This document shows, in pieces, positions 1 to 64,000 of a DNA stretch of 64,000 nucleotides. The number at the start of each line of letters is the position of its first letter. Within the stretch, counting starts at the first letter, position 1. This DNA is from a virus. The notes beneath the pieces are model-generated. The model was not told where the DNA came from and searched no databases. It worked only from the letters and a program-made list of their open reading frames with translations. The DNA lies in the IMG/VR virus record IMGVR_UViG_3300043466_001759, positions 1 through 64,000 of that record, one strand, 5' to 3'. Made by a program: the position numbers and the translations under genes.

Positions 1-350
1 TTCGTCTTCTTCCTTGTGCAGACAATTGCAACGATCTCAGCCATCGTGCGACCCTCGAGATGCGCAGCTACTTCGCGAACAGCTCTCGCTAACGATTTCC
101 ACTGCCTGTCGCTCAGAAGCATATTGTTGCTCGGCCCAGGCCTTCTCTGCTTCCTAAACCAACGGCAAGAATACTTGGCAACCTTGAAGTCGTACGCCGA
201 CACCTTCTTCTGAAGATTGACCTGCACCTTCTCTCTTGCCTCCTTCATCGACAGCTTCTGGAACCAAAAGTCAAAGTCATTCCTAAGAAGCTCTTCCATG
301 ACTTCCTCTGCCGTCGCCTTCAATGCAAAATCTTTTACCTTACCGTTCAT
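1..350 (-). CDS. Hypothetical protein, partial (runs off the window start)
   Basis: Manual translation MNGKVKDFALKATAEEVMEELLRNDFDFWFQK... open to position 1, with GGAG upstream; absent from the ORF track. Confidence 0.7.
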   Translation of the reverse strand, partial: MNGKVKDFALKATAEEVMEELLRNDFDFWFQKLSMKEAREKVQVNLQKKVSAYDFKVAKYSCRWFRKQRRPGPSNNMLLSDRQWKSLARAVREVAAHLEGRTMAEIVAIVCTRKKT

Positions 351-471
351 CGCAAATCTCCCATACCTTAAAAAGACACCAAACAGCAAGAGCCCAACCA
401 AGTGAGTCCATCAGCTGCTCTCCGAATTCAACAACACTACCCATAAACCACAAAGCTCCACTGACAACGTG

Positions 472-741
472 TCAGTCAATACGATACCTAGCCTTCAAAT
501 CATTCAACAGCCTCATCATGTCATCCAGCTTCTTCAAGTAGGACGACTCCACTCCGTAATCCAAAGCCTCTCGAGCCAGCTCTGCCACATCATGGCATGC
601 TTTTTTTAATTCCCCCGTCAGCGCCTCATTCTCGTTCTTTACCATCTCTACGTAAAATGGATCGGTAAACTCTGGTAGCACTGGGAGACGGATCGGCATT
701 CCACAAGAACACCTGTAATTTCTGATATCTACTCGTAACAT
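472..741 (-). CDS. Hypothetical protein
   Basis: ORF 472..798; probable start MLRVDIRN after GGAG. Confidence 0.6.
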   Translation of the reverse strand: MLRVDIRNYRCSCGMPIRLPVLPEFTDPFYVEMVKNENEALTGELKKACHDVAELAREALDYGVESSYLKKLDDMMRLLNDLKARYRID

Positions 742-775
742 CCAAATCTCCAAAAAGCGCCCACATATAACAGCT

Positions 776-1048
776 CTAGCCAGGAATCCCGTAATCATTC
801 AGGTAATGCCTGATCCCATCAGCCAATCCCCTGGACCCATACGTCATAAACAAATGCTCTCCCTCGTCCCAAACAAACTTGCCATCAGCACGTCGAATCA
901 AGCATCCTGACATGTGACAATCCTCCTGACCGTTCTTCCTGACCTCTTCGACCCAAACCGTGTTGTCCGTAAAATCCGTTATAGCAAACACCTCGCCATA
1001 AACCTCGAAGTGATACTCCGTAACGACCCTGTAACCCTCTATAGACAC
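776..1048 (-). CDS. Hypothetical protein
   Basis: 90-aa ORF tightly packed with its neighbours. Confidence 0.65.
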   Translation of the reverse strand: MSIEGYRVVTEYHFEVYGEVFAITDFTDNTVWVEEVRKNGQEDCHMSGCLIRRADGKFVWDEGEHLFMTYGSRGLADGIRHYLNDYGIPG

Positions 1049-1050
1049 GA

Positions 1051-1686
1051 TTACTCAAATCTCCTCTCACGCTCCATGCGAAGCAGCGTATCCCTGGCCG
1101 ACTCTCCCGGCCTCATGTCGTAGCCACAACCGACGCAACCACCTTTCCAGCTCCCTGCTCGCTCTCCAACCTCTGCGCTGAACTCAACGCAAATGCTCTG
1201 ACACTTCATAGCAAACCAAGGTATGTGCCAAAAACACTTTCGTCGCCACTCTCTGCGTTCAACATGAACCTTGGCCGTTACGACCTGAATCTCTCCATTT
1301 CGAAGCATGTACGAATACGGAAACTCCCAGACGTACCTCCTGTCCGGACCACCTTTTTCCCAGCTATGCAAACATGGCTCCCACATCCCTCCCTCTACCT
1401 GAACCATGTGCTTGTCGTTGCGATGATCCCACTGCCATGGCAAGTGAATAAACTTTGCCTTGTTCCCCCAGCAAAGCACAATCGAGTGGCCATCGTCGTA
1501 GTAAACACCCCACTTGTCCAAACACTCCTCGGGTTCCTTGTGCCACCTATCCAAAATCGATAACGGTATCAAATACCCAAACAGATCCAAGCAAAACTCA
1601 TTCTCAAACGACAATAAACCCAAGCTCAACTTAGGCCTGCATCCACGCAACGCAAGCCTTAACCTTCTTCTGTATGTCTCACCCAT
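1051..1686 (-). CDS. Hypothetical Trp-rich phage protein
   Basis: 211-aa ORF with GGAGG RBS; C-terminal EVGERAGSWKGG motif. Confidence 0.75.
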   Translation of the reverse strand: MGETYRRRLRLALRGCRPKLSLGLLSFENEFCLDLFGYLIPLSILDRWHKEPEECLDKWGVYYDDGHSIVLCWGNKAKFIHLPWQWDHRNDKHMVQVEGGMWEPCLHSWEKGGPDRRYVWEFPYSYMLRNGEIQVVTAKVHVERREWRRKCFWHIPWFAMKCQSICVEFSAEVGERAGSWKGGCVGCGYDMRPGESARDTLLRMERERRFE

Positions 1687-2172
1687 AAAAACACCTCCAA
1701 TTTCCTACTGACATCATACCAGCATTGCCCCGTTAACGCAAGTCAATTTTTATTTGTGGGGGGGTGGGGATATTCGACGGGAGTCCCGGCGACGGGGTGG
1801 GGGTCTGGATCGATTCCCGGTCAAGTGATCGCGATCGGTCGCCCACTGACATCGGGTCAGCTGTCCGCGATCGGCCGAGGTGGCATCGCGATCGGCGCCA
1901 TGGCCCAGCACTCGAGCAGCTAGCCACCATGCATCACAGCCTAGCCCTCTGCAGCCTACGTAGCCAAGCAGCCAGCACCAACCATCACAGCACGCAGCGC
2001 CACACAGCCCTCATCGGCGCAGCTACAGCCACCAGCCTTGCACCTCGGATCCGATTCGCATTTCCCGACAATCTGTCAGCAATAGGGCACAATCACGCTA
2101 GACTGCTTATCGAGATGACGATAAGATGTAGTGCCGGGCACTTCGTCCGGACAGTAACCAGGAGCCAGTACG

Positions 2173-2430
2173 ATGAACAGAACAGAACAGCAGATCGAGT
2201 CAATCGCAGAGCTAACCGATCGAGAGATCGCAGACTTCCGCAGGCTTGAGGCACTCCCCGAGGACGCAGTAGGCCTAGGCGACATCGACAAGCCTTCATG
2301 CTGGATAAACGGGCGCGACACAGTCACCGAGCTCGGAATCACCACCGAGAACGGATTCAGCAATCGCGAGATCAGCAATGCCGAATACCGCCACACACTA
2401 GGAACCGCTAAACTCTTTGAGCTAATCTAA
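2173..2430 (+). CDS. Hypothetical protein
   Basis: AGGAG RBS, 85 aa. Confidence 0.7.
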   Translation: MNRTEQQIESIAELTDREIADFRRLEALPEDAVGLGDIDKPSCWINGRDTVTELGITTENGFSNREISNAEYRHTLGTAKLFELI

Positions 2431-2446
2431 CGCGCAGGAAAACACC

Positions 2447-2710
2447 ATGGCCAAGACCAAGAAGTCCAACAACAGCAAGCCAGCACCACTCTCTCAAGAC
2501 GAGATCTGGACGAAGTGGAAAGCAGGAGACATCCACGAGCTGCGAAACACCCTGAACGACATGGCAGAGGGCGAAAACACCTTCTTCGAATACGTCGACG
2601 CCGGAGTCGGGTATCCGTACCCTACGTTCGTTTGCGGTGACGAAGCAGTGTTTGACCGATACCAGAGAGCTCTGATCGAGCGCAGCCAAGCGAGCAGCCT
2701 ATCAGACTAG
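2447..2710 (+). CDS. Hypothetical protein
   Basis: AGGA RBS, 87 aa. Confidence 0.7.
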   Translation: MAKTKKSNNSKPAPLSQDEIWTKWKAGDIHELRNTLNDMAEGENTFFEYVDAGVGYPYPTFVCGDEAVFDRYQRALIERSQASSLSD

Positions 2711-2749
2711 GGGTGAAAACCTATAAAACCCAACGTTTCCGAGGGATCC

Positions 2750-2776
2750 GAGCCACTGGCACCATGTCAGTGGCTC
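2750..2776. terminator. Hairpin between convergent genes
   Basis: gagccactggc-accat-gtcagtggctc inverted repeat (includes a near copy of CTGAC-N5-GTCAG). Confidence 0.5.
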
Positions 2777-2814
2777 TTGTCGTTTCTGGACCGATTATCG
2801 AAAAACCCAGGGTT

Positions 2815-3489
2815 TTACGCATCTCCCGGTAAAAGCATCTCATTCAGCAACCGTCGCACCTCCTCGATCGCGACCTTCTCCCGCTTGACCTCTTCCTCCT
2901 CGGAAGCGATGGATGCTGTGGCTTTTGCGGCGACTTCCACGAACTTTGCGTACGTACGGATCGAGGTTTCCAGCCAGCCCAGGGCAGCCCACGACGGCGG
3001 CGGACCCATGGCTTTTCGCAGGGAAACCACAGTTCCGTTCCCCGTTTCCTTCACCACCATCAACCGATTTGCCTGCACCCAGGAGATTTCTGCCTGGAGC
3101 GAGGCGTTCCCTGGTAGTGGTAGCCAGTTGCTAGGGATCTTATCGAGTCCTGTGATGGATGACTGGTCTATGGTCTCTGTAGGTTGGTTTATTTGTTCTA
3201 TGGGTATCTGCGCTGTAGAACGGATTTCCTTAGGTGACTCCTCCGCGATCGTTTCCCTGGCGATTTGCAGGGGCTGCGATGGTTCCCGGGTGCTTGGAAA
3301 CAACCGATCTAGCTCAGCCCATGCCCAGGCCTCTCCCTCGTTTTTGTCCATTCCTGAGTAAGTGGCTTGTTTCCTGAGTCGTTTCAGGTCTTTTTGAGCG
3401 GATCCCCAACGTTTTTCCTTGGTTAATCGCTGTTGGACTGGGTGTTTTGGCGTATTGCTGCGCGGTTGATCATTTCCAGGTGTTTCCAT
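2815..3489 (-). CDS. Hypothetical protein
   Basis: ORF 2815..3579; likely start METPGND after GGAGG. Confidence 0.7.
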   Translation of the reverse strand: METPGNDQPRSNTPKHPVQQRLTKEKRWGSAQKDLKRLRKQATYSGMDKNEGEAWAWAELDRLFPSTREPSQPLQIARETIAEESPKEIRSTAQIPIEQINQPTETIDQSSITGLDKIPSNWLPLPGNASLQAEISWVQANRLMVVKETGNGTVVSLRKAMGPPPSWAALGWLETSIRTYAKFVEVAAKATASIASEEEEVKREKVAIEEVRRLLNEMLLPGDA

Positions 3490-3518
3490 GGTATTTCCTC
3501 CTTTCGAAAAATTATCGG

Positions 3519-3710
3519 CTATTCGCTGACTCGAAGCTCTAATTTGAGGCACTCTGCGAGCCTGCAGACGACGTCCCAAGAGAGTCCCGACTTACCCCTC
3601 ATCCACTCCGAAACAGAGCTTTGAGGCACTTTTGCGAGCTTGCAGAGCTTGTTTAAGGATCCCATCCTTGCTGCTTCTGCCGCTACGATTTGTTTGAGTT
3701 GTGTGTCCAT
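3519..3710 (-). CDS. XRE/Cro-family HTH transcriptional regulator
   Basis: SLNKLCKLAKVPQSSVSEWMRGK HTH pattern; divergent from the early promoter. Confidence 0.8.
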   Translation of the reverse strand: MDTQLKQIVAAEAARMGSLNKLCKLAKVPQSSVSEWMRGKSGLSWDVVCRLAECLKLELRVSE

Positions 3711-3755
3711 GCAAAGATTGTATCGGAAAATCTATAAAATAACAAACAAGATTGC

Positions 3756-3784
3756 TTGACACCGTATCGGCATGTCGATAGGAT
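3756..3784 (+). promoter_or_regulatory. Sigma70-type promoter for the + strand early region
   Basis: TTGACA-17 nt-TAGGAT with an A-rich upstream element. Confidence 0.7.
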
Positions 3785-3837
3785 TACGCATCTCACCACG
3801 TCGGTGAGACGGTGACACTCACTTGGAGATGAGACAG

Positions 3838-4278
3838 ATGAAGGGTTTTTGGTACAACGTGACGTTCGTTCGGGGCTCCTCCCGCAGGTCTTACGCGGTC
3901 TCGGCCGCCTGCATCGGTAATGCCAAGGCTGCTGCATGGTGCCGTCTCGAGGATACTGAGGGCACTCGCGAAGGGTGGTCACTCGTGATGGTTTCTGAAT
4001 TCAACAGAGGTGAGACCAGCTTCGCTAAGGCAGGAACGCTGGTTGCATGCATTAAAGATGGCGCAAAGCTGTCTGGCAAAGTTATCAGCAATGATAGCGG
4101 CAATCTTCTGATCCAATGGCGAGACTTTCCCCATCCGATTTCGTACACCCCGTTTCAAATCATGGACATGGGGATCACGACTGGCGAGCACACAAACACG
4201 CCGGTTCAAAAAAAGTTCGAGCCAAGTGAGCAAAGCGACTGGTCGTATCGTCGAGCTGAGGCTGGATACGGCCAGTAG
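3838..4278 (+). CDS. Hypothetical protein
   Basis: ORF 3823..4278; GGAG before ATG 3838. Confidence 0.65.
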   Translation: MKGFWYNVTFVRGSSRRSYAVSAACIGNAKAAAWCRLEDTEGTREGWSLVMVSEFNRGETSFAKAGTLVACIKDGAKLSGKVISNDSGNLLIQWRDFPHPISYTPFQIMDMGITTGEHTNTPVQKKFEPSEQSDWSYRRAEAGYGQ

Positions 4279-4332
4279 GCTCGGTGGGGTTAGGCCGAGT
4301 GCGGCGAGGGAATTTTTCTCCCTCGCGTCCCC
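4279..4332 (+). ncRNA. Structured RNA motif copy 1 (putative pseudoknot)
   Basis: gctcgg-t-GGGGTTAGG-ccgagt-GCG-hairpin-GTCCCC; three copies with covariation. Confidence 0.65.
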
Positions 4333-4382
4333 AGCTGACATCGAGTCAGCACAATCATTCAAACGCAAAGGGAATTTTGCAA

Positions 4383-4766
4383 ATGTTAACTAACTTTACA
4401 TCAGCTATCGAAGCTGCAGCAAACGGCCGAAAACGGCTCCAGAAGGCTGGCGAGACTCGTCAGGCGTATTTGTCTCGAGCTCGACGTGCGTGCCGTACAG
4501 TGTTCTATAAACTGGCTGCAGATTGCGAATACAAGCGATGCCACACTAGCTTCCTGGTTCGCGACACTCTACTGGTCGTTGAACAATGGTTTCCAGATCT
4601 CGGGACTTTTGGTGTTGAATACATCCCAGCTGGCCGAGGCGCAAGATCTCCCGAGGTGACGTACCTCAACACTGGCGACACCTACGAGCTAACGATTCTC
4701 TACATTCGAGGACGATTCAGAGTGGGCTGCTGGGGCGATATCGTCGAACGTGGCAACTACAACTAA
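4383..4766 (+). CDS. Hypothetical phage protein
   Basis: C-terminal YLNTGDTYELT...WGDIVE motif; start refined from 4284. Confidence 0.7.
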   Translation: MLTNFTSAIEAAANGRKRLQKAGETRQAYLSRARRACRTVFYKLAADCEYKRCHTSFLVRDTLLVVEQWFPDLGTFGVEYIPAGRGARSPEVTYLNTGDTYELTILYIRGRFRVGCWGDIVERGNYN

Positions 4767-4789
4767 CACGCGACACAGGGGATTCAGAG

Positions 4790-5614
4790 ATGTTTGATAG
4801 CAACGGGTTTGAAATTAAATCTTGCGGTCGATGTGGCGGATCAGGCAGGCACTCGTACTGCGAGAGATACGGTGATCGATGCTTCGAATGTGGCGGAAAA
4901 GGAAACGTTTTCACTAAGCGAGGCGCTGAGGCTCACCGGTTCTTTTCGGATCTTTTCGAGGTTCCTATCGAGACGATCAAAGTAGGTGATTGGGTAAAGC
5001 TTACTGGCTACACAAAGGCGAAAGTCTTAGCAGTCAAGGAAAGCATTCAACGCGGATCATCGAATGGTGTTCCTTACGAGTCGCCGGTTGTCGTGTTGAC
5101 TATCAACACTTCCACAGGACTTCTTCACTCCTCTAACTTCAAAGGATCGACAGTCAAGAAGCTCGAGAGTGAATCGATTCATGCCGAAAGGTTGGTCGCG
5201 GCGATGGAGTATCAAGCGACGTTAACCAAGCAGGGAAAGGTCCGCAAGGTTCGAAAGCCTGTTGTGTTGCTCGACCTCGACAAGTTCCTTACTGGATACA
5301 TCGAATGTGCGCTGTGGTCATCAACCGATGATAACGATGAGCCATTGGACTTGTATGACGAAGACGACATCGATCCAACGGTGCTCGAGACAATGAGAGC
5401 GGACTGCCAAGACTTCATCAAGTCTAACGCAAAGCTGCTTAACGGACTGGACGCTGCACAATGTGGACATGACTTCTGGTTAACCCGCAACAGGCACGGC
5501 GCTGGGTTCTGGGATCGAGGCCTTGGAGATGTTGGTCAACAGCTCACTGAGGCATGTCGACCATACGGCGAATTCAACCTCTACGAAGCTGAAGGGGTGA
5601 TCCATGGCCAGTAA
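4790..5614 (+). CDS. Phage protein with N-terminal CxxCxGxG zinc finger and C-terminal GHDFWLTRNxHGAGFWDR domain
   Basis: CGRCGGSG and CFECGGKG repeats (DnaJ-like Zn finger); conserved-looking C-terminal motif. Confidence 0.75.
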   Translation: MFDSNGFEIKSCGRCGGSGRHSYCERYGDRCFECGGKGNVFTKRGAEAHRFFSDLFEVPIETIKVGDWVKLTGYTKAKVLAVKESIQRGSSNGVPYESPVVVLTINTSTGLLHSSNFKGSTVKKLESESIHAERLVAAMEYQATLTKQGKVRKVRKPVVLLDLDKFLTGYIECALWSSTDDNDEPLDLYDEDDIDPTVLETMRADCQDFIKSNAKLLNGLDAAQCGHDFWLTRNRHGAGFWDRGLGDVGQQLTEACRPYGEFNLYEAEGVIHGQ

Positions 5615-5879
5615 GATCAAACAACTCAAGGAGGCTATTCGACACCCGTACGCATGGCCCGGTGGCTACGAAATTTCGGCAGTTATGAACGATGGGGCGA
5701 GCCTGTGCATGGCTTGCTGCAAAGATAATTTTCGCAACATCGTAGACTCGACTAAGAAACAACTCCGCGATGGATGGCAACTAGAAGCAGTCGACGTCAT
5801 CTGGGAGGGTGATTGTCGATGCGAGCAATGTGGAAAGAACCTAGCAGTTTACGAGGACGATGAAGACGAACAGGCTTGA
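5604..5879 (+). CDS. Hypothetical phage protein (YAWPGGY motif, CxxC pairs)
   Basis: 91-aa ORF overlapping the previous stop. Confidence 0.75.
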   Translation: MASKIKQLKEAIRHPYAWPGGYEISAVMNDGASLCMACCKDNFRNIVDSTKKQLRDGWQLEAVDVIWEGDCRCEQCGKNLAVYEDDEDEQA

Positions 5880-5922
5880 TGGGGTTAGGTCAAGTGCGGC
5901 AGGTCGAGAGGCCTGCGTCCCC
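5874..5922 (+). ncRNA. Structured RNA motif copy 2
   Basis: gcttga-t-GGGGTTAGG-tcaagt-GCG-gcaggtc(GAGA)ggcctgc-GTCCCC. Confidence 0.65.
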
Positions 5923-5966
5923 GATGACACAATGTCAGCAACAAATACAAACAGGAGATCGAGACA

Positions 5967-6935
5967 ATGAGCACATCAACAAAAACCAACACGCTTCGGC
6001 ACTCAATCGTTGTCAGCAAGGGCAACCAGATCACGGACATCAGGATCACTCTAGACGATGACTGCAACAATGGGCACGAAGACTTCTCTATCACAGCTAA
6101 CATCAGAGAGAGAGACTCTCGGGGCATACTGAGAGATGCTGGCGGAGGATGCTGTCACGAGCATATCTTATCACTTCGACCCGAGCTCAAGCCGTTTGTT
6201 GATCTACACCTTTGCACATGGGAAGGGACACCACTTCACTGCGCTGCGAACGGATTCTACTGGCTCGCTGGATACCTGGAGCTGAGTTATGTGGAATACC
6301 ACGGAAGCAGTGGACGCGATGCCAAGACCAAGGAAGAATGCCTGCGGATCTTCAAGGATCACGTTCGATGCACCGATGAGGAGTTGCCAGCACTGCTCGA
6401 ATGCAGGTCGGCCGATGAATTGCGAATTGCCCTCGAAGACCTAGGAGTCGTCACCCGATGGAAAGAGGAAGCTGACGCTGCCATAAGACAACTCGAGACA
6501 TGGACAGGCAGTGAGTTCGAATCTGCAGCAACCCGCAAGGGATGGGCTCCAGTCACCAACGAAGAGCGAGAGATCGCCACAGCTCGCCGTGCATCTGGTT
6601 ACTACACTCCAGAGGCAATTGCAGCTCGAGATGCTGAGAGAGCAGCTGCATTGAAGGCGAAAAAGAGAGCAACGTTGATCGCCAATCACGACAGCAATGT
6701 TCGCAAGTCGAAGAGGTATTTGGAAGTGAAGCTGTTCATTCTCGACAACTTCGACAACGACGTTAATTGCATTTACTACGATCACTGTAACGAGGTGACA
6801 GTAAACTGGACGAGCACCGAAAAGCTGGTAACCAAAGAAGAGTTCGACAACATGGTCGAGGTATTCAAGAACTTCAGGACAGAAAGCCTCCCAGAAGGCG
6901 TGAAGCTCGAATGGCAAGAAAAACCAAAGTATTAG
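5967..6935 (+). CDS. Hypothetical phage protein
   Basis: 322 aa, AGGAG RBS, DDCNNGH and GGCCHE motifs. Confidence 0.8.
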   Translation: MSTSTKTNTLRHSIVVSKGNQITDIRITLDDDCNNGHEDFSITANIRERDSRGILRDAGGGCCHEHILSLRPELKPFVDLHLCTWEGTPLHCAANGFYWLAGYLELSYVEYHGSSGRDAKTKEECLRIFKDHVRCTDEELPALLECRSADELRIALEDLGVVTRWKEEADAAIRQLETWTGSEFESAATRKGWAPVTNEEREIATARRASGYYTPEAIAARDAERAAALKAKKRATLIANHDSNVRKSKRYLEVKLFILDNFDNDVNCIYYDHCNEVTVNWTSTEKLVTKEEFDNMVEVFKNFRTESLPEGVKLEWQEKPKY

Positions 6936-6980
6936 ACTCGGAGGGGTTAGGCCGAGTGCGGCACCTTCGGGTGCGTCCCC
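6936..6980 (+). ncRNA. Structured RNA motif copy 3
   Basis: actcgg-a-GGGGTTAGG-ccgagt-GCG-gcacc(TTCG)ggtgc-GTCCCC. Confidence 0.65.
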
Positions 6981-7024
6981 AACTGACATCGAGTCAGTTA
7001 TCACGTTGCTATGGAACCAAGCGA

Positions 7025-7339
7025 ATGAGCACAACGACAGCAAACAATCACAGCTTCAAGGCCGGAGATATCCTTGTGTCATCATGGGGGTATGGCCAGA
7101 CCAACATTGACTACTACGAAGTGATCAAGGTAACGGCGTCAACCATTAGCATTCGCGAGCTCGAGTGCGACATAACACCAAATGGATTCATGTGCGGTGA
7201 TTCTGCTCCAAGGCTAGGCCAATACAGATCTGATGAGATAAAGACTAAGCGACCAAAGAACGGTTGCGTGAGAATCTCGTCTTATGCATCTGCATGCCTA
7301 TGGAACGGTCAGCCGAAGTACTGCTCGTGGTATGCTTAA
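7025..7339 (+). CDS. Hypothetical phage protein (GDILxSSWGYxQTN motif)
   Basis: Start refined from 6911 to MSTTTAN. Confidence 0.7.
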   Translation: MSTTTANNHSFKAGDILVSSWGYGQTNIDYYEVIKVTASTISIRELECDITPNGFMCGDSAPRLGQYRSDEIKTKRPKNGCVRISSYASACLWNGQPKYCSWYA

Positions 7340-7371
7340 TACGCTCAACAGAAACACACAGGAGATCGAAA

Positions 7372-7617
7372 ATGACTTATCAATATCGAGACTGGATCGG
7401 CGAGATACAGACAGTGGTCGTCAAAGGAGAGGTGATACTATCCAACCCTGACAATCACATCTACCTAGCGAAGCTGTCCATCAATACCTACAGAGTTCAC
7501 TACGGACTCCAGCGCACCTTCCACGGATCTCTCGAGGATGCTGTCGCTGACTTTGGAAACTGTTTTCTACATGCTCAAGGATGCCTTGAGGAGGTGACAA
7601 ATGCAGAAGCGAATTAA
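7372..7617 (+). CDS. Hypothetical protein
   Basis: AGGAG RBS before ATG 7372. Confidence 0.65.
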   Translation: MTYQYRDWIGEIQTVVVKGEVILSNPDNHIYLAKLSINTYRVHYGLQRTFHGSLEDAVADFGNCFLHAQGCLEEVTNAEAN

Positions 7618-7978
7618 CAAGAGACTGATGAGGACAAAGCACGGACACGAAGCATTGGTTGGTCGCCAGCCAGCACAGAACAAGTGTGCATGGTGCGGCA
7701 AATGGATGCTTGATGATCGCCAGTGCCTCACTCCAGAGCAACGTGCGTTTATCATGAGATTCGCTAGCGACAACGGAAGAAGCTGGAAGAAAAAGCTTGC
7801 CGATCAATGGTTTAATGCCGAGGGACCACAAGAATCAATAGCTATTCGCAACAACTTTGGGCCATCGTGGCTGGCGGATTTTAAAATGTCAAAAGCTAAC
7901 GAGATCAATGACGCAAGAGATCTTGTTAATAGAGTCAATAAGAGAACAGAACAGAAAAGCAGGAGATTGGACAAATGA
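7601..7978 (+). CDS. Hypothetical phage protein
   Basis: GGAGG RBS; GRSWKKKL...RNNFGPSWL motif. Confidence 0.7.
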   Translation: MQKRINKRLMRTKHGHEALVGRQPAQNKCAWCGKWMLDDRQCLTPEQRAFIMRFASDNGRSWKKKLADQWFNAEGPQESIAIRNNFGPSWLADFKMSKANEINDARDLVNRVNKRTEQKSRRLDK

Positions 7979-8283
7979 ATCTTTATTTTATCGACATCCA
8001 CGGAAACCTGCTCGAGCACACTAGACTCGACAGGGACGAAGCCAGAGGCCTTGCGCCAGCGAATGGCTGCGACATCCTAGTTAAGAATTCTCGAGGACAC
8101 ATCAACTCGGGCAACTCCAAGAACTACTTCGAGACCATCGAAGAGGCTGTTGCGAATTTCGAGACCAGACAGCTCGAGTTCATCGCGCAATCCGAAAGCA
8201 AACTAGCTCGCGAGCGCAAGGCCTTGGATAACGCAAGATCACTACTGCATCGCAACGCGACTGCTCAATCTCTCGAGGCCTGA
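7975..8283 (+). CDS. Hypothetical protein
   Basis: ATGA overlap with the previous gene. Confidence 0.7.
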   Translation: MNLYFIDIHGNLLEHTRLDRDEARGLAPANGCDILVKNSRGHINSGNSKNYFETIEEAVANFETRQLEFIAQSESKLARERKALDNARSLLHRNATAQSLEA

Positions 8284-8285
8284 CG

Positions 8286-8489
8286 ATGACACAAGAAAGA
8301 CCATGCGAGAGATGCCACAGCAAGCCAGCCAAGAACAAGTACAGGTTCTGCACTGATTGCAACAAGCGAATCAAAAAAGAGATGTCTAGCGATGGATATC
8401 TTACGCCAACAAACTCTTACAGTCGAAGCAATCGAACAAGAGACATGAAAGAAGACCAACACGAGACCAAGTACGGGATCGATGATTAA
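8286..8489 (+). CDS. Small zinc-finger protein
   Basis: CERC...CTDC. Confidence 0.65.
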   Translation: MTQERPCERCHSKPAKNKYRFCTDCNKRIKKEMSSDGYLTPTNSYSRSNRTRDMKEDQHETKYGIDD

Positions 8490-8513
8490 ACACTTTTCAA
8501 CACGGAGATCATT

Positions 8514-8774
8514 ATGGAAAACGAATTAACACCAGAACAGCAACTCGATGCGGCATTGCACGCGGACCTGGAAACCAAAAGGATTATCGATAGATACATC
8601 AGGGCTGAGAAGGCATTCGAGGCAGCTACCGCAGAATGGAACGCCGCGTGCACTGCGATGCGTGAGAATCTTGGGAAGGATGCTCAGTTTGTCGCTAGGG
8701 TTGATTTTGTAACATACCTAGTGAGAGCGAATGCAGGTGCATTTACTGTCGAGAAGGTCAAGGTACTTCACTGA
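8514..8774 (+). CDS. Hypothetical protein
   Basis: GGAG RBS, 86 aa. Confidence 0.7.
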   Translation: MENELTPEQQLDAALHADLETKRIIDRYIRAEKAFEAATAEWNAACTAMRENLGKDAQFVARVDFVTYLVRANAGAFTVEKVKVLH

Positions 8775-8857
8775 CATCGAGACAGCTGGAACACGAGGGC
8801 ATTGAAAACAGTGCCCGACTGTTCACGCTAAACCGATTCAAACTAAGGAGAGTTGTT

Positions 8858-8983
8858 ATGTTGAAATGGATTTTGACTTTGGCAGTTGTGTTGTTCTGTG
8901 GATGCGCAGGACAACGAACACGGATCACACTAACGAGGGTTCATGGCGAACCATCAATCAGTATCGAGCTTGAGGAACGATAG
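8858..8983 (+). CDS. Small putative lipoprotein (41 aa)
   Basis: TAAGGAG RBS; MLKWILTLAVVLFCG/CAGQR signal peptide with lipobox-like cysteine; below the ORF-track cutoff. Confidence 0.65.
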   Translation: MLKWILTLAVVLFCGCAGQRTRITLTRVHGEPSISIELEER

Positions 8984-8987
8984 GAAA

Positions 8988-9197
8988 ATGAGCGACAGAA
9001 ACACTACTGAAAAAAAGACATGCGAATGCGGCAGGGTATCAACCTATTTCGTGTCCCCTAACAATGGCAAAAAGCTGTTGCGAGGCTTTTGCGACTCATG
9101 CTACGAAGATAGATGCCGCAGAGAATCCAACAAACGGCTGGACAGGATCCAGAAGTTTAGAGATCGCAATCAATACGACAGGGAAGATCAATCCTAA
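8988..9197 (+). CDS. Small zinc-finger protein
   Basis: CECG...CDSC; start refined. Confidence 0.6.
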   Translation: MSDRNTTEKKTCECGRVSTYFVSPNNGKKLLRGFCDSCYEDRCRRESNKRLDRIQKFRDRNQYDREDQS

Positions 9198-9206
9198 AGA
9201 ACTAAT

Positions 9207-9379
9207 GGCTTGTCACGGCAATGCCAGTCTAGGCGGGATAAGTCCTGGCGTGACGTGGCAAGGCAAGGCAAGGCAAGGTTTCATGCATCGGCTGAAAAGT
9301 CGGTGCGTGGATTTACTGCGGCCCGGCGAGACGGAGCAAGTCGCGATCGGGCATGGCGTAGCATGACGAGGCAAGGTTT
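9207..9379 (+). ncRNA. Pentamer-periodic guide-like array block A (units 1-2)
   Basis: In-phase 5-mers ggctt gtcac ggcaa tgcca gtcta ggcgg gataa gtcct ggcgt gacgt ggcaa x4 ggttt; hairpin 9282-9309; second unit 9310-9379 ending ggcaa ggttt. Confidence 0.85.
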
Positions 9380-9446
9380 CAACTGCTATCAGCGAGGCAG
9401 TTTTTAAGTTCGCTGAAACATGGTTTTGTGCGTTAAGGATTTCAGT

Positions 9447-10004
9447 ATGAAGAAGGCAATTTGCAAATTACAGTCAGTCAGTCCGTATTCTCAATCGAGG
9501 TACATCCAAGAGAAAAGAACGCGAGACGAAACGCCAGCAGCGTTCGAAGAGCGATCCTGGAAGCAACGGTGCCATTGGAACGAAAATGGCAATCTTTACA
9601 TTCCTCCAATGTCGTTCAAAAACTGCTTGAGTGAAGCAGCAAAATACAAATCCATTCAGATCCCAGGAAAGGGAAAGTCGACATACACCAAACACTTCGA
9701 GGCTGGGATTCTTGTTGTCGAGCCTCTAGTTCTCGACATTACGAAAGACAGTATCCAACACGAATGGCTGCACGTCCCCTCTGACGGCAAGCGTGGAGGA
9801 ACAAAGCGTGTTGAAAAGTGTTTTCCGTTGATTCAGTCTTGGTCTGGCACTGTCGAGTTCTTGGTGTTGGATGAGACTATCACTGAGGATGTTTTCACAG
9901 CACACCTCCAAGACGCAGGGAGCTTTATTGGTATCGGTCGCTTCCGTCCGCGTAACAACGGCTTTTACGGTCGTTTTGAGGTAAAGTCGGTGAGTTGGAA
10001 ATAA
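9447..10004 (+). CDS. Stand-alone Cas7/RAMP-like RNA-binding protein (VIPR-like effector candidate)
   Basis: LYIPPMSFKNCLSEAA resembles the RAMP IPGSSxKG motif; C-terminal Gly-rich loop GIGRFRPRNNGFYGRFEV; TAAGGA RBS before ATG 9447; flanked by the periodic arrays. Confidence 0.8.
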   Translation: MKKAICKLQSVSPYSQSRYIQEKRTRDETPAAFEERSWKQRCHWNENGNLYIPPMSFKNCLSEAAKYKSIQIPGKGKSTYTKHFEAGILVVEPLVLDITKDSIQHEWLHVPSDGKRGGTKRVEKCFPLIQSWSGTVEFLVLDETITEDVFTAHLQDAGSFIGIGRFRPRNNGFYGRFEVKSVSWK

Positions 10005-10007
10005 TCC

Positions 10008-10447
10008 GGCAGGGTTAGGCTTTGCGCGTCGCGGCTCGTTGCGGCGTTGTGCGGCAAGGCAAGACAAGGTTTCATGCATCAGCTGAGAAGTCGGTGCATG
10101 GATTGACCTCGGCACGTCTCGTTGGTGCAGGGCAGGGCCCGGCGTGGCGCGGCTAGGCAAGGCAAGGCAAAGTTTCACATCTGAGGCGAATAGGCTCAGG
10201 TGTGAATTGACCGTGGCACGGCGAGGCATGTTATGACTCGGCGCGGCAAGGCAAGGCGAGGTTTCCTATCTGGGGCGAATAGGCCTAGGTAGGGATTGAT
10301 TAGGGTTTGGCTGGTCGGATCACGACAGGTCGGGGCTCGGCTAGGTAAAGCAAGGCAAGGTTTCACAGCTGGAGCGAACAGGTCCAGCTGTGGATTGGAC
10401 TCGGCATAGTAGGCCGAGGCGGGGCGTGGTAAAGCAAGGCAAGGACT
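10008..10447 (+). ncRNA. Pentamer-periodic guide-like array block B (units 3-7)
   Basis: Five phased 5-mer tracts (10008-10072, 10101-10175, 10205-10264, 10294-10363, 10393-10447) separated by hairpins at 10073-10100, 10176-10204, 10265-10293 and 10364-10392. Confidence 0.88.
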
Positions 10448-10470
10448 TTTTTACAAAGGGAACAAAGGGA

Positions 10471-10947
10471 ATGTTATTTGAAAAATCATCAGACACAAAG
10501 ATCTTAGAGGACACGCTTAGGCAGGTTGCAGTAGGTGACATGGCCACTTACGAAAACCTGTCAAAAGCAATTGGAAGGGACGTTCGAACGTTTGCGATCG
10601 CTGCACTACGTACAGCCCGACACGGACTCATTAAGGAAGGGTTCGTGTTCGGCGTCGAGCAGAATGTCGGACTCGTCAGGCTTAACTCTACAGAGATCGT
10701 CAAGAGCACAGAAATGGATCGAAAGTCGGTGCATCGAAAGGTTAATCGCACACTCAGCAAACTAAGCGTTGCGAAGTACGATGAGCTCGATGACGAGAAT
10801 AAAAGAAAACACGTCACGATGTCAGCGCAGATGGGTGCTCTGGCGATGTTTTCAGCGAAGACGGCAACCACGAAGATTGAATCTAAAGTCACTGGCGACT
10901 CGAAAGTATTGCCAGTCGGCGAAACACTGAAATTGTTTGGTGGGTAA
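10471..10947 (+). CDS. Array-embedded accessory protein, putative N-terminal winged HTH
   Basis: GDMATYENLSKAIGRDV...ALRTARHGLIKEGFVFGVEQNVGLVRL resembles a wHTH; the upstream ORF extension is array sequence. Confidence 0.7.
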   Translation: MLFEKSSDTKILEDTLRQVAVGDMATYENLSKAIGRDVRTFAIAALRTARHGLIKEGFVFGVEQNVGLVRLNSTEIVKSTEMDRKSVHRKVNRTLSKLSVAKYDELDDENKRKHVTMSAQMGALAMFSAKTATTKIESKVTGDSKVLPVGETLKLFGG

Positions 10948-10956
10948 ATACAACAC

Positions 10957-11170
10957 GGCGGGGTTGAGCCGGGCGAGTTAAAGCCAGGAGCGGTGCAGTA
11001 ACGCAAGACAAGGTTGCTTGTCGTGAGCGAATAGGTCACGACAAGTATTACGCATGGCACGTCTTCACTTGAAACGGCGGGGCGATGCGAGGTGGAGCGT
11101 GTCGGAGTAAGTCTCGACAGGTCGCCACAAGGCAAGGTTGCTTACCACGAGCGAACAGGTCGTGGTAAGC
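10957..11170 (+). ncRNA. Pentamer-periodic guide-like array block C (units 8-9)
   Basis: Tracts 10957-11016 and 11046-11140, each followed by a 10-11 bp hairpin with a GCGAAYAGG loop. Confidence 0.85.
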
Positions 11171-11199
11171 ATTTATAGATCTCAATCGGAAAGAACACG

Positions 11200-11829
11200 A
11201 TGGCTAACGTTACAACAACCGACAAGATTCCAGCGTTCTACACACTGGAGAAGATTTACGAGTCGATCGATAAAGTTAACGACAGCTGCGCCGATGGACA
11301 GCGAATTGATTTCTGGATTGCTGGGGGATCCGTTAGCGATCTGGCCAGAGGGAGGCGATTTAAGGACATCGACGTGTTCAGCCCTAAGCCTGTGGAGCTA
11401 GTTGAAAAGCTCTCTAGAGCCTACGGAAAACCGTATTCAGAGATCGTTGGAATGTTTGCTAACTTCCGATTGGGAAAGCATACGGTTCAAATCATAACTG
11501 GATACACACCAGCAAGCGAAGACGAAGTAATCGAGCTATTTGACTTCACAGCTGTTTGCGGGGCGTACTCACCCGATAGATTCGTATGCCACGAGAGATT
11601 CTGGCAAGACAACTGCACGAGGCGATTAGTGATCAATAATTTACCAAAGCCTCTATCGACACTAGATCGATTGGCTAAGTACTGTCGCAAAGGCTTCAAG
11701 CACTGCCCTGTCGGGTTGTCGCGAGTCATAAAAGCCATCGCAGCTGAAAACATCGACTGGGACAACCCTAGTCAAAACATAATCAACTTTTACCCAAATG
11801 GCCACATACGGTTTTTTGGGATCGATTAA
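11200..11829 (+). CDS. Nucleotidyltransferase (Pol-beta superfamily, CCA/poly(A) polymerase head-like)
   Basis: IAGGSVSD...KDIDVF catalytic motif, FDFT, RLAKYxxKGF. Confidence 0.8.
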   Translation: MANVTTTDKIPAFYTLEKIYESIDKVNDSCADGQRIDFWIAGGSVSDLARGRRFKDIDVFSPKPVELVEKLSRAYGKPYSEIVGMFANFRLGKHTVQIITGYTPASEDEVIELFDFTAVCGAYSPDRFVCHERFWQDNCTRRLVINNLPKPLSTLDRLAKYCRKGFKHCPVGLSRVIKAIAAENIDWDNPSQNIINFYPNGHIRFFGID

Positions 11830-11861
11830 TCAACGCTTTATTTTTATTGAAAGGGAAACCA

Positions 11862-12353
11862 ATGCTTGTATTAGGAAGAAAAGTCGGAGAGTCAATCACT
11901 ATCAACGGCGATACCGTGGTAACAGTAAAGAAGCACAGCAGCAAGATCTTTTTGGCGATCGAAGCTCCCGATGACGTATCGATCAAACGAACAGAATTAC
12001 TAACCATAAAAAGAGACGATGAAACAGATATCAAAGCTATCTTACGATTGGATTGTCGCTCTCAGGAATTCCCTAGCGAAGAATGGTTGCAGTCACTCGG
12101 ATTTGTTATCAACGAATCTGAGCATGCTCTTTTTGCTACAGCATTACTGGACGACTTCTCGGGCAATTGCCATCCTGCGCGTGTCGAGCTCAGGCTTATG
12201 CTTTTTGCCGATCAGACTGACGAGTGGGTCACTGACGTTGTGTCATACGATGCAAGTGGGACTGCGTCTTCAGTTGGTCTGGTAAACTCCTGGTGCAAGA
12301 CCAAGGCTGATGTCATTCGACTTGGCAAAGCCCTCGGTCTTAAAGCTTGGTGA
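11862..12353 (+). CDS. csrA: CsrA-like carbon storage regulator domain fused to an unknown C-terminal domain
   Basis: MLVLGRKVGESITINGD...LAIEAPDDVSIKRTEL matches the CsrA consensus. Confidence 0.8.
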   Translation: MLVLGRKVGESITINGDTVVTVKKHSSKIFLAIEAPDDVSIKRTELLTIKRDDETDIKAILRLDCRSQEFPSEEWLQSLGFVINESEHALFATALLDDFSGNCHPARVELRLMLFADQTDEWVTDVVSYDASGTASSVGLVNSWCKTKADVIRLGKALGLKAW

Positions 12354-12416
12354 GTAGAGGAGCCTGCGGAACCGTCTCTTGAGTATCCTAAAAACACACT
12401 GGAGCTACAAGACTGT

Positions 12417-12659
12417 TTAGAACGCATCCGAAACAGCTAATGCTTGTTGCGCCTTAGTCGGCACCCAATCATAGGGAATCAACCCATTTGGCAATCTGAC
12501 TGCAATACCATTGATTCGCCTGCGAACGTACAGATGCTCTATGATTGATCCGTTATTCAGCTCTTTGATGCCGACATCCTCAGGCTCACCAAAAAGTATG
12601 TTTCGCCTTCCATCGATTGGGCCTCCAACAAATTCGGCAGGTGCACTATTCATCATCAA
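12417..12659 (-). CDS. Hypothetical protein (FVGGPxDG motif)
   Basis: 80-aa ORF. Confidence 0.6.
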   Translation of the reverse strand: MMMNSAPAEFVGGPIDGRRNILFGEPEDVGIKELNNGSIIEHLYVRRRINGIAVRLPNGLIPYDWVPTKAQQALAVSDAF

Positions 12660-12846
12660 ACCTTAGCGAGTAAGTCTTTAACCATTCCAGGTATCTTTCC
12701 CCGTCCACTTGGACAATGCTGATCTGCCCTATCCACCATCCACAATCCGAGGTGATATCATGTTGGCCCACCCAGTCATTGGGCACTGAATACTCTACAT
12801 CCCCAACGCAGACCGAGGCATTTTTGCTTGGTAATAATAAAAGCAT
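12646..12846 (-). CDS. Hypothetical protein
   Basis: 66-aa ORF in operon. Confidence 0.55.
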   Translation of the reverse strand: MLLLLPSKNASVCVGDVEYSVPNDWVGQHDITSDCGWWIGQISIVQVDGERYLEWLKTYSLRFDDE

Positions 12847-12860
12847 GTGCTTGCAACGTC

Positions 12861-13418
12861 CTAGTCTTTAGTTGACTTTCGTTGCTGGGCGAATCTCAAC
12901 AGATCCTCAGGCCTGACCCTCCACAGGGCTCTCTGGGCTCCGCTAGGCCTGCAATCGATCGCTGGAAGCTGTTTACTGTCAATCCATGACTGAACAGTCC
13001 TGCGATTCACTCTCATGCGTTCTGCGACCTCCTCTACTTTTAACAGCTCATCGTCCATATACTCGATAACCTCTTCTAACGTGATTCGATTGGGTGCTCT
13101 AGGATTGGTGAGCTCCAAATAAGACTCTAGGTCAAAATCATACAACCTGGACTGTGCCAAGACAGCTAGCTGCCGAGCTTCAGGCCATTTCCTGGCTGAC
13201 CCAAGTTCCTCGTGGGATCGCCTGCAAACCACCAACAAGGCAAAACGCTTGTCCAGAGCCTTTTGCCTATGAACACCTCGACATATCTCGTGAACATCCA
13301 GGTCACTCGTGCGGTAGCCACTAACTTCACATCGCCCACCAACATCCGATCGCAATGCTTCTCGGACTGGCCTAGCTTCGTTATAGCGATTCCTCGCTCG
13401 ATCACTCATACGTTTCAA
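12861..13418 (-). CDS. HNH-like domain fused to an excisionase-type HTH
   Basis: RCEV...DVHEI...VCRRSH, then LLKVEEVAERMRVNRRTVQSWIDSKQLPA...WRV. Confidence 0.7.
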   Translation of the reverse strand: MKRMSDRARNRYNEARPVREALRSDVGGRCEVSGYRTSDLDVHEICRGVHRQKALDKRFALLVVCRRSHEELGSARKWPEARQLAVLAQSRLYDFDLESYLELTNPRAPNRITLEEVIEYMDDELLKVEEVAERMRVNRRTVQSWIDSKQLPAIDCRPSGAQRALWRVRPEDLLRFAQQRKSTKD

Positions 13419-13567
13419 GATGAAATTCCTTCTGAGGGCTGTACCCTATAAGTTTTCCGCACACGCGACAAGTCGTTCTGATCCATCCATGCCGCTTGTG
13501 ATCCGGTCGATCAACCCACAAAGATCGATCGATGGAACACTGGCTTTGCTGACACACAGTCAGTTGA

Positions 13568-13825
13568 CTAGAACGGCATTCCGTCGTCTTCTCGGGGAGG
13601 GGCAGATCGACTTTTGTTCCCTCCCGACTGGGAGTTTTCCTCCTTAGGCGAGAACGCCAGACTCATGAACATCGTGCCTTTGTCCGACTTTTTAACCCAT
13701 GCCGATATCCACATCTCTTCGCCGTTTATCATCCCGCTACCGGTGTAGTCAGGATGCTTAGGCTCTTGCTTCCTTGCGTTCTTGAAGAGACTTCCGTTGT
13801 TGTCTTTTTGTTGATATCCCGACAT
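13568..13825 (-). CDS. Putative small ssDNA-binding protein (DUF736-like)
   Basis: GSLFKN...PDYTGS...ISAW...FMSL with an acidic DDGMPF tail. Confidence 0.65.
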   Translation of the reverse strand: MSGYQQKDNNGSLFKNARKQEPKHPDYTGSGMINGEEMWISAWVKKSDKGTMFMSLAFSPKEENSQSGGNKSRSAPPREDDGMPF

Positions 13826-13826
13826 C

Positions 13827-14231
13827 TTATTCCTCGTCCTCTGTAAATTTTGAATGTGTCTTGGCATTGTGACATTCAAGGCACAAGACCTTTAACTTGT
13901 CCGACTCACAAAACAAAAGTTCTGCAAAAACCTGCAGATCTTGAAAGCTCTTTAATTGACCACATGGATGAATATGATCAACCTGAACTTTTTTACCTGG
14001 GAACCAGCCAGCACAATCAGCGCATTGGTACTCCCACTTTAACCTAGGGTTGTCGCTCTGGTTCGGTCGCTTAGCTGCATCCATCGCTAGTCTTGCGATC
14101 GGCGGCCACCGTCTCGACATCTGCCTTAAACCACTACGCAAGAACTGCCAGAATCTCGCTTCCGTCCATTCATTGCCTGCTCTGGTTCTCGGAACCTTTG
14201 GGTTCTTGACTGCTTTCTTCTTTTTGGCCAA
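13827..14231 (-). CDS. HNH endonuclease
   Basis: CADC...VQVDHI...LKVLCLECHNAKT. Confidence 0.85.
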   Translation of the reverse strand: MAKKKKAVKNPKVPRTRAGNEWTEARFWQFLRSGLRQMSRRWPPIARLAMDAAKRPNQSDNPRLKWEYQCADCAGWFPGKKVQVDHIHPCGQLKSFQDLQVFAELLFCESDKLKVLCLECHNAKTHSKFTEDEE

Positions 14232-14240
14232 TATCGCCTC

Positions 14241-15107
14241 CTATAACGTACACAACAAATCTAACCACGCATTGCCTGACGTCAGCAACTCTCGTATGTC
14301 CTTGTATGGCTTAGGCGGAAAAACCCACGAGGTAGCCAGTTCAGCCGCGACTTTCTTAGCTCCAAACATACCAGGGAAGCAAAATGCACAACCACTACAA
14401 TCCTTCTGGCAACTTGAAATAGTTCCTCGCTTCGACACCACCTCGTCTCGTTCTCCTATGACAATAATCCGTTTCTTACACTGCGCCGCCTCAATCATCT
14501 TCTTGATGAACTCTCCTCCATGAGTATTCGACGATCTTCCTATCGCGCTGAGACAAGCTGACTCGCATGCTGCAACATCGCTTCCTCCTTCCACGATAAA
14601 CAATGGTCCTGGATGCGAATTCCAATTGGAAGTGTAGAACACTCCCGTCGACCCTCCTTGATTGGTTCGCTTGGATCCATCATTGTATCGCCTGACATAA
14701 CCTATGACTCTGCCTGTCTCATCCCGACTTGGCCAACTGGAAAACTCCGCATTGTTCCATTCGTCCCATCCGATCCCAACCCTAAGATCCTCCAGCGAGC
14801 TGACGCTAACTGACAGATTGTCAGCAACTTCACATCTCTTCTGGTGGGCTCTCTCATGGTTAAACATGGCCCGACACTCTCTCGTCCAATCCTCCTTTCG
14901 TTCTACTGGTTTAGGTGGCGGCAGTGGCGGCAAAGGGTTGCTCAGGACATGCAACCAAGCCGATCCGCCATTCCTGTCAGGAGATGGCTTGTCGGACTCG
15001 ACACGCATGCACCTAACAGCTGTCCCATCTGTAGTCCTGGTGCAGTAGTCAGGCTTTCCGCATACTGCACACGGCTCATGTCTTGTGACCCTAGCCCACT
15101 CAGCCAT
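14241..15107 (-). CDS. DNA primase (zinc finger + TOPRIM)
   Basis: CAVCGKPDYC zinc finger; IVEGGSD and IGERD TOPRIM motifs; KDIRE. Confidence 0.8.
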   Translation of the reverse strand: MAEWARVTRHEPCAVCGKPDYCTRTTDGTAVRCMRVESDKPSPDRNGGSAWLHVLSNPLPPLPPPKPVERKEDWTRECRAMFNHERAHQKRCEVADNLSVSVSSLEDLRVGIGWDEWNNAEFSSWPSRDETGRVIGYVRRYNDGSKRTNQGGSTGVFYTSNWNSHPGPLFIVEGGSDVAACESACLSAIGRSSNTHGGEFIKKMIEAAQCKKRIIVIGERDEVVSKRGTISSCQKDCSGCAFCFPGMFGAKKVAAELATSWVFPPKPYKDIRELLTSGNAWLDLLCTL

Positions 15108-15425
15108 TTAGTCCTCTGCTCCGCATGCGGCATCAGCCAGACACAAGGATTCGAATCGAGAATCCCACTCTCGTTCAATAGCCACCCTGGCCATCTCGTC
15201 TAGTTCCCCCCAGATCCAGTGATCGCCTCGATAACGCTCCTCGGTTGAGGTGTCCCATCGCGTGACGCTGACATCGAGCAACTCCGCTTCAGCTGGGCAA
15301 CCTGGATAACCTGAGCCATCTGAATAATATCGAACCATCGGCTCTTCCGGCGTAGCGCAGTAGTCGACAGCAACTTCTAAGCTACTCCTGCCAATATCCA
15401 CTGTAACGTAAACAGTCCCTCGCAT
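15108..15425 (-). CDS. Hypothetical protein
   Basis: GGAG RBS; DGSGYPGCPAE motif. Confidence 0.65.
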   Translation of the reverse strand: MRGTVYVTVDIGRSSLEVAVDYCATPEEPMVRYYSDGSGYPGCPAEAELLDVSVTRWDTSTEERYRGDHWIWGELDEMARVAIEREWDSRFESLCLADAACGAED

Positions 15426-15461
15426 TGCAAATCTCCTGCATAACAACGAAACGAACAGTTA

Positions 15462-15911
15462 TCACGCGCCAGATTTGGGAACCCACCCAACAGGCGCTCT
15501 ATCTGCATACCTTTTTCTTGCCAACCCTACAGCCTGAACACTGCGTCCGATCTTCTCGGAAATCTGTGTGTCAGTCAGCTCTCGATCAAATGCCATTTCG
15601 ATCTCGTAGTCCGACCACCTTCTGTGATCGTTGATCGCATACTGAGTCTTCTGGTAACGACGCTTCTTTTGCAGCTGTCGCTTCTTCAGGGTCTCTGGCT
15701 TCTTCCTGCTCTCCTTTATGCGTTTCTTTCTTAGCTCGGCTCGAACTGGATCCTTCAGCTCTAGCCCCCTTGACCTGCGATTAATCAGTCTGACCCTCTC
15801 CGGATTAGCCTTTCTCCACATTCTCTGATACTCCGCATGTTTCCTGCGTTTCTCTTCGGTGTCATAACGAGCCGGAGCCGTGGACGATGTGTTATCTGAA
15901 ATCATAGTCAC
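15462..15911 (-). CDS. Basic putative DNA-binding protein
   Basis: RRWSDYE...DTQISEKIGRSVQAV, Myb/HTH-like C-terminus. Confidence 0.6.
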   Translation of the reverse strand: MTMISDNTSSTAPARYDTEEKRRKHAEYQRMWRKANPERVRLINRRSRGLELKDPVRAELRKKRIKESRKKPETLKKRQLQKKRRYQKTQYAINDHRRWSDYEIEMAFDRELTDTQISEKIGRSVQAVGLARKRYADRAPVGWVPKSGA

Positions 15912-15913
15912 TC

Positions 15914-17488
15914 CTATTCTTGATACGGATTATGTTCTCGCCCCCAATTGCCTACCGTAAACCCATACAGATCCCTGACGCATCTAGTGCAATCACCGTC
16001 TCCGTATGGAACTGTTCTAAACCACCTGCCAGCCACGAAAAACCTAGCTGGCGTCACAAAGCTAGTCCCTTGCTCTTCTGCCTCTCTGAAAGCAAGCTTC
16101 CACGCCTGCCCCCATGTCCCACCTTTTGAAGCAGCACGGTACAACGACCGAAGCATTATCTGCTCGTTCGTTTTCTTCTTTTTCTCCTTCTTTTCCTTTT
16201 TGTCTTTTTTAACTTCCTTGAGTTCACCTCCAGAGAACTCGAGGCCTTCCGACTTGGTTCCTTTCTTTATTGGTTCGTATCCGCAGCTTCGACACTTCCC
16301 TCCACGATAGATCGCTCCGCATGACGGGCACTCTACAGTGGCGCGTGGCTCGTGAGTCTTTGATGGCCTCTCTCCCCATTCCAGCGTCCATGCCACATCG
16401 TCTTCAAAGAATCCATGCTTACGTATGTTGTTGGCATGATCTAAAACGATGCAATCTTTAACATCAGGATGCACTCGTGAACCTCGACCAACCATTTGTC
16501 TGTAACGAACAACGCTACCGATCGCAGTACACAGCTGGACGCAACCAACGCGAGGTATGTCAGTCCCTCGCTCGATGACACCCACATTGCAAATGTATTG
16601 AATCTCGCCATTGTCTAGTCTGTCAAACAAGTCTTGCCGTTCTTCGTCACCGGTCTCGCCGTCAACATAGTGAGCATCGATTCCATTGTCTCTGAGCATC
16701 TGCATCGCCTCCTGCGCGTGCGAACGTCTCGGAAAAAAACCGATGGTCGCTCTACCTTCGGCCAATCTCTTCCAATCTCGAATCAGGTCGCCAGTGAGCC
16801 CTTCCATAGCTGCTGCAACGCTGTCCTCTGTGTAATCATCACCGCTCTTCTTAAGTAGCTTCAGATTGCCCACAGTGCCCTGAAAATACCTGAATGACGA
16901 TAGATACCCATTGTCGATCAACCATGATGGCGTAGGACCGTTGACGATCTTCTTGAACACCTTGTTCAATTCTTTGTGTTGGGGTGTCGCGGACAGCCCT
17001 AGAACGAATGGCTCACTAAGACCCAGCTCGTTCCTCTTGGCATTGTGCGCAGCTAAGAACGTCCGAAACTTAGAGACTTGCGAATGGATCTCATCGAACA
17101 CTAAGAAGTCGTACGTAAAATCAGTCCTGTAGTCTCTTTTGTCTACATACCAGCTGTTGATAGTATCGATCGAAGCTACCTGCAGCGGCGAGTCTGGAGA
17201 TGTTTCGTATCCAGACATGATCACTCCATGGAACAGCTTGGGATACTCGTTGAACGAATCACTAGCGTTTTGTACAAGTCCCCTGCGATGGACCATAAAC
17301 GCAGCCTTACCAGATTCCGTTGGCTTCTTTGGACGATTTAGATATGACCCCAGAATGAATTTGGAGGTGACTGTCTTACCAGCTCCCGGTGGCATGCACG
17401 CAATCAAATTCCTATGTGTCACTATCTCTCGCCTCAGCTCATCGACCAAGGACTCTTGATAGGGCCTGAGTACTGGTAGCTCGATCAT
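15914..17488 (-). CDS. SF2 DEAD/DEAH-box helicase
   Basis: LRPYQ, PPGAGKT, FDEIH, LSATP, ERGTDIP, QMVGRGSR and a C-terminal Zn ribbon. Confidence 0.93.
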   Translation of the reverse strand: MIELPVLRPYQESLVDELRREIVTHRNLIACMPPGAGKTVTSKFILGSYLNRPKKPTESGKAAFMVHRRGLVQNASDSFNEYPKLFHGVIMSGYETSPDSPLQVASIDTINSWYVDKRDYRTDFTYDFLVFDEIHSQVSKFRTFLAAHNAKRNELGLSEPFVLGLSATPQHKELNKVFKKIVNGPTPSWLIDNGYLSSFRYFQGTVGNLKLLKKSGDDYTEDSVAAAMEGLTGDLIRDWKRLAEGRATIGFFPRRSHAQEAMQMLRDNGIDAHYVDGETGDEERQDLFDRLDNGEIQYICNVGVIERGTDIPRVGCVQLCTAIGSVVRYRQMVGRGSRVHPDVKDCIVLDHANNIRKHGFFEDDVAWTLEWGERPSKTHEPRATVECPSCGAIYRGGKCRSCGYEPIKKGTKSEGLEFSGGELKEVKKDKKEKKEKKKKTNEQIMLRSLYRAASKGGTWGQAWKLAFREAEEQGTSFVTPARFFVAGRWFRTVPYGDGDCTRCVRDLYGFTVGNWGREHNPYQE

Positions 17489-17489
17489 A

Positions 17490-18251
17490 TCAGCTCCACA
17501 GCTTGACAGACTGAGCAACCTTTACCAGACGATCTCTCTCCCTAGCGTTTGGCTTGTGATAGTGATAATCGTCGATCGCTCGGACTAGTTTTGCCCTGTA
17601 CTGATCAGCAAGACTCTTGACCTTCTTGGCCTCGTCTTCTGGAGTGGCCTTAGGCTTTGGCATCTCCTCAGACAACTTCTTGCCGGACTTCTCAGCCTTC
17701 TTTGCGACGGCTCTCTGCTCAGCCTTGGGAAGCTTAGCCAGCTCCTTGATCTTTGTAGTAGGGAGCGATTCAGCAGCTTCCTTAACTTGATCATCAAGCT
17801 TATTGATTAACTCAGTCTTCTCAACGTCTCGATAGACTTGCCTTTCCGAAACTTTAGCTTCCTTGGCTACGATCGCCACAGCATCAGACTTGCTGTGGCC
17901 AATACTCTCTTGGTAGGCCACCATCTCTGCGCGTAACCGAGACTGAACAGAAGCAGTCAAGTTACGTTGGTAGATCGCATCGCGTTTCATGCGATACTCA
18001 ACCTCTTCGATCGTCTCTGCGGTCTCATAGACCTGCTTGACGTCAAACGGAAGCTTGTTCTTCTTGCAAAGCTTGTAACGATGATGACCGTCAACAAGGA
18101 CATCGCCCCACAACCAAAGAGGATTGTACGCACCTCCTTCATCAACCAAGGACTGCTCGAGCCCTGCTAACTGCTCCTCGTCTAGCGGAGGGATCAAATC
18201 TCTCAGCTTATCGACTACTCGTATCTTACCGTTGTATGGTTTCTTGCTCAT
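17490..18251 (-). CDS. ParB-like N-terminal domain protein
   Basis: LIPPL...LEQSL...VLVDGHHRYKLC...RNLT. Confidence 0.8.
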   Translation of the reverse strand: MSKKPYNGKIRVVDKLRDLIPPLDEEQLAGLEQSLVDEGGAYNPLWLWGDVLVDGHHRYKLCKKNKLPFDVKQVYETAETIEEVEYRMKRDAIYQRNLTASVQSRLRAEMVAYQESIGHSKSDAVAIVAKEAKVSERQVYRDVEKTELINKLDDQVKEAAESLPTTKIKELAKLPKAEQRAVAKKAEKSGKKLSEEMPKPKATPEDEAKKVKSLADQYRAKLVRAIDDYHYHKPNARERDRLVKVAQSVKLWS

Positions 18252-18280
18252 GCTATTGCTTTCGCTTGTAAGAATTAACT

Positions 18281-18520
18281 CTACTGCTTGGGCCAATACT
18301 TGTGTATCAGCTCGATAATGTTTTCGACCGCGTGGTTTGTGTTGTCGAGCCTCATTACACTCGCCGTGGCTATGCGTCTAAGGCCTTCATCTAAAGGCTT
18401 TCTAGCTGCTGCGGTCGCATCAAAATTAGCAGCTACCTCCAGGATCTTAACTCTATTGTTTATCTCATTAATGAGAGCCCACTTGGCAGAGTTGAGCTGC
18501 CTTGCTTTGTCATCACTCAT
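18281..18520 (-). CDS. Hypothetical protein
   Basis: Start MSDDK overlapping the upstream stop. Confidence 0.55.
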   Translation of the reverse strand: MSDDKARQLNSAKWALINEINNRVKILEVAANFDATAAARKPLDEGLRRIATASVMRLDNTNHAVENIIELIHKYWPKQ

Positions 18521-19865
18521 CTTCGGTCTCAAGTTCCTCTTCGGCTCCAACCACACGACCGTCCTCGATAATCACTGCACATCGTTCCGCATCGGCATCA
18601 GTGCGGGTAACTAGCTCGATGATTAACTGGAAGTCGTTCTCCTTGACTACAGACTCCAGTGCATCCAGCGTGTCGTTATCTAGATCGCTGCCGTGTTGAC
18701 ACACAAGCAATCTCAACTTGGGATTGAGCGCCATACCAACCTTAACGCTCGCCATGATTCGCTGACTTGTTGACGCCTGCTCGAATGGTAGGCCATTCAT
18801 CAGCAACCCATCCTCATTGAGTTCCATACCCTCCATCGGCCATTCTGCGTTAGCAACTTCCTCGGCTCGCATGTCTTGAATAGCCTTAAGCTTGTCAGTC
18901 AGTTTTTGCCAATCCCCTCGAGACTTCTTAAGCTCGGCTTCGACCTCGTCGTGCTTCTTGTTGGCACGAACTTTTTCATTGACCGAGTCAGCATCTGATA
19001 TCTTCTGCTTCACTGACGTTATATCACTAGCAACGTCAGGAGCCTCAGAAAACTCCTTCTTGGCTTTCTCTAAGCTCTCTTCCGACTTAGCATAGAGCAG
19101 CTTGCTGTAATCCAGGCGAGACTGAAGGTCAGCTATGGATTTCATGAGCTTCCGTTCTTCCTCGTTGATATCCTCCTGCTCGCTTTTGATTTCCTCGATC
19201 TTCCGCTCCAAGTCCTGGCGTTGCTTCTCTTTGTCTTTGAGACCGTCTAACTCGGCCATCAAGTCAGCAACCCTAACTTCTTCAGCTGGAGCACCCTCGT
19301 GTCTTTTCAAACCTTCAAGCTGGGATGCAAGCTTCTTTCCATCTCGCCCCAGGTCGGTGCGTTCCGCAAACACCCGCTTGTATTCGTCATCGAACTTACC
19401 AAGATCCAGTCCAAGCATCTCCTGGACCAGCGTAGCCTTCTCCTTTGGCTTCATTCGCTCGAATGCCAAGGGATCGAATGCTCGCAGGGTGAACAGCCTC
19501 TGAAGCAGCTTACGGGGCTCTGGGGCCTCCTCGCCAGTCGAATCCAGAACACGAAACTCTTCAACAACTGCCCCTGATGGCTTCTGACGCAACGACAGTT
19601 CGACCGTGATAGACTTGGATTCCATCAGCTCCTCGTCGCCAGTGAGCTCGATCGTTACCTTGCCTTTCTTCTGACCCTTTCGAAGAGCGATATCTGGATA
19701 GTCCGAGCCAGACTTGCCGGCCAGTGCCATAATCAGCGCCGTCAATGCTGACGTCTTACCCTGGCCGTTCTTTCCTCCGACCAGGAACAAATGTCGACCA
19801 GCCAAGTCGAATCGAACATCTTTAACACCCAACACGTTGTGGGCTTCGTACTTGATAACCTGCAT
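18513..19865 (-). CDS. SMC/Rad50-like ATPase with coiled coil
   Basis: GGKNGQGKTS Walker A, long coiled coil, QASTSQ signature and GSDLD. Confidence 0.85.
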   Translation of the reverse strand: MQVIKYEAHNVLGVKDVRFDLAGRHLFLVGGKNGQGKTSALTALIMALAGKSGSDYPDIALRKGQKKGKVTIELTGDEELMESKSITVELSLRQKPSGAVVEEFRVLDSTGEEAPEPRKLLQRLFTLRAFDPLAFERMKPKEKATLVQEMLGLDLGKFDDEYKRVFAERTDLGRDGKKLASQLEGLKRHEGAPAEEVRVADLMAELDGLKDKEKQRQDLERKIEEIKSEQEDINEEERKLMKSIADLQSRLDYSKLLYAKSEESLEKAKKEFSEAPDVASDITSVKQKISDADSVNEKVRANKKHDEVEAELKKSRGDWQKLTDKLKAIQDMRAEEVANAEWPMEGMELNEDGLLMNGLPFEQASTSQRIMASVKVGMALNPKLRLLVCQHGSDLDNDTLDALESVVKENDFQLIIELVTRTDADAERCAVIIEDGRVVGAEEELETEDE

Positions 19866-19896
19866 AGCAAATCTCCTCAGAAACAAATCTCAAAAA

Positions 19897-20211
19897 CTAA
19901 ACAGCACTGGCAGCATTCAAGAAAACAAAGACTGCCTCATGCCCAACGCCAAACGGAAAGTCCACAAACCACAGAACAGTGGTTCCAGACATCTTCTGCA
20001 CCGTCCAGAACGGGCAGTCTCTTGATTCAGTCAGAACGCGAAACGTACCACTGACATACACAAACCTGGGAGGATTCTTTAGCTTCTCCTGGTTCTTGTA
20101 CTTCAAGCAGTCGTCATTGAACTTCTTGCGCTCCTTACAAAAGAATCCCTTTTCAATTAACGCATTCTCCATAGCATGCGTCTCAATCTTTAAGTTTTTA
20201 GCCAACGTCAA
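19897..20211 (-). CDS. Hypothetical protein
   Basis: 104-aa ORF in operon. Confidence 0.55.
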   Translation of the reverse strand: MTLAKNLKIETHAMENALIEKGFFCKERKKFNDDCLKYKNQEKLKNPPRFVYVSGTFRVLTESRDCPFWTVQKMSGTTVLWFVDFPFGVGHEAVFVFLNAASAV

Positions 20212-20215
20212 TCCC

Positions 20216-20566
20216 CTATACCCGCTTGATGATTTCTAGCCTCGCCAAGTCCTCTTCTCGGAGAACATAATCCTCTTCAAACAGGTGCTCAGCAAAAAAC
20301 AGGAACAAGCTGGCCTTAGCCCTGTGGTCCTGAATGTCTCGCTCCAAGTCCTTGACTGGCTCAACTGGATCCATGTGGTACGCAGACCTTGAAACAGATG
20401 GCATCATGTTTGCCATCGCTCTATTACCATGCATGGACTCAAGAGTTTTCTTCAACTCTGGTAAACTCGACTCCTTTTCTGCTGCGCGATCACGGTGATA
20501 CGCGGATCTGCTCTTCAAATGTGACGCAAGCTCCTGCCGGCTAACCTTAAACTTCAAACCTTCCAC
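20216..20566 (-). CDS. Hypothetical protein
   Basis: AAGGAG RBS. Confidence 0.7.
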   Translation of the reverse strand: MEGLKFKVSRQELASHLKSRSAYHRDRAAEKESSLPELKKTLESMHGNRAMANMMPSVSRSAYHMDPVEPVKDLERDIQDHRAKASLFLFFAEHLFEEDYVLREEDLARLEIIKRV

Positions 20567-20581
20567 AACTAATCTCCTTGA

Positions 20582-20995
20582 CTATGACTCTAAAACGTGT
20601 GGCACACCTTGCAGGTTAAATGGCAGCATTGCACCTTTGGGCAATACCCACATCCAACGCATGTCGGCCACGTCCACAATCTTCTCTCGCGGTGGAAACA
20701 CCTCCACTGCGATTCGCTCAGGCCAGAAATGATCCTTGATGGCCTGCATGTCGTTCCAGGTGACAGGCTTGTCGTAGCCTCTCTTTTCTGCCTGACTTGG
20801 TTTCTTGGCTGAAGTATGCTTGATCGCAACTCTTAACGTTCCCTCCCAGGGAGTTCCGTTGCAAGCTGGAGTAGCATTACCCCAAACCTGGACGCAGACA
20901 CCGTTCTTACGGTCGACATACGCCATATCTGGGTGTCCTGGAACATTCGCCATGACACCCTCTACCCTCACCAGTTTCTTCGGATCGATCGCCAC
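20582..20995 (-). CDS. Hypothetical phage protein
   Basis: TWNDMQAIKD...AVEVFPP...VDVADMRW motif, common in phages. Confidence 0.7.
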   Translation of the reverse strand: MAIDPKKLVRVEGVMANVPGHPDMAYVDRKNGVCVQVWGNATPACNGTPWEGTLRVAIKHTSAKKPSQAEKRGYDKPVTWNDMQAIKDHFWPERIAVEVFPPREKIVDVADMRWMWVLPKGAMLPFNLQGVPHVLES

Positions 20996-21228
20996 TAGAC
21001 GCCGACCTTATCCATGTCGATTTCCTTCTCGTCAGGCTCCTTGGCCCCAGACGTCTTAACAACGCCTTCGGAGTCAATCCTCGACAACGCCTCATCCAGA
21101 TTCGTAATGTCAGGAAAGAACTGAGTCAGATCCTTAACGATCATCTGCGCGTCAGTCAGCTTGTGAATCTCGGTGCGAGTCAATTTCGCTTTCTTGACGC
21201 CCTTACTTGTATGCAACTGCATAGCCAA
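20995..21228 (-). CDS. Hypothetical protein
   Basis: 77-aa ORF abutting the next gene. Confidence 0.6.
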   Translation of the reverse strand: MAMQLHTSKGVKKAKLTRTEIHKLTDAQMIVKDLTQFFPDITNLDEALSRIDSEGVVKTSGAKEPDEKEIDMDKVGV

Positions 21229-21261
21229 ACCTTTCTTTGAAAAACACTGACACTGAGTCAG

Positions 21262-21483
21262 CTAAAACGGAACACATGCATCATCAAAACTACAATCGAC
21301 ATCATTCAGATCCCACTGAACATTGTTGACAACAACGGTAGCCACCGCTTCCAGGACAGTGAAAGCTTGACCTGGACACAGCCTAGCAAGCCTCTCGGCC
21401 TCTTTTGCCGCATCTGCCTTACTAGCGTGCCTGTAAACAGGCTCGCCCTTACCAAGAACCATCCAGAACTTATCGCGTCCCAT
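21262..21483 (-). CDS. Hypothetical phage protein (FWMV...AxxEAERLA motif)
   Basis: Start refined to MGRDKFW after GAGG. Confidence 0.65.
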   Translation of the reverse strand: MGRDKFWMVLGKGEPVYRHASKADAAKEAERLARLCPGQAFTVLEAVATVVVNNVQWDLNDVDCSFDDACVPF

Positions 21484-21490
21484 GCTTACC

Positions 21491-21625
21491 TCACAGCAAA
21501 ACGGAAAGAACAGCGCAAGACACGACACACACCAACAGAGACATCAAGATCGCAACAGCGCATCCCTTGAACACTGCTAATGGATCTGACGAGAACTGCT
21601 CGTCGTAATCATCTTCGTAGCTCAT
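21491..21625 (-). CDS. Small membrane protein (44 aa)
   Basis: AGGAGG RBS; MSYEDDYDEQF...GCAVAILMSLLVCVVSCAVLSVLL. Confidence 0.6.
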   Translation of the reverse strand: MSYEDDYDEQFSSDPLAVFKGCAVAILMSLLVCVVSCAVLSVLL

Positions 21626-21651
21626 ATCAACCTCCTGAAAACAAAAACCAG

Positions 21652-21726
21652 TGGACGGACAGGACTCGAACCTGCCTCTGCGACATCGCCCAACAGTCGC
21701 CGCTAAACCATCTCAGCTACTCGTCC
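21652..21726 (-). tRNA. Degenerate tRNA / tRNA-like element with an 11-nt anticodon loop
   Basis: GGACGAG TA GCTG-AGATGGTT-TAGC G GCGAC-TGTTGGGCGAT-GTCGC AGAG GCAGG-TTCGAGT-CCTGT CCGTCC A. Confidence 0.65.
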
Positions 21727-21733
21727 GCTTGTC

Positions 21734-22402
21734 CTAAGAGAAACTAAGAAATACCTCCTTAGTCTCGATAGCATCTAAAACTTCCTGGATGTCATCCACT
21801 CCTCGAAGCTTGTTGTTGCCTATAGCGACATCCACCCTTTGCTTGACGGAAGCCAGTTTCTCTAAGCTTGAAGCTGCTGCTATAACAGCTAGCATCTTAT
21901 CCTTCATGGCATTCTGCTCTTTCGACCTCTCTTGCAAGTCCCTGACGTAATCAACATCGTCATACATGCCCATGAACACATCAGAAGAAAATCCCAACCA
22001 AGACAGAGCTTTGGATCGCGTGTTGGTAACAAGCTTTTTCAACGTCTCCTGGCCGCGTGAAAACTTATCGTCATTCATCACCTCGAAAGACGCCTCCTCG
22101 CCACTCACGCTAGGATAGAAGAACTTGGCGGACAAGACGATCGCGTATTCGACGTATGGTCCATCCGTACCGATACCATCCATGCGAATAATCTCGTGCT
22201 TGATATCTCGCAACCCCCACTTATCTCCGTAGGGCCCCCACAGCTTAGTTGCCTGCTGAACCTGCCATTGAGGATCAACGGTAGTAAACTCTCGCTTGCC
22301 GTACTTAACGGGCCTCTGATGGTCAGGGTCGGTAGTCTTTACCGCATCCCAAAGCTTCATGTTCAATGCATACTGCTCTGCTGTCACGATGTCCTTAGAC
22401 AA
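21734..22402 (-). CDS. Rad52/Sak-like single-strand annealing protein
   Basis: VDPQWQ..ATKLWGPYGDKWG, KKLVTNTRSKALSWLGFSSDVFMG; adjacent to an exonuclease. Confidence 0.7.
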   Translation of the reverse strand: MSKDIVTAEQYALNMKLWDAVKTTDPDHQRPVKYGKREFTTVDPQWQVQQATKLWGPYGDKWGLRDIKHEIIRMDGIGTDGPYVEYAIVLSAKFFYPSVSGEEASFEVMNDDKFSRGQETLKKLVTNTRSKALSWLGFSSDVFMGMYDDVDYVRDLQERSKEQNAMKDKMLAVIAAASSLEKLASVKQRVDVAIGNNKLRGVDDIQEVLDAIETKEVFLSFS

Positions 22403-23039
22403 GATCCACCGCCTTTCGAATTTTAGATAAACGAATATTCATCTGACCAATGAACCGAGACACGGCAGCCTCAAGATCTTCGATCATATCCTCGTCGCGA
22501 TTGACGCGAACAACATGCATCCGCAACGGTTCTGGCATCAGAGGGTGAAACGAAACGTAATCAAGCCATTTGCGACCAGTCACCCAAAGACCACCTTGGC
22601 ACTGCCACTGATAATCCTTGTCGGCAATCAAATCGCCCTCGAGAACAGCCAAGTGATTCTCGACTGTATATGGGCACTTGATTTCAACAAGCCCCTCATC
22701 ACCGACCAAAGCATCGGGAGAGTAGCCAACATCCTCGTACTCAGGATGCACACAAAAACCAACGCGGTGGATCGGATGGCTGCCCTCGAGATCCCACTCG
22801 TAAAGATCCCTAGCAGTAGGCTCATGCTCATGACCCCACGCAACAAACTTATTGTTCAGTTCGTCCGAAGGAACGCCAGACAACCTTTCTCCAATAAGCT
22901 TTGTCATGTAACTCAAGGCTGTCTGACTAAGGCCATCGCCACTGCGAGGCTTCGTCATGATTTTACCAAAGCAACTGGCCGTCACCTTTCCCAGCCTAGC
23001 TGCATGCCATTCAGGCGAACCCTGAACTAACTCTCCCAT
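22395..23039 (-). CDS. YqaJ/lambda-exonuclease family protein
   Basis: QGSPEWHAARLGKVTAS, WGHEHEP, YSPDALV, VEIKCP, YQWQCQ. Confidence 0.92.
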   Translation of the reverse strand: MGELVQGSPEWHAARLGKVTASCFGKIMTKPRSGDGLSQTALSYMTKLIGERLSGVPSDELNNKFVAWGHEHEPTARDLYEWDLEGSHPIHRVGFCVHPEYEDVGYSPDALVGDEGLVEIKCPYTVENHLAVLEGDLIADKDYQWQCQGGLWVTGRKWLDYVSFHPLMPEPLRMHVVRVNRDEDMIEDLEAAVSRFIGQMNIRLSKIRKAVDLV

Positions 23040-23094
23040 AGACAAATCTCCATTTGAACTAAGAAACAAACCCGACGCGTAAATAGTAACGAAC

Positions 23095-23126
23095 AAACCC
23101 CAGCGTGCAATAGCATGCTGGGGTTT
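23095..23126. terminator. Intrinsic terminator-like hairpin at the end of the late operon
   Basis: aaaccccagc...gctggggttt inverted repeat downstream of 23153. Confidence 0.6.
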
Positions 23127-23152
23127 TCGTAAGTTTATTTTGGAGTTTTTTT

Positions 23153-24292
23153 CTAGAGGCTTTTTAGCTTCATATCGGCTATTTGCCTTAGGATTGCATC
23201 TGCTTCCCAGTAGCCAATCTTCACCATGGACTCATTGCCGACTTCCAGGCGGAATCTTGGGACTCCACTGCCTGAGACATCGCCAGCAACAATCTCCACC
23301 TCGGCCTTTTGTAAAACTGGCCTATCTCTCTCGTTCCATCTCTTGCACCAAGAACAGAACTCATTCGAGGCTACAACAATCTTAGCCGTAGCAACTGGCT
23401 TGGGATCATCGTTATTGAACTGATCGCCTTCACTGAAGGGAGATATGCCAAACGGATCCTGAACTGCAGTCGGTACAGCATAGAAAGTATGAGACGGATG
23501 TACCGTTGCTAAGTGCTGAGCCCAAGTGACCCAGAAGAATCCACCGTCACCCTGGCTCGTTCCATGGCTTGAGTGTTCTCGGAATTCAAATCGGCCTGCT
23601 CGACGGTTGTATCGAACGTGGTCTAGGTGCTCGCTGTGATTGCCTGGACCTCGATCGCCAATCAACACTCCATCTTTGTCGAAATTCTTCCAATTGCGTC
23701 CTACGTGAATCGCAATAACAACTGGCTTTCCGCTTGCGAGAGCTGCGACAACCTCCTGCTCGCTAGGCGTACCAAACCCCTCGTGCGCTCGAAAACGTAA
23801 CGCTTCCTTGTCCGCAACTGCTGTGTTGTACATGTTACGAAAGATCTGGCCTTCCTTAACAGTCTTACGTGTGGCAATGCCCCTCTCAGTTGCGGCTCGC
23901 AAGTTCTCGCCTAACGTCCCTCCTTTGTCCACACCGTCGTTACAAAGAGAATATAGGTAATCGTCCGACAGTGGAACAAACGGTTGACCGCCTCGATATC
24001 TCGCCTTTTCTACTGCGTACGTTGCTGCACTCGACGCACACTTACCCCATCCATTTTGGTTCTTAGTCAAGTCGCTTCCAAAGTGAGCCATCCCCCCAAC
24101 ATTCTTTTGGTACTCTTCGGACTCAACTATGTCGATAAGCTCCGATCGACTAGGGAGCCCTCCAACCAACTGACCGAATGACATTAACCTTGGCGGATTT
24201 GGATCTGGAAGCAAACCAAGGCAATGAACCGTTCCGTCAGGAGAGACTACCGCCTCTTTGCCATCTTTAATGACGATATCGCATTTACTCAC
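23153..24292 (-). CDS. Papain-like (C1) cysteine peptidase with C-terminal thioredoxin-like CxxC domain
   Basis: NQNGWGKCAS (Q, C), LSDDYLY, DKGG, GNHS (H), SSHG..GDGGFFWV; FCSWCKRW. Confidence 0.75.
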   Translation of the reverse strand: MSKCDIVIKDGKEAVVSPDGTVHCLGLLPDPNPPRLMSFGQLVGGLPSRSELIDIVESEEYQKNVGGMAHFGSDLTKNQNGWGKCASSAATYAVEKARYRGGQPFVPLSDDYLYSLCNDGVDKGGTLGENLRAATERGIATRKTVKEGQIFRNMYNTAVADKEALRFRAHEGFGTPSEQEVVAALASGKPVVIAIHVGRNWKNFDKDGVLIGDRGPGNHSEHLDHVRYNRRAGRFEFREHSSHGTSQGDGGFFWVTWAQHLATVHPSHTFYAVPTAVQDPFGISPFSEGDQFNNDDPKPVATAKIVVASNEFCSWCKRWNERDRPVLQKAEVEIVAGDVSGSGVPRFRLEVGNESMVKIGYWEADAILRQIADMKLKSL

Positions 24293-24968
24293 CTGTCACC
24301 TCCTTCAGGATAGACTTCAACTCCTCTAATGACTTCGGCGCTGCGAATACTCGAAAGTTCTTCGCATCCTGACTGACGATTAACGCTGGCACTTCTTTGG
24401 CGACAGCAAGAAAAGGCTTGGCTTGCTCCTGCTCGTCGTCATAAGCAGCCATCTTAATATTCCGTGTCTCAAGATACTTCCGCGTCTCGATCGACAACCT
24501 AACGTTCGTCTGTTGGATCTGATCGATTGCATCGGCCTGTTCGTAAACCCAGACAACCCAATCCGCCTTTAGTTTCGGATCGGGCTTGGGATCGGGTTTC
24601 GGCTTAGGATCTGGTTTAGGATCGGGAATAGGCGGAACAGGTTTAGGCCCTGCGTCATCCCCCTCCTGAACGATCTTAATTAACGTTGAATCGCCAGTAG
24701 TGATCAGATAGTCACCAGGGGGGGCCGCGAAGATCGTATGCTTCTCAGCCCTTTCGAAATGAGAGTCTGGCAAGTACTCCCATGTAACCACTCCGCCTAA
24801 GACCTTGGCGTATATCGCCTGAACCTTAGCCCCAGGTGGATGGTTGATTTTTATTGGTCGATCACGCTTAGCAACCGAGGGTGACTCCACCTTGTAAACA
24901 GGCGGATCCTGCGAACCTGCTGTTGAACATGCCAACAGCATCATAAAAGCTAACACATACCTAACCAT
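24285..24968 (-). CDS. Secreted protein with PKPDP linker and thioredoxin-like C-terminal fold
   Basis: Signal peptide MVRYVLAFMMLLACSTAG; PDPKP repeats. Confidence 0.7.
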   Translation of the reverse strand: MVRYVLAFMMLLACSTAGSQDPPVYKVESPSVAKRDRPIKINHPPGAKVQAIYAKVLGGVVTWEYLPDSHFERAEKHTIFAAPPGDYLITTGDSTLIKIVQEGDDAGPKPVPPIPDPKPDPKPKPDPKPDPKLKADWVVWVYEQADAIDQIQQTNVRLSIETRKYLETRNIKMAAYDDEQEQAKPFLAVAKEVPALIVSQDAKNFRVFAAPKSLEELKSILKEVTGE

Positions 24969-24998
24969 GACCGACCCTCCAACAAAGACCATAAAATG

Positions 24999-25415
24999 TT
25001 ACAGACCGCTGGCTTCGCCAAGGGTTATCTCGAACCCTTCGTCATCAACGCATACTTGGCTATCACGAACGATATCCAAGATCTCCTTGACGATCGCAAC
25101 AGCCTCCTCGAGGTCGATACAGCTCAGCATGTCCATGAAGCTACAACCCCCCTCAGGGCACTTCTTACACCCATCCAGGAGGGCTACGATCCGCTTACCC
25201 ACCTCCATGACTCGCTTCATCGGGAAGCATCGAAGAAAGCCAAAGATGTCAAGTATGCCGAATGCCAAGTTCGGCTTGTTAAGTCCTGACTCAAGGCTTA
25301 CCGCCAACGCCATAGGCTCGTCGCAAATACCGTCTGGACAGTCGTCATGTCGCTTGACAGTGCTTAGGAAGACCTCGAGAAGCTTAACCAACATCAATAA
25401 AAAAGTTTGCGACAC
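24999..25415 (-). CDS. Hypothetical Cys-containing protein
   Basis: 138 aa, hydrophobic N-terminus, CPDGIC and CPEGGC. Confidence 0.7.
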   Translation of the reverse strand: MSQTFLLMLVKLLEVFLSTVKRHDDCPDGICDEPMALAVSLESGLNKPNLAFGILDIFGFLRCFPMKRVMEVGKRIVALLDGCKKCPEGGCSFMDMLSCIDLEEAVAIVKEILDIVRDSQVCVDDEGFEITLGEASGL

Positions 25416-25499
25416 AATGTCACCTCGTAACTGAAACCATTGAAACTAAAAACTTGACAGACCCATCATACCCCCAAAACCGGAAACCGCCTACCAGTT

Positions 25500-37400: not shown

Positions 37401-40088
37401 GCCACGAATCTGAGCTGTCCTCTCCTTGTCCTCGACAAAACTGCCGTTCTGCATCTTTCCGACACGAACGACTGGAGCCCCTCCACGAGGATGCCAAGCA
37501 TTGTCCAATACGGACTTGTTGACTCCCCTTCCTCCACTCCAGTCTCTTACTCTCGCTGAGTAGTTCTTCCATATCTTGGAACCGAGGCCTTCACCGCCAG
37601 TTGCTCGCCCTGTACTGTCGACCAGCCCAGCACCTTCTGACGTTGTCCATGGATGAGACATGCCGCTAATCATCACGGTAGTGTCGCCATCCTCAAACCC
37701 CATGCCTCGCATCTCTTTTTCCAAGCTCGAGACGCCCTCAATGGTTCTCTTTTCACCAATCAAGTTACTCTTAGATCTTTCGTACTGGTCTTTATACCGA
37801 GCGTCACTCTTTCTTACTGGACCACCCTCAGAGCCTTTAAACAACTCTTGACGTTTCGACTCTATCTCATCTTCTGAGAGCTGATAGGAGTCTGCCGCAG
37901 GAACATCCTTTGCATCGGACGACTTCGCAGCCGACTCAGCCGGAACAGAGGCCTTCTGACTTGGGAACGCCGTTCTTGCCTGTTCCCATTGCTCTCGCCT
38001 TTGATTCTCGTCTGGTGCTTGCGATGCATTGGAGTCATCACCAAAGATGATCTCTGACCACTGCTCGGGACTAGGTGCACTTTCTAAGCCAGCAAATTTC
38101 CGACGTATCTTGTCATACTCTTGCTTGTCTGATGGGTTATCAAACACTGGCTCTTCCTGCTTAGCTACTGACGTTGCGTCAGCTGGCTTTGATCCTGTGC
38201 CTTCACTCGAAGATCGCTGTAGCTCCTCTCCTCCGTCCTTTACTTTCTGATACACATTCCTGGCTGCATCCATACTTGAATGCTCGCTGGAATAGATCTG
38301 CTTACCACTCCCAGTTTCAACAGAACGAACTACCCACTTCTTTCCGTCTTCAGACTCAAAGAGCTCGTGGCGAACACCATTGTCAAGTTCTGTGATTTCA
38401 TCAAGCTTCTTTGCTGGCTTTCCGGCGATCGACACCTTCTCGTCACCGCCGACTGCATCACTTAGCGGCTGGCTTACTGGCTGACCGGTAGGAACAGGCC
38501 CTACTTGGCTTTCGGCCTGGGCTGCTTCTTCTGCGACTGGCTGGACTTCTTGCCTGCCTTGGGCTTGGATTTCCCCGCCTTGAGGCTCGCTTTGGGGTCG
38601 TACGGCATTCTGTTCTCCTTGGTCGACTTCTGGTGGACCAGCAGGCAATGACTGATCAGACGAAGCCTGAGAGGCCCTGTCATTTATGAGTTTCTGTCCT
38701 GCCTCCCACTGCTCTCTCCGGACATTTGCATTGGGAACTGTCTTGTCATCACGAAGACCGGGATCACCCAGTACGATCTTAGCCCACTCGCTACGGCTTG
38801 GGGGCTCTTTAAGGCTTCCTATCTGAATCGATATGTCATCTATTTTTTGTTGGTCTTCAGGACTTACCTCATCAGCCGATTGTTTTGCAACAACCTCTGC
38901 GTCGTTTCCAGTATTGACGTCACCAGTCGGAGCAGGCGACTGGCCGACTGGCGCGATTGCGACCCCTTCAGCAGGCAGCTGATCAACCACTTGATCGTCA
39001 GGAACCTTCCTTCCTGTTCTTTTACCGACAGCGGCAGATAATCCACTTTGTGCACCACTGATTACGCCACCACCTAAAGCACCCGCAGCCGACGCTTCGA
39101 ACCATTTCATCCAGGTTTCTCGATCCGTAATCTTGTGATTCGGATCAACTATCTCTGCATTTATGCTCTGCAGCATCTCCTGGAAGCCCTCCTGGACGCC
39201 TTCCGAGCCAGAGCTCTTTACAGCGTCCCACAGATAAGCAGCTGCCGCTTTATTCCCAGATTGCTTTGCTATTTCGCCAGCGCCTATCTTGTTGATGAAT
39301 TTCATCAAAGACGGGGTCGCTCCAAATGCAACTTCGGATGCTCCAGATACTTGACCTAACAACAGTGCTGTAAAAGGACTGTCGATACCCTTCTCTCTTT
39401 GTTCGCCATACATGCCACCGCCTTCATGTAAAGCTGTGACCTGCTGGGAGGCGACTGCACCGCCAGCCTTTTTAGCTAAAGAATTGTAAACAAGCTTCTT
39501 GGCGGATTCCTCTGCAACTTCTTTTGTAGCTCCTCTGATTACATACTCTTTAGCTATGTCCGCGATCTTTTTCTTAATTGCTGTTTTTCCAAGAAAGCCA
39601 GTGATAGCACCGACAGGAACAGTAGCAACGTCAGCAGGATCAGGACCAGGAACCAACATAGAACCCGCTGCTGCACCAACGATCCCAGTACCAACAGATT
39701 CTGCTATAGATGGAGCTAACTCCCCTAGAGTACCAGCTGCCCATGTTGCCATGTTTCCAGGGCCTGCCATAGCACCTGTCTTTTCATCAGTAGAAAAGAA
39801 GTCTGTGACTGTCTTTGGGTTTTCAGACGCCTGCTCCATTTCCTTCTGATATTTTTTGAAACGTTCTCTAGCTGCAGATTCATTGCCCATTGCGGAGTGG
39901 TACGCGGCAATACCACCGTGATAGGTAGCCTGCGTCTGGTCGATGCCTCGCAGCAAACCTCGATACGCTTCGCTTCTGTTTTTTAAGTTGTCTTGAGTTC
40001 TTACCGCAGACTCTCTCTTGATCCTCATCAAAGAAAGTTGGTCAGCGAACTCTCCGTCGTCCATAACATCAACTTCAGGTGTTGCCAT
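25500..40088 (-). CDS. Giant polyvalent internal virion (ejection) protein, 4862 aa
   Basis: Hydrophobic Gly/Ala N-terminus; HEAFH zincin motif; TMDLWWSR; HDAFGH; GNAT-like block; two ART-like FKKWFGD...YHGT...GYDGV...KSATxNxGxFD domains. Confidence 0.9.
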   Translation of the reverse strand: MATPEVDVMDDGEFADQLSLMRIKRESAVRTQDNLKNRSEAYRGLLRGIDQTQATYHGGIAAYHSAMGNESAARERFKKYQKEMEQASENPKTVTDFFSTDEKTGAMAGPGNMATWAAGTLGELAPSIAESVGTGIVGAAAGSMLVPGPDPADVATVPVGAITGFLGKTAIKKKIADIAKEYVIRGATKEVAEESAKKLVYNSLAKKAGGAVASQQVTALHEGGGMYGEQREKGIDSPFTALLLGQVSGASEVAFGATPSLMKFINKIGAGEIAKQSGNKAAAAYLWDAVKSSGSEGVQEGFQEMLQSINAEIVDPNHKITDRETWMKWFEASAAGALGGGVISGAQSGLSAAVGKRTGRKVPDDQVVDQLPAEGVAIAPVGQSPAPTGDVNTGNDAEVVAKQSADEVSPEDQQKIDDISIQIGSLKEPPSRSEWAKIVLGDPGLRDDKTVPNANVRREQWEAGQKLINDRASQASSDQSLPAGPPEVDQGEQNAVRPQSEPQGGEIQAQGRQEVQPVAEEAAQAESQVGPVPTGQPVSQPLSDAVGGDEKVSIAGKPAKKLDEITELDNGVRHELFESEDGKKWVVRSVETGSGKQIYSSEHSSMDAARNVYQKVKDGGEELQRSSSEGTGSKPADATSVAKQEEPVFDNPSDKQEYDKIRRKFAGLESAPSPEQWSEIIFGDDSNASQAPDENQRREQWEQARTAFPSQKASVPAESAAKSSDAKDVPAADSYQLSEDEIESKRQELFKGSEGGPVRKSDARYKDQYERSKSNLIGEKRTIEGVSSLEKEMRGMGFEDGDTTVMISGMSHPWTTSEGAGLVDSTGRATGGEGLGSKIWKNYSARVRDWSGGRGVNKSVLDNAWHPRGGAPVVRVGKMQNGSFVEDKERTAQIRGVLEEALNFSQAKPSDKKSTDTTSAPKESKKSMGRENKLNAKSSESVPPPSKTGSTPPLLPKSATPPPLKQRTSSGDKSPAQVEAKSSDAVSVEPVRNQEDKDAPQTKRGGDPSEVQTEERREGQTNAQTKAEGQVSPEKPEGQATAGTPSSDSSSSKQKEAPKPPARPKRDSNEASKPKEESRKKAVAEKYLNELSPGQREAIAKSLTESLGTEVTVNDLVNNPGLVDAIVAISPARKSKTKPKKAASSRNRQAAKEDVPKQLGNVTLVSSEELSDDEKQQVKILDKMGVSMRFVNGRDLSLPGLFRPSTMTIWINRNYVTNMNRERGENSKWMTWGLFAHEAFHAMKVGNPEAWNQLYNWVSKHESSKEQDGLKKAGEDYIGDFDRELLSSVRADIKRSGKAVDVDKDVSGQDLLKAALKAGLKYDIFNKDGSLKEKGDLSQKTKDLSDFINEFNSNEDIRQEESLSRYLEDRAGDFDFWNELGNSKPGLLAKIGRWLRKALRFAEPDTLAGQVRLAIESAMESNGISPSSGGRASPARSSENQDSEASRVAEIRESARSATPDEHDALIAIANKHSKRDFVKSDITPSRIKNLKSNGLVVGSKLTPEGLDRLRSWDKKRKQAIAREAKLAGVDPDMAVYGLRVEKNKPWLLTEDIISNGIDTSLIPQDLEARSDSQKNNLKRTKWDVAQWLQSLYKKASGHSLSPNSKHSKSAKARMANQLAKEALHALKMDWAEGAIGWYNEKVTGALDHMADIFPEIVAPGKHQMMFKAALAISSDGQDVLPNFRMAVEIYERWKKTGTLSGWGHRSGVESSLDTMDKLVKKFGWERVEAFLATPLTAAQLSKHGFTVEDGIDPSISISKESFKVGGELVTARVYGSMIFGAKIGSFYNNLNYRFDTITMDLWWSRTIGRLRGKLESVNVENAQKSIDNGLRKNLSDKYLKKFGMSREDVARNDRAALRYARMLKSHNASVFTSTAISSYVSAIKKADELGSIENGSIQQFAPVDPSKLNANEKKFYGQLSEKIGNSKVAGKVSSESIAGMARDAIARRTEVNTTEFKAAKNVVVNAYGLYEIAKSGKDREVQREVAELAIKQVKEVIGKDITKADFQALMWYYEKELWGKLGLSKEIEKLDYEQAAKKVSQEHRASKRDGRRESISSGQRVSPEATGRAQSTVQSGEDAGSGRELDGGEYAGSGADGTRAGVGRQRPESAGDGRGRKDLRKNSPLAGSPSVPGINGPDPEVVAVAERYAKENGIDLKRQAEYVQVDPERAKRIADAYEQMAHAPQDPKVKAAYKELIRQTTAQYKALEDAGYKFWFMDLNVPSNAEYASSPYNALRDLRQNKQMGVFPTSDGFGTSDLDVNDNPLLEDTGIKWPSGGLDGQMKPVTANDLFRAVHDAFGHSLEGAGFRARGEENAWQAHVRLFTGDAVGAITSETRGQNSWLNYGPHGDKNRTAKVEDTTFADQKTGLMPEWTWTEGRAADYSETTDRESTDGTTEKDGSEDRSRKTRERAAVAKRSGREATATIRSRVGSNGRAWSRSEESRTLGGYGVVATYEADAAEWADVGVAAPSFVELQKSEKSASQFTAAINAARESQGKLGASVYVYPEQDYRDMRLFLTEDGKAGFALKDSGEAGVVDIVSVFNTANNAHRGVSYSMMRLAVEEGGNTLDAFDTFLPVLYSANGFRVISRAKWSDEFAPSGWSKEEYSDFNNGEPDVVFMAYDPQRTDIYRHNSGEGKAFDDIDEAVRSQRSAAIENATALDSRDLNSGLRYAIARPELAKELDKGETVTLYRAMTMIDGNLYPPMSSKINDGKKLSLRKPEPVGKWMVAEERPDLVPKTGKYAGKFPLKKPKGTTWAAYAPYFHASPIPLNDQFTASWYNDGVKRPKMVIVEVEVPASEMTSGYQAEGSSKKVGSNKWTAGVVASKLPGGREVVLSRYLRIKRIVPDAEVAKKIADIVNPSRLSIPENTVTPQLRAELEKNGVRISPKGTKGESIRYSPSRQVDSPAFKKWFGDWENDPENSSKIVWNGQPLSLYHGTKRDFNVFEGKAKTSTDGGYYGKGYYFTTDSEGAGRYAGRGDGSRILEVYVDIKNPAIINDTYRDNTADALSMSGGKLDYVDAKVAKVFNDVYDGDPTSHLDPEKSIEITKRLKEAGYDGVIVNQSDLPFAEVVAFDSSQIKSATGNRGTFDKFDPDIRYSPSRQDEMFAKLMKAMEERGLAKPGQSSLPETTGTKYARTEGQRKSVGDSPREWFGPRKVKDRQKKAIAELAANPGRPYEIISEMNAKPRPLTDMEDAILNARIRELKNEGDISGSDRKEWLDLNRTVQRGHSEWGYAGHAAQAELASDFSVEGLTRQHTSHVEADPSPEQIAKYAEMAERIDKLEAETAALAEKLAKEAIARKKAEAASVPKTDPPREKIGTKRATLMKKVADGFAAFQNAWGGGSSGRAAVSRSAITNVNGFGFGTDTLPDPSTVSRDEWLRAYMPLIMKAIPESKLSDEDIAVLGTVFGDENPFKADSKLMRMFSKWTVQSDLQERNWAEGVQALFRDRSRGTRMMLEQIASESGVEFDEDRFSDPSDYKALANSFVKYLPKYVSSNPDIGSEVTNLLDASKVILDPLEYAIKAWEDAQGGAGGSQIDTAAFKKWFGDSKVVDEDGNPLVVYHGTNEKFSVFESGRTSQRSVMLSSFDVETSGFFFSPSEDDARQYGKNVLPVYLSVQNRLMDPKVIGISSRSSEEVKAASAKAFEDAEYILEPMIYEEGGKRWIDTGGGVSNTEVDSDGDWINEIFIDGMIDWHALDNPKVVERMKERGYDGVKVYEENDGSGESWFVVESSQVKSATSNTGDFDKTNPDIRYSPSRQGTDIKSAADSIVNALREMGVSSVLELESQVKANMPNVTLEQMSVIKDAWAESNSKKKVESPIGDDPEPSAIGARAKELMTLAIEAGYGATNETWREVVDVVHAQLSIEVPGISEYDTMQAMSDYGSWRPLNKEEIAVKTRAIRGKTRQSLKIEDTIKAIAQSEEWLKNGVSPEEVARRLRDQNLLPKSTGREQPTPDSIERDLIAEFNKLKKELPVSTESREGQLKSALSTAKTAGKNRLEMLSKDIEALEEAIESRTVLARSVNDRTPLKPDAELASIRSQLEAKRKQRDDLKTEYEKIFPRSKKQRMLSAEQQTQRALKAIEKLKEKLQQVKDGKEVDSTKKPSLVAAEVQSQLKMWQDRLRAARQAAAEAEQGRYDDDGGAIPAQGGRKPMTEEQRLAMAERMLQSQIDDIKADTKSLTDGTWAPAVKGKVPTSSVLESLRAQLADLRKVRDEARKASPVYQAREEAKYWERYRKGQERRLAFWEKRRDEAKSGILPVPRNKRTITEEDILDKNLEIEKIKYEAMYEIEKAKRATWNAGQWMQYGLLEATSLIPKTLMLGMELSFFLRQGFFYSRSHPVRAFMAAVEAIPAVWSQRLALASVESLESRPNAKEYLQAEVEFTKKDGPRAQLEEMYQSAVIRWLENTKTPWLLPFRAWVGAYGAFERGNRTFANIMKADLYDIQKRDTLAAREFFGTNMEWTDSDIKEAGRITNIFSGRGTGLRGGSPWLDFFFLARRWTWSRIQADFILPLQLATPSWIGQWNADRGMRVSLAKLYIQTLMGHATKMAMGYFAYSLLAGDDEEKEPTIEWDPRSSDAWVMKVGETRFKDDGGLMPAVVLASRLLTGTIKTSSGEIKSIYGEDVQYGGKTGADFLINFARYKLGTGPASILEWVSGKDAVGRNIAKEGDPLAVPKHIIGSRLTPLTWKEIAAAEKELGVVSGTLASLEAFFGVSVSTYGPRTEYSGASDEEKKELFDKDLRGMKWDDKDLAYSDSLSGSQKKQARDAQQKKKQSLVYAASANPSRKNYKSDQAYKDAVTSRDEYMKTLKKSGISMTEARRLLIEHWEDNYGSAKETKKGVVVYKEGLSLRLRQLRKVFTN

Positions 40089-40093
40089 TTTAT

Positions 40094-41884
40094 CTAATAA
40101 CCTCTATCTATTGCTTTTGGGCGCTTAGGTTTTTCTTTGTCTTTTTCTGAAGGCACATCACCTAGGACCATTTTGGGAATGTCTTCAGAAAATTGCGAAG
40201 CCAACACTTGCGTATAGACACGCTGCTCCGCTTCTTTAGGTGTCATCTTACCAGCCTCAGCTGTTTTTTTAATAATATCCTCAACACTTGGGACGGCCTG
40301 AAAAGCCCTAACGTAAGCCTTTGGGCTGTACATGCCAAGATCGCCAGCTAACTGATCAAGGGCAACTCGCTGCTTGGTTGGCATGTCCTTCCGGTTTTTA
40401 TATCTATCAGACCGACCGACTGCCTCAAACAAACCCTTGGCCCCACCCGAGAAAGACATGCTAGCGGCTGATGCGATATCATAATCATCGACTGTCCCGT
40501 TCTCTTTTAAGTCCTGTAGCCTATCCAGAATATTTCTCCTTTCTTCTGGAGAGCTAGACATCATTTTTTTCCCCCAAGACTCCACCCTTGTTTTCATAGG
40601 AATTGACTTTTCTTGGTTCTCTAACAATCTGATAGCCTCGGGGTCATTGGCTTCTACCATAGCCCTCAGATTATCTAGTTCTGCGGGGTTTTTCAATTTG
40701 GCTTTGATTTCCGCCTTCTGCTCGTCAGAACCGTTCTCCAAGATGTTGTTCATTCCTGCAATGTCCATACCTGCGGGCTCAGTTGCGCCGCCCTGGCCCC
40801 CCATCTGACCGCTAGATCCAGATGGGGGTAATTGCTGACTCGCTTCGTCGTACTTACCAGACAACGCATTACCCATGAAGTCTCGCTTCCTTTTCATTCG
40901 CCTCCAAGTCTCTCTCTCCATCTCGTCTTCGCTTGCAAACGGCTTGATCTTCCCTGACTCAATGTCTTGCTCAATCAAGCTCCTGGCTTCGGCGCTGTCG
41001 TCGATAAAGGCCTCTTGATTCTCATTGTAATACTGCTGAGCCGAAGGCGGCCCCTGCTGCTCCTGTGGTTGTTGACCTGGGATCAGCTGCTTAAGGGTCT
41101 TGTCGTAGATATCGTCTCCTTCCTTTTGAGCAGACGAATACTTGCCTGTGTTTCTGTCCCTGTAAGAGACATTTCTGTTCATCGCAACATTAGGGTCGTA
41201 GTCAGGAATGCTCATCAATATGGGCACAGCCTTCGCCATCATCTTATCTATGTAGTCCTTCTGCATCGTCTCGTTGAAGTTACCATTCGGAGCAAGGACA
41301 AAGTCCCTGGTGTTTTTAAGATCCAACAGTTTTTTTCTTGTCTCACTATCAAGATCATCTCTTGCAAGGGCAGAATCTACTTGCCCCATGACGCTTGCCT
41401 TCTGCTCCATCGCCTGATTGTAGAGAATTGCAGAATTTTGTCTTTGTAAGGCCTCAGCTCTCACCTTGGCGTCATTATCCCACCCTGCTTGCCGAAATGT
41501 ATTTTGCTGATCCCATCCTGCTTGCCGAAATGCAGTTTCTTCAGCAAGTGCGTCTTTTGCTCTTTGGGTGTCTCTATCAAACACCCTCTGCTCATTCTTA
41601 GTGTTCCTCGTGAACTCAGTATCATTCCGGTCGTTGATCATTTTCATCCGACCTCTGGCTCGCAACTCCTCGTTGATGCCAGCCTGATCTCTCCAGGCAA
41701 CCATACCTATGTCGTGGTTCCTCTGTCTTTCGTTTTCAACGAGATCCTGAGCCATCTTCTGACGCTGCAGCATGAAATCCAAGCCGTACTTTCCGCCACG
41801 ACCGCCACCGCCGCCACCTCCACCACCGCCGCCTCCACCGCCGCCGCCAATTCCTGCTGTATCGTGCCGTAGCGAAATGCCCAT
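40094..41884 (-). CDS. Putative internal virion protein
   Basis: 596 aa, poly-Gly N-terminus, helical Q/R-rich; directly upstream of the giant gene. Confidence 0.7.
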   Translation of the reverse strand: MGISLRHDTAGIGGGGGGGGGGGGGGGGRGGKYGLDFMLQRQKMAQDLVENERQRNHDIGMVAWRDQAGINEELRARGRMKMINDRNDTEFTRNTKNEQRVFDRDTQRAKDALAEETAFRQAGWDQQNTFRQAGWDNDAKVRAEALQRQNSAILYNQAMEQKASVMGQVDSALARDDLDSETRKKLLDLKNTRDFVLAPNGNFNETMQKDYIDKMMAKAVPILMSIPDYDPNVAMNRNVSYRDRNTGKYSSAQKEGDDIYDKTLKQLIPGQQPQEQQGPPSAQQYYNENQEAFIDDSAEARSLIEQDIESGKIKPFASEDEMERETWRRMKRKRDFMGNALSGKYDEASQQLPPSGSSGQMGGQGGATEPAGMDIAGMNNILENGSDEQKAEIKAKLKNPAELDNLRAMVEANDPEAIRLLENQEKSIPMKTRVESWGKKMMSSSPEERRNILDRLQDLKENGTVDDYDIASAASMSFSGGAKGLFEAVGRSDRYKNRKDMPTKQRVALDQLAGDLGMYSPKAYVRAFQAVPSVEDIIKKTAEAGKMTPKEAEQRVYTQVLASQFSEDIPKMVLGDVPSEKDKEKPKRPKAIDRGY

Positions 41885-41929
41885 CTTAAGACTCCTATCA
41901 ATGAAATACTTAATGACTCAGTTTACCAA

Positions 41930-43108
41930 TCAAGACGTTTTTACCCACCTAGTACGGCTGTATTTCCATCCTGAATCTTCAAGACTGTCACGAAAATCCG
42001 AACTTCCCCAGTCAACCAACACACCAAGATTCTCTTGCATCCACAATTTTCCTGACTCCCAGTCTTTTGTGTGCCAATTGACAGGATGATCCTCATGGAA
42101 CAAGAACGGCTTGTGAAGAATATTTAATTTAACACCTAAGCTTCGCATTAACGCTGGAACTGCGTAATCCCAAACTGGATGGCCAATCGCAAACGGAAAG
42201 TCTTTCGGTATTAAAGACGCTTGCCTTGGAGTAAAGCTAAAGGCGTCAAGACCCCATCTGAACTCGCTAACAACATGCGGAAACCCTGGATCACAGTTCC
42301 ACCTGACGCCCACAAACTGATTATCTTCGTCAAACTCCAACCAGTCCTTATGCCCTCTTAATTCGCAATCACTATTAATAACCAGAACTGGCTTATCTAG
42401 CTCTACAGCTGTCCATGCAAGCCTTTGTATCCTTTGCGTCGGATACGCATAGCCCACTGACACTGCGTCATCAACAATCCAATTCAATCCTGGAAAGAAT
42501 GGCGACAACGCATCAATCTCTTCCTTAGTGTTTCTTGCGTACACCTTCAGTCCAAATCTCCGCCAAGAATCAAAACAAGCTTGTTGCCTTGCTCGCGAGT
42601 ACTTACTTGCTGATATAGCTGTGACTACAACTATGTCGTTTCGCTCCTCGTGGACACGACCATCTGGATATCCAAAAACAGCCATCGCCTCATCTAGATC
42701 TAGGTTGTCTTTGTCTAGTTTTTTATTGACCGCTGACTTCAGGCTCCACTTCCATTCGAAAGAGAGTTCATTGCCTAAATGATTCTCCAGCTTCCAGTTT
42801 TTGTAAAATCTATCGCAGTCGCATCCGTACTTCGGAATCTTGGCTTCCCATCGATCTAAATCTTCGTGCGTCTCTACTGCAGTAAAGAGTTCTTCCCACA
42901 ATTCGCGACCGAGCTTTGCTATGTCCTCTCGCCGTTTAACTACGACCCGTCTCGCGGTCCTGTCTTTTGTTGATAGCTGTCCAGGCCCACGATTGTCCTC
43001 CCACGCCTGAAAGAAATCTGGCCGCGTTTGGCAAAGGTGCAACAAATGAGGAGTCTTGTCAACGTTGTGTCGCGTACAGAAACCAGAAATAGAACATTCG
43101 CATCTCAT
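41930..43108 (-). CDS. Cys-rich N-terminus plus glycosyltransferase-like domain
   Basis: VVVTAIS...VLVINSDCEL...GLDAFSF...IGHPVWD. Confidence 0.6.
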   Translation of the reverse strand: MRCECSISGFCTRHNVDKTPHLLHLCQTRPDFFQAWEDNRGPGQLSTKDRTARRVVVKRREDIAKLGRELWEELFTAVETHEDLDRWEAKIPKYGCDCDRFYKNWKLENHLGNELSFEWKWSLKSAVNKKLDKDNLDLDEAMAVFGYPDGRVHEERNDIVVVTAISASKYSRARQQACFDSWRRFGLKVYARNTKEEIDALSPFFPGLNWIVDDAVSVGYAYPTQRIQRLAWTAVELDKPVLVINSDCELRGHKDWLEFDEDNQFVGVRWNCDPGFPHVVSEFRWGLDAFSFTPRQASLIPKDFPFAIGHPVWDYAVPALMRSLGVKLNILHKPFLFHEDHPVNWHTKDWESGKLWMQENLGVLVDWGSSDFRDSLEDSGWKYSRTRWVKTS

Positions 43109-44310
43109 GCTGGAACCAATGTTACCCTGTAGAGAATAGTTGGACACGATGGCAAACATCCCGCTTCAGGGCAGCAATAAGGAATGTAGCCGCTCACTCC
43201 AGGCGTTGCACACGGACCAAAAAAACATTGCAGAGTAGCATACTTATAGACAAGTGATAAAGGCTCACAAGTAGACTCGTCGAAGTCAGGAAACTTGATG
43301 GAAGGAGTTTCGCCAGCATCGTAATCTGGATCGTCCCACTGCAAAGCAATTGATGCTGTTTGATTGTCGACACCGTTAATCAACTGCATAGTTAGCGCTC
43401 TGAACACTCGACCTTCTTCGTCGAAGTTTTCGCAGTTCAACTTAATGGCAAAGGTAGTCGTGCAGATAGTAGCATTTCCACTCAGCCATGTATCACGGTT
43501 GTTGCCAAACAAGTTAAGCAGAATCTCAAAGTCGTTTATCCCGCAAGCTGATGCGTCGACGCTAGCATAGACGAGCTGAAATATCGCCTTCATGCTCGCT
43601 GGAAAACACTCTCTCTCAGGCTCGAACCTGTCCTCTGGCAAAAGACCCTTCAAGCAATAGCACCCGCAGGGAACGCAAGACAGATCATCAATGGCCGTAG
43701 CCCAATACTGCCAATTGTCGAACGCGCCCTCAATGAACGCAAAGTTGCCAACGTCCACGCCTCCAACCACATAGCATCTGCTTCCAGTCCCACCAATGCA
43801 AATTGCCGCAACGGGTATCTGGCCACCGAAACTGCCGATAGACGCTCTGAGCATGACTCCAGGCTGATAACACCCAAACGCATTCACCGAGTCCGCAGAA
43901 GTGGTGCCACCGTAGCTAGCGACTGGCCATGGATGCTCAACACTGTCGGTTGTGGACGGGCCAATCACTGTTACTTTTATTCGTGCTGTCGCCAAATCCA
44001 TGTCGAGCGGCTCGAAAGTTATCTCGTAAGGTGACGTCGATGGATTCCCTGCGCGTATCCGGTACATATCTCGAGATCGCACCTCCTTCAGCTGGAAGTT
44101 AGCGATCCAACTTCCTTCTTCATAGGCAAATGGATGGCAGATGGTCGTCGCAAGAATGCCAGGAGTCCCGTCATCTTTTATGTACTGATCGGTAAGACTC
44201 CAGTTTCCAGATATCTCATGCCACCTCCCAGAAGGAGGATTAGCATCGACCCTGTTGAAGTCATCGAGACCAAGTTCACAGCTAGGACAGCAGCAGCGTC
44301 TAGTGGCCAT
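43105..44310 (-). CDS. Cys-rich putative virion protein
   Basis: MATRRCCCPSC, DDFNR; late-region position. Confidence 0.7.
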   Translation of the reverse strand: MATRRCCCPSCELGLDDFNRVDANPPSGRWHEISGNWSLTDQYIKDDGTPGILATTICHPFAYEEGSWIANFQLKEVRSRDMYRIRAGNPSTSPYEITFEPLDMDLATARIKVTVIGPSTTDSVEHPWPVASYGGTTSADSVNAFGCYQPGVMLRASIGSFGGQIPVAAICIGGTGSRCYVVGGVDVGNFAFIEGAFDNWQYWATAIDDLSCVPCGCYCLKGLLPEDRFEPERECFPASMKAIFQLVYASVDASACGINDFEILLNLFGNNRDTWLSGNATICTTTFAIKLNCENFDEEGRVFRALTMQLINGVDNQTASIALQWDDPDYDAGETPSIKFPDFDESTCEPLSLVYKYATLQCFFGPCATPGVSGYIPYCCPEAGCLPSCPTILYRVTLVPA

Positions 44311-45110
44311 TATGAGCAACTTCTGTAAATGGCCGTGTTAGGATCGCAACATCTATCGTCTGCAGACCAATAACGAACAAGCTTCGTGCATTCTTTGGTT
44401 GTGTCCATAGTTACAGCCCACGATTCATGCGCCCAGATACAGTAGTTCGCTACGTTTATATCAAATATACATCCCTTGCGATCGTGAACCCTGACTGTCT
44501 TTCCTATGATGGCCGTGTTAGACGACTCGATAACCAGAACGTCAGCGTACTTCAAATCAAGCAAGTCGGGATCTGTTTCGACGCCAGTTGCTGACACGAC
44601 GCCAGTAAGAGCGTGATACTCATTGCTGTCAACGAGAAGCCAGTTAACGACGGCGTTGTTGTGATCGTAAAGAATATCGATCCTGTTTTTCAAGTCCTCT
44701 GGCTGACCACCATCTAGGCCATCCTTAGTGATCCCAGGATTCTGGCCCAATCGAGTTTCTATATCGATAGGCGATGGAGGAGTGTACATCGCATTGCCTT
44801 GTGTCGGGAGCAACGCTGGATAAACATCTGACTTTCGATAAACATCTAAGAATCGCTTTCCATACGGTTTCGCAACAGTTATCCCAGGCTTTTCCTCGTT
44901 GCCTTTTTCATAATCGACGAAACGCAACATCCTAGTGTCGAACCCTCGGCACAAGACATAGTTCTCGTAGATATCGTCCTCGGCTATCTGCATAAGAGCG
45001 CAGTACGGCATTACACCGTACATCCTTAGATTGGCATTCTCGCCATGCACCGGATTGAACGGAGGCGGTATCTTAAACTCTGGCGTTGGCCTCCTACGCT
45101 TACGAAACAT
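44310..45110 (-). CDS. Hypothetical virion-region protein
   Basis: 266-aa ORF in operon. Confidence 0.75.
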   Translation of the reverse strand: MFRKRRRPTPEFKIPPPFNPVHGENANLRMYGVMPYCALMQIAEDDIYENYVLCRGFDTRMLRFVDYEKGNEEKPGITVAKPYGKRFLDVYRKSDVYPALLPTQGNAMYTPPSPIDIETRLGQNPGITKDGLDGGQPEDLKNRIDILYDHNNAVVNWLLVDSNEYHALTGVVSATGVETDPDLLDLKYADVLVIESSNTAIIGKTVRVHDRKGCIFDINVANYCIWAHESWAVTMDTTKECTKLVRYWSADDRCCDPNTAIYRSCS

Positions 45111-45120
45111 CGCCTACCTC

Positions 45121-47115
45121 TTAACTAGGTGTTAGCCATCCGCCGCCCGAATCACCGAGCCCAGCGATCATTGTTGCCATGTCTTTCCATTGCGGAGCGA
45201 CATCCTCTCGTCTTTCAACAAACGAATAAAGCCCAATCAACAGCTTATTTCTCTCATCAAGCTGATAAGCCATGAGTTGTCTGTTCTGATCCGCGATCGA
45301 TTGCCAACCATCAAGCCTCTTGATAGCGGTATTCATCTTCTCGAGAATCGCCTTGTGCTTGTGCTCAGCTAACGTGCTAGCATTTTGCATCAGAAGAGCC
45401 GAATATCGCTCCTTGCCAGACAAAAGGCTCTTTAGAGCATCTTGTATTTGCTGGAGCAACGTGTCCCTTTGAGTGATTTCGACTCTGACGACATCTTGAT
45501 TCGAAGCATACTCCTTATCAACACCAGCCAATAGTTGCGACTCCATTTGCTGGACCTGCTCGTAAAGCTTGTGTGTCTCAGTATTCTCCCACTTCCCAAA
45601 CAAGTCTCGCAACTGGTAAACGCGATCGGCCGCCTCTATAGTCCTCTGTCTAACTTCCTGCAGCTTAGCGTACAAGTTCGACTGCATCTCCATCGCCAGC
45701 TTTTCGTTCGCGTCTTTCGCGGTGAAGATCGCCTGCTTGCCAGACAAGACTCTGTTTCGGATCTCCTGTTGAAGTCCGTAAATGTTGCTGACTAGAGAAG
45801 CTTGATACCTAAGGACTTCTTGTTGAACTCCATGCAACTGATTAGAGCCCTCTAGGTTTCTTCCTCTTGTTGCTACTTGCTGCTCGTAAAGCCTATGCTG
45901 ATTCTCAAGCTTCTCTCTCATCAGCCTGTCATTTAACGCTTGGATCCTATCGTCACGGTCTCTGCTGTTCCTGGCCGTAACATCCGAAACTATCTTGGAC
46001 ACAAAAAGGCCCTGGCTAACAAGCCTTTGTATCTGTGCTGCCAAGCTCGCTGCAAACTCCTCGTTTATCCTAGCTAGCTCTTCGCTTCCGAGGTCAACCA
46101 GGAATCCCCTGGCGATCACGGCATGCTGCTCGTAATCTGCAGTAAGGCTACCCAAAATCGATTGATACCGAGCCGCGTGACCGTCAACAAGATCCCCTGC
46201 GTCTCCCTTTATCGTCTCAAGTTCTGACTCCACGTCAGTAAAGTCTGCCTCGATTCGTGTCAGGATGTCAGTGACGTCGGCGACGTAGGTGGTGACGTTC
46301 GCAGTTATCCTGGTGAGGGCATCCTCAATTTCAGCCGCGTGTGCCGTGTAGTTGCTTGCCAGAATTGAGAATTGTTGGTTGTAGTCAACAACGTGACTGT
46401 CAAGCACTGCATCCAGACCTGCTATCTCAGACAACACCTTTGCTAAGTGAGATGCAAAGTTCTGATCCATCTCGGCCAGTCTTAGCCTGTAAGCTGTGAT
46501 GAAGTCCTGAAGGTTGGAGATTTGCTCCGTCAGAAGCGATTCAATCTCGTCTGCGCTGGTGTTGGCATTCACCTCGAGGTCCGTAAGCCTCGTATCCATC
46601 TGCCCAAGAGCATCTTTTGCCTCTGCCGCATCAAGGACCATCTGAGCCCTGTTCTCTGCAATCAGAGTCTCAATCTCGTCCATGTACTGGTCTAGATCGG
46701 CGAGATAAACGCCTGATTGTGCATTCTGGACCGTCGTTTGAGCGTCAAACTGCTCATGCGACGTGTCGATCATCATAGTCCAGTTCCTCAGGATCTCGTT
46801 ATACCTGACCTGATTCGCTGTTCTGGCATCGTTAGCTGCTATGGTGTAAGAGTTACACAAATCCAACAGCACGTCTTGCGGACGAAGCCCATTCCTCTTC
46901 AAGTTGAAGTAATAGGTAGGCGGAGTCGTTGTTCTGTCCAACCTGATGTTGGTTATTTCGTACCCTTGAGCAACGAGCCATCCCATGACGTTCTCGGGAA
47001 CATCTGAAACAGTTTGCTGAGCCCACCAAATATTCAAGGCGGGATTGATAACTCTTGGAAGCCAGAGTTCCGATTGGCTTGGATCCTGCTCTGGTATGTT
47101 AGGAATAGATGACAT
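45121..47115 (-). CDS. Coiled-coil putative internal virion/tail protein
   Basis: 664 aa, extended helical composition. Confidence 0.75.
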   Translation of the reverse strand: MSSIPNIPEQDPSQSELWLPRVINPALNIWWAQQTVSDVPENVMGWLVAQGYEITNIRLDRTTTPPTYYFNLKRNGLRPQDVLLDLCNSYTIAANDARTANQVRYNEILRNWTMMIDTSHEQFDAQTTVQNAQSGVYLADLDQYMDEIETLIAENRAQMVLDAAEAKDALGQMDTRLTDLEVNANTSADEIESLLTEQISNLQDFITAYRLRLAEMDQNFASHLAKVLSEIAGLDAVLDSHVVDYNQQFSILASNYTAHAAEIEDALTRITANVTTYVADVTDILTRIEADFTDVESELETIKGDAGDLVDGHAARYQSILGSLTADYEQHAVIARGFLVDLGSEELARINEEFAASLAAQIQRLVSQGLFVSKIVSDVTARNSRDRDDRIQALNDRLMREKLENQHRLYEQQVATRGRNLEGSNQLHGVQQEVLRYQASLVSNIYGLQQEIRNRVLSGKQAIFTAKDANEKLAMEMQSNLYAKLQEVRQRTIEAADRVYQLRDLFGKWENTETHKLYEQVQQMESQLLAGVDKEYASNQDVVRVEITQRDTLLQQIQDALKSLLSGKERYSALLMQNASTLAEHKHKAILEKMNTAIKRLDGWQSIADQNRQLMAYQLDERNKLLIGLYSFVERREDVAPQWKDMATMIAGLGDSGGGWLTPS

Positions 47116-47130
47116 TTGCTTGGTTCCTTA

Positions 47131-49395
47131 TTACGCAGCAGCAGCTCTAGCTGTCATTTCAAAAACCGTCCAAGTGTTAGCTGCAGAACAAAAACACCTG
47201 ACGCCTTTACTAGCAAGAACGACTACGGCCGCGTTTGTCGCAAGCCCGTTTATCGTTCCGCCAGTTGCAGGATACAACTTAGCCGCAAAAGCGCTATTGT
47301 TTATCACTTCCATTATGTCGCCAGCCGCACCTGTCGGAAGAGCAACCCCCTTAGCAGCGTTGTCCGACGTTATGAACGTTGTATTGGTCGACGCAAGCAG
47401 AGCAGCATCCGAAAATAGAGTTCCAGCAGCAGCCGTAGCCGTAGCAGTCAAACTGGCGTAGGATCCCCATGTTCCATCTCCTTTGAGAAACTGCCTTGCG
47501 TTGTTGCTTAGCTTCGGAAGCAAGCCGTGTCTTGCTGAAGTTGCATTAAGATCCGTGTTGTCATCAGGAGCGGCAAAGTCATCAAGCTTTATGGCCTGTG
47601 CGTCATAAAGATATCGATTGCTCCACAACTGGCCTACAGTTGCCTTGCGATTTGCTCCACCCTCGCTCAAGAGTAGCAGATCATCGTTGGAAACAGTTGC
47701 GTCCGCGAGAACAGTCAAGTCAATGTTACCAGACGTAACGCCTGTCACATAAGCGGCAAAAGCAGCAACATCTAACTTATAGCTGGTCGACCCTCTACGC
47801 ATCCAGATATCATCGCCAGCTTGAACCGCTGGAGTTGCATCCACCTTGCTCCACATCTTATCTTCTATGTAAGAAGATACGTTCGCGATAGTTGCCTTGC
47901 GATTTACTCCTCCATCATGAATCAAGAACAAGTCGTTGTCAGAAAGAGCTGCTGTAGCCAGGGCATTAATATCAATGCTTCCAGCCAAAATACCACTGAC
48001 ATAAGTAGCGAACACGCCAACATCCAACTTGTAGCTCGTTGAGCCACGACGCATCCATATATCATCTCCAGCTAAAACTGACGCTGCGTCAGCCTTGTCC
48101 CACATTTCTGTTTCGGCATAGGATGCTATGTTTGCTGCAGTTATCTTCTTAGGAGTAGTTCCCTCAATTACATAAAACACGTCAGCATCTTCAAGAGGGG
48201 TTAACGCTATCAGTGCCGACACGTAGTCCTCAAAGTCGGCCCAGAGCTTTGTCTCGAGCTCCGCAAGAGTAGCCTTCCTTGCGTTAGAGCCATCTCCAAT
48301 TAACAACAAAGAGCCAGAGGCCAGTGTTGCTGAAGTGAGCCCAGTGAGATTCAAAACATTAGCCTGGATACCATTTAAGATGTACGTCTCAAGCTGATCC
48401 ACTGTCACACTAAGAGTCGTTCCAGCTCTTCCGATCAAAACCTTATCGCCAGTAGCAACGGGATTGCCGCTTGTGGCCGACCAACCTGAAGCCAAGACAT
48501 AGGTAGAAAGCAGCCCTATGTCCAGCTTGAATTGCGTTCCAGATCTGAATATAAGGAAGTCATCACCAACTACAGCTCCTACGGCATCGGCTGCGCTGTT
48601 CTGGGTTCCGACAACGTAAGAAGCAATATTGGCCCCAGTAGCTGTCCTGCCTGTTCCGCTTCTTTCCAGTAAGAACACGTCAGTAGCATTCGTCGCCGCC
48701 CCTAAAGCCGCGTAAGTATCCCAAGCTGCTGACACTGCGTCAGTAGATATCTTAGACTGCATGTAGGCAGCCAAGACTGCAGCAGTAACCTTGCTCGCAG
48801 TTCCACCGTCATTGATGTAAAAAGTATCCCCATCAACAACAGTCCCTGTCGCTACCGATGGCAATGTACCTAGATAGGTCAAGAATTGAGAATGAACACG
48901 ACTGGCAATGCTGGTGAATGTTGTTTTTCGAGCCGTGGTTCCTTGCGCCACCACGTACTGATCGGAGTCCGCAAGCGTTGCCGTTGTCAGCGCTGATATC
49001 TGACTCCCAAGGCTTGCTATACCTGCGTTAATAAACGTACGAACGTTATCAATATCGATTTGCTTGAGAACGCCTCCGTCGACATAGAGGAGCTTGTCTC
49101 CAGAAAGAATTGTAGTCTCGACACCAATAGCCTCGAGCTTGTCTACTATCCAATTGAAGAAGTTCTGCGCCGTAAGGATCTTCTCAACATCCGACTGGAA
49201 CACGTTGAGCTCGTCAGAATCCGCTACGGTCGTTATGACCGAGGCCTGATGAAGCTGATCGATCGTAAACGCAGCCAACAATGCTGCTGTCGCATGCTTC
49301 GATGTCGTACCGTCCAACAACGGCAACTTCTCTGGACCTGTCAGAGTGTCGACAACGAGACCGTTAATCCAGTCTGAAAAAGGAACATCAGGCAT
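47131..49395 (-). CDS. Repeat-rich tail fibre-like protein
   Basis: Multiple xxDxDxhhhxxGGTxxKxT repeats; duplicated AGDDIWMRRGSTSYKLDV. Confidence 0.75.
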   Translation of the reverse strand: MPDVPFSDWINGLVVDTLTGPEKLPLLDGTTSKHATAALLAAFTIDQLHQASVITTVADSDELNVFQSDVEKILTAQNFFNWIVDKLEAIGVETTILSGDKLLYVDGGVLKQIDIDNVRTFINAGIASLGSQISALTTATLADSDQYVVAQGTTARKTTFTSIASRVHSQFLTYLGTLPSVATGTVVDGDTFYINDGGTASKVTAAVLAAYMQSKISTDAVSAAWDTYAALGAATNATDVFLLERSGTGRTATGANIASYVVGTQNSAADAVGAVVGDDFLIFRSGTQFKLDIGLLSTYVLASGWSATSGNPVATGDKVLIGRAGTTLSVTVDQLETYILNGIQANVLNLTGLTSATLASGSLLLIGDGSNARKATLAELETKLWADFEDYVSALIALTPLEDADVFYVIEGTTPKKITAANIASYAETEMWDKADAASVLAGDDIWMRRGSTSYKLDVGVFATYVSGILAGSIDINALATAALSDNDLFLIHDGGVNRKATIANVSSYIEDKMWSKVDATPAVQAGDDIWMRRGSTSYKLDVAAFAAYVTGVTSGNIDLTVLADATVSNDDLLLLSEGGANRKATVGQLWSNRYLYDAQAIKLDDFAAPDDNTDLNATSARHGLLPKLSNNARQFLKGDGTWGSYASLTATATAAAGTLFSDAALLASTNTTFITSDNAAKGVALPTGAAGDIMEVINNSAFAAKLYPATGGTINGLATNAAVVVLASKGVRCFCSAANTWTVFEMTARAAAA

Positions 49396-49397
49396 GG

Positions 49398-50645
49398 TTA
49401 TCGCCACCTTCCACTTGGTTCAATGAAACAACGTGCGCCTTCCCAGGCCCAATCACCACTACTTGCGGACAACAACAGAACCATGAACTTACCTCTAGCT
49501 CGAGGGTAAGACCTATGGTTAGCTCCCGTTCCCGTCCAAACACCACTGCTTTGAATGTTTGCTGGCGTATTGCCTGCTACCAAAGCCTCAATCGCTGCTT
49601 TGGCATTCTGCGTGACCTGCTCAGCTGTATCGGCTACCAAAACTCTCCACGTCACGTTTACCGAGCTCTGAGCTAGGATCCCATGTATCTGAATCAACCT
49701 TCCAAAGGTCGCTCCATCGCCAAGCAAGATCGGCCCCATGGCAACATACGACCCTGTATGCCCAACCTTGAAAGGCCAGAATCCTTGCCTCTCCGTGTCG
49801 AACAACCACGACTCCGAAGCTGACGGAATGCGAATGTACACTCCGCGTGTTTCGTGATCGTACTCAAGAACCGTATCTTCGTCCGTAACGCCAGTCAGCT
49901 GTTCTGGTATCACATCCTCGGAAAGAGCTTGAAGGCCCTCGCCTGATGCTGCAACAGTGTAAAGACCGTGAGACGAAAGGAAGTAGTATCGGTCGAGATG
50001 ATCGCGACACCACGCCTTTGCTCCTACCATCCCTACTCCCCTGGAAATGTTTCTCAGCGATCCATCAGCAGTAGGATCGCCCTGAAGCACCCAAAGAGAA
50101 TTACTAGTAGCTGCCAGCATGTAAGCATCTTTGTGAGGAATTAGTGACACGACGTCAGCGCCGATCTCTCCTGCCTCAGAAAGTTGAATAACAAATGCCC
50201 TGCCCGAGTCACTGACGTCAACACTCAAATCCCAGTTCGTGTAGTCGCCCTGACGACTGGCATATATCAATCCTCCTTCAGGACGAACCAAACGAGCACG
50301 ATACAAGCATTGTGCTGAATGACTCGCTGGAGCATCTGCACCTGGATCCACAAAAGCGGATCCACCGCTCCTGTTAACTGCGACATCAACACCAATGACG
50401 ATCTGATTTCCACTGGAGTCGGTAATTCGATTACCTGACCCATCAGTTAAGTATCGACTTTGTGTTGAAGCTCCTGCTGCAGCTGCTGTCGGCGACCAGG
50501 ATCCTCCTCGAAGCCTACCAGTAAAATCCTCTAGGCGAACATTGAGAGCCCAGGGAGCAAAATAGCGATCGCGACTGCCAGCACTTTGCCGCAGAGACAC
50601 TCGCCTGTTGACTCCCGAGGGAAATATTATCTCTTTGTTCGCCAT
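49398..50645 (-). CDS. Putative tail nozzle/stabilisation protein
   Basis: Beta-rich, IYASRQGDYTNWD, YYFLSSHGLY; position after the adaptor. Confidence 0.55.
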   Translation of the reverse strand: MANKEIIFPSGVNRRVSLRQSAGSRDRYFAPWALNVRLEDFTGRLRGGSWSPTAAAAGASTQSRYLTDGSGNRITDSSGNQIVIGVDVAVNRSGGSAFVDPGADAPASHSAQCLYRARLVRPEGGLIYASRQGDYTNWDLSVDVSDSGRAFVIQLSEAGEIGADVVSLIPHKDAYMLAATSNSLWVLQGDPTADGSLRNISRGVGMVGAKAWCRDHLDRYYFLSSHGLYTVAASGEGLQALSEDVIPEQLTGVTDEDTVLEYDHETRGVYIRIPSASESWLFDTERQGFWPFKVGHTGSYVAMGPILLGDGATFGRLIQIHGILAQSSVNVTWRVLVADTAEQVTQNAKAAIEALVAGNTPANIQSSGVWTGTGANHRSYPRARGKFMVLLLSASSGDWAWEGARCFIEPSGRWR

Positions 50646-50652
50646 ATCAGGA

Positions 50653-51054
50653 TTATGGTGCAGCTACTTGGAGAGTCGTAACAGTTCCGTTAGAAGCAAT
50701 CGTGAAGCCCTTCCAGTTAGTTGCCGATTCGCAAATGGCAATAACCATCATGTTGGCTGCGATCGCCGATTCAGCATCCACGCCAACACCACCGTTAATG
50801 CCGATGGTCGCAGGATTGCTACTTCGAAGCTCACCGCCAGTTGCGGTCCCTGCAAGGACAACAATCCGTCCTGGAACTGGTGGAGGCAAGATCAAAATAT
50901 TATTCGCGCCACCCCAAGTAGGAGTGACCATCATTAAAAAGCGATCATCCGGCATGCGGACGCCTTCAGCAGTCGCAGTCAAAGCAACGTTTCCAGGCCC
51001 ATCAGCCGAGAACGCTTTCAAAACATCATTCAAAATACGATGAGACATCGCCAA
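50653..51054 (-). CDS. Hypothetical virion protein
   Basis: AAGGAG RBS; ILILPPP motif. Confidence 0.7.
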   Translation of the reverse strand: MAMSHRILNDVLKAFSADGPGNVALTATAEGVRMPDDRFLMMVTPTWGGANNILILPPPVPGRIVVLAGTATGGELRSSNPATIGINGGVGVDAESAIAANMMVIAICESATNWKGFTIASNGTVTTLQVAAP

Positions 51055-51066
51055 CTCCTTGAAAAA

Positions 51067-51390
51067 CTAATCTTTTAACGTGTAACCAATTTCACCAGCG
51101 ACATCACCAGTGACTCTCAAAAACATAGCTCCTTGCATTGCTGCAGGGATTGGATGAGCCTGACCAGCCGCGACAGTCTGAACGATAGCCGCCCCTGCTT
51201 CATTGTCGGCCGCCATGTACGGACCTTCTTCAGCTAGGCTTGCATGCCAAGTCAACGAGGTCAAACTTGAGCCAGCAGGAACATAAACAACTCCACTTCT
51301 GGCGTTTTCGTATTTAATCGTTCCGCTACCAGTAACAGCAGTCGCCACCACTAATGATGCCACCGAAACGCTATATGCTTGATTCGTCAC
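51067..51390 (-). CDS. Hypothetical virion protein
   Basis: 107 aa, beta-rich. Confidence 0.7.
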   Translation of the reverse strand: MTNQAYSVSVASLVVATAVTGSGTIKYENARSGVVYVPAGSSLTSLTWHASLAEEGPYMAADNEAGAAIVQTVAAGQAHPIPAAMQGAMFLRVTGDVAGEIGYTLKD

Positions 51391-52631
51391 AATGAGTCCC
51401 CGTTTAATGTTAGTCCGCCTATGCGATGCTCTCGCATCCTGTAATCATAATCGAAAACGCCGAATTTTCCATTCTCTCCCGCAGGAGCATCTGGCCCCAA
51501 AGACGTCGGAGAACTGCGATACTGGTCGTTTCGGATCGCCACTCCTAACATTTCCATGAATCTTTTCTCATGAACATGCTCTCTCTCCTCGAAATTGTGC
51601 TCAGCCGCCGCTAAACAGGCCTCCAAAATGACCTGACTGAGCAATTCCCCTCCGATGGGGTACTGATTTGTGTCATCTAGCATGACAGGCCTCAGGATCA
51701 TCGGGACTCGCATGGTGTATTCAGCGTCAGGAGTAGGGTAGAACGCCAAAACCTTGCGACTTCCAACAGTAGGGTTGAACAATGACGTTCGAACGCTGTA
51801 GAAGCATGGTCGATTAAATTCTGGATTGCTTTCCTCAAGGCTGCGGATCGTGGCATCATGCCTTTGCTTCACTGAGGGGAACCACCGATCGTTTCCAGGA
51901 TAATAGGTCAAGTCACTGTCGTTCGTCACGGCATCAAAGGACGCATCCAAGGCGACCTCAGGATTGCCCAGCTGGTAGTCCGAGGCTGTTGCGATCGTGA
52001 CCGAGGTATTCTCAAGTGTGATCTGGGTGTTACTATCCCTGCTGGCAACTGCATAATGCTTACCATCAACCTTAATTAGTCCGTTGGCGGCCCAGGACGG
52101 AAACACTCCTCCAGTCAGTGTTGCGACTCCTGCTGACACAGTGACAGTACCAGTTGTGTACGGCGCTGTTGTGGTGACATCAACTAAAGGCCTAAAGAAT
52201 GACCACTCGTGCGCAGCGTAGACTCTATGCAGCCCGTCCCTGATGCAATCATTGATATCAGCCTCTTGATCGACCAAGAATCCACTTCGAATACCAAATA
52301 GGTAATGACCAACTCTCTCAAGCAAGCTCGCATAGCTTGTCGTCATTCCCGAAGTAGTAGATCTGGCAAGAAAGTCCACTTCGAAGTGATAGGTAGCACC
52401 ATCGTAGACAAACTCAACATAGGCCGTGTAGGAGACTGCAACAATGTCCTCGAATGCGTACTCGTAGACACCAGCCGATATCCTGGTCATTACAGTACCG
52501 TCAGCAACTACGACATTGTTATTGTCGTTACGCTTGACCCCGTAGGTTCCAGTAGGATCGGACAGTCTTGCTGACGTGACGTCAGTAGGGACTCCATCAA
52601 CCTTGAATGTTTTTCTTACTACTCGAGACAT
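51387..52631 (-). CDS. Putative head-tail adaptor protein
   Basis: INDCIRDGL...HEWSFF, RPCFY...LAFYPTPDAEY...ILEACLAAA pattern of podoviral adaptors. Confidence 0.6.
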   Translation of the reverse strand: MSRVVRKTFKVDGVPTDVTSARLSDPTGTYGVKRNDNNNVVVADGTVMTRISAGVYEYAFEDIVAVSYTAYVEFVYDGATYHFEVDFLARSTTSGMTTSYASLLERVGHYLFGIRSGFLVDQEADINDCIRDGLHRVYAAHEWSFFRPLVDVTTTAPYTTGTVTVSAGVATLTGGVFPSWAANGLIKVDGKHYAVASRDSNTQITLENTSVTIATASDYQLGNPEVALDASFDAVTNDSDLTYYPGNDRWFPSVKQRHDATIRSLEESNPEFNRPCFYSVRTSLFNPTVGSRKVLAFYPTPDAEYTMRVPMILRPVMLDDTNQYPIGGELLSQVILEACLAAAEHNFEEREHVHEKRFMEMLGVAIRNDQYRSSPTSLGPDAPAGENGKFGVFDYDYRMREHRIGGLTLNGDSL

Positions 52632-52632
52632 G

Positions 52633-52920
52633 CTATTCCACAGTTATGCTGCGGTCCTCTACTGTAATGTTTGCTGACGATCCGCCTGACAAATCAAAGT
52701 AGCCTTTCGCAAGACTCCAATTTGCAGGTTGAGAGGCACCTTCAAAGAAGTACCATAAGTCGGAAACTGCTTCATCCAGGCTAGCCGTGTATCGACCAGT
52801 GTTAGCACCTGTCCCCTCTGTGAGAAGGATCCTGTTGGTAGCCCAAGTAGCCAACGACAAGTCAGCAGGGAACGCATAAAGCGTCTGGCCCGATGTGCGA
52901 GCTAAAGAAACGTTTTTCAT
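52633..52920 (-). CDS. Hypothetical virion protein
   Basis: 95-aa ORF. Confidence 0.65.
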   Translation of the reverse strand: MKNVSLARTSGQTLYAFPADLSLATWATNRILLTEGTGANTGRYTASLDEAVSDLWYFFEGASQPANWSLAKGYFDLSGGSSANITVEDRSITVE

Positions 52921-52923
52921 GAT

Positions 52924-53082
52924 TTACTCGGCAGTTGGTTCATCTTGTTTCGCCTCTGCGATCTTTTGCACGAGAGGCATGATCTGTACCGCTGCTTGAA
53001 GACTGTTCGGTGCGTGCTTTACTGCTGAGTCAATACACGCAAGCAGTAATTGCTGTTCGTCTTTTGTGAGTTCGATCTGCAT
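52924..53082 (-). CDS. Small hypothetical protein (52 aa)
   Basis: Manual translation MQIELTKDEQQLLLACIDSAVK...; fills the gap between neighbours. Confidence 0.6.
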   Translation of the reverse strand: MQIELTKDEQQLLLACIDSAVKHAPNSLQAAVQIMPLVQKIAEAKQDEPTAE

Positions 53083-53086
53083 GATT

Positions 53087-53392
53087 TTACTCTACTGTTT
53101 GTTGAGATTCGACCCAAGCCTGCAGCGGCTTAACCGCTGACAGTATCGCCTGATATGCAGCTGCTAACTCAGGCACTTCGTTAATAGCTTGGAACAATCT
53201 AGTTGATGTGATCTGTATCGATCCGTTACCCCAGAACAGCTCACCGTTTTCAGACATTGGAAGAAGTTCGAGATAGACACTTCCTTCCGCTGCCGGATCA
53301 TGGGCGGCTATACGCAGATTGCGAATCCAAATAATAGGAAACGATTTCTGATCTTTTGGCGGTTCAATAATCGGTTCGTCAAAAAAAAGCAT
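53087..53392 (-). CDS. Hypothetical protein
   Basis: Start refined to MLFFDEP. Confidence 0.6.
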   Translation of the reverse strand: MLFFDEPIIEPPKDQKSFPIIWIRNLRIAAHDPAAEGSVYLELLPMSENGELFWGNGSIQITSTRLFQAINEVPELAAAYQAILSAVKPLQAWVESQQTVE

Positions 53393-53394
53393 AA

Positions 53395-53559
53395 TCACGT
53401 TCTCCAGGTTCCTGAAATTCTTATTGTAGGCGATGCTACTTTCCACACGCCACCGATGCGAATATACACCGTTGTTTCTTTCCACACCCCACCAACACGC
53501 ACCCAAATTTTACTAGATGGTGCCGGTGAGCCTTGCGGTGCTAATAAGGTGAGCAGCAT
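53395..53559 (-). CDS. Small tail-fibre-associated protein with xVGGVWK repeats (54 aa)
   Basis: Manual translation ...IWVRVGGVWKETTVYIRIGGVWKVASPTIRISGTWRT. Confidence 0.6.
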   Translation of the reverse strand: MLLTLLAPQGSPAPSSKIWVRVGGVWKETTVYIRIGGVWKVASPTIRISGTWRT

Positions 53560-53560
53560 G

Positions 53561-54997
53561 CTAAATTACCATTTGCCGATACATGAGCGATGAAGTGTTC
53601 ATAAGCATATAGACATAATGGATTTCAGTTGCTCCGTCGTAGTACGTTGCATCAAATGCCGTGTCTCCAACGATTGCAGCACCTTGAGCCACTGGCATGG
53701 TCGTCCAGCCAGTCATGTTTTGATCCGCAATGTCATATTCAAACCACCGGTTGGTTGCTTCTTTTTGGATATAGATTTTATCAACACGGTAGTTGTACTT
53801 GCTGCCAGTCGTAAACGTTTCTGCTGCCGGTGAATACGACACGCCTGACACCCATGTGTTGGCTGCAATGTCGTAGTAATCCAGAACAGCACCGGCACTG
53901 CCTCTAAACGAGAGAATGCGTTGACCGTTAATGATTGTGTTTTCATTAGTCCAAACAGTGTTAGTCTCACCATACACCCAATGAGCGGATAAACCCGCAC
54001 CTGGTGCCGCTGCTCTTGCCGCTACTGGTGACAACGTAGACCAAGTGTTACCACTGATCGAGTAACGATACATCGTGACAGCGTTGTTCCCCATGTAGTA
54101 AATGAAGTCATCATTACCCTCAATCGAATACACTGAAGTTGCATCGGGTTGTGTTGTCCACGCAGCACTCGTAGTAATCACCGTTGCCGTGTTGGAAGCA
54201 ATCGTTCTGATCTGTCCTGCACCCGTACCAGACACAATACGAATCTGGTAGTTGGTCCAAGAGTTGACTGTCCACGCTTTACCTGAATTTGTCAGCGTTG
54301 AAGCACCACCTGCTGTTGCTGTCCCCGTGGCAAATGCTCGATAGTCAGTGTTGATCCAACTCGGAGTAGATACCAACTTTCCATCAGTAGCCAGCGAGGC
54401 AGGCAAGCCAGTATTTACAAGCGTTGTCCAGTTGTTTGTAGCGTAGCAATACTTTTTGAACGATCCAGAAGCAAGTGTGCCAGCACCAACAACGTACCAT
54501 ACCGGAGTCAACATTCTGTACACTGTCGAAGCGGTAAATGCAGACCCTTGCGTTGCTACTGTGATCGTAGCGTTAGCCCCAACAGTGTTGGAAACAATCG
54601 GTAGTGTCACACCTGCATTTGGTCCTGATAATATATGAACCGAATAGCCAGCCAGAGATCGAGCTAGCGTCTGGTTGGTGATAATCGTACTCGTTGTTCC
54701 GCCTGTTGCAGTTAAAGATGCTGCTCCAACAGTTGTTCCTGTTGACCATCCTGCTGCAACACCTGCCGCACCTGCCCCAAACGTGCCAGCCAAAGCAGGC
54801 GAAGGCAACTGTACCCATCCGTCCTCAAACGGACTGTATAGCCAAGCTGTAGTGTTGCCGTTGAGATACAACTGTTGTTGTCGAAAGTGCCTCGACGATG
54901 CGATAAACGCGCCTGCAACAGTCGCACTGGGAGCAGGGGAAAGTTGTTCCCATCGTTTCAGATCAAGTAGTTTTCTATTTCCGTTTGTTGTTGGCAT
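53561..54997 (-). CDS. Beta-propeller/Kelch-like tail or receptor-binding protein
   Basis: Thr/Gly/Ala-rich; YRYSISGNTW and YYDIAANTW repeats; two ISGxxAGxxxxIxSNT modules. Confidence 0.7.
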   Translation of the reverse strand: MPTTNGNRKLLDLKRWEQLSPAPSATVAGAFIASSRHFRQQQLYLNGNTTAWLYSPFEDGWVQLPSPALAGTFGAGAAGVAAGWSTGTTVGAASLTATGGTTSTIITNQTLARSLAGYSVHILSGPNAGVTLPIVSNTVGANATITVATQGSAFTASTVYRMLTPVWYVVGAGTLASGSFKKYCYATNNWTTLVNTGLPASLATDGKLVSTPSWINTDYRAFATGTATAGGASTLTNSGKAWTVNSWTNYQIRIVSGTGAGQIRTIASNTATVITTSAAWTTQPDATSVYSIEGNDDFIYYMGNNAVTMYRYSISGNTWSTLSPVAARAAAPGAGLSAHWVYGETNTVWTNENTIINGQRILSFRGSAGAVLDYYDIAANTWVSGVSYSPAAETFTTGSKYNYRVDKIYIQKEATNRWFEYDIADQNMTGWTTMPVAQGAAIVGDTAFDATYYDGATEIHYVYMLMNTSSLMYRQMVI

Positions 54998-54998
54998 A

Positions 54999-55436
54999 TT
55001 ATGTCACCGATATGTTTCTTCTAAGGTTATCTGCTGTTTGTCGTTCAAAACAAGTCACTTGCGAGTTTGCAGGTTGCCCACCAATACTTGCTTGATTGCC
55101 TACTGTCGTTACATCTTGAATCACCCAAGTTCCCGACCGTGTGACTGCAAGCGTAGCGTTTAAGACTTGTGCATCGACCTGCGCCCTCCCAGTCAGTGGG
55201 CTCACCTGCGTTAATCCGACTGTTCGATTGAGCGATTGAATAGCCATTCGCATAGCTTCAATTGCCTCGATCAATTCACCCATTACTTTTACTGGGTAAG
55301 GGTTGCTATCCGAAGTTTCGTGAGCTACTCCGTCTACACCATGAGTTACCTTAACTCGCTGGTACAAAGCTCCATCTATCTCATCAGCAGCGACTATCGC
55401 TCCTGTTCCTGGGGTGTACCCTACGTTATCTGGCAT
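54999..55436 (-). CDS. Hypothetical virion protein
   Basis: 145 aa, YQRVKV...SNPYPV. Confidence 0.7.
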   Translation of the reverse strand: MPDNVGYTPGTGAIVAADEIDGALYQRVKVTHGVDGVAHETSDSNPYPVKVMGELIEAIEAMRMAIQSLNRTVGLTQVSPLTGRAQVDAQVLNATLAVTRSGTWVIQDVTTVGNQASIGGQPANSQVTCFERQTADNLRRNISVT

Positions 55437-55445
55437 GATCTATTC

Positions 55446-56084
55446 CTATACATATTGCAAGTAAATGTCCCCATCGACCCCGCCGCTTGGTGCTGCTGTA
55501 CCGGAAGTGATGGTTTTCTGACCATCGGTGATTCCGTAGCCAACCAAGGTAGTCGGCGTGCTGGTAATCGTGCTCCACGCTTGATCATGTGCTATCGGAG
55601 TTCTAGCATCGCTTAGTCGGCTGTCATTCCCTTGACAAAACGTATTCGCTGTAGTTCCGAATGATCCTACTTGGATTACCCCTGAAGCCCCAGTAATAAG
55701 CGGCAAGTTGGCTGTCGATCCGATTGCACCGGCATTGGTTATGTTACCGTGAATATGCGAAGCCGGTGTAAACGTAGAAGGAATACCACTCAATGAACCA
55801 TAAGCCCCGTTGAAATTACTGGTTCCTGCTCCGATAGTAGCTCGCGTTGCTTCGGCATCTGCTTGCGTAAGCAAGCCTCTGCCGAATACAGTAGTAGTCA
55901 GCATGGCAATTGCAGTAAGATCCGCATCGACAGGCTGCGCATCAGTAATGCCATAGCCAACGAGCGTTGTAGGTGTGCTGGTAATCGTGCTCCACGCTTG
56001 GTTATGGGCTTCTGGCGGTCTAGTAGGCCAAGTACGAGTGACTATACCTGCGGCATCCTGAGAGACTATTGGATATTCGATCAT
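55446..56084 (-). CDS. Tail fibre repeat protein
   Basis: Two HxQAWSTITSTPTTLVGYGITD repeats; GNDSRLSDARTP; PSGGVDGDIYLQY. Confidence 0.75.
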   Translation of the reverse strand: MIEYPIVSQDAAGIVTRTWPTRPPEAHNQAWSTITSTPTTLVGYGITDAQPVDADLTAIAMLTTTVFGRGLLTQADAEATRATIGAGTSNFNGAYGSLSGIPSTFTPASHIHGNITNAGAIGSTANLPLITGASGVIQVGSFGTTANTFCQGNDSRLSDARTPIAHDQAWSTITSTPTTLVGYGITDGQKTITSGTAAPSGGVDGDIYLQYV

Positions 56085-57757
56085 GCTAGCCTCACAATCA
56101 TGTGGCCGTTATTCGAAGCTGTATTGATCTGCAATGTCTTATTGGTCGTATCGGTTGAGACAAGCGACCCTCGGAATGCCCGAACCGCTGTTGCAGTTAG
56201 ATCTGCCAAGTAATCTGGTAAAGTCACTGACACGTTGCCAGTAGAAGTTGTCCAAGCAAAGTAAACCAGCCAGGAATCCTCGGAACGAACAAACGTCCAG
56301 AAATCTATTCCGCTAACAGGAGGAGTCCAACGCCTATGACTGCGCATCTTGAAGGTACGGAATTGCGACAGAGCGGTGTCAATCGAGAAGTTCATTGGAT
56401 AAAACTTTCGGCTTGTTGGCGCAATTCTCAAAAACTCTTTACAGTGGCTCGTTCTTGTAGCTGGAACAAGATCTCCGAAGGTAGGATCGAAAGCTGCTAA
56501 ATGAGCTGAAGTCCAACCGCTAACAGAACCAGTACCAGGGGCAGCAAACTGAATAACGTGGTCAGGGATCGTACCTGCAATGAGAGTAGCATTTTCCATC
56601 GTCATGTCGGTGCCGCTTGCCGTTGTTAACGGCTGTGGCGTATTGTAGTCTATGGTTGGATTTGCTACACCATTGACCGTTGTTCCAGTGAACGTAATTG
56701 GGGCTATACCAGGAACCCATACGTGTAAGTTTTGGGAGCCAACTAATCCTAGTAAAGGATTGTATTGGATATTCCCAGCATCGTTCATTCGCAGACCACT
56801 AGCAAGGAGTCTTGCGTTATCTTCAATGCTCAGTTGGCACCAAGGAAACCAAGTGTACTGAATCGTCCTCGTCCACATACTGCCTAAAGCCGCATCAGTC
56901 CACCTAGCCGCCGATCCTGTCGTCGTAAAGTAGGTATAGGCGTTTCGCAGATCAGGAACTCGCGTGTACTCAATGATATCGAGCCGTGTTCCATTAACCA
57001 ACCGACCTGGAACGAGGGGTTCTCCGTCGATCAGGAACTCTTGCCGTAAGTCAGCACAAGCTGTAGGGCCGAAGAACGAATCAGTATAAGCCGCAGTCCA
57101 TCCAGATTGGTCTGTCAAGCCATCCATCCCAGTAAGCGTAGAGCCACCAGCAGGTAAGTATCGAGTAAAACCGCTGTCACCAATCAACGTAATTGGTTGC
57201 TGGGCAAGCCAAAAGACTGACGAACTAATAATGTTCGTTACGACATACATCCGACTATCTGAGCCTTGGAATCGCTTTCCGATGTCCGCAGTCGTTAATC
57301 CGTGTCCAGCTTTAGTAACGGAAACAATTTCCATGGAGTGTGCTCCACCAGCCCGCCCGTTACCAGCAGTCAGGTAGCCCATCGTCTCGTCCTGGAATGA
57401 CGCAATCGAAGTGATTGTGGGTGTTCCGCCGTATTCGCTCGTATTGCTGACCGTACCAAGTTCATCGAAGATAAAGCAAGGATTGGTCGTCGTCGCGTTC
57501 CTGCGCATATTGCAGACAAGATCTAACGTCGAGTTGAAAGGCATCCTGACATAGATCTCACCATCACCATTGTCCCACACCCACAAAGTAGGCAACGGGG
57601 TATTAGAGTTGTGCAGCCAAGTTTTCCAGGCTGCTTGCCCCTGAGCCGTTGGAATCGCCGAGGAGCCAGTATTGTTGAGCAATGCAGTATTGGCAGCGAT
57701 TGGGCCAAGACTCCCCCCCTCAACATCAGTATTAACCCCGACGATTATTTGACTCAT
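56081..57757 (-). CDS. Putative tail/receptor-binding protein
   Basis: 558 aa, beta-rich, late region. Confidence 0.7.
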   Translation of the reverse strand: MSQIIVGVNTDVEGGSLGPIAANTALLNNTGSSAIPTAQGQAAWKTWLHNSNTPLPTLWVWDNGDGEIYVRMPFNSTLDLVCNMRRNATTTNPCFIFDELGTVSNTSEYGGTPTITSIASFQDETMGYLTAGNGRAGGAHSMEIVSVTKAGHGLTTADIGKRFQGSDSRMYVVTNIISSSVFWLAQQPITLIGDSGFTRYLPAGGSTLTGMDGLTDQSGWTAAYTDSFFGPTACADLRQEFLIDGEPLVPGRLVNGTRLDIIEYTRVPDLRNAYTYFTTTGSAARWTDAALGSMWTRTIQYTWFPWCQLSIEDNARLLASGLRMNDAGNIQYNPLLGLVGSQNLHVWVPGIAPITFTGTTVNGVANPTIDYNTPQPLTTASGTDMTMENATLIAGTIPDHVIQFAAPGTGSVSGWTSAHLAAFDPTFGDLVPATRTSHCKEFLRIAPTSRKFYPMNFSIDTALSQFRTFKMRSHRRWTPPVSGIDFWTFVRSEDSWLVYFAWTTSTGNVSVTLPDYLADLTATAVRAFRGSLVSTDTTNKTLQINTASNNGHMIVRLA

Positions 57758-57798
57758 ACCTAAACCCCTGGCTTAAGAGCATCCGAACGAAACAACGA

Positions 57799-58122
57799 TC
57801 AGGCGTCTTTTCGATGCCTTTGATTGTCTATTTCGTGCGAATACTGCGTTCCGTCGACATTTATCGTTTCAATACGCTTCTTCAGTGTCGCGATCTCAAA
57901 CTTGTTGACTTCGCAAGCGGCAAAAAGCTCGAACCTATCCCTTTCGCACTTTTCAGCCTTAGTCTCGGTAGCTGCAACTTTTTCTTCCAGCCTTGCAATT
58001 GCTTTCGAGTTTTCGTTTTCACGCATCTTAAACAATGTAGCGACCGCACCTGCTAATACTGACACAATGCCACCTACTCCCGCTAGAACCCACCCTAGTA
58101 ATGACGAGTCGTTTGTACTCAA
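57799..58122 (-). CDS. Holin-like membrane protein (1 TM + coiled coil)
   Basis: LLGWVLAGVGGIVSVLAGAVATLF followed by a charged coiled coil. Confidence 0.5.
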   Translation of the reverse strand: MSTNDSSLLGWVLAGVGGIVSVLAGAVATLFKMRENENSKAIARLEEKVAATETKAEKCERDRFELFAACEVNKFEIATLKKRIETINVDGTQYSHEIDNQRHRKDA

Positions 58123-58189
58123 TTTAGATCGTCTTTCTAATAAAACAGTTTACAAGCCATCCAACCCCTAACCTTTTATTGGATGACGA

Positions 58190-58230
58190 ACAAAAAGAAA
58201 AACGTCCAGGGAGCGATATGCCCCCTGGAC
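58190..58230 (-). terminator. Intrinsic terminator
   Basis: gtccagg...cctggac hairpin followed by a U-tract on the minus strand. Confidence 0.7.
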
Positions 58231-58245
58231 TAAAGAAAACCGCTA

Positions 58246-59097
58246 TTAGAGGTTTTGAGCACAGGCGATCCAGTCAACTTTCATGTTAAGCGCCGACGCA
58301 GATCCAGCGACGTCCTTGATCGCAATAACAGGAGTCATCAAGGTGGTGCTTGGGAACAGAACGCTTGCCACCTGGGATGATGTCAACCGAGCTGGCGCTG
58401 CAGCAGATCCAGCTAGAACGCCGTTCACGAACCACTCAACAGTTTGCGGAGCCGCACGATAACGGAATCCAAGCTTAACGAAACCATTGACCGTCAAGGT
58501 GGCCAAGTTCAGAAGCCTTGTGTTGGTCGAACCGTTTTGAACAGCCTGACCAACAGCTCGATAAGCCCCTGAAACGCCAGAAGAAGCAGCAGACAGCTTA
58601 TTGAAGCCAACAAAGCTAGTGTCAGCCAAAATACCAGTGGTATCAGTCAAAAGACCGTCCGTAGCACCAGCTCCAACAACAGCCAATCCTACGGCCCAGG
58701 AGTGCAAAGCAGTCGTGATGCTACTAACGTTCAATCGAGTTTCGAAAACAAGATCGTTTCCTGAAAACTGGAACGGAGCTCCAAGCCCACGACCCCATTG
58801 AAGGATAGCCTCATCGTTGGCAGCGTTTCCGTCAATTGCCAACTGAATCAAACCCTTTTCAGTCGCGGTGTCGGCGATCTGCTCAACAGTACATCCTGTA
58901 CCTTCTACAATCCGATACGGTCCTTCTGCTGTCGTAGCATGGAACGAGTGAAAGTTGTCATAGAAACCAAACGATGGGTTTCCAGACTGGCTGATAGACG
59001 CTCCACCAGCAGGGCCGAATGATGTTGGAGGTGCAAAACCTCTCCACAACCTTCCAGATGGTAGGTACGGAATATTTAGCTCGTCGTAAGTAATCAC
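58246..59097 (-). CDS. Putative capsid decoration / minor capsid protein
   Basis: Directly downstream of the major capsid gene; beta-sandwich-like. Confidence 0.55.
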   Translation of the reverse strand: MITYDELNIPYLPSGRLWRGFAPPTSFGPAGGASISQSGNPSFGFYDNFHSFHATTAEGPYRIVEGTGCTVEQIADTATEKGLIQLAIDGNAANDEAILQWGRGLGAPFQFSGNDLVFETRLNVSSITTALHSWAVGLAVVGAGATDGLLTDTTGILADTSFVGFNKLSAASSGVSGAYRAVGQAVQNGSTNTRLLNLATLTVNGFVKLGFRYRAAPQTVEWFVNGVLAGSAAAPARLTSSQVASVLFPSTTLMTPVIAIKDVAGSASALNMKVDWIACAQNL

Positions 59098-59164
59098 TTT
59101 GTTTTTTCCTTTTCAAGAAGATTGCGGGATATCTCAGCTTTGGGTGAGCGTTTTCCCAGTAAAG

Positions 59165-59195
59165 TTGGGGGCGATATTTAACGCCTCGCCCCCAA
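59165..59195 (-). terminator. Hairpin after the major capsid gene
   Basis: ttgggggcga...tcgcccccaa inverted repeat. Confidence 0.6.
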
Positions 59196-59227
59196 AGGCT
59201 TTTAAGTTACTGACTCTATGTCAGTAA

Positions 59228-60346
59228 TTACGCAGTTTCCGTCACTGCTTGTGTGCAGTAACCACGGAAGTTAGCTCGACGATTGAAGCAAACCATTTGC
59301 ACCGAATCGTCCATGCAGCGAACGCGAACGTTGCTCATTTCTGGGTGTTGGAACGCTTTTCGCTTACGCATTTGCCGACCAGCAGCGTAGTAAGCTCGGA
59401 ACGTCGACCAGTTAACACCGAGAATGACACCGTCAGTGCGCTGATTGACGCTCGCAGCATTCGTCCAAGCTGGAACCCAGTTCAAAGGAACGCCTCGAAC
59501 GTAAACGTTTCCGCTGTACTTCGCGACATCCTCTCCGATGTTGTCATTGCCCAGCTGCAGCAATTGACGCAAACGTGCCAAAACGCTGTAAGTTGTCAAC
59601 AACTCCCAGTCCATTCGTTTTTGGTCAACAATGTCTGGACGTTGAACAGGAGGAGTGAAGCTACAAAGATCCATCGAAGTGATGACTTCTTCAACAAAGT
59701 CGCTTCGGCTGATCTGAGTGTAGGGGAACGTTCGGTTACGCCATTGTGGGTAATCTCGGCAGGAGATGCCACCAACGCCGTTATTTTGCCATCCAACAGG
59801 CTCAAATCCGTTGAAGCCCTTTGCTGCATTGTTTTCCGAAACGCTATCCTGAGTGGCAGTGATCCACCACAGAAGCGATGCAACAGAGAATGGAGACTGA
59901 GTAGGACCAGTCGGACCAGGACCAAACACCAGATCTTCCATTCCAGTGTAGAACGAGGTCATAAGATCTCGCTCCAGATCCTCGATGTAATCGTAGATCT
60001 GACGTCCACCGGTTCGGAAAATTTCCTCGTCGATGTCGTAGTGGTAGTTGTTAGTGGTCAACGCCCACTTCATTTCGCCTTGATCCAGGGTGTTAACCCG
60101 AGTCGAGGAGTCTCGGTGGTAAAGACCGACCGTCTGGAAGTTGTCGTTGGTGTTAACCTTAACTTTCCACTTGCACTCCGATGTGCTCATGGTGTCTTTC
60201 TTCAGGTTGCCTGAGAAAAGACGTGACGCATACTTGTAATCTTGCAAAGGCAAGGACAAGTCCTGCGCTGCCAAACGATCTTCGCCTGCAAACTTCTGAT
60301 GAATGCTTGCTACGAAGTCGTCAATTTGTTCGATCGATAAAGCCAT
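59228..60346 (-). CDS. Major capsid protein
   Basis: 372 aa after the scaffold; VGGIS...YPQWRN motif typical of P22/T7-like coats. Confidence 0.75.
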   Translation of the reverse strand: MALSIEQIDDFVASIHQKFAGEDRLAAQDLSLPLQDYKYASRLFSGNLKKDTMSTSECKWKVKVNTNDNFQTVGLYHRDSSTRVNTLDQGEMKWALTTNNYHYDIDEEIFRTGGRQIYDYIEDLERDLMTSFYTGMEDLVFGPGPTGPTQSPFSVASLLWWITATQDSVSENNAAKGFNGFEPVGWQNNGVGGISCRDYPQWRNRTFPYTQISRSDFVEEVITSMDLCSFTPPVQRPDIVDQKRMDWELLTTYSVLARLRQLLQLGNDNIGEDVAKYSGNVYVRGVPLNWVPAWTNAASVNQRTDGVILGVNWSTFRAYYAAGRQMRKRKAFQHPEMSNVRVRCMDDSVQMVCFNRRANFRGYCTQAVTETA

Positions 60347-60362
60347 TTGGCAAACCCTTTAT

Positions 60363-61322
60363 TTATGACCTCGAAAGTTCCGCGTAGAGGCGATCCGCTT
60401 CAGTTCTCGGATCATCGCTCGGAGGCAACGGCTTGACCGAGCTTCCACCCAGTCGCAAGTTGCTCATCTTCGAAACTTTTTGAGTTTGTTGTTTAAGTTT
60501 CTTCTTCATGAAATCTTCCGCATAGACCATATTGGCTACGCGACTGACTAACTGATCGGTCAGCTCTACTGGTCGCCCCAGACGCTCCAGACCTATCATC
60601 TGCGCCCTGACTGCAACGTGCAGATCACGACGTCGTTCGAGCTCCTTCTCTGACTCCTTACCAGTCTTGCCAAACAAATCGGCATGACCAAGAGAATCAA
60701 CAAAGCTGTCGAACTTCTGCTCTTCCGTTTGAACGCTAACTTCTTGAAACTTTGACTCTAAAGTCCTGAGACGCGATTCGTAGTGATCTCGCATTCTTTC
60801 GAACTCGCCAACAATCTCATCGTCGTAGATATCCTTGTCTAAGGACACTCTGTAGCGACCATCAGAATCAACAGGTTGCTCTTCTTCCTTTTTGGCAAAC
60901 TGACCTTTCTCGTTGCGAGTCTTGTCATCACCTGTTTCAGAGAGAGCCTTTCGGCCAGCCTCCAAAGCAGTCTTGTCAAAAAGACGTAAAGCTCTATCCA
61001 ACTCTTCGCGACTAGAGAACTCTGCCAAATCAGCATCATTCAGACCGTACGCGGCCACCTCGGCTTTAACCTTATCGTTCACCCACTTCGGGAGAACAGA
61101 TTTATCGCCGGAATTGTCAACGGAACTATCATCGTCAACGGGTTCACTGCTGGAATTATCATCAGCAGATGTTTCGGTTGCTGACGAGGTGTCAGCTACT
61201 ATTTCAGCATCGGACTTTCGCTCACCCATGCGCTCTTGCTCTACTTCCTTGGCAACAGCATCAGCATAGGAAGCGATTTCTTCGCTTGTCATGTTTTCGT
61301 TTAATTCTAATTCTGTACTCAT
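60363..61322 (-). CDS. Scaffolding protein
   Basis: Acidic N-terminus, RNEKGQFAKK motif, lies between portal and capsid. Confidence 0.7.
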   Translation of the reverse strand: MSTELELNENMTSEEIASYADAVAKEVEQERMGERKSDAEIVADTSSATETSADDNSSSEPVDDDSSVDNSGDKSVLPKWVNDKVKAEVAAYGLNDADLAEFSSREELDRALRLFDKTALEAGRKALSETGDDKTRNEKGQFAKKEEEQPVDSDGRYRVSLDKDIYDDEIVGEFERMRDHYESRLRTLESKFQEVSVQTEEQKFDSFVDSLGHADLFGKTGKESEKELERRRDLHVAVRAQMIGLERLGRPVELTDQLVSRVANMVYAEDFMKKKLKQQTQKVSKMSNLRLGGSSVKPLPPSDDPRTEADRLYAELSRS

Positions 61323-61334
61323 ATCAACCTCTGT

Positions 61335-61673
61335 TTAAGCATCTCCATAACCACCATCCATGTCGTGCATGTTCACGCCACGGATCTCATTCAACGTCCG
61401 AATCAACTGATTCCTGCCTCTGCGGCTAGTAATCCTCATCTGGCCGTTATCCATAACCTTTACACCCTGGATGCCTTCTCGTTCGATCATCTTTCGCATC
61501 TCAGGAACTTGGCTTCTAACGCAACCAAGACTGTCAGATATCAACGGATCATGCTCGGTGTACGTGTTAGCTGTCATGGCTGGCCCGTCCAACCAGTTAG
61601 CTTTTTTAGGCATAAGCTTGTCCAGCTCTTCGGCTGTGACGGTTTTGCCTTTGTATTTCCTTGCTATCTTCAT
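61335..61673 (-). CDS. Hypothetical protein
   Basis: 112 aa, overlaps the portal stop. Confidence 0.7.
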   Translation of the reverse strand: MKIARKYKGKTVTAEELDKLMPKKANWLDGPAMTANTYTEHDPLISDSLGCVRSQVPEMRKMIEREGIQGVKVMDNGQMRITSRRGRNQLIRTLNEIRGVNMHDMDGGYGDA

Positions 61674-63460
61674 CCCATTCCCTGTAGCATTGAATTTCGT
61701 TGTTGAGAATTAACTTGCGGCTTACCGCCCATCAATGTTTGTATCAAGGCGTTGTTCCTGGCCTGCTCAGTGCCGCCGCCGCTAACGTTCTTGCGAATAG
61801 TCTCTCGAGTTGTATGAGGAGACTGGCGAATAGAATTTTCATCGCCACCAAGCATCCCGTTGGAGTTAGCGAACGTAATGAACTTTTTAAATTCCGGCCT
61901 GTTCTTCAGTCTGGCAATTTCTTCGACGATAGCTTCGGCATCAAGGGTTGCTCCCGCAGCCTGGAACATTGGCCACAACGGAGCGAGCTCTCGCATAATC
62001 TGAAAGACTTCCTGGAGCTTCTGCTCTGGTGTCGTAAACACCATTGAGTACGGCTCGACTCTGAACTCGTAGTCTTCGAACGCTCCAACTCTGTAGTCTG
62101 GCGTCCAGCTGGATCCGAGGCGAATTCCAGACTTGCCAACCGGAATAGAAGTCTGCAACTCAAGAGTTTGATCCTCCCACATGAGCCTCCCAAGATCCAA
62201 TATGCAGTCAGAAGCAAAGGAGACCACGGCCATCCTCATGTCTGCTACGTTTCTCGATAAGTTGCCATGAATCAACTCTTCTTGGCCCACAGTAGAAGCT
62301 TGAGACCCGAGTCCACCCATAGCTTGAAGGTTTCCTGCAAACCGATCGTATTCACCCTGAAGGAACGTAGACAGGGCCATGTCTCTCTGGTCGACACCGC
62401 CCATCTCATACTGCTTAATCTGCTCAGGAGACTTGCCTTGAATCCAACTGTTCCTTTTTGCCGTCCGCAAATTATTAGCGTCGTTTTCCATTCCAGGTGG
62501 ATAAACATTCACCACTCTATGGGCATCCGAGTCTTCTTCCATGCGACGATGCAATCTATTCTGCAAGTCGTGCATGCCCTTCAGGTTTATCGCTGGAGAT
62601 GTTGGCATGACATTGTCAGGAGTATCACCTAGCGAAAGGAACTTGTATGGCCCTGCTTGTGACCCAACCCAATCTCGCTCTATCAATGGAAGCAAGTCGG
62701 CTTGATCACACGCCATGGTGACAATGGAATTGTTTTCAGCAATCCACACGTCCATCAGCCAAACCATATCTTTCAAGTCGTCATCCTCAGCAGTACCAGA
62801 TTCGGACGCGATGTCTCGAACTGCCCCTGTAGTGTCGTGATGACTTCTGTTTGTTGGCTTAAGCTTTTCCTTTGCTTTTTTGTTGTACCCAGGCTCATCC
62901 ATGACCTTTTCGTAATCTGCGCGATAGCGATGTCCGCAGTATCGCATCTTGGTCAGCTCCTTGGCCGACATGTCAAGAATAAGATCATCCAACGAAACTC
63001 GGTTAAACCATGGCTCACCTGGATCTAACCAAACATCCTCTTCAGATTCCAAAAGACCATGAAAGCGAGTATCAGTGTCTCGCATCATTACAACGCCACA
63101 CCCGATACAAAAGAACGCGTCAAGCAATATTGCTCGGAACGTCTTGTCGAGAGACATGTCGCTAATGAGCTTGTTAAGATTAACCTCAAAACGATTTGCA
63201 AACGCCAACGAAGCATCGTTTGGAGTCGACACCATAACCCTAGGGTTGTTGGCAGCAAGGGCGACGGTATAGATCCGCGCCGTTTGGTTCATCAGATTGA
63301 CCAGAGTCTTATTGTCCGCACCAGACTGAGAGTACCAAGAACCAACATAGTCCTTGATAAGCTCTTTGCGGACTCGACGAAAAGGCTCCAAAGCATCTCG
63401 CGAAGATTTGATTGCTTTGTAGAGTCTAGCTCGTTTTTCGTCGTTAGATAAATCAAACAT
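61670..63460 (-). CDS. Portal protein
   Basis: 596 aa after the terminase; VNLMNQ...NPRV, TVGQEELI, FRVEPYSM. Confidence 0.75.
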   Translation of the reverse strand: MFDLSNDEKRARLYKAIKSSRDALEPFRRVRKELIKDYVGSWYSQSGADNKTLVNLMNQTARIYTVALAANNPRVMVSTPNDASLAFANRFEVNLNKLISDMSLDKTFRAILLDAFFCIGCGVVMMRDTDTRFHGLLESEEDVWLDPGEPWFNRVSLDDLILDMSAKELTKMRYCGHRYRADYEKVMDEPGYNKKAKEKLKPTNRSHHDTTGAVRDIASESGTAEDDDLKDMVWLMDVWIAENNSIVTMACDQADLLPLIERDWVGSQAGPYKFLSLGDTPDNVMPTSPAINLKGMHDLQNRLHRRMEEDSDAHRVVNVYPPGMENDANNLRTAKRNSWIQGKSPEQIKQYEMGGVDQRDMALSTFLQGEYDRFAGNLQAMGGLGSQASTVGQEELIHGNLSRNVADMRMAVVSFASDCILDLGRLMWEDQTLELQTSIPVGKSGIRLGSSWTPDYRVGAFEDYEFRVEPYSMVFTTPEQKLQEVFQIMRELAPLWPMFQAAGATLDAEAIVEEIARLKNRPEFKKFITFANSNGMLGGDENSIRQSPHTTRETIRKNVSGGGTEQARNNALIQTLMGGKPQVNSQQRNSMLQGMG

Positions 63461-63564
63461 CCGGTTGTCACAAAAAACGGCATTTCTGCCTGATTGTTAC
63501 GACCGGGTTCTAACTCCGAATCTTAAATGGCTTCTTACAGAACAACTAACTTTACGTCAGCTGC

Positions 63565-63738
63565 TTACTTTTGGTTTGCAGGTTTAACTGCAGTACTCAG
63601 GTTCAATTTCGCGTGAGACAAGTTTAAAACTGCCTGCGACAAGTGTAACGCCTTCTGGGAATCATGAGCACTGGCAGCAACCATGTCCGCCACCTTACCC
63701 ACTGCCGCATCAATCTTCTCACCGTTGTCTTGGTTCAT
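63565..63738 (-). CDS. Small hypothetical protein (57 aa)
   Basis: Manual translation MNQDNGEKIDAAVGKV...ALHLSQAVLNLSHAK. Confidence 0.6.
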   Translation of the reverse strand: MNQDNGEKIDAAVGKVADMVAASAHDSQKALHLSQAVLNLSHAKLNLSTAVKPANQK

Positions 63739-63781
63739 ATTTTACTTCCAGGTTCTAACTCTGAATCGGACTGACTCAATG

Positions 63782-64000
63782 TCAGTATCTTCTAATTACA
63801 TCTCGTATTCCATAGCTTGGTGCGCCGGAATTACTAGATTTCTGCTCCTGCAGCTCTCGCCACCTGAAGCTTCCATATTCGGGATTCTGCCCTGTTTCTT
63901 CATCATTGTCAACTTTTGCAACTTCTTTATCTTTGGAATAAACAAGCCATACGCCAGCTGAGGAGATCACTCTGTCACCGTGGTTCTTTTCTTTTGCACC
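63782..64000 (-). CDS. Terminase large subunit, C-terminal end (partial)
   Basis: Frame open to the window edge: GAKEKNHGDRVISSAGVWL resembles the terminase nuclease HDDxV motif; upstream of the portal. Confidence 0.6.
   Translation of the reverse strand, partial: GAKEKNHGDRVISSAGVWLVYSKDKEVAKVDNDEETGQNPEYGSFRWRELQEQKSSNSGAPSYGIRDVIRRY

What the first reader, a model, noticed from the sequence alone, without database searches (positions are those of the whole stretch)
4279..6997. Three copies of an unrecognised pseudoknotted RNA motif at gene junctions
Seen: at 4279-4332, 5874-5922 and 6936-6980, each at or just after a stop codon, the pattern is P1(6 bp)-N-GGGGTTAGG-P1'-GCG-[variable hairpin]-GTCCCC. 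P1 covaries (gctcgg/ccgagt, gcttga/tcaagt, actcgg/ccgagt). The variable hairpin changes length and has GAGA or UUCG tetraloops in two copies. The loop GGGG can pair with the terminal CCCC to form a pseudoknot. Each copy is followed within 3 nt by the (C/A)TGAC-N5-GTCAG palindrome. I cannot match it to hammerhead, HDV, twister, pistol or riboswitch consensuses from memory. Inference: a candidate new self-cleaving ribozyme, riboswitch or mRNA-processing element in early transcripts.
Basis: partly seen in the sequence, partly recalled or inferred. Interest (0 to 1): 0.72.

Follow-up and report, generated by a model that had tools for sequence, protein, structure and literature searches.

The report
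Pistol-type ribozymes lacking stem P1
Three short RNA knots between the first genes of a lake phage carry the catalytic core of the known self-cutting "pistol" ribozyme but lack one of its standard stems, so they are probably a stripped-down natural variant that cuts a long early message at gene boundaries.

Summary
Three copies lie exactly where stated (4279-4332, 5874-5922, 6936-6980, + strand), and they are the only copies in the 72,858-bp phage record.

The motif is a likely self-cleaving ribozyme, but it is not unrecognisable. Rfam's Pistol model (RF02679) is the only family that hits it, below threshold (29.1 and 22.0 bits against 34.5).

The parts map one to one onto pistol:
- GGGG/CCCC is P2;
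- UUAGG and GCG are the catalytic loop;
- the variable hairpin is P3;
- GU before CCCC is the cleavage junction.

The canonical P1 hairpin and the A-rich linker are missing. A single nucleotide joins the pseudoknot strand to P2.

I found 43 distinct copies in uncultured phage contigs. All three helices covary; P2 occurs in seven forms among these and an eighth, a full strand swap, in a further copy.

Copies sit between a stop codon and the next ribosome site. In relatives they share these gene boundaries with Rfam-scored twister and hammerhead ribozymes.

Cleavage itself is untested, and no RNA data exist. The adjoining palindrome is a separate, genome-wide DNA motif.

I class this as a new variant of a known kind.

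The parts
4279..4332 (+). Ribozyme copy 1. PK 5' strand 4279-4284; spacer 4285; P2 5' strand GGGG 4286-4289; loop UUAGG 4290-4294; PK 3' strand 4295-4300; GCG 4301-4303; P3 hairpin 4304-4326; junction GU 4327-4328; P2 3' strand CCCC 4329-4332.
   Evidence: Sequence. Rfam Pistol 29.1 bits at 4261-4332. Model R1 65.8 bits. Begins right after the TAG of ORF 3823-4278.
5874..5922 (+). Ribozyme copy 2. PK 5874-5879 with 5890-5895; GGGG 5881-5884; UUAGG 5885-5889; GCG 5896-5898; P3 5899-5916 (GAGA loop, one G-U pair); GU 5917-5918; CCCC 5919-5922.
   Evidence: Sequence. R1 68.5 bits. The TGA stop of ORF 5604-5879 lies inside the PK 5' strand. Not reported by Rfam at E<=10.
6936..6980 (+). Ribozyme copy 3. 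PK 6936-6941 with 6952-6957; GGGG 6943-6946; UUAGG 6947-6951; GCG 6958-6960; P3 6961-6974 (UUCG loop); GU 6975-6976; CCCC 6977-6980.
   Evidence: Sequence. Rfam Pistol 22.0 bits, model positions 23-68 only. R1 68.3 bits. Follows the TAG of ORF 5967-6935.
4327..4328 (+). Predicted cleavage site of copy 1, between G4327 and U4328. The equivalent sites are G5917/U5918 and G6975/U6976.
   Evidence: Inferred from alignment to the GU junction of the Pistol model and from the published cleavage site at the GU junction (PMC4604425, text read). Not tested.
4335..4349 (.). Palindrome CTGAC-N5-GTCAG after copy 1. Sister sites lie at 5924-5938 (ATGAC variant) and 6983-6997.
   Evidence: It belongs to a dispersed family of 21 sites in the record, so it is not specific to the ribozyme.
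3823..4278 (+). First ORF of the rightward gene block (151 aa, no family match). Its stop abuts copy 1.
   Evidence: No Pfam or PHROG match.
4383..5879 (+). Three ORFs between copies 1 and 2: 4383-4766, 4790-5614 and 5604-5879.
   Evidence: PHROG matches of unknown function, plus a small family labelled DNA ligase for 5604-5879.
5967..6935 (+). Single ORF (322 aa) between copies 2 and 3. AGGAG lies 6 nt before its ATG.
   Evidence: phrog_17696, unknown function.
7025..7339 (+). ORF downstream of copy 3.
   Evidence: phrog_37844, unknown function.
3756..3784 (+). Best sigma-70-like promoter match (TTGACA-17-TAGGAT, 10 of 12), just upstream of the first ORF. Possible start of the transcript that carries the three copies.
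   Evidence: This is a consensus match only: the scan found fewer promoter-like sites than shuffles give.

Best explanation
Each copy is a compact (45-54 nt) self-cleaving ribozyme of the pistol type that has lost the P1 hairpin and the A-rich P1-P2 linker.

Proposed fold. During transcription the first 6-nt strand pairs with its complement, giving the pistol pseudoknot helix. P3 then forms. The terminal CCCC pairs with the looped-out GGGG to give P2. This places the UUAGG and GCG nucleotides around the GU junction.

Proposed chemistry. The 2'-OH of the junction G attacks its 3' phosphate and the RNA breaks between G and U: 4327/4328, 5917/5918 and 6975/6976.

Proposed products. The upstream message keeps almost the whole ribozyme as a structured 3' end with a 2',3'-cyclic phosphate. 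The downstream message starts with 5'-OH-UCCCC, a short leader (here with a hairpin) and its ribosome site. The 4-bp P2 should let the products part quickly.

Net effect. One rightward, probably early, polycistronic transcript is cut into four pieces at three gene boundaries.

Status of each step:
- Shown: the fold, by covariation in all three helices.
- Shown: the identity of core nucleotides and spacing with pistol.
- Inferred: catalysis and the cleavage site.
- Speculative: the consequence for message stability and translation.
For: (1) Rfam. Pistol is the only Rfam family that hits the copies. In the window it scores 29.1 bits (model 1-68) and 22.0 bits (model 23-68). In six related loci holding 19 copies it gives 6 Pistol hits of 22.5-32.9 bits, 5 of them to model positions 23/24-68 only. 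The printed alignments match P2, UUAgG, the pseudoknot strand, GCG, P3, GU and P2 in order and spacing.

(2) Catalytic residues. Published catalytic and structural residues are purine-32, G33-C41, G40 and G42, around the G-U site (review PMC6154101, passages). By position they correspond to the invariant UUARG and GCG. UUAGG occurs in 37 of 43 copies and UUAAG in 6.

(3) Covariation. On 41 aligned copies, 99.8% of 615 cells are paired and 12 of 15 pairs show changes on both sides. Sliding the partner by 1-3 columns gives 38-56% paired; 0 of 500 shuffles reach the observed score.

(4) P2. 42 of 43 distinct copies have 4 of 4 pairs, in 7 forms. With a search pattern that left P2 free:
- 25 distinct matches, 23 of them with a full pseudoknot helix;
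- 20 of those 23 have P3 plus GU and a fully paired P2;
- P2 types: GGGG/CCCC 13, GGGA/UCCC 3, and one each of GAGG/CCUC, GUGG/CCAC, GGGU/ACCC and a complete strand swap UCCC/GGGA.

(5) RNA, not DNA. The first pseudoknot pair is G-U in 21 of 41 copies. P3 carries UUCG and GNRA loops.

(6) Ribozyme neighbourhood. In relatives, Rfam-threshold ribozymes lie on the same strand at neighbouring spots:
- Twister-P5 about 420 nt upstream of a copy in L010, in the spacer after the preceding ORF;
- two Hammerhead_II about 830 and 1400 nt either side of the copy in L016.

(7) Position. The upstream ORF's stop lies -6 to +12 from the first base in 34 of 43 copies, against 271 of 2150 random places. An SD-like motif plus a start codon follows within 14-93 nt in 39 of 43.

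(8) Copy pattern. 15 of 16 whole viral records hold 1-5 copies, clustered within a few kb on one strand.

(9) Strain variation. In a close strain seen in four lake metagenome runs, every listed difference inside copy 1 falls in P3 (4306-4324). None falls in the helices or core.
Against: - Two features that define published pistols are absent: the P1 hairpin whose loop forms the pseudoknot, and the A-rich linker. 0 of 43 copies can form a stem enclosing the pseudoknot strand. Upstream hairpins are no more common than at random places (13 of 43 against 774 of 2150).
- In a canonical pistol, disrupting P1 caused substantial loss of activity (PMC4604425, passage).
- No copy reaches Rfam's gathering score: window and 16 related loci. 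Copy 2 is not reported at E<=10 at all.
- There is no biochemical or RNA-end evidence of cleavage.
- Most copies were retrieved with patterns or a model that fix the core. Invariance of UUARG, GCG and GU is therefore partly by construction, and the pair counts for the pseudoknot helix and P3 lean towards the model.
- One full-length family copy (L173) lacks a convincing P3 and P2.
Confidence: 0.75

Rival explanations
1. A non-catalytic structured RNA. It would be a stable H-type pseudoknot placed after stop codons that caps the 3' end of the upstream message, insulates neighbouring cistrons, or binds a phage or host protein, without cutting itself.
For: The fold is well supported, but catalysis is not shown. 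P1 and the linker, needed for full activity in a canonical pistol, are absent. All scores fall below the Rfam threshold. Earlier notes of this scan describe other small intergenic phage pseudoknots of unknown function (e1-5939717 and e1-5840385; unchecked).
Against: A purely structural knot has no reason to keep UUARG, GCG and a 2-nt GU junction invariant while all helices vary freely. These are the positions that the literature assigns to pistol catalysis. Bona fide twister and hammerhead ribozymes lie on the same strand near copies in relatives, the twister in a neighbouring gene spacer.
Confidence: 0.14
2. A ligand-sensing riboswitch or translational control pseudoknot acting on the downstream gene.
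For: It has a pseudoknot architecture, as many small riboswitches do. It lies 14-93 nt upstream of the next start codon.
Against: No riboswitch family hits any copy at E<=10. The flanking genes differ from copy to copy and have no shared metabolic theme. The element does not overlap the ribosome site. There are up to 5 copies per genome at unrelated junctions.
Confidence: 0.04
3. A DNA-level repeat (promoter, terminator, recombination or protein-binding site), or a signal for stop-codon readthrough.
For: It lies at gene boundaries, close to a dispersed DNA palindrome, and directly after stop codons.
Against: G-U pairs are frequent; on the other strand they would be C-A mismatches. Compensatory changes, RNA tetraloops and strict strandedness all point to RNA. 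No T-run follows the copies, and none was listed as terminator-like. Reading through the TAG at 4276-4278 meets another TAG four codons later, inside UUAGG.
Confidence: 0.03

Closest known systems
Pistol self-cleaving ribozyme (Rfam RF02679; Harris et al. 2015, PMC4604425; structures reviewed in PMC6154101 and compared in PMC11300833)
   Same: - 6-bp pseudoknot helix.
- 4-bp P2 flanking the core.
- 5-nt UUARG loop with a purine at the position numbered 32.
- GCG after the pseudoknot strand.
- Variable P3 hairpin.
- Strictly 2-nt GU junction just before the P2 3' strand.
- Association with phage genes and with other ribozyme classes.
   Different: - No P1 hairpin. The pseudoknot 5' strand is not a hairpin loop but a linear segment right after a stop codon.
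- No A-rich linker or minor-groove triplex. One nucleotide joins the pseudoknot strand to P2.
- Total length is 45-54 nt in the window.
- Scores fall below Rfam's gathering cut-off.
- Found so far mostly in uncultured phage contigs; the window's close strains come from lake and freshwater metagenomes. The published class is prevalent in Firmicutes and environmental DNA (PMC4604425).
Pseudoknot-containing hammerhead ribozyme (PMC11300833)
   Same: The overall helix connectivity resembles pistol: a pseudoknot of six pairs and a helix adjacent and parallel to it.
   Different: The hammerhead core loop (given in that paper as C U G A U G A) is absent here. The loop here is the 5-nt pistol type. 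No hammerhead family hits the window copies at E<=10. The PK hammerhead also has the stem (helix IV) and the A-rich third strand that are missing here.
Twister and hammerhead ribozymes at phage gene junctions (Rfam RF02684, RF02276)
   Same: Same strand and neighbourhood in related contigs, the twister in a stop-to-start spacer. Presumably the same job.
   Different: Unrelated folds and cores.
Minimal HDV-like 'theta' ribozymes of gut phages (PMC10879173; search listing and start of abstract only)
   Same: A stripped-down version of a known ribozyme class that is specific to phages.
   Different: Different class (HDV-like). Associated with viral tRNAs, not with protein-gene boundaries.

Membership tests
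Pistol ribozyme (RF02679) | P1 hairpin whose loop supplies the 5' strand of the pseudoknot | tested here: not met
   The pseudoknot 5' strand is followed after 1 nt by P2. 0 of 43 copies can form 4 or more pairs enclosing it. Upstream hairpins occur in 13 of 43 copies against 774 of 2150 random places.
Pistol ribozyme (RF02679) | A-rich linker between P1 and P2 (minor-groove triple with P1) | tested here: not met
   The linker is a single nucleotide: T 20, A 16, G 7 of 43. Rfam alignments cover model positions 23/24-68 only in 6 of 8 hits.
Pistol ribozyme (RF02679) | Six-base-pair pseudoknot between that strand and the P2-P3 junction | tested here: met
   6 of 6 pairs in all 41 aligned copies. 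4 of the 6 pairs show changes on both sides, and there are 21 strand combinations. Rows were selected by a model containing this helix. In the unselected pattern set, 30 of 35 matches had 6 of 6 pairs and 5 had 3 or fewer.
Pistol ribozyme (RF02679) | P2 helix closing the core | tested here: met
   4 bp, as in the Rfam consensus. 42 of 43 copies are fully paired. 3 of 4 pairs show changes on both sides. One copy has a full strand swap. P2 was not a paired element of the search model.
Pistol ribozyme (RF02679) | Conserved internal-loop nucleotides (5-nt loop with purine-32 and G33; then G40, C41, G42) | tested here: met
   UUAGG in 37 and UUAAG in 6 of 43 copies, and GCG in all 43. This is partly by construction of the searches. 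The residue roles come from PMC6154101 passages. The numbering map is my inference from the 5+6+3 spacing.
Pistol ribozyme (RF02679) | Variable P3 hairpin followed by a junction of exactly two nucleotides (GU) that holds the cleavage site | tested here: met
   All 5 closing P3 pairs covary. GU follows P3 in 43 of 43 copies, though GT was required by the script. The junction length is strictly conserved in the class (PMC4604425).
Pistol ribozyme (RF02679) | Score at or above Rfam's gathering cut-off (34.5 bits) | tested here: not met
   The best score is 29.1 bits in the window and 32.9 bits in relatives. There was no gathering-level hit in the window or in 16 loci.
Pistol ribozyme (RF02679) | Mg2+-dependent self-cleavage giving 2',3'-cyclic phosphate and 5'-OH ends | not testable with these tools
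   No RNA run holds the sequence. Only DNA contigs could be laid.
Hammerhead ribozyme (including the pseudoknot form) | Conserved hammerhead core loop and three-way junction | tested here: not met
   No hammerhead family hit at E<=10 on 4200-7050. The core sequence is absent on reading.

The most novel reading that the evidence does not exclude
The pistol active site works as a bare three-helix H-type pseudoknot. If so, the P1 and triple-helix 'pedestal' is dispensable in nature, and this would be the smallest natural pistol.

The first strand starts at, or overlaps, the upstream stop codon. In 7 of 43 copies the stop is the UAG/UAA inside the catalytic UUARG loop. A terminating ribosome must therefore unfold the ribozyme. 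Cleavage would then be gated by translation of the upstream gene. Such a ribozyme would read ribosome traffic and set the fate of the next cistron.
Probability: 0.15. Interest if true: 0.85.

Novelty: new variant of a known kind. Interest (0 to 1): 0.62.

Why it matters
Pistol has been described with three stems plus a pseudoknot, and P1 was reported to be important for activity. A natural, recurrent and strongly covarying form without P1 and the linker would have several consequences:
- It would redefine the minimal pistol fold.
- It would give a 45-54-nt self-cleaver for engineering.
- It would explain why standard models miss it: no copy here passes Rfam's cut-off.

The layout offers a clean system to test what self-cleaving ribozymes do for phages, which is still an open question. 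There are several copies per genome, always between a stop codon and the next ribosome site, alongside twister and hammerhead ribozymes in relatives.

Tried and rejected
- **N4-like hairpin promoters.** My first idea was hairpin promoters for a virion RNA polymerase, prompted by the 4862-aa ORF. Rejected. That ORF carries an ART-PolyVal domain and gives no RNA polymerase hit in PHROGs, Pfam or PDB sequences. The hairpins also have G-U pairs and RNA tetraloops.
- **A fourth copy at 10006-10048** (AGGGTTAGG...). It scores 7.9 bits with R1 and 9.2 bits with Pistol, and three pseudoknot pairs are broken. Not a copy.
- **Protein-guided search for relatives** with ORF 5967-6935. One locus (L028) was found, without the motif.
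- **Broader DNA pattern.** Of its 119+ stretches, 71 new loci were scanned and only 3 had model hits.
- **Prokaryote genome scan.** 86 stretches were found and 80 loci scanned. Only a 9-kb contig binned with a Crocinitomicaceae MAG holds two real copies. A 35-bit hit in L198 has no P3 hairpin on reading. This is too thin to name a host.
- **RNA evidence.** No RNA holder is listed. The four runs laid are DNA contigs and cannot show cleavage.
- **P2 slide control** in my own script. It is uninformative, because GGGG also pairs with UCCC at offset -1. My first P3 finder mis-set five copies and was replaced.
- **Conserved upstream P1-like hairpin.** None found.
- **Literature.** Five full-text searches and one preprint check found no description of a natural pistol lacking P1. 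Supplementary alignments of the pistol papers were closed and not seen, and they could contain such variants.
Full report
**What is there**

The window is bases 1-64000 of a 72,858-bp virus record with direct terminal repeats, rated complete. Close strains occur in lake and freshwater metagenome DNA runs.

Reading 4100-7200 confirms the three copies at 4279-4332, 5874-5922 and 6936-6980 on the + strand. Each has this order:
- a 6-nt strand, one nucleotide, GGGG, TTAGG;
- the complement of the 6-nt strand, then GCG;
- a hairpin of 14-23 nt (7-nt, GAGA and UUCG loops);
- GT, then CCCC.

The upstream ORFs end at 4278 and 6935. The ORF ending at 5879 has its stop inside copy 2. The next ORFs start 44-51 nt after each copy.

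A sigma-70-like match (10 of 12) at 3756-3784 precedes the first ORF of this rightward gene block. It is a consensus match only. The rest of the window is mostly leftward genes, including a 4862-aa ORF with an ART-PolyVal domain.

**Identity**

At gathering thresholds Rfam finds nothing in the window. In E-value mode on 4200-7050, the top match is Pistol (RF02679): 29.1 bits for copy 1 and 22.0 bits for copy 3, against a cut-off of 34.5. The copy 3 match covers model positions 23-68 only.

The printed alignments map the motif as follows:
- GGGG and CCCC on pistol P2;
- UUAGG on the conserved UUAgG;
- the second 6-nt strand on the pseudoknot 3' strand;
- GCG on GCG;
- the variable hairpin on P3;
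- GU on the two-nucleotide junction.

According to Harris et al. 2015, that junction holds the cleavage site and has a strictly conserved length (PMC4604425, text read). The review PMC6154101 (passages) names purine-32, the G40.(G33-C41) triple and G42 as the residues around the G-U site. By the 5+6+3 spacing, these are the last two letters of UUARG and the GCG. This mapping is my inference.

**What is missing**

Published pistols have a P1 hairpin whose loop is the pseudoknot 5' strand, followed by an A-rich linker. The linker lies in P1's minor groove (PMC11300833, passages). Here the pseudoknot 5' strand is linear and P2 follows after one nucleotide.
- None of 43 family copies can form a stem enclosing that strand.
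- Hairpins abutting it upstream are not enriched: 13 of 43 against 774 of 2150 random places.

Harris et al. report that disrupting P1 causes substantial loss of activity in a canonical construct. This is a real departure from the class definition.

My structural inference comes from the published description: the pseudoknot is coaxial with P1 and P3, P2 is adjacent and parallel to the pseudoknot, and the linker runs along P1. The 3' end of the pseudoknot strand and the 5' end of P2 both lie near the P1/pseudoknot junction. A one-nucleotide closure could therefore replace P1 plus linker as one module. I could not model this.

**Family and covariation**

An exact pattern with GGGG/CCCC fixed found 23 stretches in IMG/VR. 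Together with the window's three, this gave 35 distinct matches. Thirty had 6 of 6 pseudoknot pairs and 5 had 3 or fewer. I built model R1 from the 30, with the pseudoknot helix and P3 as pairs and P2 unpaired.

R1 results:
- It finds only the three copies in the window with filters off; the next hit scores 7.9 bits. It finds the same three in the whole record.
- In 15 of 16 whole viral records it finds 1-5 copies, clustered within a few kb on one strand.

A second pattern left P2 free and gave 25 distinct matches. Their fate was:
- 23 have a full pseudoknot helix;
- 20 of those have P3, GU and a fully paired P2, in six sequence types that include a complete strand swap;
- the three misses are one copy cut by a contig end, one group without P3 plus GU, and one with 3 of 4 P2 pairs.

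Over all sources I counted 43 distinct copies, 42 with P2 fully paired, in seven forms.

On a 41-row alignment, the pair count gave:
- 99.8% of 615 cells paired;
- 12 of 15 pairs with changes on both sides (pseudoknot 4 of 6, P2 3 of 4, P3 5 of 5);
- slid controls at 38-56% paired;
- 0 of 500 shuffles reaching the score.

Rows left out of this alignment were four copies with long P3 (L167, L168, L170, L017:7194), the cut copy L166, the defective L173, and duplicates.

Two caveats apply. Rows were chosen by a model that contains two of the helices. The shuffle control ignores relatedness.

G-U pairs point to RNA of this strand: 21 of 41 at the first pseudoknot pair.

**Context in relatives**

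- The upstream ORF's stop lies -6 to +12 from the first base in 34 of 43 copies, against 271 of 2150 random places. In 7 copies it is the stop inside UUARG.
- An SD-like motif plus a start codon follows within 14-93 nt in 39 of 43.
- At Rfam gathering level, 16 related loci show no Pistol. They do show a Twister-P5 about 420 nt upstream of a copy in L010, and two Hammerhead_II flanking the copy in L016, all on the same strand; the twister lies in the spacer after the preceding ORF. This is the same neighbourhood logic by which pistol was discovered.
- In E-value mode on six loci holding 19 copies, Pistol gave 6 sub-threshold hits, 5 of them to model positions 23/24-68. No other family hit a copy.
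- Prokaryote genomes almost lack the element. Of 80 loci scanned (from 86 pattern stretches), only a 9-kb contig binned with a Crocinitomicaceae MAG has two true copies.

**Strain variation**

Contigs from four lake metagenome runs carry a close strain. All listed differences inside copy 1 fall within P3 (4306-4324). Copies 2 and 3 show none, but overall divergence there is too low for that to mean much.

**The palindrome**

CTGAC-N5-GTCAG follows copies 1 and 3, and an ATGAC variant follows copy 2. It is a dispersed feature, not part of the ribozyme:
- 42 hits on both strands in the window against 0.87 expected;
- 21 sites in the record, with zero for the reversed control, and 10, 15, 3 and 2 sites in four related records;
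- 16 of 24 core sites in the window lie inside long ORFs;
- only 20 of 43 family copies are followed by any hairpin of 5 bp or more, against 383 of 2150 controls.

I read it as a DNA-level site of unknown function. Where it falls in a leader it also gives the cleaved downstream RNA a 5' hairpin.

**Mechanism and rivals**

Most likely (0.75), these are active cis-cleaving pistol-type ribozymes. They would cut a polycistronic transcript at three boundaries. The ribozyme would stay as a structured, cyclic-phosphate-ended 3' cap on the upstream piece. The downstream piece would get a 5'-OH leader. The effect on stability and translation is speculation.

Rivals:
- a non-catalytic protective or insulating pseudoknot (0.14);
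- a riboswitch or translational element (0.04);
- a DNA-level site or a readthrough signal (0.03).

**Novelty**

Five literature searches found no description of a natural pistol without P1.

It agrees with my reading, which I had reached from then on. It is not independent evidence.

I class this as a new variant of a known kind, with moderate to high interest pending a cleavage assay.

Noticed in passing
window, 24 sites (e.g. 462-474, 13550-13562, 21248-21260, 37128-37140, 59211-59223); also records G003, G006, G013, G015: The palindrome CTGAC-N5-GTCAG is strongly over-represented. There are 21 sites in the 72.9-kb record against 0 for the reversed control. It is also present in four related phage records (10, 15, 3 and 2 sites). 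It occurs both inside genes (six sites in the 4862-aa ORF) and between genes. It is possibly a site for a dimeric DNA-binding protein, a modification or a nick. Unexplained.
   Followed up: partly
window 25500-40088 (-): A 4862-aa ORF with an ART-PolyVal ADP-ribosyltransferase domain (residues 2929-3089). It looks like a giant 'polyvalent' protein, not an N4-type virion RNA polymerase. No PDB sequence match.
   Followed up: partly
window 4769-5456: In a close strain seen in four lake metagenome runs, this stretch (most of ORF 4790-5614) is replaced by 201 other letters. This looks like a gene-cassette swap between two ribozyme copies.
   Followed up: no
L010 5324-5405 (-); L016 462-536 (-) and 2815-2899 (-): A Twister-P5 and two Hammerhead_II ribozymes above Rfam cut-offs lie on the same strand as the P1-less pistol copies in related phage contigs, the twister in a neighbouring gene spacer. 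Different ribozyme classes thus sit close together on one strand.
   Followed up: partly
L009 (record G004), leaders after four of its five copies: Four of the five copies in this record are followed not by a palindrome but by a near-identical leader of about 25 nt ending in ACAGGAG before the ATG. The repeated unit there is ribozyme plus leader.
   Followed up: no
window 21650-21728 (-): A single tRNA-Pro (GGG anticodon) gene in the phage.
   Followed up: no
L168 2738 onward (+): A family member with P2 strands swapped (UCCC/GGGA) and a 64-nt P3. L167 and L170 also have long P3 arms (48 and 55 nt).
   Followed up: partly

Follow-up and report, generated by a model that had tools for sequence, protein, structure and literature searches.

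A probable VIPR system with nine vrRNA genes in an uncultured freshwater phage

Described VIPR systems and the lake-phage locus

VIPR (Viral Interference Programmable Repeat) is a virus-against-virus silencing system that was first described in 2026 (10.64898/2026.04.26.720920). It recognizes DNA through an RNA guide with a gapped code and has been proposed to be older than CRISPR. The reference system is the type II locus of Escherichia phage SUSP1 (10.64898/2026.04.26.720920), for which structures have been reported (10.64898/2026.04.26.720927; PDB 36pp). Types I–VII are told apart by position in the Vipr tree, vrRNA architecture, and family of the accessory gene (vap1–6). A vrRNA is defined as at least four tandem YNNGG/GGYNN units, with 9–16 units in published cases. 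All seven VIPR types are reported to share the GGY/NN consensus or a related one, degeneracy within a vrRNA is described as frequent, and targets of types II, III, and V are predicted by a rule that skips 1 nt (10.64898/2026.04.26.720920).

Here we describe a locus carried by an uncultured freshwater phage from lake water, known from a complete 72.9-kb record with direct terminal repeats and phage replication genes. We analyzed a 64-kb stretch of this record (64,000 nt; hereafter, the window). The plus strand of the locus encodes a single vipr gene together with nine vrRNA genes and an accessory gene of the vap type, and we put the probability that it is a VIPR system of this phage at roughly 90%. 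Its features are listed here in order of position.

9207..9311, plus strand: vrRNA 1; 14 five-mers, the last four GGCAA; GGTTT anchor at 9277; 14-bp hairpin at 9280–9311 (z −4.8)
9310..9407, plus strand: vrRNA 2; 13 five-mers, the first GATTT; GGTTT at 9375; terminator-like hairpin at 9381–9402 plus T-run
9447..10004, plus strand: vipr; 185-aa Cas7-like RAMP protein with G-loop GIGRFRPRNNGFYGRF
10008..10102, plus strand: vrRNA 3; 12 five-mers; GGTTT at 10068; hairpin at 10071–10102
10101..10206, plus strand: vrRNA 4; 14 five-mers, the first GATTG; AGTTT at 10171; hairpin at 10174–10206
10205..10295, plus strand: vrRNA 5; 11 five-mers, the first AATTG; GGTTT at 10260; hairpin at 10263–10295
10294..10394, plus strand: vrRNA 6; 13 five-mers, the first GATTG; GGTTT at 10359; hairpin at 10362–10394
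10393..10453, plus strand: vrRNA 7; 10 five-mers, the first GATTG; ends in GGCAA GGACT plus T-run, without a hairpin
10471..10947, plus strand: vap-like accessory gene; 158 aa, predicted N-terminal winged helix and C-terminal helical hairpin
10952..11047, plus strand: vrRNA 8; 12 five-mers; GGTTG at 11012; hairpin at 11015–11047
11051..11171, plus strand: vrRNA 9; 17 five-mers, the five at the 5′ end with poor triplet fit; GGTTG at 11136; hairpin at 11139–11171 (z −6.0)

The locus resembles SUSP1 VIPR in several ways. Both are phage-borne and carry neither cas genes nor a CRISPR array, and both have a two-gene vipr–vap core made up of a single small RAMP protein, here homologous to SUSP1 Vipr, and an accessory protein predicted to bind DNA. 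In both, vrRNAs with a constant structured 3′ tail lie upstream of and downstream from the genes. The tandem GGY/NN pentamers are those of published vrRNAs, at 10–17 units in the lake phage compared with the published 9–16. Several features set the two apart. The proteins are only ∼25% identical, and the lake-phage triplet is looser (G-N-Y, with GGC or GGT in 56 of 116 units). Unlike those of SUSP1, the lake-phage guides each end in one to four constant xxYAA units, followed by a simple hairpin of 12–14 bp with a variable stem and conserved flanks, whereas the SUSP1 clade has a pseudoknot. There are nine guides instead of four, and no sequence similarity could be detected between the lake-phage vap and the SUSP1-type neighbor gene.

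A more distant likeness is to Cas7 of class 1 CRISPR-Cas systems (types III and VII; Csm3/Cmr4), which has the same RRM/RAMP fold and G-loop and with which, by analogy, the lake-phage protein would share the placement of one protomer per fixed RNA step. Unlike those systems, the locus has no repeat-spacer array, no Cas5, Cas6, Cas10, or Cas11, and no adaptation genes; its period is 5 nt, not 6, and target reading would be left to just two bases in each five. This kind of system has already been described, and the locus, as a further example of VIPR, leaves knowledge of it unchanged. Its value is as a well-preserved natural example that combines nine guides with a clean tail of the hairpin type and an accessory gene conserved in relatives; the ∼2-kb span at 9207–11171 is a compact construct for probing the SUSP1 rules in a distant branch.

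Pentamer arrays and their 3′ tails

Nine plus-strand tracts of in-phase 5-mers are spread over three non-coding blocks (9207–9407, 10008–10453, and 10952–11171). Lag-5 self-similarity of the blocks was 0.435, 0.455, and 0.364, compared with 0.26 in the two ORFs and 0.252 across the whole window. When the full 64 kb was scanned in 100-nt segments at 10-nt steps, 19 segments scored >4 SD over the mean, and all of them started within 9171–10301.

The phase of each tract was set backwards from its GGTTT-like anchor, resulting in 116 units distributed over tracts of 10–17 units (11–18 including the anchor). Position 3 of the unit was C or T in 114 of the 116, while G occupied position 1 in 90 and position 2 in 74. 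GGC was the commonest triplet (49 units), with GTC (12), GAC (9), AGC (7), and GGT (7) less frequent; 60 units had neither GGC nor GGT. In 29 units, chiefly the constant ones at the 3′ ends, the NN pair was AA; elsewhere it was mixed. Judged by their sequence, the arrays match the published vrRNA definition, with a triplet that is looser than GGY.

All nine tracts have one to four xxYAA units at the 3′ end, followed by an anchor (GGTTT in five tracts, GGTTG in two, AGTTT in one, and GGACT in tract 7). A hairpin of 12–14 bp follows seven of the nine tracts; tract 2 has a terminator-like hairpin with a T-run, and tract 7 a T-run only. Compensatory covariation within the seven hairpins was strong: 93.9% of cells were paired (31%–43% with partners slid), both sides had changed in 11 of 14 pairs, and the covariation score was reached by none of 500 shuffles. 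The stems keep G-U pairs, which on the opposite strand would be A-C mismatches. These compensatory changes, G-U pairs included, indicate that the tail hairpins act as plus-strand RNA, and the G-U pairs account for an inverted-repeat search with a 60-nt limit having found none. The constant 3′ module therefore reads (xxYAA)1–4, GGTTKC, covarying hairpin, GRATTG. Most likely, it would cap the filament and, we infer, mark the boundary between neighboring vrRNAs.

This picture agrees in most respects with a first-pass annotation of the DNA, which had described nine 5-nt-periodic tracts in three non-coding blocks, units composed of a semi-constant triplet and a variable dinucleotide, and tails of (xxxAA)1–4 plus a GGTTT/GGTTG-like unit, usually with a hairpin. 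Phasing, autocorrelation, and the unit and tail counts bear out each of these points. The annotation had also given a tract length of 11–19 5-mers; the periodic tracts stand, but that range does not, the measured lengths being those given above.

A sigma-70 promoter scan did not rise above chance level, and an Rfam search of 8800–11400 (E ≤ 1) returned no ribozyme or other family, only one chance lncRNA row. None of the 18 public runs listed contained RNA data. Contigs from four lake-water DNA runs were identical to the window sequence wherever they overlapped it, and so carry no information on guide turnover.

The Vipr protein, the accessory gene, and related loci

A phmmer search of the PDB with the 185-aa protein gave a single match, 36pp_D ("SUSP1 Vipr protein"; E 1e-5), and a profile of 30 homologues strengthened this match to E 6e-10, with the next at E 0.037. 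BLASTP aligned the protein to a Felixounavirus Vipr homologue with 25% identity (E 1e-12). Its AlphaFold2 model (pLDDT 92.2) had 97 Foldseek matches at E ≤ 0.001, Csm3 and Cmr subunits among them; the top-ranked ones, from E 8e-8 (type VII Cas7) to 1e-4, were Cas7 subunits from complexes of types VII and III. Taken together, sequence homology and the modeled fold identify the ORF as a predicted Vipr protein, a homologue of the characterized SUSP1 Vipr with a Cas7-like fold. The family is large, with 3661 proteins matching at E ≤ 0.001. An in-frame ATG upstream at 9420 would extend the protein to 194 aa; most of the homologues listed are 185 aa long.

ORF 9447–10004 contains the motifs IPPMSFKNCL and GIGRFRPRNNGFYGRF, the latter being the G-loop, in which G158, G162, R167, G172, G175, and R176 are invariant in the 30 homologues. 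In the alignment, D177-W178-R179 of SUSP1 Vipr lie over R165-F166-R167. The published structure has W178 and R179 holding G2 and Y3 (10.64898/2026.04.26.720927), and by this alignment the aromatic residue and the Arg are kept in the 185-aa protein. Two functionally tested SUSP1 contacts are not conserved (D177 is replaced by R165 and R138 by F126).

The 158-aa accessory protein is modeled as a winged helix with a helical hairpin, an assignment that comes from weak structural matches (Foldseek E ≥ 0.02; VIA Z 7.5–7.7, within the range that the tool calls common). Pfam (E ≤ 0.01) gave nothing for 21 of 22 vap homologues and one SWIB row (E 0.0053) for the other, and the vap profile found only rows of E 0.03–0.9 in the PDB, including DNA-binding domains of methylguanine-methyltransferases. 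Comparison with the gene adjoining vipr in SUSP1-type phage detected no sequence similarity (E 0.17), and vap may belong to a family different from the studied one. In 61 of 101 related loci, a vap homologue directly adjoins vipr in the same orientation, whereas five other neighbors of the locus occur in none of the 101. Both reading frames are uninterrupted and retain the residues that are invariant in 30 (vipr) and 22 (vap) homologues.

Arrays are common next to related vipr genes. At least one plus-strand array of at least eight GGY-like units adjoins vipr in 61 of 80 IMG/VR loci, and a composition-blind period-5 detector found arrays in 85 of 100 sources. Across the 80 loci, arrays on the strand of vipr outnumber those on the opposite strand by 175 to 32. 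The vipr–array–vap module is conserved in relatives. Separately, we considered a prophage group at 61% identity as a bridge to the published P. fulva locus and set it aside, as its flanks are those of Burkholderia phage, not Pseudomonas.

Except for generic helicase/ATPase matches on two replication genes, the 68 window ORFs had no match to a Cas protein model (E ≤ 1e-5), and Tandem Repeats Finder detected no array of repeats and spacers in the window. These results are in line with the other proposals of the first-pass annotation: RAMP hallmark motifs in a 185-aa protein, a Cas7/Csm3-type fold, a wHTH-like gene near the RAMP gene (the structural matches being weak), a window with neither cas genes nor a CRISPR array, and, as the likely match, VIPR. 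That last proposal is upheld by the homology to SUSP1 Vipr, the Cas7-like fold, the vrRNA-type arrays, and the arrays in relatives; the lack of such a fold, or of arrays beside homologous genes, had been named as grounds for abandoning it.

Mechanism, target searches, and triplet variation

The first-pass annotation had pictured a stand-alone RAMP protein that polymerizes on the 5-nt-periodic RNAs, binding the constant triplet and leaving the dinucleotides as a gapped code. By analogy with SUSP1, Vipr protomers would line up one per pentamer, and each GGY triplet would be buried between adjacent protomers, with its NN pair left exposed. These dinucleotides would then read double-stranded DNA with one base skipped per unit (NNxNNx), and binding would silence transcription of a rival mobile element, with the winged-helix Vap assisting on the DNA.

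We searched for such targets in several collections. In the phage's own genome, no guide scored above shuffled guides with skips of 0, 1, or 2, and the skip-3 matches were the guides themselves; across the 101 related loci, too, no guide match exceeded the shuffled-guide level. Exact seeds of eight units (16 specified bases), taken from seven guides (1–4, 6, 8, and 9), had, in order of search, 16, 9, 118, 27, 22, 4, and 28 matches in IMG/VR, and upon rescoring with full guides, extension beyond the seed was close to chance. Two candidates were rejected. Guide 4 agreed at 18 of 18 bases, over nine units in a row, with a conserved structural gene (phrog_358) of T4-like cyanophages, but all 118 matches fell in this one gene family, and a complete 193-kb record of that kind had no other guide matches. 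Guide 1 matched a tail-fiber-like gene of two small viral contigs at 19 of 20 variable bases, but neither that record nor four further ones had a match to guides 2, 3, 4, or 9 at three or fewer mismatches. A metagenome scan with 20 specified bases of guide 1 gave one exact match, the number expected by chance, on a 5-kb contig without other guide matches. A missing target says little here, since exact 16-nt seeds were needed and the collections may lack the rival element.

The same data bear on three other readings of the locus. It could be a Vipr system that is RNA-guided but departs from the SUSP1 model in its output: it might read RNA in place of double-stranded DNA, follow another skip rule, or have a Vap with a role other than aiding silencing. 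The ∼25% identity to SUSP1 Vipr, the unconserved D177 and R138, a vap unrelated in sequence to the SUSP1-type neighbor gene, and the lack of a target under the 1-nt skip rule would all fit. We nevertheless think such a departure unlikely: the G-loop retains both residues that hold G2 and Y3 (the aromatic one and the Arg), the preprint reports GGY/NN or a related consensus in all seven types and same-rule target predictions for types II, III, and V, and the failed search is weak evidence for the reasons just given.

There is very little chance that the locus is a decaying or orphaned VIPR whose arrays are non-working leftovers. That 60 of 116 units are neither GGC nor GGT, and that no target was found, might suggest decay, but intact vipr and vap frames with their invariant residues, phase and tail kept in nine of nine tracts, and seven hairpins that pair via compensatory changes argue against it, and the preprint describes internal degeneracy as frequent in working vrRNAs. 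Repeat-dense intergenic DNA beside a DNA-binding gene is also typical of origins and operators, and the pentamer tracts might act as DNA, as iteron-like sites for the winged-helix protein or as a replication or packaging signal. We find this scarcely credible given hairpin G-U pairs that become A-C mismatches on the other strand, the excess of arrays on the vipr strand (175 vs. 32), and a neighboring protein with a homologue that has been demonstrated to bind such RNAs. A VIPR system of the SUSP1 kind is the reading that we prefer.

One counter-move against VIPR has been reported, in which rivals' solo vrRNAs hijack Vipr (10.64898/2026.10.15.759431). Among the 85 sources with arrays, the commonest triplet was GGC in 46, GAC in 16, and CGC in 12, and GTC, CTC, GTT, GGT, GCC, CAC, or ATT in the remainder. 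We raise the tentative idea, on balance a doubtful one, that the "constant" triplet in this Vipr clade may be a lineage-specific password tracked by two positions of the protein. If protein and RNA do co-evolve, phages could shield their own Vipr from hijack by rivals' solo vrRNAs; if the password reading is true, the (xxYAA)n-GGTTKC-hairpin-GRATTG module of this locus would serve in processing and capping much as a CRISPR repeat does. In the G-loop, the position aligned with SUSP1 D177 was Arg in 46 of 46 GGC sources and Phe or Tyr in nine of 16 GAC sources, and the thumb residue over SUSP1 R138 was Phe in 46 of 46 GGC sources and Tyr in 11 of 12 CGC sources, where the counts of triplets and residues alike include many close relatives and do not represent independent events.

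A Vipr homologue among pentamer tracts

The features of the phage locus match the published description of VIPR (Viral Interference Programmable Repeat) systems (10.64898/2026.04.26.720920), and its protein is homologous to the Vipr of Escherichia phage SUSP1. We therefore filed it as a VIPR locus, the interpretation that the first-pass annotation had proposed as a candidate from the sequence alone. Its features are:

9447-10004, + strand: vipr ORF, 185 aa (PHROG 4652 match, homology to PDB 36pp_D, fold model)
10471-10947, + strand: vap-like gene, 158 aa (position, conservation, predicted winged-helix fold)
9207-9407, 10008-10453 and 10952-11171: non-coding blocks with tracts (vrRNAs, or guides) 1-2, 3-7 and 8-9, respectively

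A Pfam search with the 185-aa ORF gave no match. The ORF matched PHROG 4652, a family of unknown function (E 6e-16), and its sole match among all PDB chains was 36pp_D, "SUSP1 Vipr protein" (E 1e-5); searching with a profile built from 30 homologues improved the match to that chain to E 6e-10, with the runner-up at 0.037. BLASTP against a Felixounavirus homologue gave E 1e-12 with 25% identity over 179 residues. The AlphaFold2 model was confident (pLDDT 92.2), and Foldseek, using a library that seems older than the solved Vipr chain, matched it to Cas7 subunits of type VII and type III effector complexes (best E 8e-8; 97 matches at E ≤ 0.001), bearing out the RAMP fold claimed for this protein. 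In the published structure, SUSP1 W178 and R179 hold G2 and the pyrimidine, and D177 reads G1 (10.64898/2026.04.26.720927). Sequence alignments place W178/R179 over F166/R167 of the phage protein, D177 over R165, and thumb R138 over F126; neither of the last two contacts is conserved.

Five-base periodicity was strong in all three non-coding blocks (lag-5 identity of 0.435, 0.455, and 0.364 vs. 0.26 in the two intervening ORFs and 0.252 in the entire window), and the 19 hundred-base windows that were >4 SD over the mean all start within 9171-10301. Phasing 5-mers backwards from the GGTTT-like anchors yielded nine plus-strand tracts of 10-17 units each. Across the 116 units, position 3 was C or T in 114, position 1 was G in 90, and position 2 was G in 74; the top triplet was GGC (49 units), then GTC (12), GAC (9), AGC (7), and GGT (7). 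Positions 4 and 5 were mixed, except for a constant AA in the final one to four units of each tract. Tracts end in xxYAA followed by GGTTT, GGTTG, or AGTTT (GGACT in tract 7), and six internal tracts start with RATTK. Re-phasing and unit counts thus agree in all essentials with the earlier account of semi-constant triplets followed by variable dinucleotides. The window was also correctly described as free of cas genes and CRISPR arrays: Cas models matched 0 of its 68 ORFs, and a search for a repeat-spacer array in it found none.

A minimal vipr-vap locus has been described in phages, with vrRNAs of 9-16 YNNGG repeats that have variable NN, an invariable structured tail, and frequent internal degeneracy; seven VIPR types were defined, some with DNA-binding vaps (accessory genes) (10.64898/2026.04.26.720920). 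Structurally, there is one Vipr protomer per repeat, two neighbouring protomers sequester GGY, and NN pairs with DNA, skipping every third target base (10.64898/2026.04.26.720927). By analogy, each repeat of the phage locus would be bound by one protomer, with GGY sequestered and NN reading DNA.

Tail hairpins and comparison with SUSP1

A 12-14-bp hairpin comes after seven of the tracts (folding z-scores of -2.3 to -6.0); its stem sequence varies among units while pairing is kept. When the seven were aligned, 93.9% of cells were paired, compared with 31%-43% with partners slid 1-3 columns; in 11 of 14 hairpin pairs both partners changed, and the covariation score was not reached in any of 500 shuffles. 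G-U pairs occur at several positions and would not pair if read from the opposite strand; the constraint on the tail hairpins therefore acts on a plus-strand RNA. Five of the hairpins have the loop GCGAAYAGG, and the other two have GARAAG. Tract 2 has instead a terminator-like hairpin and T-run immediately upstream of the protein gene, and tract 7 has a T-run alone, without a hairpin.

The tail is a simple hairpin with covariation, flanked by the conserved CAAGGTTKC on one side and GRATTG on the other, and not the pseudoknot reported for the SUSP1 clade. Other contrasts with the SUSP1 reference are the constant xxYAA units that close every guide, a looser triplet, the number of guides (nine), and perhaps the vap family. 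Arrays of related loci likewise recurrently end in an xxCAAGG motif. The seven published types themselves vary in array architecture, repeat consensus, and vaps (10.64898/2026.04.26.720920), and the locus may fall within one of them. The locus is real and well preserved, and it adds one more example to an already published kind of system.

The accessory gene and the conserved module

The 158-aa ORF has no Pfam family. Residues 7-70 of its model (pLDDT 91.9) follow the winged-helix order (helix-strand-helix-helix-strand-strand), with long helices after. Foldseek returned GntR, MarR, and BusR regulators weakly (E 0.02-0.3), and VIA-align returned the winged helices of ScpB, NSE1, and PurR at Z 7.5-7.7, a range common by the tool's own guidance; from these weak but consistent matches, the fold is predicted to be a winged helix. 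When the 158-aa ORF was compared with the gene after vipr in a SUSP1-type phage, no similarity in sequence emerged (E 0.17). The name vap-like reflects where the gene lies, its conservation, and its predicted DNA-binding fold; it does not imply homology to any named vap.

The Vipr family comprises 3661 proteins at E ≤ 0.001. Using the protein, we retrieved 80 IMG/VR loci, in 61 of which a GGY-biased caller found at least one array of at least eight GGY-like units adjoining vipr on the gene's strand; in 12 it found an array on the opposite strand only, and in seven none. With a detector free of base-composition assumptions, 85 of 100 sources had period-5 arrays, and most of the exceptions then read as plus-strand arrays with other triplets (GAC, CGC, GTC, CTC, GTT). 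Arrays beside homologous genes, which the first-pass annotation expected in other phages, are present in most of these relatives. A homologue of the 158-aa gene adjoins vipr on the same strand, upstream or downstream, in 61 of 101 related loci, and five other neighbours of the phage locus occur in none (0/101). With arrays present in most, the conserved module is therefore vipr, the arrays, and the 158-aa gene.

The commonest triplet in the Vipr clade varies by lineage (GGC in 46 of 85 sources, GAC in 16, CGC in 12, others in the rest). The residue at R165 is Arg in 46/46 GGC sources and Phe or Tyr in 9/16 GAC sources; that at F126 is Phe in 46/46 GGC sources and Tyr in 11/12 CGC sources. In these raw counts, with many sources closely related, the lineage triplet appears to track both protein positions.

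Target searches and genome context

Scored by NN pairing with a 1-nt skip, no guide beat shuffled guides against its own genome or the 101 related loci. Scanning IMG/VR with exact 8-unit seeds from seven guides, and rescoring flanks with the whole guide, gave 4-118 matches per seed and extensions near chance. Guide 4 matched a structural gene of T4-like cyanophages, and guide 1 matched small viral contigs in a tail-fibre-like gene. Neither match gained support; among the guides tried, no second one matched the same genomes. One metagenome target scan gave a single match, the number expected by chance.

The virus record is complete (72,858 bp, direct terminal repeats), encodes helicase, primase-like, and exonuclease genes and an HNH endonuclease, and is present in lake-water DNA runs. 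Immediately upstream of vrRNA 1, a small ORF (8943-9197, +) without a match in Pfam or PHROG contains paired cysteines (C-x-C ... C-x2-C), suggestive of a zinc ribbon. Two genes past the last vrRNA lies a 168-aa ORF (11847-12353, +) with an N-terminal CsrA domain (PF02599, E 9e-12, residues 6-53), preceded by a nucleotidyltransferase-like ORF (11200-11829; phrog_4400, E 1.4e-11; phrog_1614, annotated nucleotidyltransferase, E 3.5e-5; Pfam PolyA_pol, E 0.027, below cut-off). None of these three is conserved beside vipr in the 101 related loci. A single 4862-aa ORF (25500-40088, -), without a PADLOC match, occupies a fifth of the genome.

Three pistol-ribozyme-like copies lie at gene boundaries in the plus-strand early block (4261-4332, about 5869-5925, and 6942-6980, +), two of which score 29.1 and 22 bits with Rfam RF02679 (both under the cut-off of 34.5; E 6.4e-5 and 0.0028 per genome). 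A faint echo in the opening part of vrRNA 3 (10014-10045) is nonsignificant (9.2 bits, E 2.3). Common to the three copies are the core GGGGTTAGGYCRAGTGCGGC, a variable hairpin, and GTCCCC, and one helix has compensatory changes (CTCGG/CCGAG vs. CTTGA/TCAAG).

Follow-up and report, generated by a model that had tools for sequence, protein, structure and literature searches.

What ends and separates the repeat units that fill three intergenic blocks of this phage genome, and to which RNA do the hairpins between them belong? The window analyzed is a 64,000-nucleotide stretch (positions 1 to 64,000) of the IMG/VR virus record IMGVR_UViG_3300043466_001759, and the repeat units, tails and two genes of the locus described below lie on its + strand. 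The source record is 72,858 bp long, has direct terminal repeats and is rated complete, so the locus is carried by a phage. No DNA similarity was found to GenBank phages; by protein, the sole GenBank phage match was LESphi2 (E 1e-6), and matches in the ESM Atlas were to unnamed viral clusters only. The part of the locus under study (9198–11199) comprises nine units in three intergenic blocks (A, B and C) placed around two genes, which are referred to here as vipr (9447–10004) and the vap-like accessory gene (10471–10947).

An earlier note on this DNA had reported separators with a common loop, GCGAA(T/C)AGG, on five differing stems. The motif GCGAAYAGG was counted six times in the 64-kb window, a number reached in 0/100 shuffles; five + strand copies lie at 10186, 10275, 10374, 11027 and 11151, and the sixth (37113) falls within a large ORF. 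Each of the five is flanked by complementary arms, as claimed. By loop search, folding and covariation, the hairpins were placed at 10174–10206, 10263–10295 and 11015–11047 (loop GCGAAUAGG; tails of units B2, B3 and C1) and at 10362–10394 and 11139–11171 (loop GCGAACAGG; tails of units B4 and C2). The proposed pairing is present but the proposed stem length of 10 bp is too short: pairing between the flanking UU(U/G)C and G-N-A extends the stems to 12 pairs, and an inner C-G pair adds one more. Two further hairpins carry GNRA loops, GAAA at 9280–9311 (tail of unit A1; 14 pairs, −20.8 kcal/mol, z −7.9) and GAGA at 10071–10102 (tail of unit B1; −16.0 kcal/mol). These loops were correctly identified before, but the GAAA stem is longer than the 12 bp given and the second hairpin contains an A.C mismatch.

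On the + strand the fold energies of the seven hairpins range from −16.0 to −22.9 kcal/mol, with equal or better folding in 0/200 shuffles for each; on the − strand each is weaker (−5.2 to −19.2 kcal/mol). The fold energies favor the + strand as the functional RNA for all seven, as had been proposed, and are consistent with the G-U pairs. Covariation of the GCGAAYAGG class was scored on nine sequences (five from the window, two from relative L010 and one each from L027 and L177). Pairing was found in 116/117 cells, both sides had changed in 10/13 pairs, the covariation score was reached in 0/500 shuffles, and sliding the partners dropped pairing to ≤43%. For the GCGAAYAGG hairpin, structure, covariation and strand are established. 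The claim that the separators covary holds for this class, with compensatory changes at those 10 of 13 pairs, but cannot be carried over to the GNRA class, for which covariation is undemonstrable from three sequences: one double and three one-sided changes were present, and the score was reached by 332/500 shuffles, making it indistinguishable from them. What supports the GNRA class is its folding energy and the slide control. The related claim that structure rather than sequence is conserved is correct in that the stems vary, but the loop and the stem base are also conserved in sequence.

Both separator classes exist, but a division into two is incomplete. Unit A2 ends in a third tail form, a candidate H-type pseudoknot of 7 + 7 pairs (9381–9419) just upstream of vipr, a geometry also found with different sequence in relatives L177 and L046, whereas unit B5 lacks any structured tail. 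A structured 3′ tail is therefore present in 8/9 units (seven hairpins and one candidate pseudoknot, with B5 as the exception), and three tail forms (GCGAAYAGG hairpin, GNRA hairpin and candidate pseudoknot) share one locus with one vipr.

The sequence ahead of each tail is a tract of 10–18 pentamers in a single YNNGG register, which was set by the last repeat ahead of each tail, and the tracts end in invariant CAAGG repeats. In this register 62/121 pentamers are well-formed YNNGG; the other four registers together hold 2, and the background is 0.02 per position. Block A consists of A1 (9198–9278; 16 in-register pentamers, 8 well-formed, the last four CAAGG) and A2 (9312–9376; 13 pentamers, 6 well-formed). 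Block B, which begins directly after vipr, consists of B1 (10005–10069; 13 pentamers, 8 well-formed), B2 (10103–10172; 14, 9), B3 (10207–10261; 11, 8), B4 (10296–10360; 13, 7) and B5 (10395–10444; 10, 6); after B5 come a U-run and then the beginning of the next gene. Block C consists of C1 (10948–11013) and C2 (11048–11137). Several tracts are degenerate, with 5/13 pentamers well-formed in C1 and 5/18 in C2. The nine tracts have 5–9 well-formed repeats apiece on the same strand as vipr, where at least four tandem YNNGG define a vrRNA. Units abut, such that the next tract begins within ~7 nt of the preceding hairpin. That the hairpins delimit individual guides, as first suggested, agrees with these positions, since each of the seven ends a YNNGG tract in a VIPR locus. 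Guide units are present between the hairpins, but they are phased pentamers and not contiguous spacers.

VIPR, whose first description dates from 2026 (bioRxiv 10.64898/2026.04.26.720920), silences DNA in a CRISPR-like manner. According to that preprint, a vrRNA consists of 9–16 YNNGG repeats followed by a structured, invariable 3′ tail, and targets are read under a 1-nt skip rule; in phage SUSP1, one Vipr protomer binds per repeat and a 3′ pseudoknot caps the RNA and filament (see also bioRxiv 10.64898/2026.04.26.720927). The VIPR preprints also state that a shared tail renders a vrRNA competent for Vipr loading. VIPR comprises seven types, and experimental work has covered two clades, those of SUSP1 and P. 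fulva (type II). Vipr itself is a small protein (~20 kDa) of RAMP fold, built from an RRM core, a G-loop and a thumb, and a VIPR system further includes a vap accessory gene beside vipr and vrRNAs of ~100 nt to which Vipr binds.

The vipr gene of the window, whose start is likely 9447 rather than 9420, encodes a minimal RAMP protein of 185 aa whose G-loop lies close to the C terminus, where a conserved glycine-rich motif is found. A profile of 27 homologues was searched against the PDB and matched 36pp_D, annotated as "SUSP1 Vipr protein" (E 4.2e-17). The same profile matched the SUSP1 genome (KT454805.2) at 28492–28959 on the − strand (E 5.4e-19), where GGYNN arrays lie on both sides of vipr and on the same strand as the gene, and it also matched LESphi2 gene P21_9 (E 3.7e-25), upstream of which arrays with short hairpin tails are located. 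Identity between the window protein and SUSP1 Vipr is ~23%. An AlphaFold model (pLDDT 94.4) gave 127 PDB fold matches at E ≤ 0.001, the best of them, beginning at E 2e-8, to type VII Cas7, Csm3, Cmr and gRAMP subunits. No Pfam family was matched, and the PHROGs match was to phrog_4652, of unknown function. Homology to SUSP1 Vipr and, as predicted by the model, the RAMP fold are established. This is the only vipr in the 72.9-kb genome and the sole RAMP gene detected there. The 158-aa accessory gene is kept beside vipr in relatives; homologues were found in 66 fetched sources, and a complete + strand open frame was delimited in 56 of them. Its similarity to the gene downstream of SUSP1 vipr (vap1) is weak both by BLASTP (E 0.22) and by hhalign (probability 56%, E 1.1e-4). 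Because tail-ending YNNGG tracts flank a gene with homology to SUSP1 Vipr and a Cas7/Csm3 RAMP fold, positions 9198–11199 very probably form the part of a phage VIPR system that codes for its RNAs, and in this system the hairpins would be the structured 3′ tails of vrRNAs.

The resemblance to SUSP1 lies in a conserved structured element with covariation support that immediately follows the last YNNGG of a unit of ~100 nt, is on the same strand as vipr and, in SUSP1, occupies the 3′ end of a one-protomer-per-repeat filament; the A2 tail in the window shares the H-type pseudoknot geometry as well. The window differs in having plain 12–14-bp hairpins in 7/9 units, with either a conserved 9-nt loop or a GNRA loop, in units that abut without a spacer, and in three tail forms for one vipr. 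Pseudomonas phage LESphi2 (OQ594955.1), which we take to be near the P. fulva VIPR clade, likewise has, upstream of a Vipr homologue, GGYNN tracts that end in GGCAAGG and, after them, short hairpins whose stems differ; however, its stems are 4–6 bp with tetraloop-size loops and further downstream structure, and the GCGAAYAGG loop is missing. In class 1 CRISPR systems, the guide is bounded by a stem-loop (the Cas6 handle) that stays on the mature RNA and has a constant repeat sequence. In the window, too, guides are delimited by stem-loops, which would serve a RAMP-based filament as handles, but its stems vary and covary, phased pentamers replace contiguous spacers, and a single RAMP gene was detected. 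Instead of the constant direct repeats and unique contiguous spacers of a CRISPR array, its separators share the loop and stem base only. Some VIPR arrays are described in the first preprint as hammerhead-interspersed, with separators between adjacent vrRNAs marking unit ends (bioRxiv 10.64898/2026.04.26.720920). Separators mark unit ends in the window too, but no ribozyme was found there, and a nuclease of the host or the phage would be required to separate the units. Searches against Rfam returned nothing at gathering score in the window, and matches in the array region and in L010 were at chance level.

By analogy with SUSP1, each pentamer would be bound by one Vipr protomer to form a helical filament, in which the protein would hold the GGY bases while the NN dinucleotides would read double-stranded DNA with one base skipped per repeat, and the structured tail at the 3′ end would act as filament cap or anchor. 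We infer RNP formation, capping and DNA silencing at this locus from the VIPR papers, and a filament-capping role for hairpin tails would be an extrapolation from the SUSP1 pseudoknot. Because the next tract begins so close to the preceding hairpin and a promoter scan found no sigma-70-like site between units, individual units would have to be released by cleavage from a longer + strand RNA; the base of the hairpin (UU(U/G)C ... G-N-AUU) would then also be a likely site of processing and 3′-end protection. Of the roles first offered for the hairpins, namely cleavage sites, filament caps or sites for an accessory protein, any one may apply here. Target searches under the 1-nt skip rule, run over the genome and ~1.2 Mb of loci, gave best matches equal to those of shuffled controls. 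Allowing 0–3 skipped bases, skip 3 returned only the loci themselves, and two exact target patterns (units B3 and B2), searched against viral contigs with no mismatches tolerated, gave 0 matches.

Relatives were collected through the Vipr protein and by scanning for the hairpin. In the fetched loci, GG-phased tracts were found on the vipr strand in 64/80 and on the other strand in 13/80. The pattern scan of viral contigs yielded 2 real hairpins among 22 matches (L010 and L027), and that of metagenomes 2 among 21 (L177 and L163, the latter a repeat of L010); the remaining 19 were paired at 1–7 of 9 positions. A covariance model (R1) searched over 140 sources found, beyond its 7 training sequences, both GNRA hairpins (31–32 bits) and L010:566–614. 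Four short, weak matches (E 0.38–0.99) were also returned by this model. The GCGAAYAGG hairpin accompanies Viprs 86% (L177) and 27% (L010) identical to that of the window, and is absent from relatives whose Vipr is 79%, 77% and 75% identical (L046, L047 and L048). As judged from these sequences, the hairpin type does not track Vipr phylogeny. Such a mismatch would be unexpected if Vipr alone reads the tail. In L027, two tracts with the same hairpin are present and no vipr was found in the 17.9-kb fragment (estimated 32% complete), and in L010 no tRNA was called by ARAGORN. Satellites carry solo vrRNAs (bioRxiv 10.64898/2026.10.15.759431), which make use of a competing phage's Vipr; the L027 fragment resembles these in that no vipr accompanies its tracts within the incomplete sequence, whereas the window has a vipr of its own.

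The position of the hairpins bears on two other readings. Were the hairpin the 5′ handle of the next unit rather than the 3′ tail of the previous one, a last tract with no hairpin after it would be accommodated, and this is seen in five blocks (A and B of the window, L027 and both blocks of L010). We nevertheless consider this very unlikely: no hairpin precedes the first tract of any block, what comes after the final hairpin of block C is the start of a gene and not a tract, and the SUSP1 tail lies 3′ (bioRxiv 10.64898/2026.04.26.720920). The pentamer register is moreover anchored to the downstream hairpin, which sits exactly where the phased tract ends; the tract-hairpin junction is invariant, and the sequence past the hairpin varies. 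The same exact placement of every hairpin at a tract end speaks against ordinary early-operon mRNA elements (intrinsic terminators, attenuators or stabilizers) unrelated to guides. Their location between + strand genes would suit such elements, and the first stem of the A2 tail (9381–9402) with its U-run was flagged as terminator-like; yet the terminator scan scored 0/7 hairpins, none of which is followed by a U-run, and nine differing stems from four contigs all share the 9-nt loop and the conserved base, making this reading highly improbable.

Action at the DNA level, as cruciforms, N4-type single-strand hairpin promoters or iteron-like protein sites, is scarcely credible. A giant protein of 4862 aa and the direct terminal repeats first suggested an N4-like phage, but the protein carries the ADP-ribosyltransferase domain of polyvalent proteins (ART-PolyVal) and no RNA-polymerase family, and the G.U and U.G pairs make the folds strand-specific, so N4-like hairpin promoters were dropped. 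A reading of the GGCAAGG/TTGAC motifs as sigma-54 or sigma-70 promoters was also discarded, their spacing being wrong and the promoter scan at chance level, and readings of the repeats as G-quadruplexes, Shine-Dalgarno-like repeats or a TRAP-like ring binder were superseded by VIPR. An unlikely reading, compatible with VIPR, is that the GCGAAYAGG hairpins are sites for a CsrA-like protein and the arrays wholly or partly a Csr/Rsm-type sponge or CsrA-controlled leaders. The phage encodes a CsrA-like protein at 11862–12353 (CsrA domain, Pfam E 8.6e-12; PHROG CsrA-like regulator), only 5/140 profile-search sequences carry a CsrA-like gene, one being found no more than ~1 kb downstream of the arrays in each of the window, L010/L163 and L027, and the loop presents AYAGG in a hairpin, loosely resembling CsrA sites. 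Those sites, however, have GGA in the hairpin loop, and GGA is found in neither the GCGAAYAGG nor the GNRA loops; no Csr/Rsm RNA was found by Rfam. L010 and L027 are related phages, which leaves at most two or three independent co-occurrences, the L177 contig has the hairpin but stops before any CsrA gene could show, and L069 and L134 have CsrA-like genes without the GCGAAYAGG hairpin. The VIPR context already accounts for a structured element at the tail position.

Within the VIPR assignment, the GCGAAYAGG hairpin might be a portable tail module that has not co-evolved with Vipr and is read by a second protein, with the CsrA-like protein as a candidate; this second protein would control how some of the guides mature or are loaded. 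Alternatively, the hairpin might let these guides use a competing phage's Vipr, in the manner of satellite solo vrRNAs. This proposal, which we hold to be rather doubtful, is based on the mismatch with Vipr phylogeny, the three tail forms in one locus and the CsrA-like gene beside the hairpin in 3/4 lineages.

This locus from an uncultured phage shows a different way to end and separate guides, by a covarying hairpin of fixed loop and stem base that directly abuts the following guide, with a candidate pseudoknot tail alongside. It provides material for asking what a tail needs for Vipr loading, how units are processed without ribozymes or individual promoters, and whether tails may serve as compatibility tags among phages that compete. 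A covariance model of the tail, used together with YNNGG phasing, detects arrays that are missed by CRISPR tools.

The record is a complete virus of 72,858 bp with direct terminal repeats; the window covers its initial 64 kb, and the first 15 kb of the window consists of small genes on the + strand. Hairpin features are carried here by three intergenic stretches, block A (9198-9446), block B (10005-10470) and block C (10948-11199). The loop GCGAAYAGG was found in six copies in the window, a count reached by 0 of 100 shuffles, and five of these were located on the + strand in blocks B and C. Of 30 matches to words similar to GGCAAGGCAAGG, 19, + strand in every case, co-clustered with the loop copies (5.95 expected), and each loop copy was flanked on both sides by complementary arms. 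GNRA-loop hairpins, each with a 14-pair stem, were located at 9280-9311 (+) and 10071-10102 (+). Folding energies on the + strand ranged from -16.0 to -22.9 kcal/mol for all seven hairpins and were matched by no shuffle, and the - strand folded more weakly for each. The hairpins reported in the earlier note therefore exist as described, except that its 10-bp stems were confirmed in pairing and not in length: pairing of the flanking UU(U/G)C with G-N-A lengthens the GCGAAYAGG-class stem to 12 pairs and an additional inner C-G pair.

To find relatives of the GCGAAYAGG hairpin, viral and metagenome contigs were scanned for its pattern, and the arms of each match were checked for pairing. Most matches were chance, with unpaired arms (20/22 in viral contigs), or showed pairing at only 1-7 of 9 positions (19/21 in metagenome contigs). 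True relatives were found in contigs L010 (two copies), L027 and L177, with L163 being a repeat of L010. The resulting nine sequences had nine different stems with 116 of 117 cells paired and both-sided changes in 10 of 13 pairs, a score reached by 0 of 500 shuffles; pairing with slid partners, used as a control, was at most 43%. U.G and G.U pairs were frequent in this class and the folded strand is therefore the + strand, as had been proposed. For the GNRA class (n = 3, two from the window and one from L177), a double change was observed once and a one-sided change three times, a signal reached by 332 of 500 shuffles, so covariation, claimed earlier for both classes, was borne out for the GCGAAYAGG class and was not demonstrated for the GNRA class, whose hairpin structure is plausible. 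An Rfam search of the window, the array region and L010 matched no family.

Elsewhere in the early region, a second intergenic repeat was present in two copies (4276-4350 and 6936-7010, +). Their flanks are identical, and the hairpin that these enclose differs wholly in sequence and keeps its self-complementarity; this repeat may be another structured RNA. A tRNA-Pro (GGG) gene was located at 21650-21728 (-). Domain search of a 4862-aa ORF at 25500-40088 (-) detected ART-PolyVal, an ADP-ribosyltransferase domain of polyvalent proteins, at residues 2929-3089 and no RNA-polymerase family.

To set the pentamer register, each inter-hairpin stretch was divided into groups of five, starting at the last GG ahead of the tail and working in the 5' direction. 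In that register 62 of 121 pentamers were YNNGG, compared with two in total across the remaining four registers and a background of 0.02 per position. Every tract was closed by invariant CAAGG repeats. Nine units of 10-18 pentamers were delimited (A1-A2, B1-B5 and C1-C2), ending in the seven hairpins, a candidate pseudoknot (A2) and a U-run (B5).

This organization is that of VIPR, which the original preprint describes as a phage-encoded minimal RAMP protein (Vipr) with an accessory gene (vap) and vrRNAs of about 100 nt, composed of 9-16 YNNGG repeats and an invariable structured 3' tail; the NN dinucleotides read dsDNA with one base skipped, and array architectures vary among seven types (10.64898/2026.04.26.720920). 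In the companion reports, cryo-EM resolves a helical filament with one protomer per repeat and a 3' pseudoknot capping the RNA (10.64898/2026.04.26.720927), and solo vrRNAs, having the common tail, are competent for Vipr loading (10.64898/2026.10.15.759431). DNA targets that obey the rule of one skipped nucleotide were not found in the genome, about 1.2 Mb of loci or two exact-pattern scans of viral contigs.

Blocks A and B are separated by a 194-aa ORF that probably starts at 9447, giving a 185-aa protein (vipr, 9447-10004, +) encoded once in the genome. A profile of 27 homologues matched PDB 36pp, 'SUSP1 Vipr protein' (E 4.2e-17), LESphi2 P21_9 (E 3.7e-25), upstream of which arrays and short hairpins are present, and 28492-28959 (-) of the SUSP1 genome (E 5.4e-19), where GGYNN arrays lie on either side on the same strand, in agreement with 10.64898/2026.04.26.720920. 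The AlphaFold model (pLDDT 94.4, pTM 0.87) resembled type VII Cas7, Csm3, Cmr and gRAMP subunits (127 chains at E ≤ 0.001). Viral contigs yielded at least 141 relatives, and genome contigs, whose assignments span many phyla, a further 20; GG-phased tracts were present on the vipr strand in 64 of 80 fetched loci (opposite strand, 13/80). The 158-aa gene downstream (10471-10947, +) resembled the SUSP1 downstream gene weakly; it is conserved beside vipr, homologues having been obtained from 66 fetched sources, in 56 of which a complete open frame could be delimited. The locus is thus a VIPR system, a kind already described. In alignments read by eye, the G-loop was G-R-F-R-P-R in the window and G-D-W-R-P-R in SUSP1, and the position matching SUSP1 H17 was apparently S or Q in the window's clade and H in L010; these differences suggest that the guanine-reading residues given in the cryo-EM preprint are not conserved in the clade.

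The hairpins could be 3' tails of the preceding units or 5' handles of the following ones. Under the handle reading, the first tract in each block should have a hairpin before it and the final hairpin of block C a tract after it, and neither was observed; moreover, the tract-to-hairpin junction was invariant, whereas the sequence 3' of the hairpin was variable. Because of these block ends and the invariant junction, the 3'-tail reading is favoured. Window hairpins and the SUSP1 tail alike lie directly 3' of the last repeat, and the earlier proposal that the hairpins delimit guides was essentially right. As tails, they may also mark processing sites: consecutive units abut and a sigma-70-like scan of the region found no promoter-like sites between them, which argues that the units would have to be cut out of a longer transcript, and the conserved stem base would then be the likely site of cleavage and end protection. 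The G-N-AUU at this base is invariant and presumably resembles the RNase E preference, which we take as a lead. Sigma-70-like matches in the region were at chance level in number; the sole + strand match near the arrays (9/12) was at 9976-10005, at the vipr 3' end before block B.

To the two hairpin classes described earlier, both of which are present, a third tail form was added by unit A2, whose tail, at 9381-9419 (+), can fold as an H-type pseudoknot with 7 + 7 pairs. The same geometry was present in the unit directly upstream of vipr in L177 and L046 (Vipr identity to the window 160/185 residues and 79%, respectively), with 5-7 pairs in stem 1, a 1-nt loop, 7 pairs in stem 2, no second loop and 6-7 nt in the third loop. 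Comparison of L177 with the window showed one exactly compensated change per stem; pseudoknots of at least 11 pairs occurred in 14 of 200 shuffles of the A2 tail. Among relatives, the elements after tracts varied from A/U-rich runs to short and longer hairpins. Directly after a repeat tract in L010 (1441-1560, +), an element combines an acceptor-like stem of 8 bp with a perfect T-arm-like stem-loop; neither ARAGORN nor Rfam called a tRNA in this element, which may be a tRNA-like processing signal ending a vrRNA. The repeat consensus was mostly GGC, with GAC in L048 (GACNN at 3795-3890 and 4365-4460) and L134 (5800-6000) and GGT in L078 (GGTNN at 3895-4985). Given that the Vipr of L048 is 75% identical to that of the window, the fixed trinucleotide changes faster than the protein.

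The distribution of the GCGAAYAGG tail is at odds with the Vipr phylogeny. The tail accompanies a Vipr sharing 86% identity with that of the window in L177 and one sharing 27% in L010, and it is absent from L046, L047 and L048 (79%, 77% and 75%). It was also present in L027, though no vipr was found within this 17.9-kb fragment; two tracts and one GCGAAUAGG hairpin (5200-5350, +), candidate solo vrRNAs, directly precede a CsrA-like gene of 60 aa there. In the window, a CsrA-like gene with a C-terminal extension of about 110 aa (11862-12353, +; Pfam CsrA E 8.6e-12) lies some 700 bp downstream of the final hairpin. Of the 140 sequences searched, only 5 had such a gene; CsrA-like genes lie just downstream of hairpin-bearing arrays in the window, L010/L163 and L027; since L010 is related to L027, independent co-occurrences are few. 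The discordance between tail and Vipr, together with the CsrA-like neighbour, motivates and does not establish a reading in which the GCGAAYAGG hairpin is a portable module that does not co-evolve with Vipr and is perhaps read by a CsrA-like protein. The tail architecture of this locus is distinctive and may be of interest to VIPR researchers.

What the first reader, a model, noticed from the sequence alone, without database searches (positions are those of the whole stretch)
10294..10363. Unit 6 dinucleotides decode to the MBL-fold hydrolase signature RFWGTRGS
Seen: unit 6 dinucleotides are (TG) AG TT TG GG AC AG GG TC TA, then the tail. As codon positions 1-2 they give R/S-F/L-W/C-G-T-R/S-G-S-Y, which allows RFWGTRGSY. 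Known: FWG[TV]RGS is the conserved N-terminal motif of a widespread metallo-beta-lactamase-fold hydrolase family. Inference: this is an independent second hit for the wobble-skipping code, and the target would lie at the very 5' end of a gene, consistent with silencing of a host or competitor gene. Other units also give plausible stop-free peptides (unit 2 PDGKARIVIE-like, unit 3 RYLAASAVA-like, unit 5 VTEIISA-like), but I recognise no motif in them. The ambiguous positions were chosen by eye.
Basis: partly seen in the sequence, partly recalled or inferred. Interest (0 to 1): 0.82.

Follow-up and report, generated by a model that had tools for sequence, protein, structure and literature searches.

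The report
Phage VIPR guide RNA, target unproven
The stretch is one of nine guide-RNA genes of a VIPR system, a CRISPR-related phage DNA silencer described in 2026 that reads two letters and skips one, but the proposed target, a metallo-beta-lactamase-fold gene, could not be confirmed.

Summary

It is one of nine such units on the + strand in three intergenic gaps. The units surround a 185-aa gene that matches the solved SUSP1 Vipr protein. Its model folds like Cas7 proteins.

This is a VIPR locus. VIPR is known from three 2026 preprints.

The N-terminal RFWGTRGS motif of MBL-fold proteins is also real. The proposed target itself is not supported:
- The full pattern has 0 matches in IMG/VR.
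- It matches 7 metagenome loci, none of them MBL.
- Shorter patterns hit unrelated genes in mixed frames.
- The best of 37 inspected MBL-motif sites matches 15 of 18 read bases.
- The family has I, V, T or A where the guide reads TA.
- The three AA repeats next to the tail fit poorly.

The host and the true target remain unknown. Verdict: a new member of a known kind, with an open target prediction.

The parts
9204..9312 (+). vrRNA unit 1: 15 YNNGG repeats (9204-9278, last four CAAGG), then TTTC and a hairpin tail with loop TGAAAA
   Evidence: layout; tail hairpin covariation
9317..9400 (+). vrRNA unit 2: 12 repeats (9317-9376), then TTTC and a shorter, different hairpin (AACTGC..GCAGTT); lies just upstream of vipr
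9447..10004 (+). vipr gene: 185-aa RAMP (Cas7-like) protein with a C-terminal glycine-rich loop GIGRFRPRNNGFYGRF
   Evidence: phmmer hit to PDB 36pp_D 'SUSP1 Vipr protein', E 1e-5. BLASTP to the Felixounavirus homologue tootiki_14: 25% identity, E 1e-12. AF2 model pLDDT 87.7. Foldseek top hits are Cas7/Csm3/Cmr4, E 5e-7. 11 homologues aligned. phrog_4652.
10005..10107 (+). vrRNA unit 3: 13 repeats (10005-10069) and a hairpin tail (loop TGAGAA)
10108..10211 (+). vrRNA unit 4: 13 repeats (10108-10172) and a hairpin tail (loop GCGAATAGG)
10212..10300 (+). vrRNA unit 5: 10 repeats (10212-10261) and a hairpin tail ending GGGATTGAT
10301..10360 (+). vrRNA unit 6 guide region (the finding): 12 repeats, NN = AG TT TG GG AC AG GG TC TA AA AA AA; five repeats have an imperfect GG
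10361..10399 (+). vrRNA unit 6 tail: TTTC, a 10-bp hairpin at 10364-10392 (loop GCGAACAGG), then GATTGG
   Evidence: across 8 tails, 91.3% of 80 cells are paired, 22 cells are changed on both sides, 0 of 500 shuffles reach this, and slid controls give 25-39%
10400..10444 (+). unit 7: short, degenerate array (last six repeats NN = GA GG GT AA AA AA) with no hairpin tail. It runs into the leader of the next gene, where ACAAAGGGA occurs twice before the ATG.
10471..10947 (+). candidate vap (vipr-accessory) gene, 158 aa, conserved next to vipr in related viral contigs
   Evidence: tblastn homologues beside vipr in L191, L002, L003, L014 (27-38% identity; 5 loci in all; L012 also matches, 27%, in the per-locus list). 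No Pfam family. No similarity to the Felixounavirus vap1-position gene (E 0.17).
10954..11052 (+). vrRNA unit 8: 12 repeats (10954-11013), then TTGC and a hairpin tail
11053..11175 (+). vrRNA unit 9: 17 repeats (11053-11137, the 5' ones degenerate), then TTGC and a hairpin tail
   Evidence: (I4)

Best explanation
Window 10301-10399 is a gene for a VIPR guide RNA (vrRNA). It is one of nine in a VIPR locus of a complete 72.9-kb phage genome with direct terminal repeats, found in lake water.

By analogy with the SUSP1 and P. fulva systems, the mechanism would run as follows (inferred, not shown here). The RNA is transcribed with the + strand operon. One Vipr protomer (gene 9447-10004) binds each YNNGG repeat, burying GGY and exposing NN. 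The hairpin caps the 3' end. The filament then pairs its NN dinucleotides with double-stranded DNA that reads NNxNNx, and blocks transcription there.

Shown here: the repeat anatomy, the covarying tail hairpin, homology of the protein to Vipr, its RAMP fold, and the absence of self-targets.

The natural target of unit 6 is unknown. I judge its compatibility with the MBL motif RFWGTRGS to be more likely a coincidence found after the fact than a real target. Unit 6 may also be a decaying guide.
For: Repeat anatomy: period-5 scores are 21-27 of 30 against a genome mean of 7.1, and the layout is YNNGG. Across 7,581 repeats of 539 arrays, C is at position 1 in 89%, G at positions 4 and 5 in 95% and 94%, and all 16 dinucleotides occur at positions 2-3. 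Those arrays were selected for the C..GG pattern, so these figures are inflated.

Protein: PDB 36pp_D 'SUSP1 Vipr protein', E 1e-5; Cas7-family fold; 45 ORFs immediately downstream of arrays in 38 loci form one cluster that I take to be the Vipr family from their sequences (not checked against a Vipr profile).

Felixounavirus homologue: it sits between GGYNN arrays.

Tail hairpin: covariation.

Published mechanism.

No self-target: 0 matches with up to 3 mismatches in the window; best own-genome score 13 of 18.

Against the MBL target:
- 0 of 7 metagenome loci and 0 of 11 viral loci from the two 8-dinucleotide scans lie in an MBL gene.
- 0 of 46 viral FWGT[RS]GS sites open an MBL gene.
- The best of the 37 inspected MBL-motif sites scores 15 of 18, or 16 of 24 with the AA repeats.
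Against: No vrRNA expression data exist for this phage. No natural target was found for any guide tried: units 3, 4 and 6 in IMG/VR, and eight guides (unit 7 too short to score) in local data. Function as a guide is therefore inferred from homology.

The tail is a plain hairpin, not the SUSP1 pseudoknot. The candidate vap has no detectable similarity to the vap1-position gene.

Against calling the MBL match chance:
- The motif is real and N-terminal.
- Eight consecutive repeats (16 bases) fit it.
- None of 8,696 seven-repeat windows in 539 other arrays fits even 6 of 7 motif residues.
- Published guides do favour conserved, codon-aligned motifs.
- The searches could not see a bacterial gene with one or two mismatches outside 301 Planctomycetota genomes.
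Confidence: 0.8

Rival explanations
1. Unit 6 really is aimed at the first codons (RFWGTRGS) of an MBL-fold hydrolase gene of the host or of a rival element. Vipr binding there silences the gene.
For: All eight dinucleotides AG TT TG GG AC AG GG TC fit the conserved N-terminus M..[RK]FWG[TV]RGS of Lactamase_B_2 proteins. For this one motif the fit is rare: 0 of 8,696 windows in other arrays reach 6 of 7 residues. Published VIPR guides are mostly wobble-aligned and sit on conserved codons, a natural footprint can be 18 bp, and promoter-proximal sites silence well. Real genes reach 15 of 18 read bases (L292, L371), above the papers' 80% cut-off if only the nine variable repeats count.
Against: No sequence in IMG/VR or the JGI metagenome collection joins the pattern to an MBL gene.

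At the ninth codon the family has I, V, T or A, never Y. It then continues P-x-P/S. So the four repeats nearest the tail (TA AA AA AA) would pair at about 1-2 of 8 bases. In SUSP1 those are the repeats that engage DNA first.

15 of 18 is expected several times per genome by chance, and those sites were selected for the motif.

The phage has no MBL gene of its own. No viral contig in the scan carries this N-terminus. Published natural targets are mobile elements, not cellular enzymes. The motif was chosen by eye among 48 possible decodings, nine units and all known motifs.
Confidence: 0.12
2. Unit 6 is a decaying guide that is no longer loaded or used. Its NN string then has no current target.
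For: Five of its 12 repeats have lost one or both conserved G's (GTC, ATC, GAC, GTC, AGC in GGY register). Its period-5 score (23) is among the lower of the eight peaks; unit 4 scores 27. In SUSP1, perturbing GGY abolishes silencing. Unit 7 next to it has lost its tail.
Against: The paper notes frequent internal degeneracy in working vrRNAs. The pyrimidine at position 3 is kept in all 12 repeats. The tail hairpin is perfect (10 of 10 pairs). The unit is identical in contigs of four other lake-water runs.
Confidence: 0.15
3. The arrays are not guides but multi-site binding platforms for another RNA-binding protein. One candidate is the CsrA-domain protein encoded 700 bases downstream, with the arrays acting as a CsrB-like sponge. 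Another is a TRAP-like ring that reads a triplet every five bases.
For: A CsrA-domain gene lies in the same operon (Pfam E 9e-12). The default repeat CAAGG resembles the CARGG core of the CsrA consensus, which I recall and did not test. TRAP sites also have a triplet plus a 2-nt spacer (recalled).
Against: CsrA was found in 0 of 5 other array-bearing viral records, one of them complete. A Vipr homologue directly follows arrays in 38 loci. The Vipr-vrRNA structure explains both the conserved GGY and the free NN.
Confidence: 0.03

Closest known systems
VIPR systems (Vipr + vrRNA + vap); reference type II systems of Escherichia phage SUSP1 and a Pseudomonas fulva prophage (bioRxiv 10.64898/2026.04.26.720920, .720927, 2026.10.15.759431; PDB 36pp)
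   Same: Both have a small RAMP protein gene flanked by intergenic arrays of 9-16 YNNGG repeats with conserved GGY and free NN, each array followed by a conserved structured 3' tail. Both are phage-borne, have several guides per locus, carry a small accessory gene after vipr, and show no self-targets.
   Different: - The Vipr protein is only 25% identical to the Felixounavirus/SUSP1-clade protein.
- The repeat is GGC-based (CNNGG) rather than mostly GGT.
- The tail is a 10-11-bp hairpin with a GCGAAYAGG or TGARAA loop, not the SUSP1 pseudoknot, and this tail type occurs in none of the 378 other loci fetched.
- Every guide ends in two to four constant CAAGG repeats.
- The accessory gene is unrelated in sequence.
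- The VIPR type (I-VII) could not be assigned, because the figures and supplements that define the types were not available.
- No natural target was found.
Class 1 CRISPR effector backbones (Cas7/Csm3/Cmr4 on crRNA)
   Same: The fold is the same: Foldseek top hits are type VII Cas7, Csm3 and Cmr4 (E 5e-7 to 1e-4, TM about 0.5). Both place one protomer per fixed RNA step, with flipped bases breaking the guide-target duplex.
   Different: There is no CRISPR array, no cas genes and no spacer acquisition. The RNA step is 5 nt with only 2 nt read, against 6 nt with 5 read. The target is double-stranded DNA read with a gap. The system is encoded by a phage.
N-terminal FWG[TV]RGS family of MBL-fold (Lactamase_B_2) proteins, the proposed target
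   Same: The first eight variable dinucleotides of unit 6 fit codon positions 1-2 of RFWGTRGS. The motif does sit at residues 4-11 of ~270-300-aa MBL-fold proteins.
   Different: No gene with this codon pattern was found. The family continues I/V-P-x-P where the guide reads TA AA AA AA. The best real genes match 15 of 18 bases.

Membership tests
VIPR system | A Vipr protein (minimal RAMP with RRM core, glycine-rich loop and thumb) encoded beside the arrays | tested here: met
   PDB 36pp_D SUSP1 Vipr, E 1e-5. 25% identity and E 1e-12 to the Felixounavirus homologue. AF2 pLDDT 87.7. Cas7/Csm3/Cmr4 are the top folds. Conserved G-loop GxGRFRPxxxGFYGRF.
VIPR system | vrRNA guide region: tandem YNNGG repeats (9-16 typical, at least 4) with conserved GGY and hypervariable NN | tested here: met
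   Nine units; eight have 10-17 repeats and unit 7 is short and degenerate. Period-5 score is 21-27 of 30 against a mean of 7.1. NN differs between all units.
VIPR system | Conserved structured 3' tail after the repeats | tested here: met
   A hairpin is supported by covariation in 8 tails: 91.3% paired, 9 of 10 pairs changed on both sides, 0 of 500 shuffles. It is a hairpin, not the SUSP1-clade pseudoknot. Unit 7 has none.
VIPR system | vap accessory gene next to vipr | tested here: inconclusive
   A 158-aa gene follows vipr here and beside vipr in related contigs (5 loci's per-gene count). It has no family match and no similarity to the vap1-position gene of a Felixounavirus.
VIPR system | vrRNAs are expressed as ~100-nt RNAs and bind Vipr | not testable with these tools
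   No RNA run holds the stretch. Only DNA contigs were laid.
VIPR system | Guides match natural targets by the 1-nt skip rule (at least 80% of NN bases), typically in rival mobile elements | tested here: inconclusive
   Exact patterns of units 3, 4 and 6 give 0 hits in IMG/VR. Unit 6 gives 7 metagenome loci at chance level. Local and cross-phage scans do not exceed shuffled controls. The collections cannot be searched with mismatches.
VIPR system | No self-targeting | tested here: met
   0 matches with up to 3 mismatches in the window. Across the whole genome the best unit 6 score is 13 of 18, and only unit 5 reaches 80% (16 of 20; a 7-dinucleotide core scores 12 of 14), at control level.
Target = FWG[TV]RGS MBL-fold hydrolase gene | The motif exists at the N-terminus of an MBL-fold family | tested here: met
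   81 of 301 Planctomycetota genomes hold the FWG[RYN codon]RGS pattern. Most of the 30 loci inspected show it at the N-terminus of ~270-300-aa ORFs. Lactamase_B_2 E 3e-21 and 1.5e-15.
Target = FWG[TV]RGS MBL-fold hydrolase gene | A real gene carries the guide's codon pattern in frame (at least 80% of all read bases) | tested here: inconclusive
   The best of 37 sites inspected scores 15 of 18 over the nine variable repeats, but 16 of 24 (67%) over all twelve. There are no MBL hits among exact or 8-dinucleotide matches.
Target = FWG[TV]RGS MBL-fold hydrolase gene | The guide's ninth repeat (TA = Y) and its 3' AA repeats fit the family | tested here: not met
   The residue after S is I, V, T or A, followed by P/A-x-P/S, in the N-terminal MBL sites inspected.

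The most novel reading that the evidence does not exclude
A phage VIPR guide is aimed at a cellular gene rather than at a rival mobile element. Unit 6 would park a Vipr filament on the first eight codons of a host MBL-fold (RNase Z- or phosphodiesterase-like) hydrolase gene. Only the eight distal repeats would pair, and the constant CAAGG repeats next to the tail would serve as a non-reading loading platform. That would extend VIPR from inter-phage warfare to host reprogramming. It would also show that this clade uses its 3' repeats differently from SUSP1.
Probability: 0.1. Interest if true: 0.6.

Novelty: new member of a known kind. Interest (0 to 1): 0.3.

Why it matters
The element is a working-looking example of a system described only in 2026, in an uncultured lake-water phage far from the studied E. 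coli and Pseudomonas cases. Its Vipr protein is 25% identical to theirs.

Three features could help define what is essential in VIPR RNAs: nine guides, hairpin tails instead of pseudoknots, and the constant CAAGG repeats.

The specific claim would matter if it were true, because no cellular gene has been reported as a natural VIPR target. As it stands it is a prediction without a matching sequence.

The case is also a warning. Decoding guide dinucleotides into peptides by eye gives attractive but untestable matches unless the host or rival genomes are known.

Tried and rejected
1. CsrA-sponge and TRAP-like readings. A CsrA-domain gene lies nearby, but CsrA was found in 0 of 5 other array-bearing viral records, and the Vipr match explains the anatomy.

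2. DGR-style A-to-N mutagenesis of a (GGCAA)n template. Dropped because non-A positions also vary and VIPR explains the pattern. A reverse transcriptase was not searched for.

3. Sigma-54 promoter, G-quadruplex, R-loop and centromere ideas. Considered from the sequence only and dropped.

4. Rfam. 0 families at gathering score in the window.

5. The phages collection by DNA. No match to 9000-12400.

6. Literature search for the string GGCAAGGCAAGG. 9 papers, none relevant.

7. Host identification.
- The Vipr protein matched 1 of 151 Planctomycetota genomes, the one picked for its array, at 31% identity.
- The tail motif is in 0 of 378 loci.
- The host stays unknown.

8. Natural targets.
- Units 3 and 4: full patterns give 0 hits in IMG/VR.
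- All arrays against all local loci: 351 real hits against 297 shuffled.
- 265 complex guides at 90% or more: 0 real against 1.0 in the control.
- Cross-targeting among 8 related phage records: 0 against 0.1.

9. The antisense decoding Y[DE]PLVP[HQ][KN]L. Several hits lie in frame in long ORFs (L265/L269, L305, L376, L378), but those proteins share nothing beyond the selected motif.

10. An MBL gene of the phage's own, as a diverged self copy. None at E <= 1.

11. RNA evidence. No RNA holder was listed.

12. Population variation at NN positions. Contigs of four lake-water runs are identical where they cover the stretch and break at the arrays. Contigs drop rare variants, so this says nothing about variability.

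13. PADLOC. No hit for Vipr, the vap candidate, the NTase-like gene, the CsrA-like gene or two MBL proteins.

Full report
**The observation**

Counting back in fives from the conserved junction GG|TTTC gives 12 repeats at 10301-10360: TAGGG TTTGG CTGGT CGGAT CACGA CAGGT CGGGG CTCGG CTAGG TAAAG CAAGG CAAGG. The variable dinucleotides are AG TT TG GG AC AG GG TC TA AA AA AA.

The bracketed 'TG' of the finding belongs to the conserved GATTGA end of the preceding unit, not to a repeat.

The five-base periodicity is not chance. A ten-pentamer score for C..GG reaches 21-27 of 30 at eight places. All lie on the + strand between 9203 and 11101. The genome mean is 7.1 (sd 2.4) and the - strand maximum is 20.

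There are nine units in three intergenic gaps (about 9204-9400, 10005-10444 and 10954-11175). Eight of them end in TTTC or TTGC plus a hairpin.

The hairpin is supported by covariation across the eight tails:
- 91.3% of 80 cells are paired.
- 9 of 10 pairs are changed on both sides.
- 0 of 500 shuffles reach the observed values.
- Controls with the partner slid by 1-3 columns give 25-39% paired.

**What it is**

My first ideas were a CsrA sponge, a TRAP-like ring site, or DGR-like A-to-N mutagenesis. A CsrA-domain gene does lie at 11847-12353 (Pfam E 9e-12).

The arrays turned out to be widespread. In the 264 sequences then held (263 fetched loci and the phage genome) I found 539 arrays in 233 of them. 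Over 7,581 repeats, C is at position 1 in 89%, G at positions 4 and 5 in 95% and 94%, and all 16 dinucleotides occur at positions 2-3. The arrays were selected for this pattern, so those percentages are inflated.

CsrA was found in 0 of 5 other array-bearing viral records. In contrast, the ORF that directly follows an array belongs to one cluster in 38 loci. Our gene 9447-10004 has tblastn matches in 20 of the fetched loci, up to 62% identical.

That gene matches one solved structure by sequence: 36pp_D, 'SUSP1 Vipr protein' (E 1e-5). A literature search for that name led to three 2026 preprints on VIPR, Viral Interference Programmable Repeat systems.

**What I read of the papers**

- bioRxiv 10.64898/2026.04.26.720920 (also listed as PMC13142463): outline, all of Results, and Methods sections 20, 26 and 27.
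- bioRxiv 10.64898/2026.04.26.720927: outline and all of Results.
- bioRxiv 10.64898/2026.10.15.759431: the listing and 12 passages found by term.
- Supplements were closed.

The papers report the following:
- Phage-encoded Vipr, a minimal RAMP protein, binds vrRNAs made of 9-16 YNNGG repeats followed by a conserved structured tail.
- One protomer sits on each repeat and buries GGY.
- The exposed NN pairs with double-stranded DNA in which every third base is skipped (the '1 nt skip rule').
- In natural targets the skipped base falls mostly on the codon wobble position.
- Targets lie on either strand.
- Binding silences transcription.
- Natural targets are satellites, prophages and other VIPR loci.
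- Guides do not hit their own contig.

**Membership, tested here**

- *Protein.* The Vipr candidate aligns with 11 homologues and shares the C-terminal glycine-rich loop. Its AlphaFold model is confident (mean pLDDT 87.7, pTM 0.81). Its best structural matches are Cas7-family proteins: type VII Cas7, Csm3, Cmr4 and Cas7-11 (E 5e-7 and up, TM about 0.5).
- *Known relative.* It is 25% identical (E 1e-12) to the homologue in Escherichia phage tootiki. That gene is itself flanked by GGYNN arrays.
- *Accessory gene.* A 158-aa gene follows vipr here and in related contigs. It has no family match and no similarity to the gene in the vap1 position of tootiki, so I call the vap feature inconclusive.
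- *Self-targets.* None. There are 0 matches with up to 3 mismatches in the window. The best unit 6 score in the whole genome is 13 of 18.
- *Expression.* It could not be tested, because no RNA run holds the stretch.
- *The genome.* The record is a complete phage genome with direct terminal repeats. The stretch 9000-11300 recurs, without differences where contigs cover it, in contigs of four other lake-water metagenome runs.

**Differences from the studied systems**

- The repeats are GGC-based.
- The tails are plain hairpins, with loop GCGAAYAGG in five units and TGARAA in two. This tail type was found in none of 378 other loci.
- Every guide ends in two to four constant CAAGG repeats.
- Unit 7 has no tail.

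**The MBL claim: what holds**

The 'known' half is correct. A degenerate codon pattern for FWG-x-RGS occurs in 81 of 301 Planctomycetota genomes. In most of the 30 loci inspected, it sits at the N-terminus of ~270-300-aa ORFs that read M..[RK]FWG[TV]RGS[IV]P.PG. Two of these score as Lactamase_B_2 (E 3e-21 and 1.5e-15).

The fit is also rare for this motif. Of 8,696 seven-repeat windows in 539 other arrays, in both orientations, none fits even 6 of 7 residues.

**The MBL claim: searches that found nothing**

- *Full nine-dinucleotide pattern in IMG/VR.* 0 matches.
- *Full pattern in the metagenome collection.* 7 loci, 6 distinct sequences. One sequence (L265 = L269) is in frame on the other strand, in a 987-aa unknown protein set among ordinary chromosomal genes.
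- *Pattern without the last dinucleotide, IMG/VR.* 7 loci, 4 distinct sequences.
- *Pattern without the first dinucleotide, IMG/VR.* 4 loci.
- *Frames.* The long ORFs at these sites are spread over several frames. None is MBL. The in-frame antisense ORFs share nothing but the selected motif.
- *FWGT[RS]GS with a TCN serine codon, IMG/VR.* 46 loci, and none opens an MBL gene.
- *Real MBL genes.* Of 37 MBL-motif sites inspected, the best match 15 of 18 read bases (L292, L371). That is 16 of 24 if the three AA repeats count.

**Reasons to doubt the target**

- The family has I, V, T or A after the serine, never Y, and then P/A-x-P/S. The four repeats nearest the tail (TA AA AA AA) would therefore pair at only one or two of eight bases.
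- In SUSP1 the repeats next to the tail are the ones resolved on DNA first, and the R-loop grows from there toward the 5' end.
- Five of unit 6's twelve repeats have lost a conserved G, and perturbing GGY abolishes silencing in SUSP1.
- 'Stop-free' peptides are no evidence, since any dinucleotide can start a sense codon.
- The motif was picked by eye among 48 decodings, nine units, two strands and every motif a reader knows.

**Reasons not to close the case**

- Sixteen bases fit a real, N-terminal, strongly conserved motif.
- Published guides do prefer conserved, codon-aligned positions, and one natural footprint is only 18 bp.
- My searches of the large collections needed exact matches.
- The host is unknown: Vipr was found in 1 of 151 Planctomycetota genomes, and only weakly.
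- A host gene with one mismatched repeat would have escaped every scan except the 301-genome sample.

**Other guides**

- The full patterns of units 3 and 4 have 0 matches in IMG/VR.
- Scans of the guides of this phage (unit 7 too short to score) and of related phages against all local sequence, against each other's genomes and against their own genome stay at the level of shuffled controls.

**Verdict**

The feature is real and its logic is striking, but it has been explained since 2026. Earlier agents of this scan reached the same identification in other genomes (read after my own identification).

This locus is a new, divergent member of a known kind. The MBL target is an open prediction. 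It is unsupported by any sequence found, and it is weakened by the mismatch at the tail-proximal repeats.

Noticed in passing
window 11847-12353 (+): A 168-aa protein with an N-terminal CsrA domain (Pfam E 9e-12, residues 6-53) and a ~110-aa C-terminal extension of unknown kind. It is the last gene of the operon that holds the VIPR locus. CsrA was not found in 5 other array-bearing viral records.
   Followed up: partly
window 11200-11829 (+): A 209-aa protein with weak PHROG matches to a nucleotidyltransferase and a GGSVSDLARGRRFKDIDVF stretch. From memory, that stretch resembles the G[GS]..DxD head of pol-beta/CCA-adding enzymes. It lies directly after vrRNA unit 9.
   Followed up: no
window 10453-10471: ACAAAGGGA occurs twice in tandem, ending at the ATG of the vap-like gene (TRF score 38). 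The GGA motifs overlap the ribosome-binding site, which could be a CsrA-type control site.
   Followed up: no
window 25500-40088 (-): A single 4,862-aa open reading frame in the structural half of the phage genome.
   Followed up: no
window 21650-21728 (-): The phage carries a tRNA-Pro (anticodon GGG).
   Followed up: no
L012 / G004 (IMG/VR record with direct terminal repeats), locus coordinates 3-2117: A related phage has at least seven arrays in tandem, of up to 41 repeats, separated by a ~45-nt conserved spacer without an obvious hairpin. One array lies inside the terminal repeat, so it is present at both genome ends.
   Followed up: partly
L229:410-944 and L122:3688-4382: Very long arrays. 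One has 107 CNNGG repeats with free NN in one contig. The other has 139 near-identical CAAGG/CAAGT repeats (microsatellite-like) in a bacterial contig. Both are far beyond the 9-16 repeats described for vrRNAs.
   Followed up: no
window 10127-10170 and 9256-9278, as seen in runs X4, X5 and X8: Contigs from the same lake-water runs match only the constant part of the arrays and then continue with different NN strings and different flanks. Other VIPR-bearing elements therefore seem to co-occur with this phage.
   Followed up: no
L376:8586-9599 (-), site at residues 64-72: A 338-aa ORF of a viral contig matches unit 6 at 17 of 18 read bases, in frame on the antisense strand. By my estimate this is within chance for a collection of this size.
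   Followed up: partly
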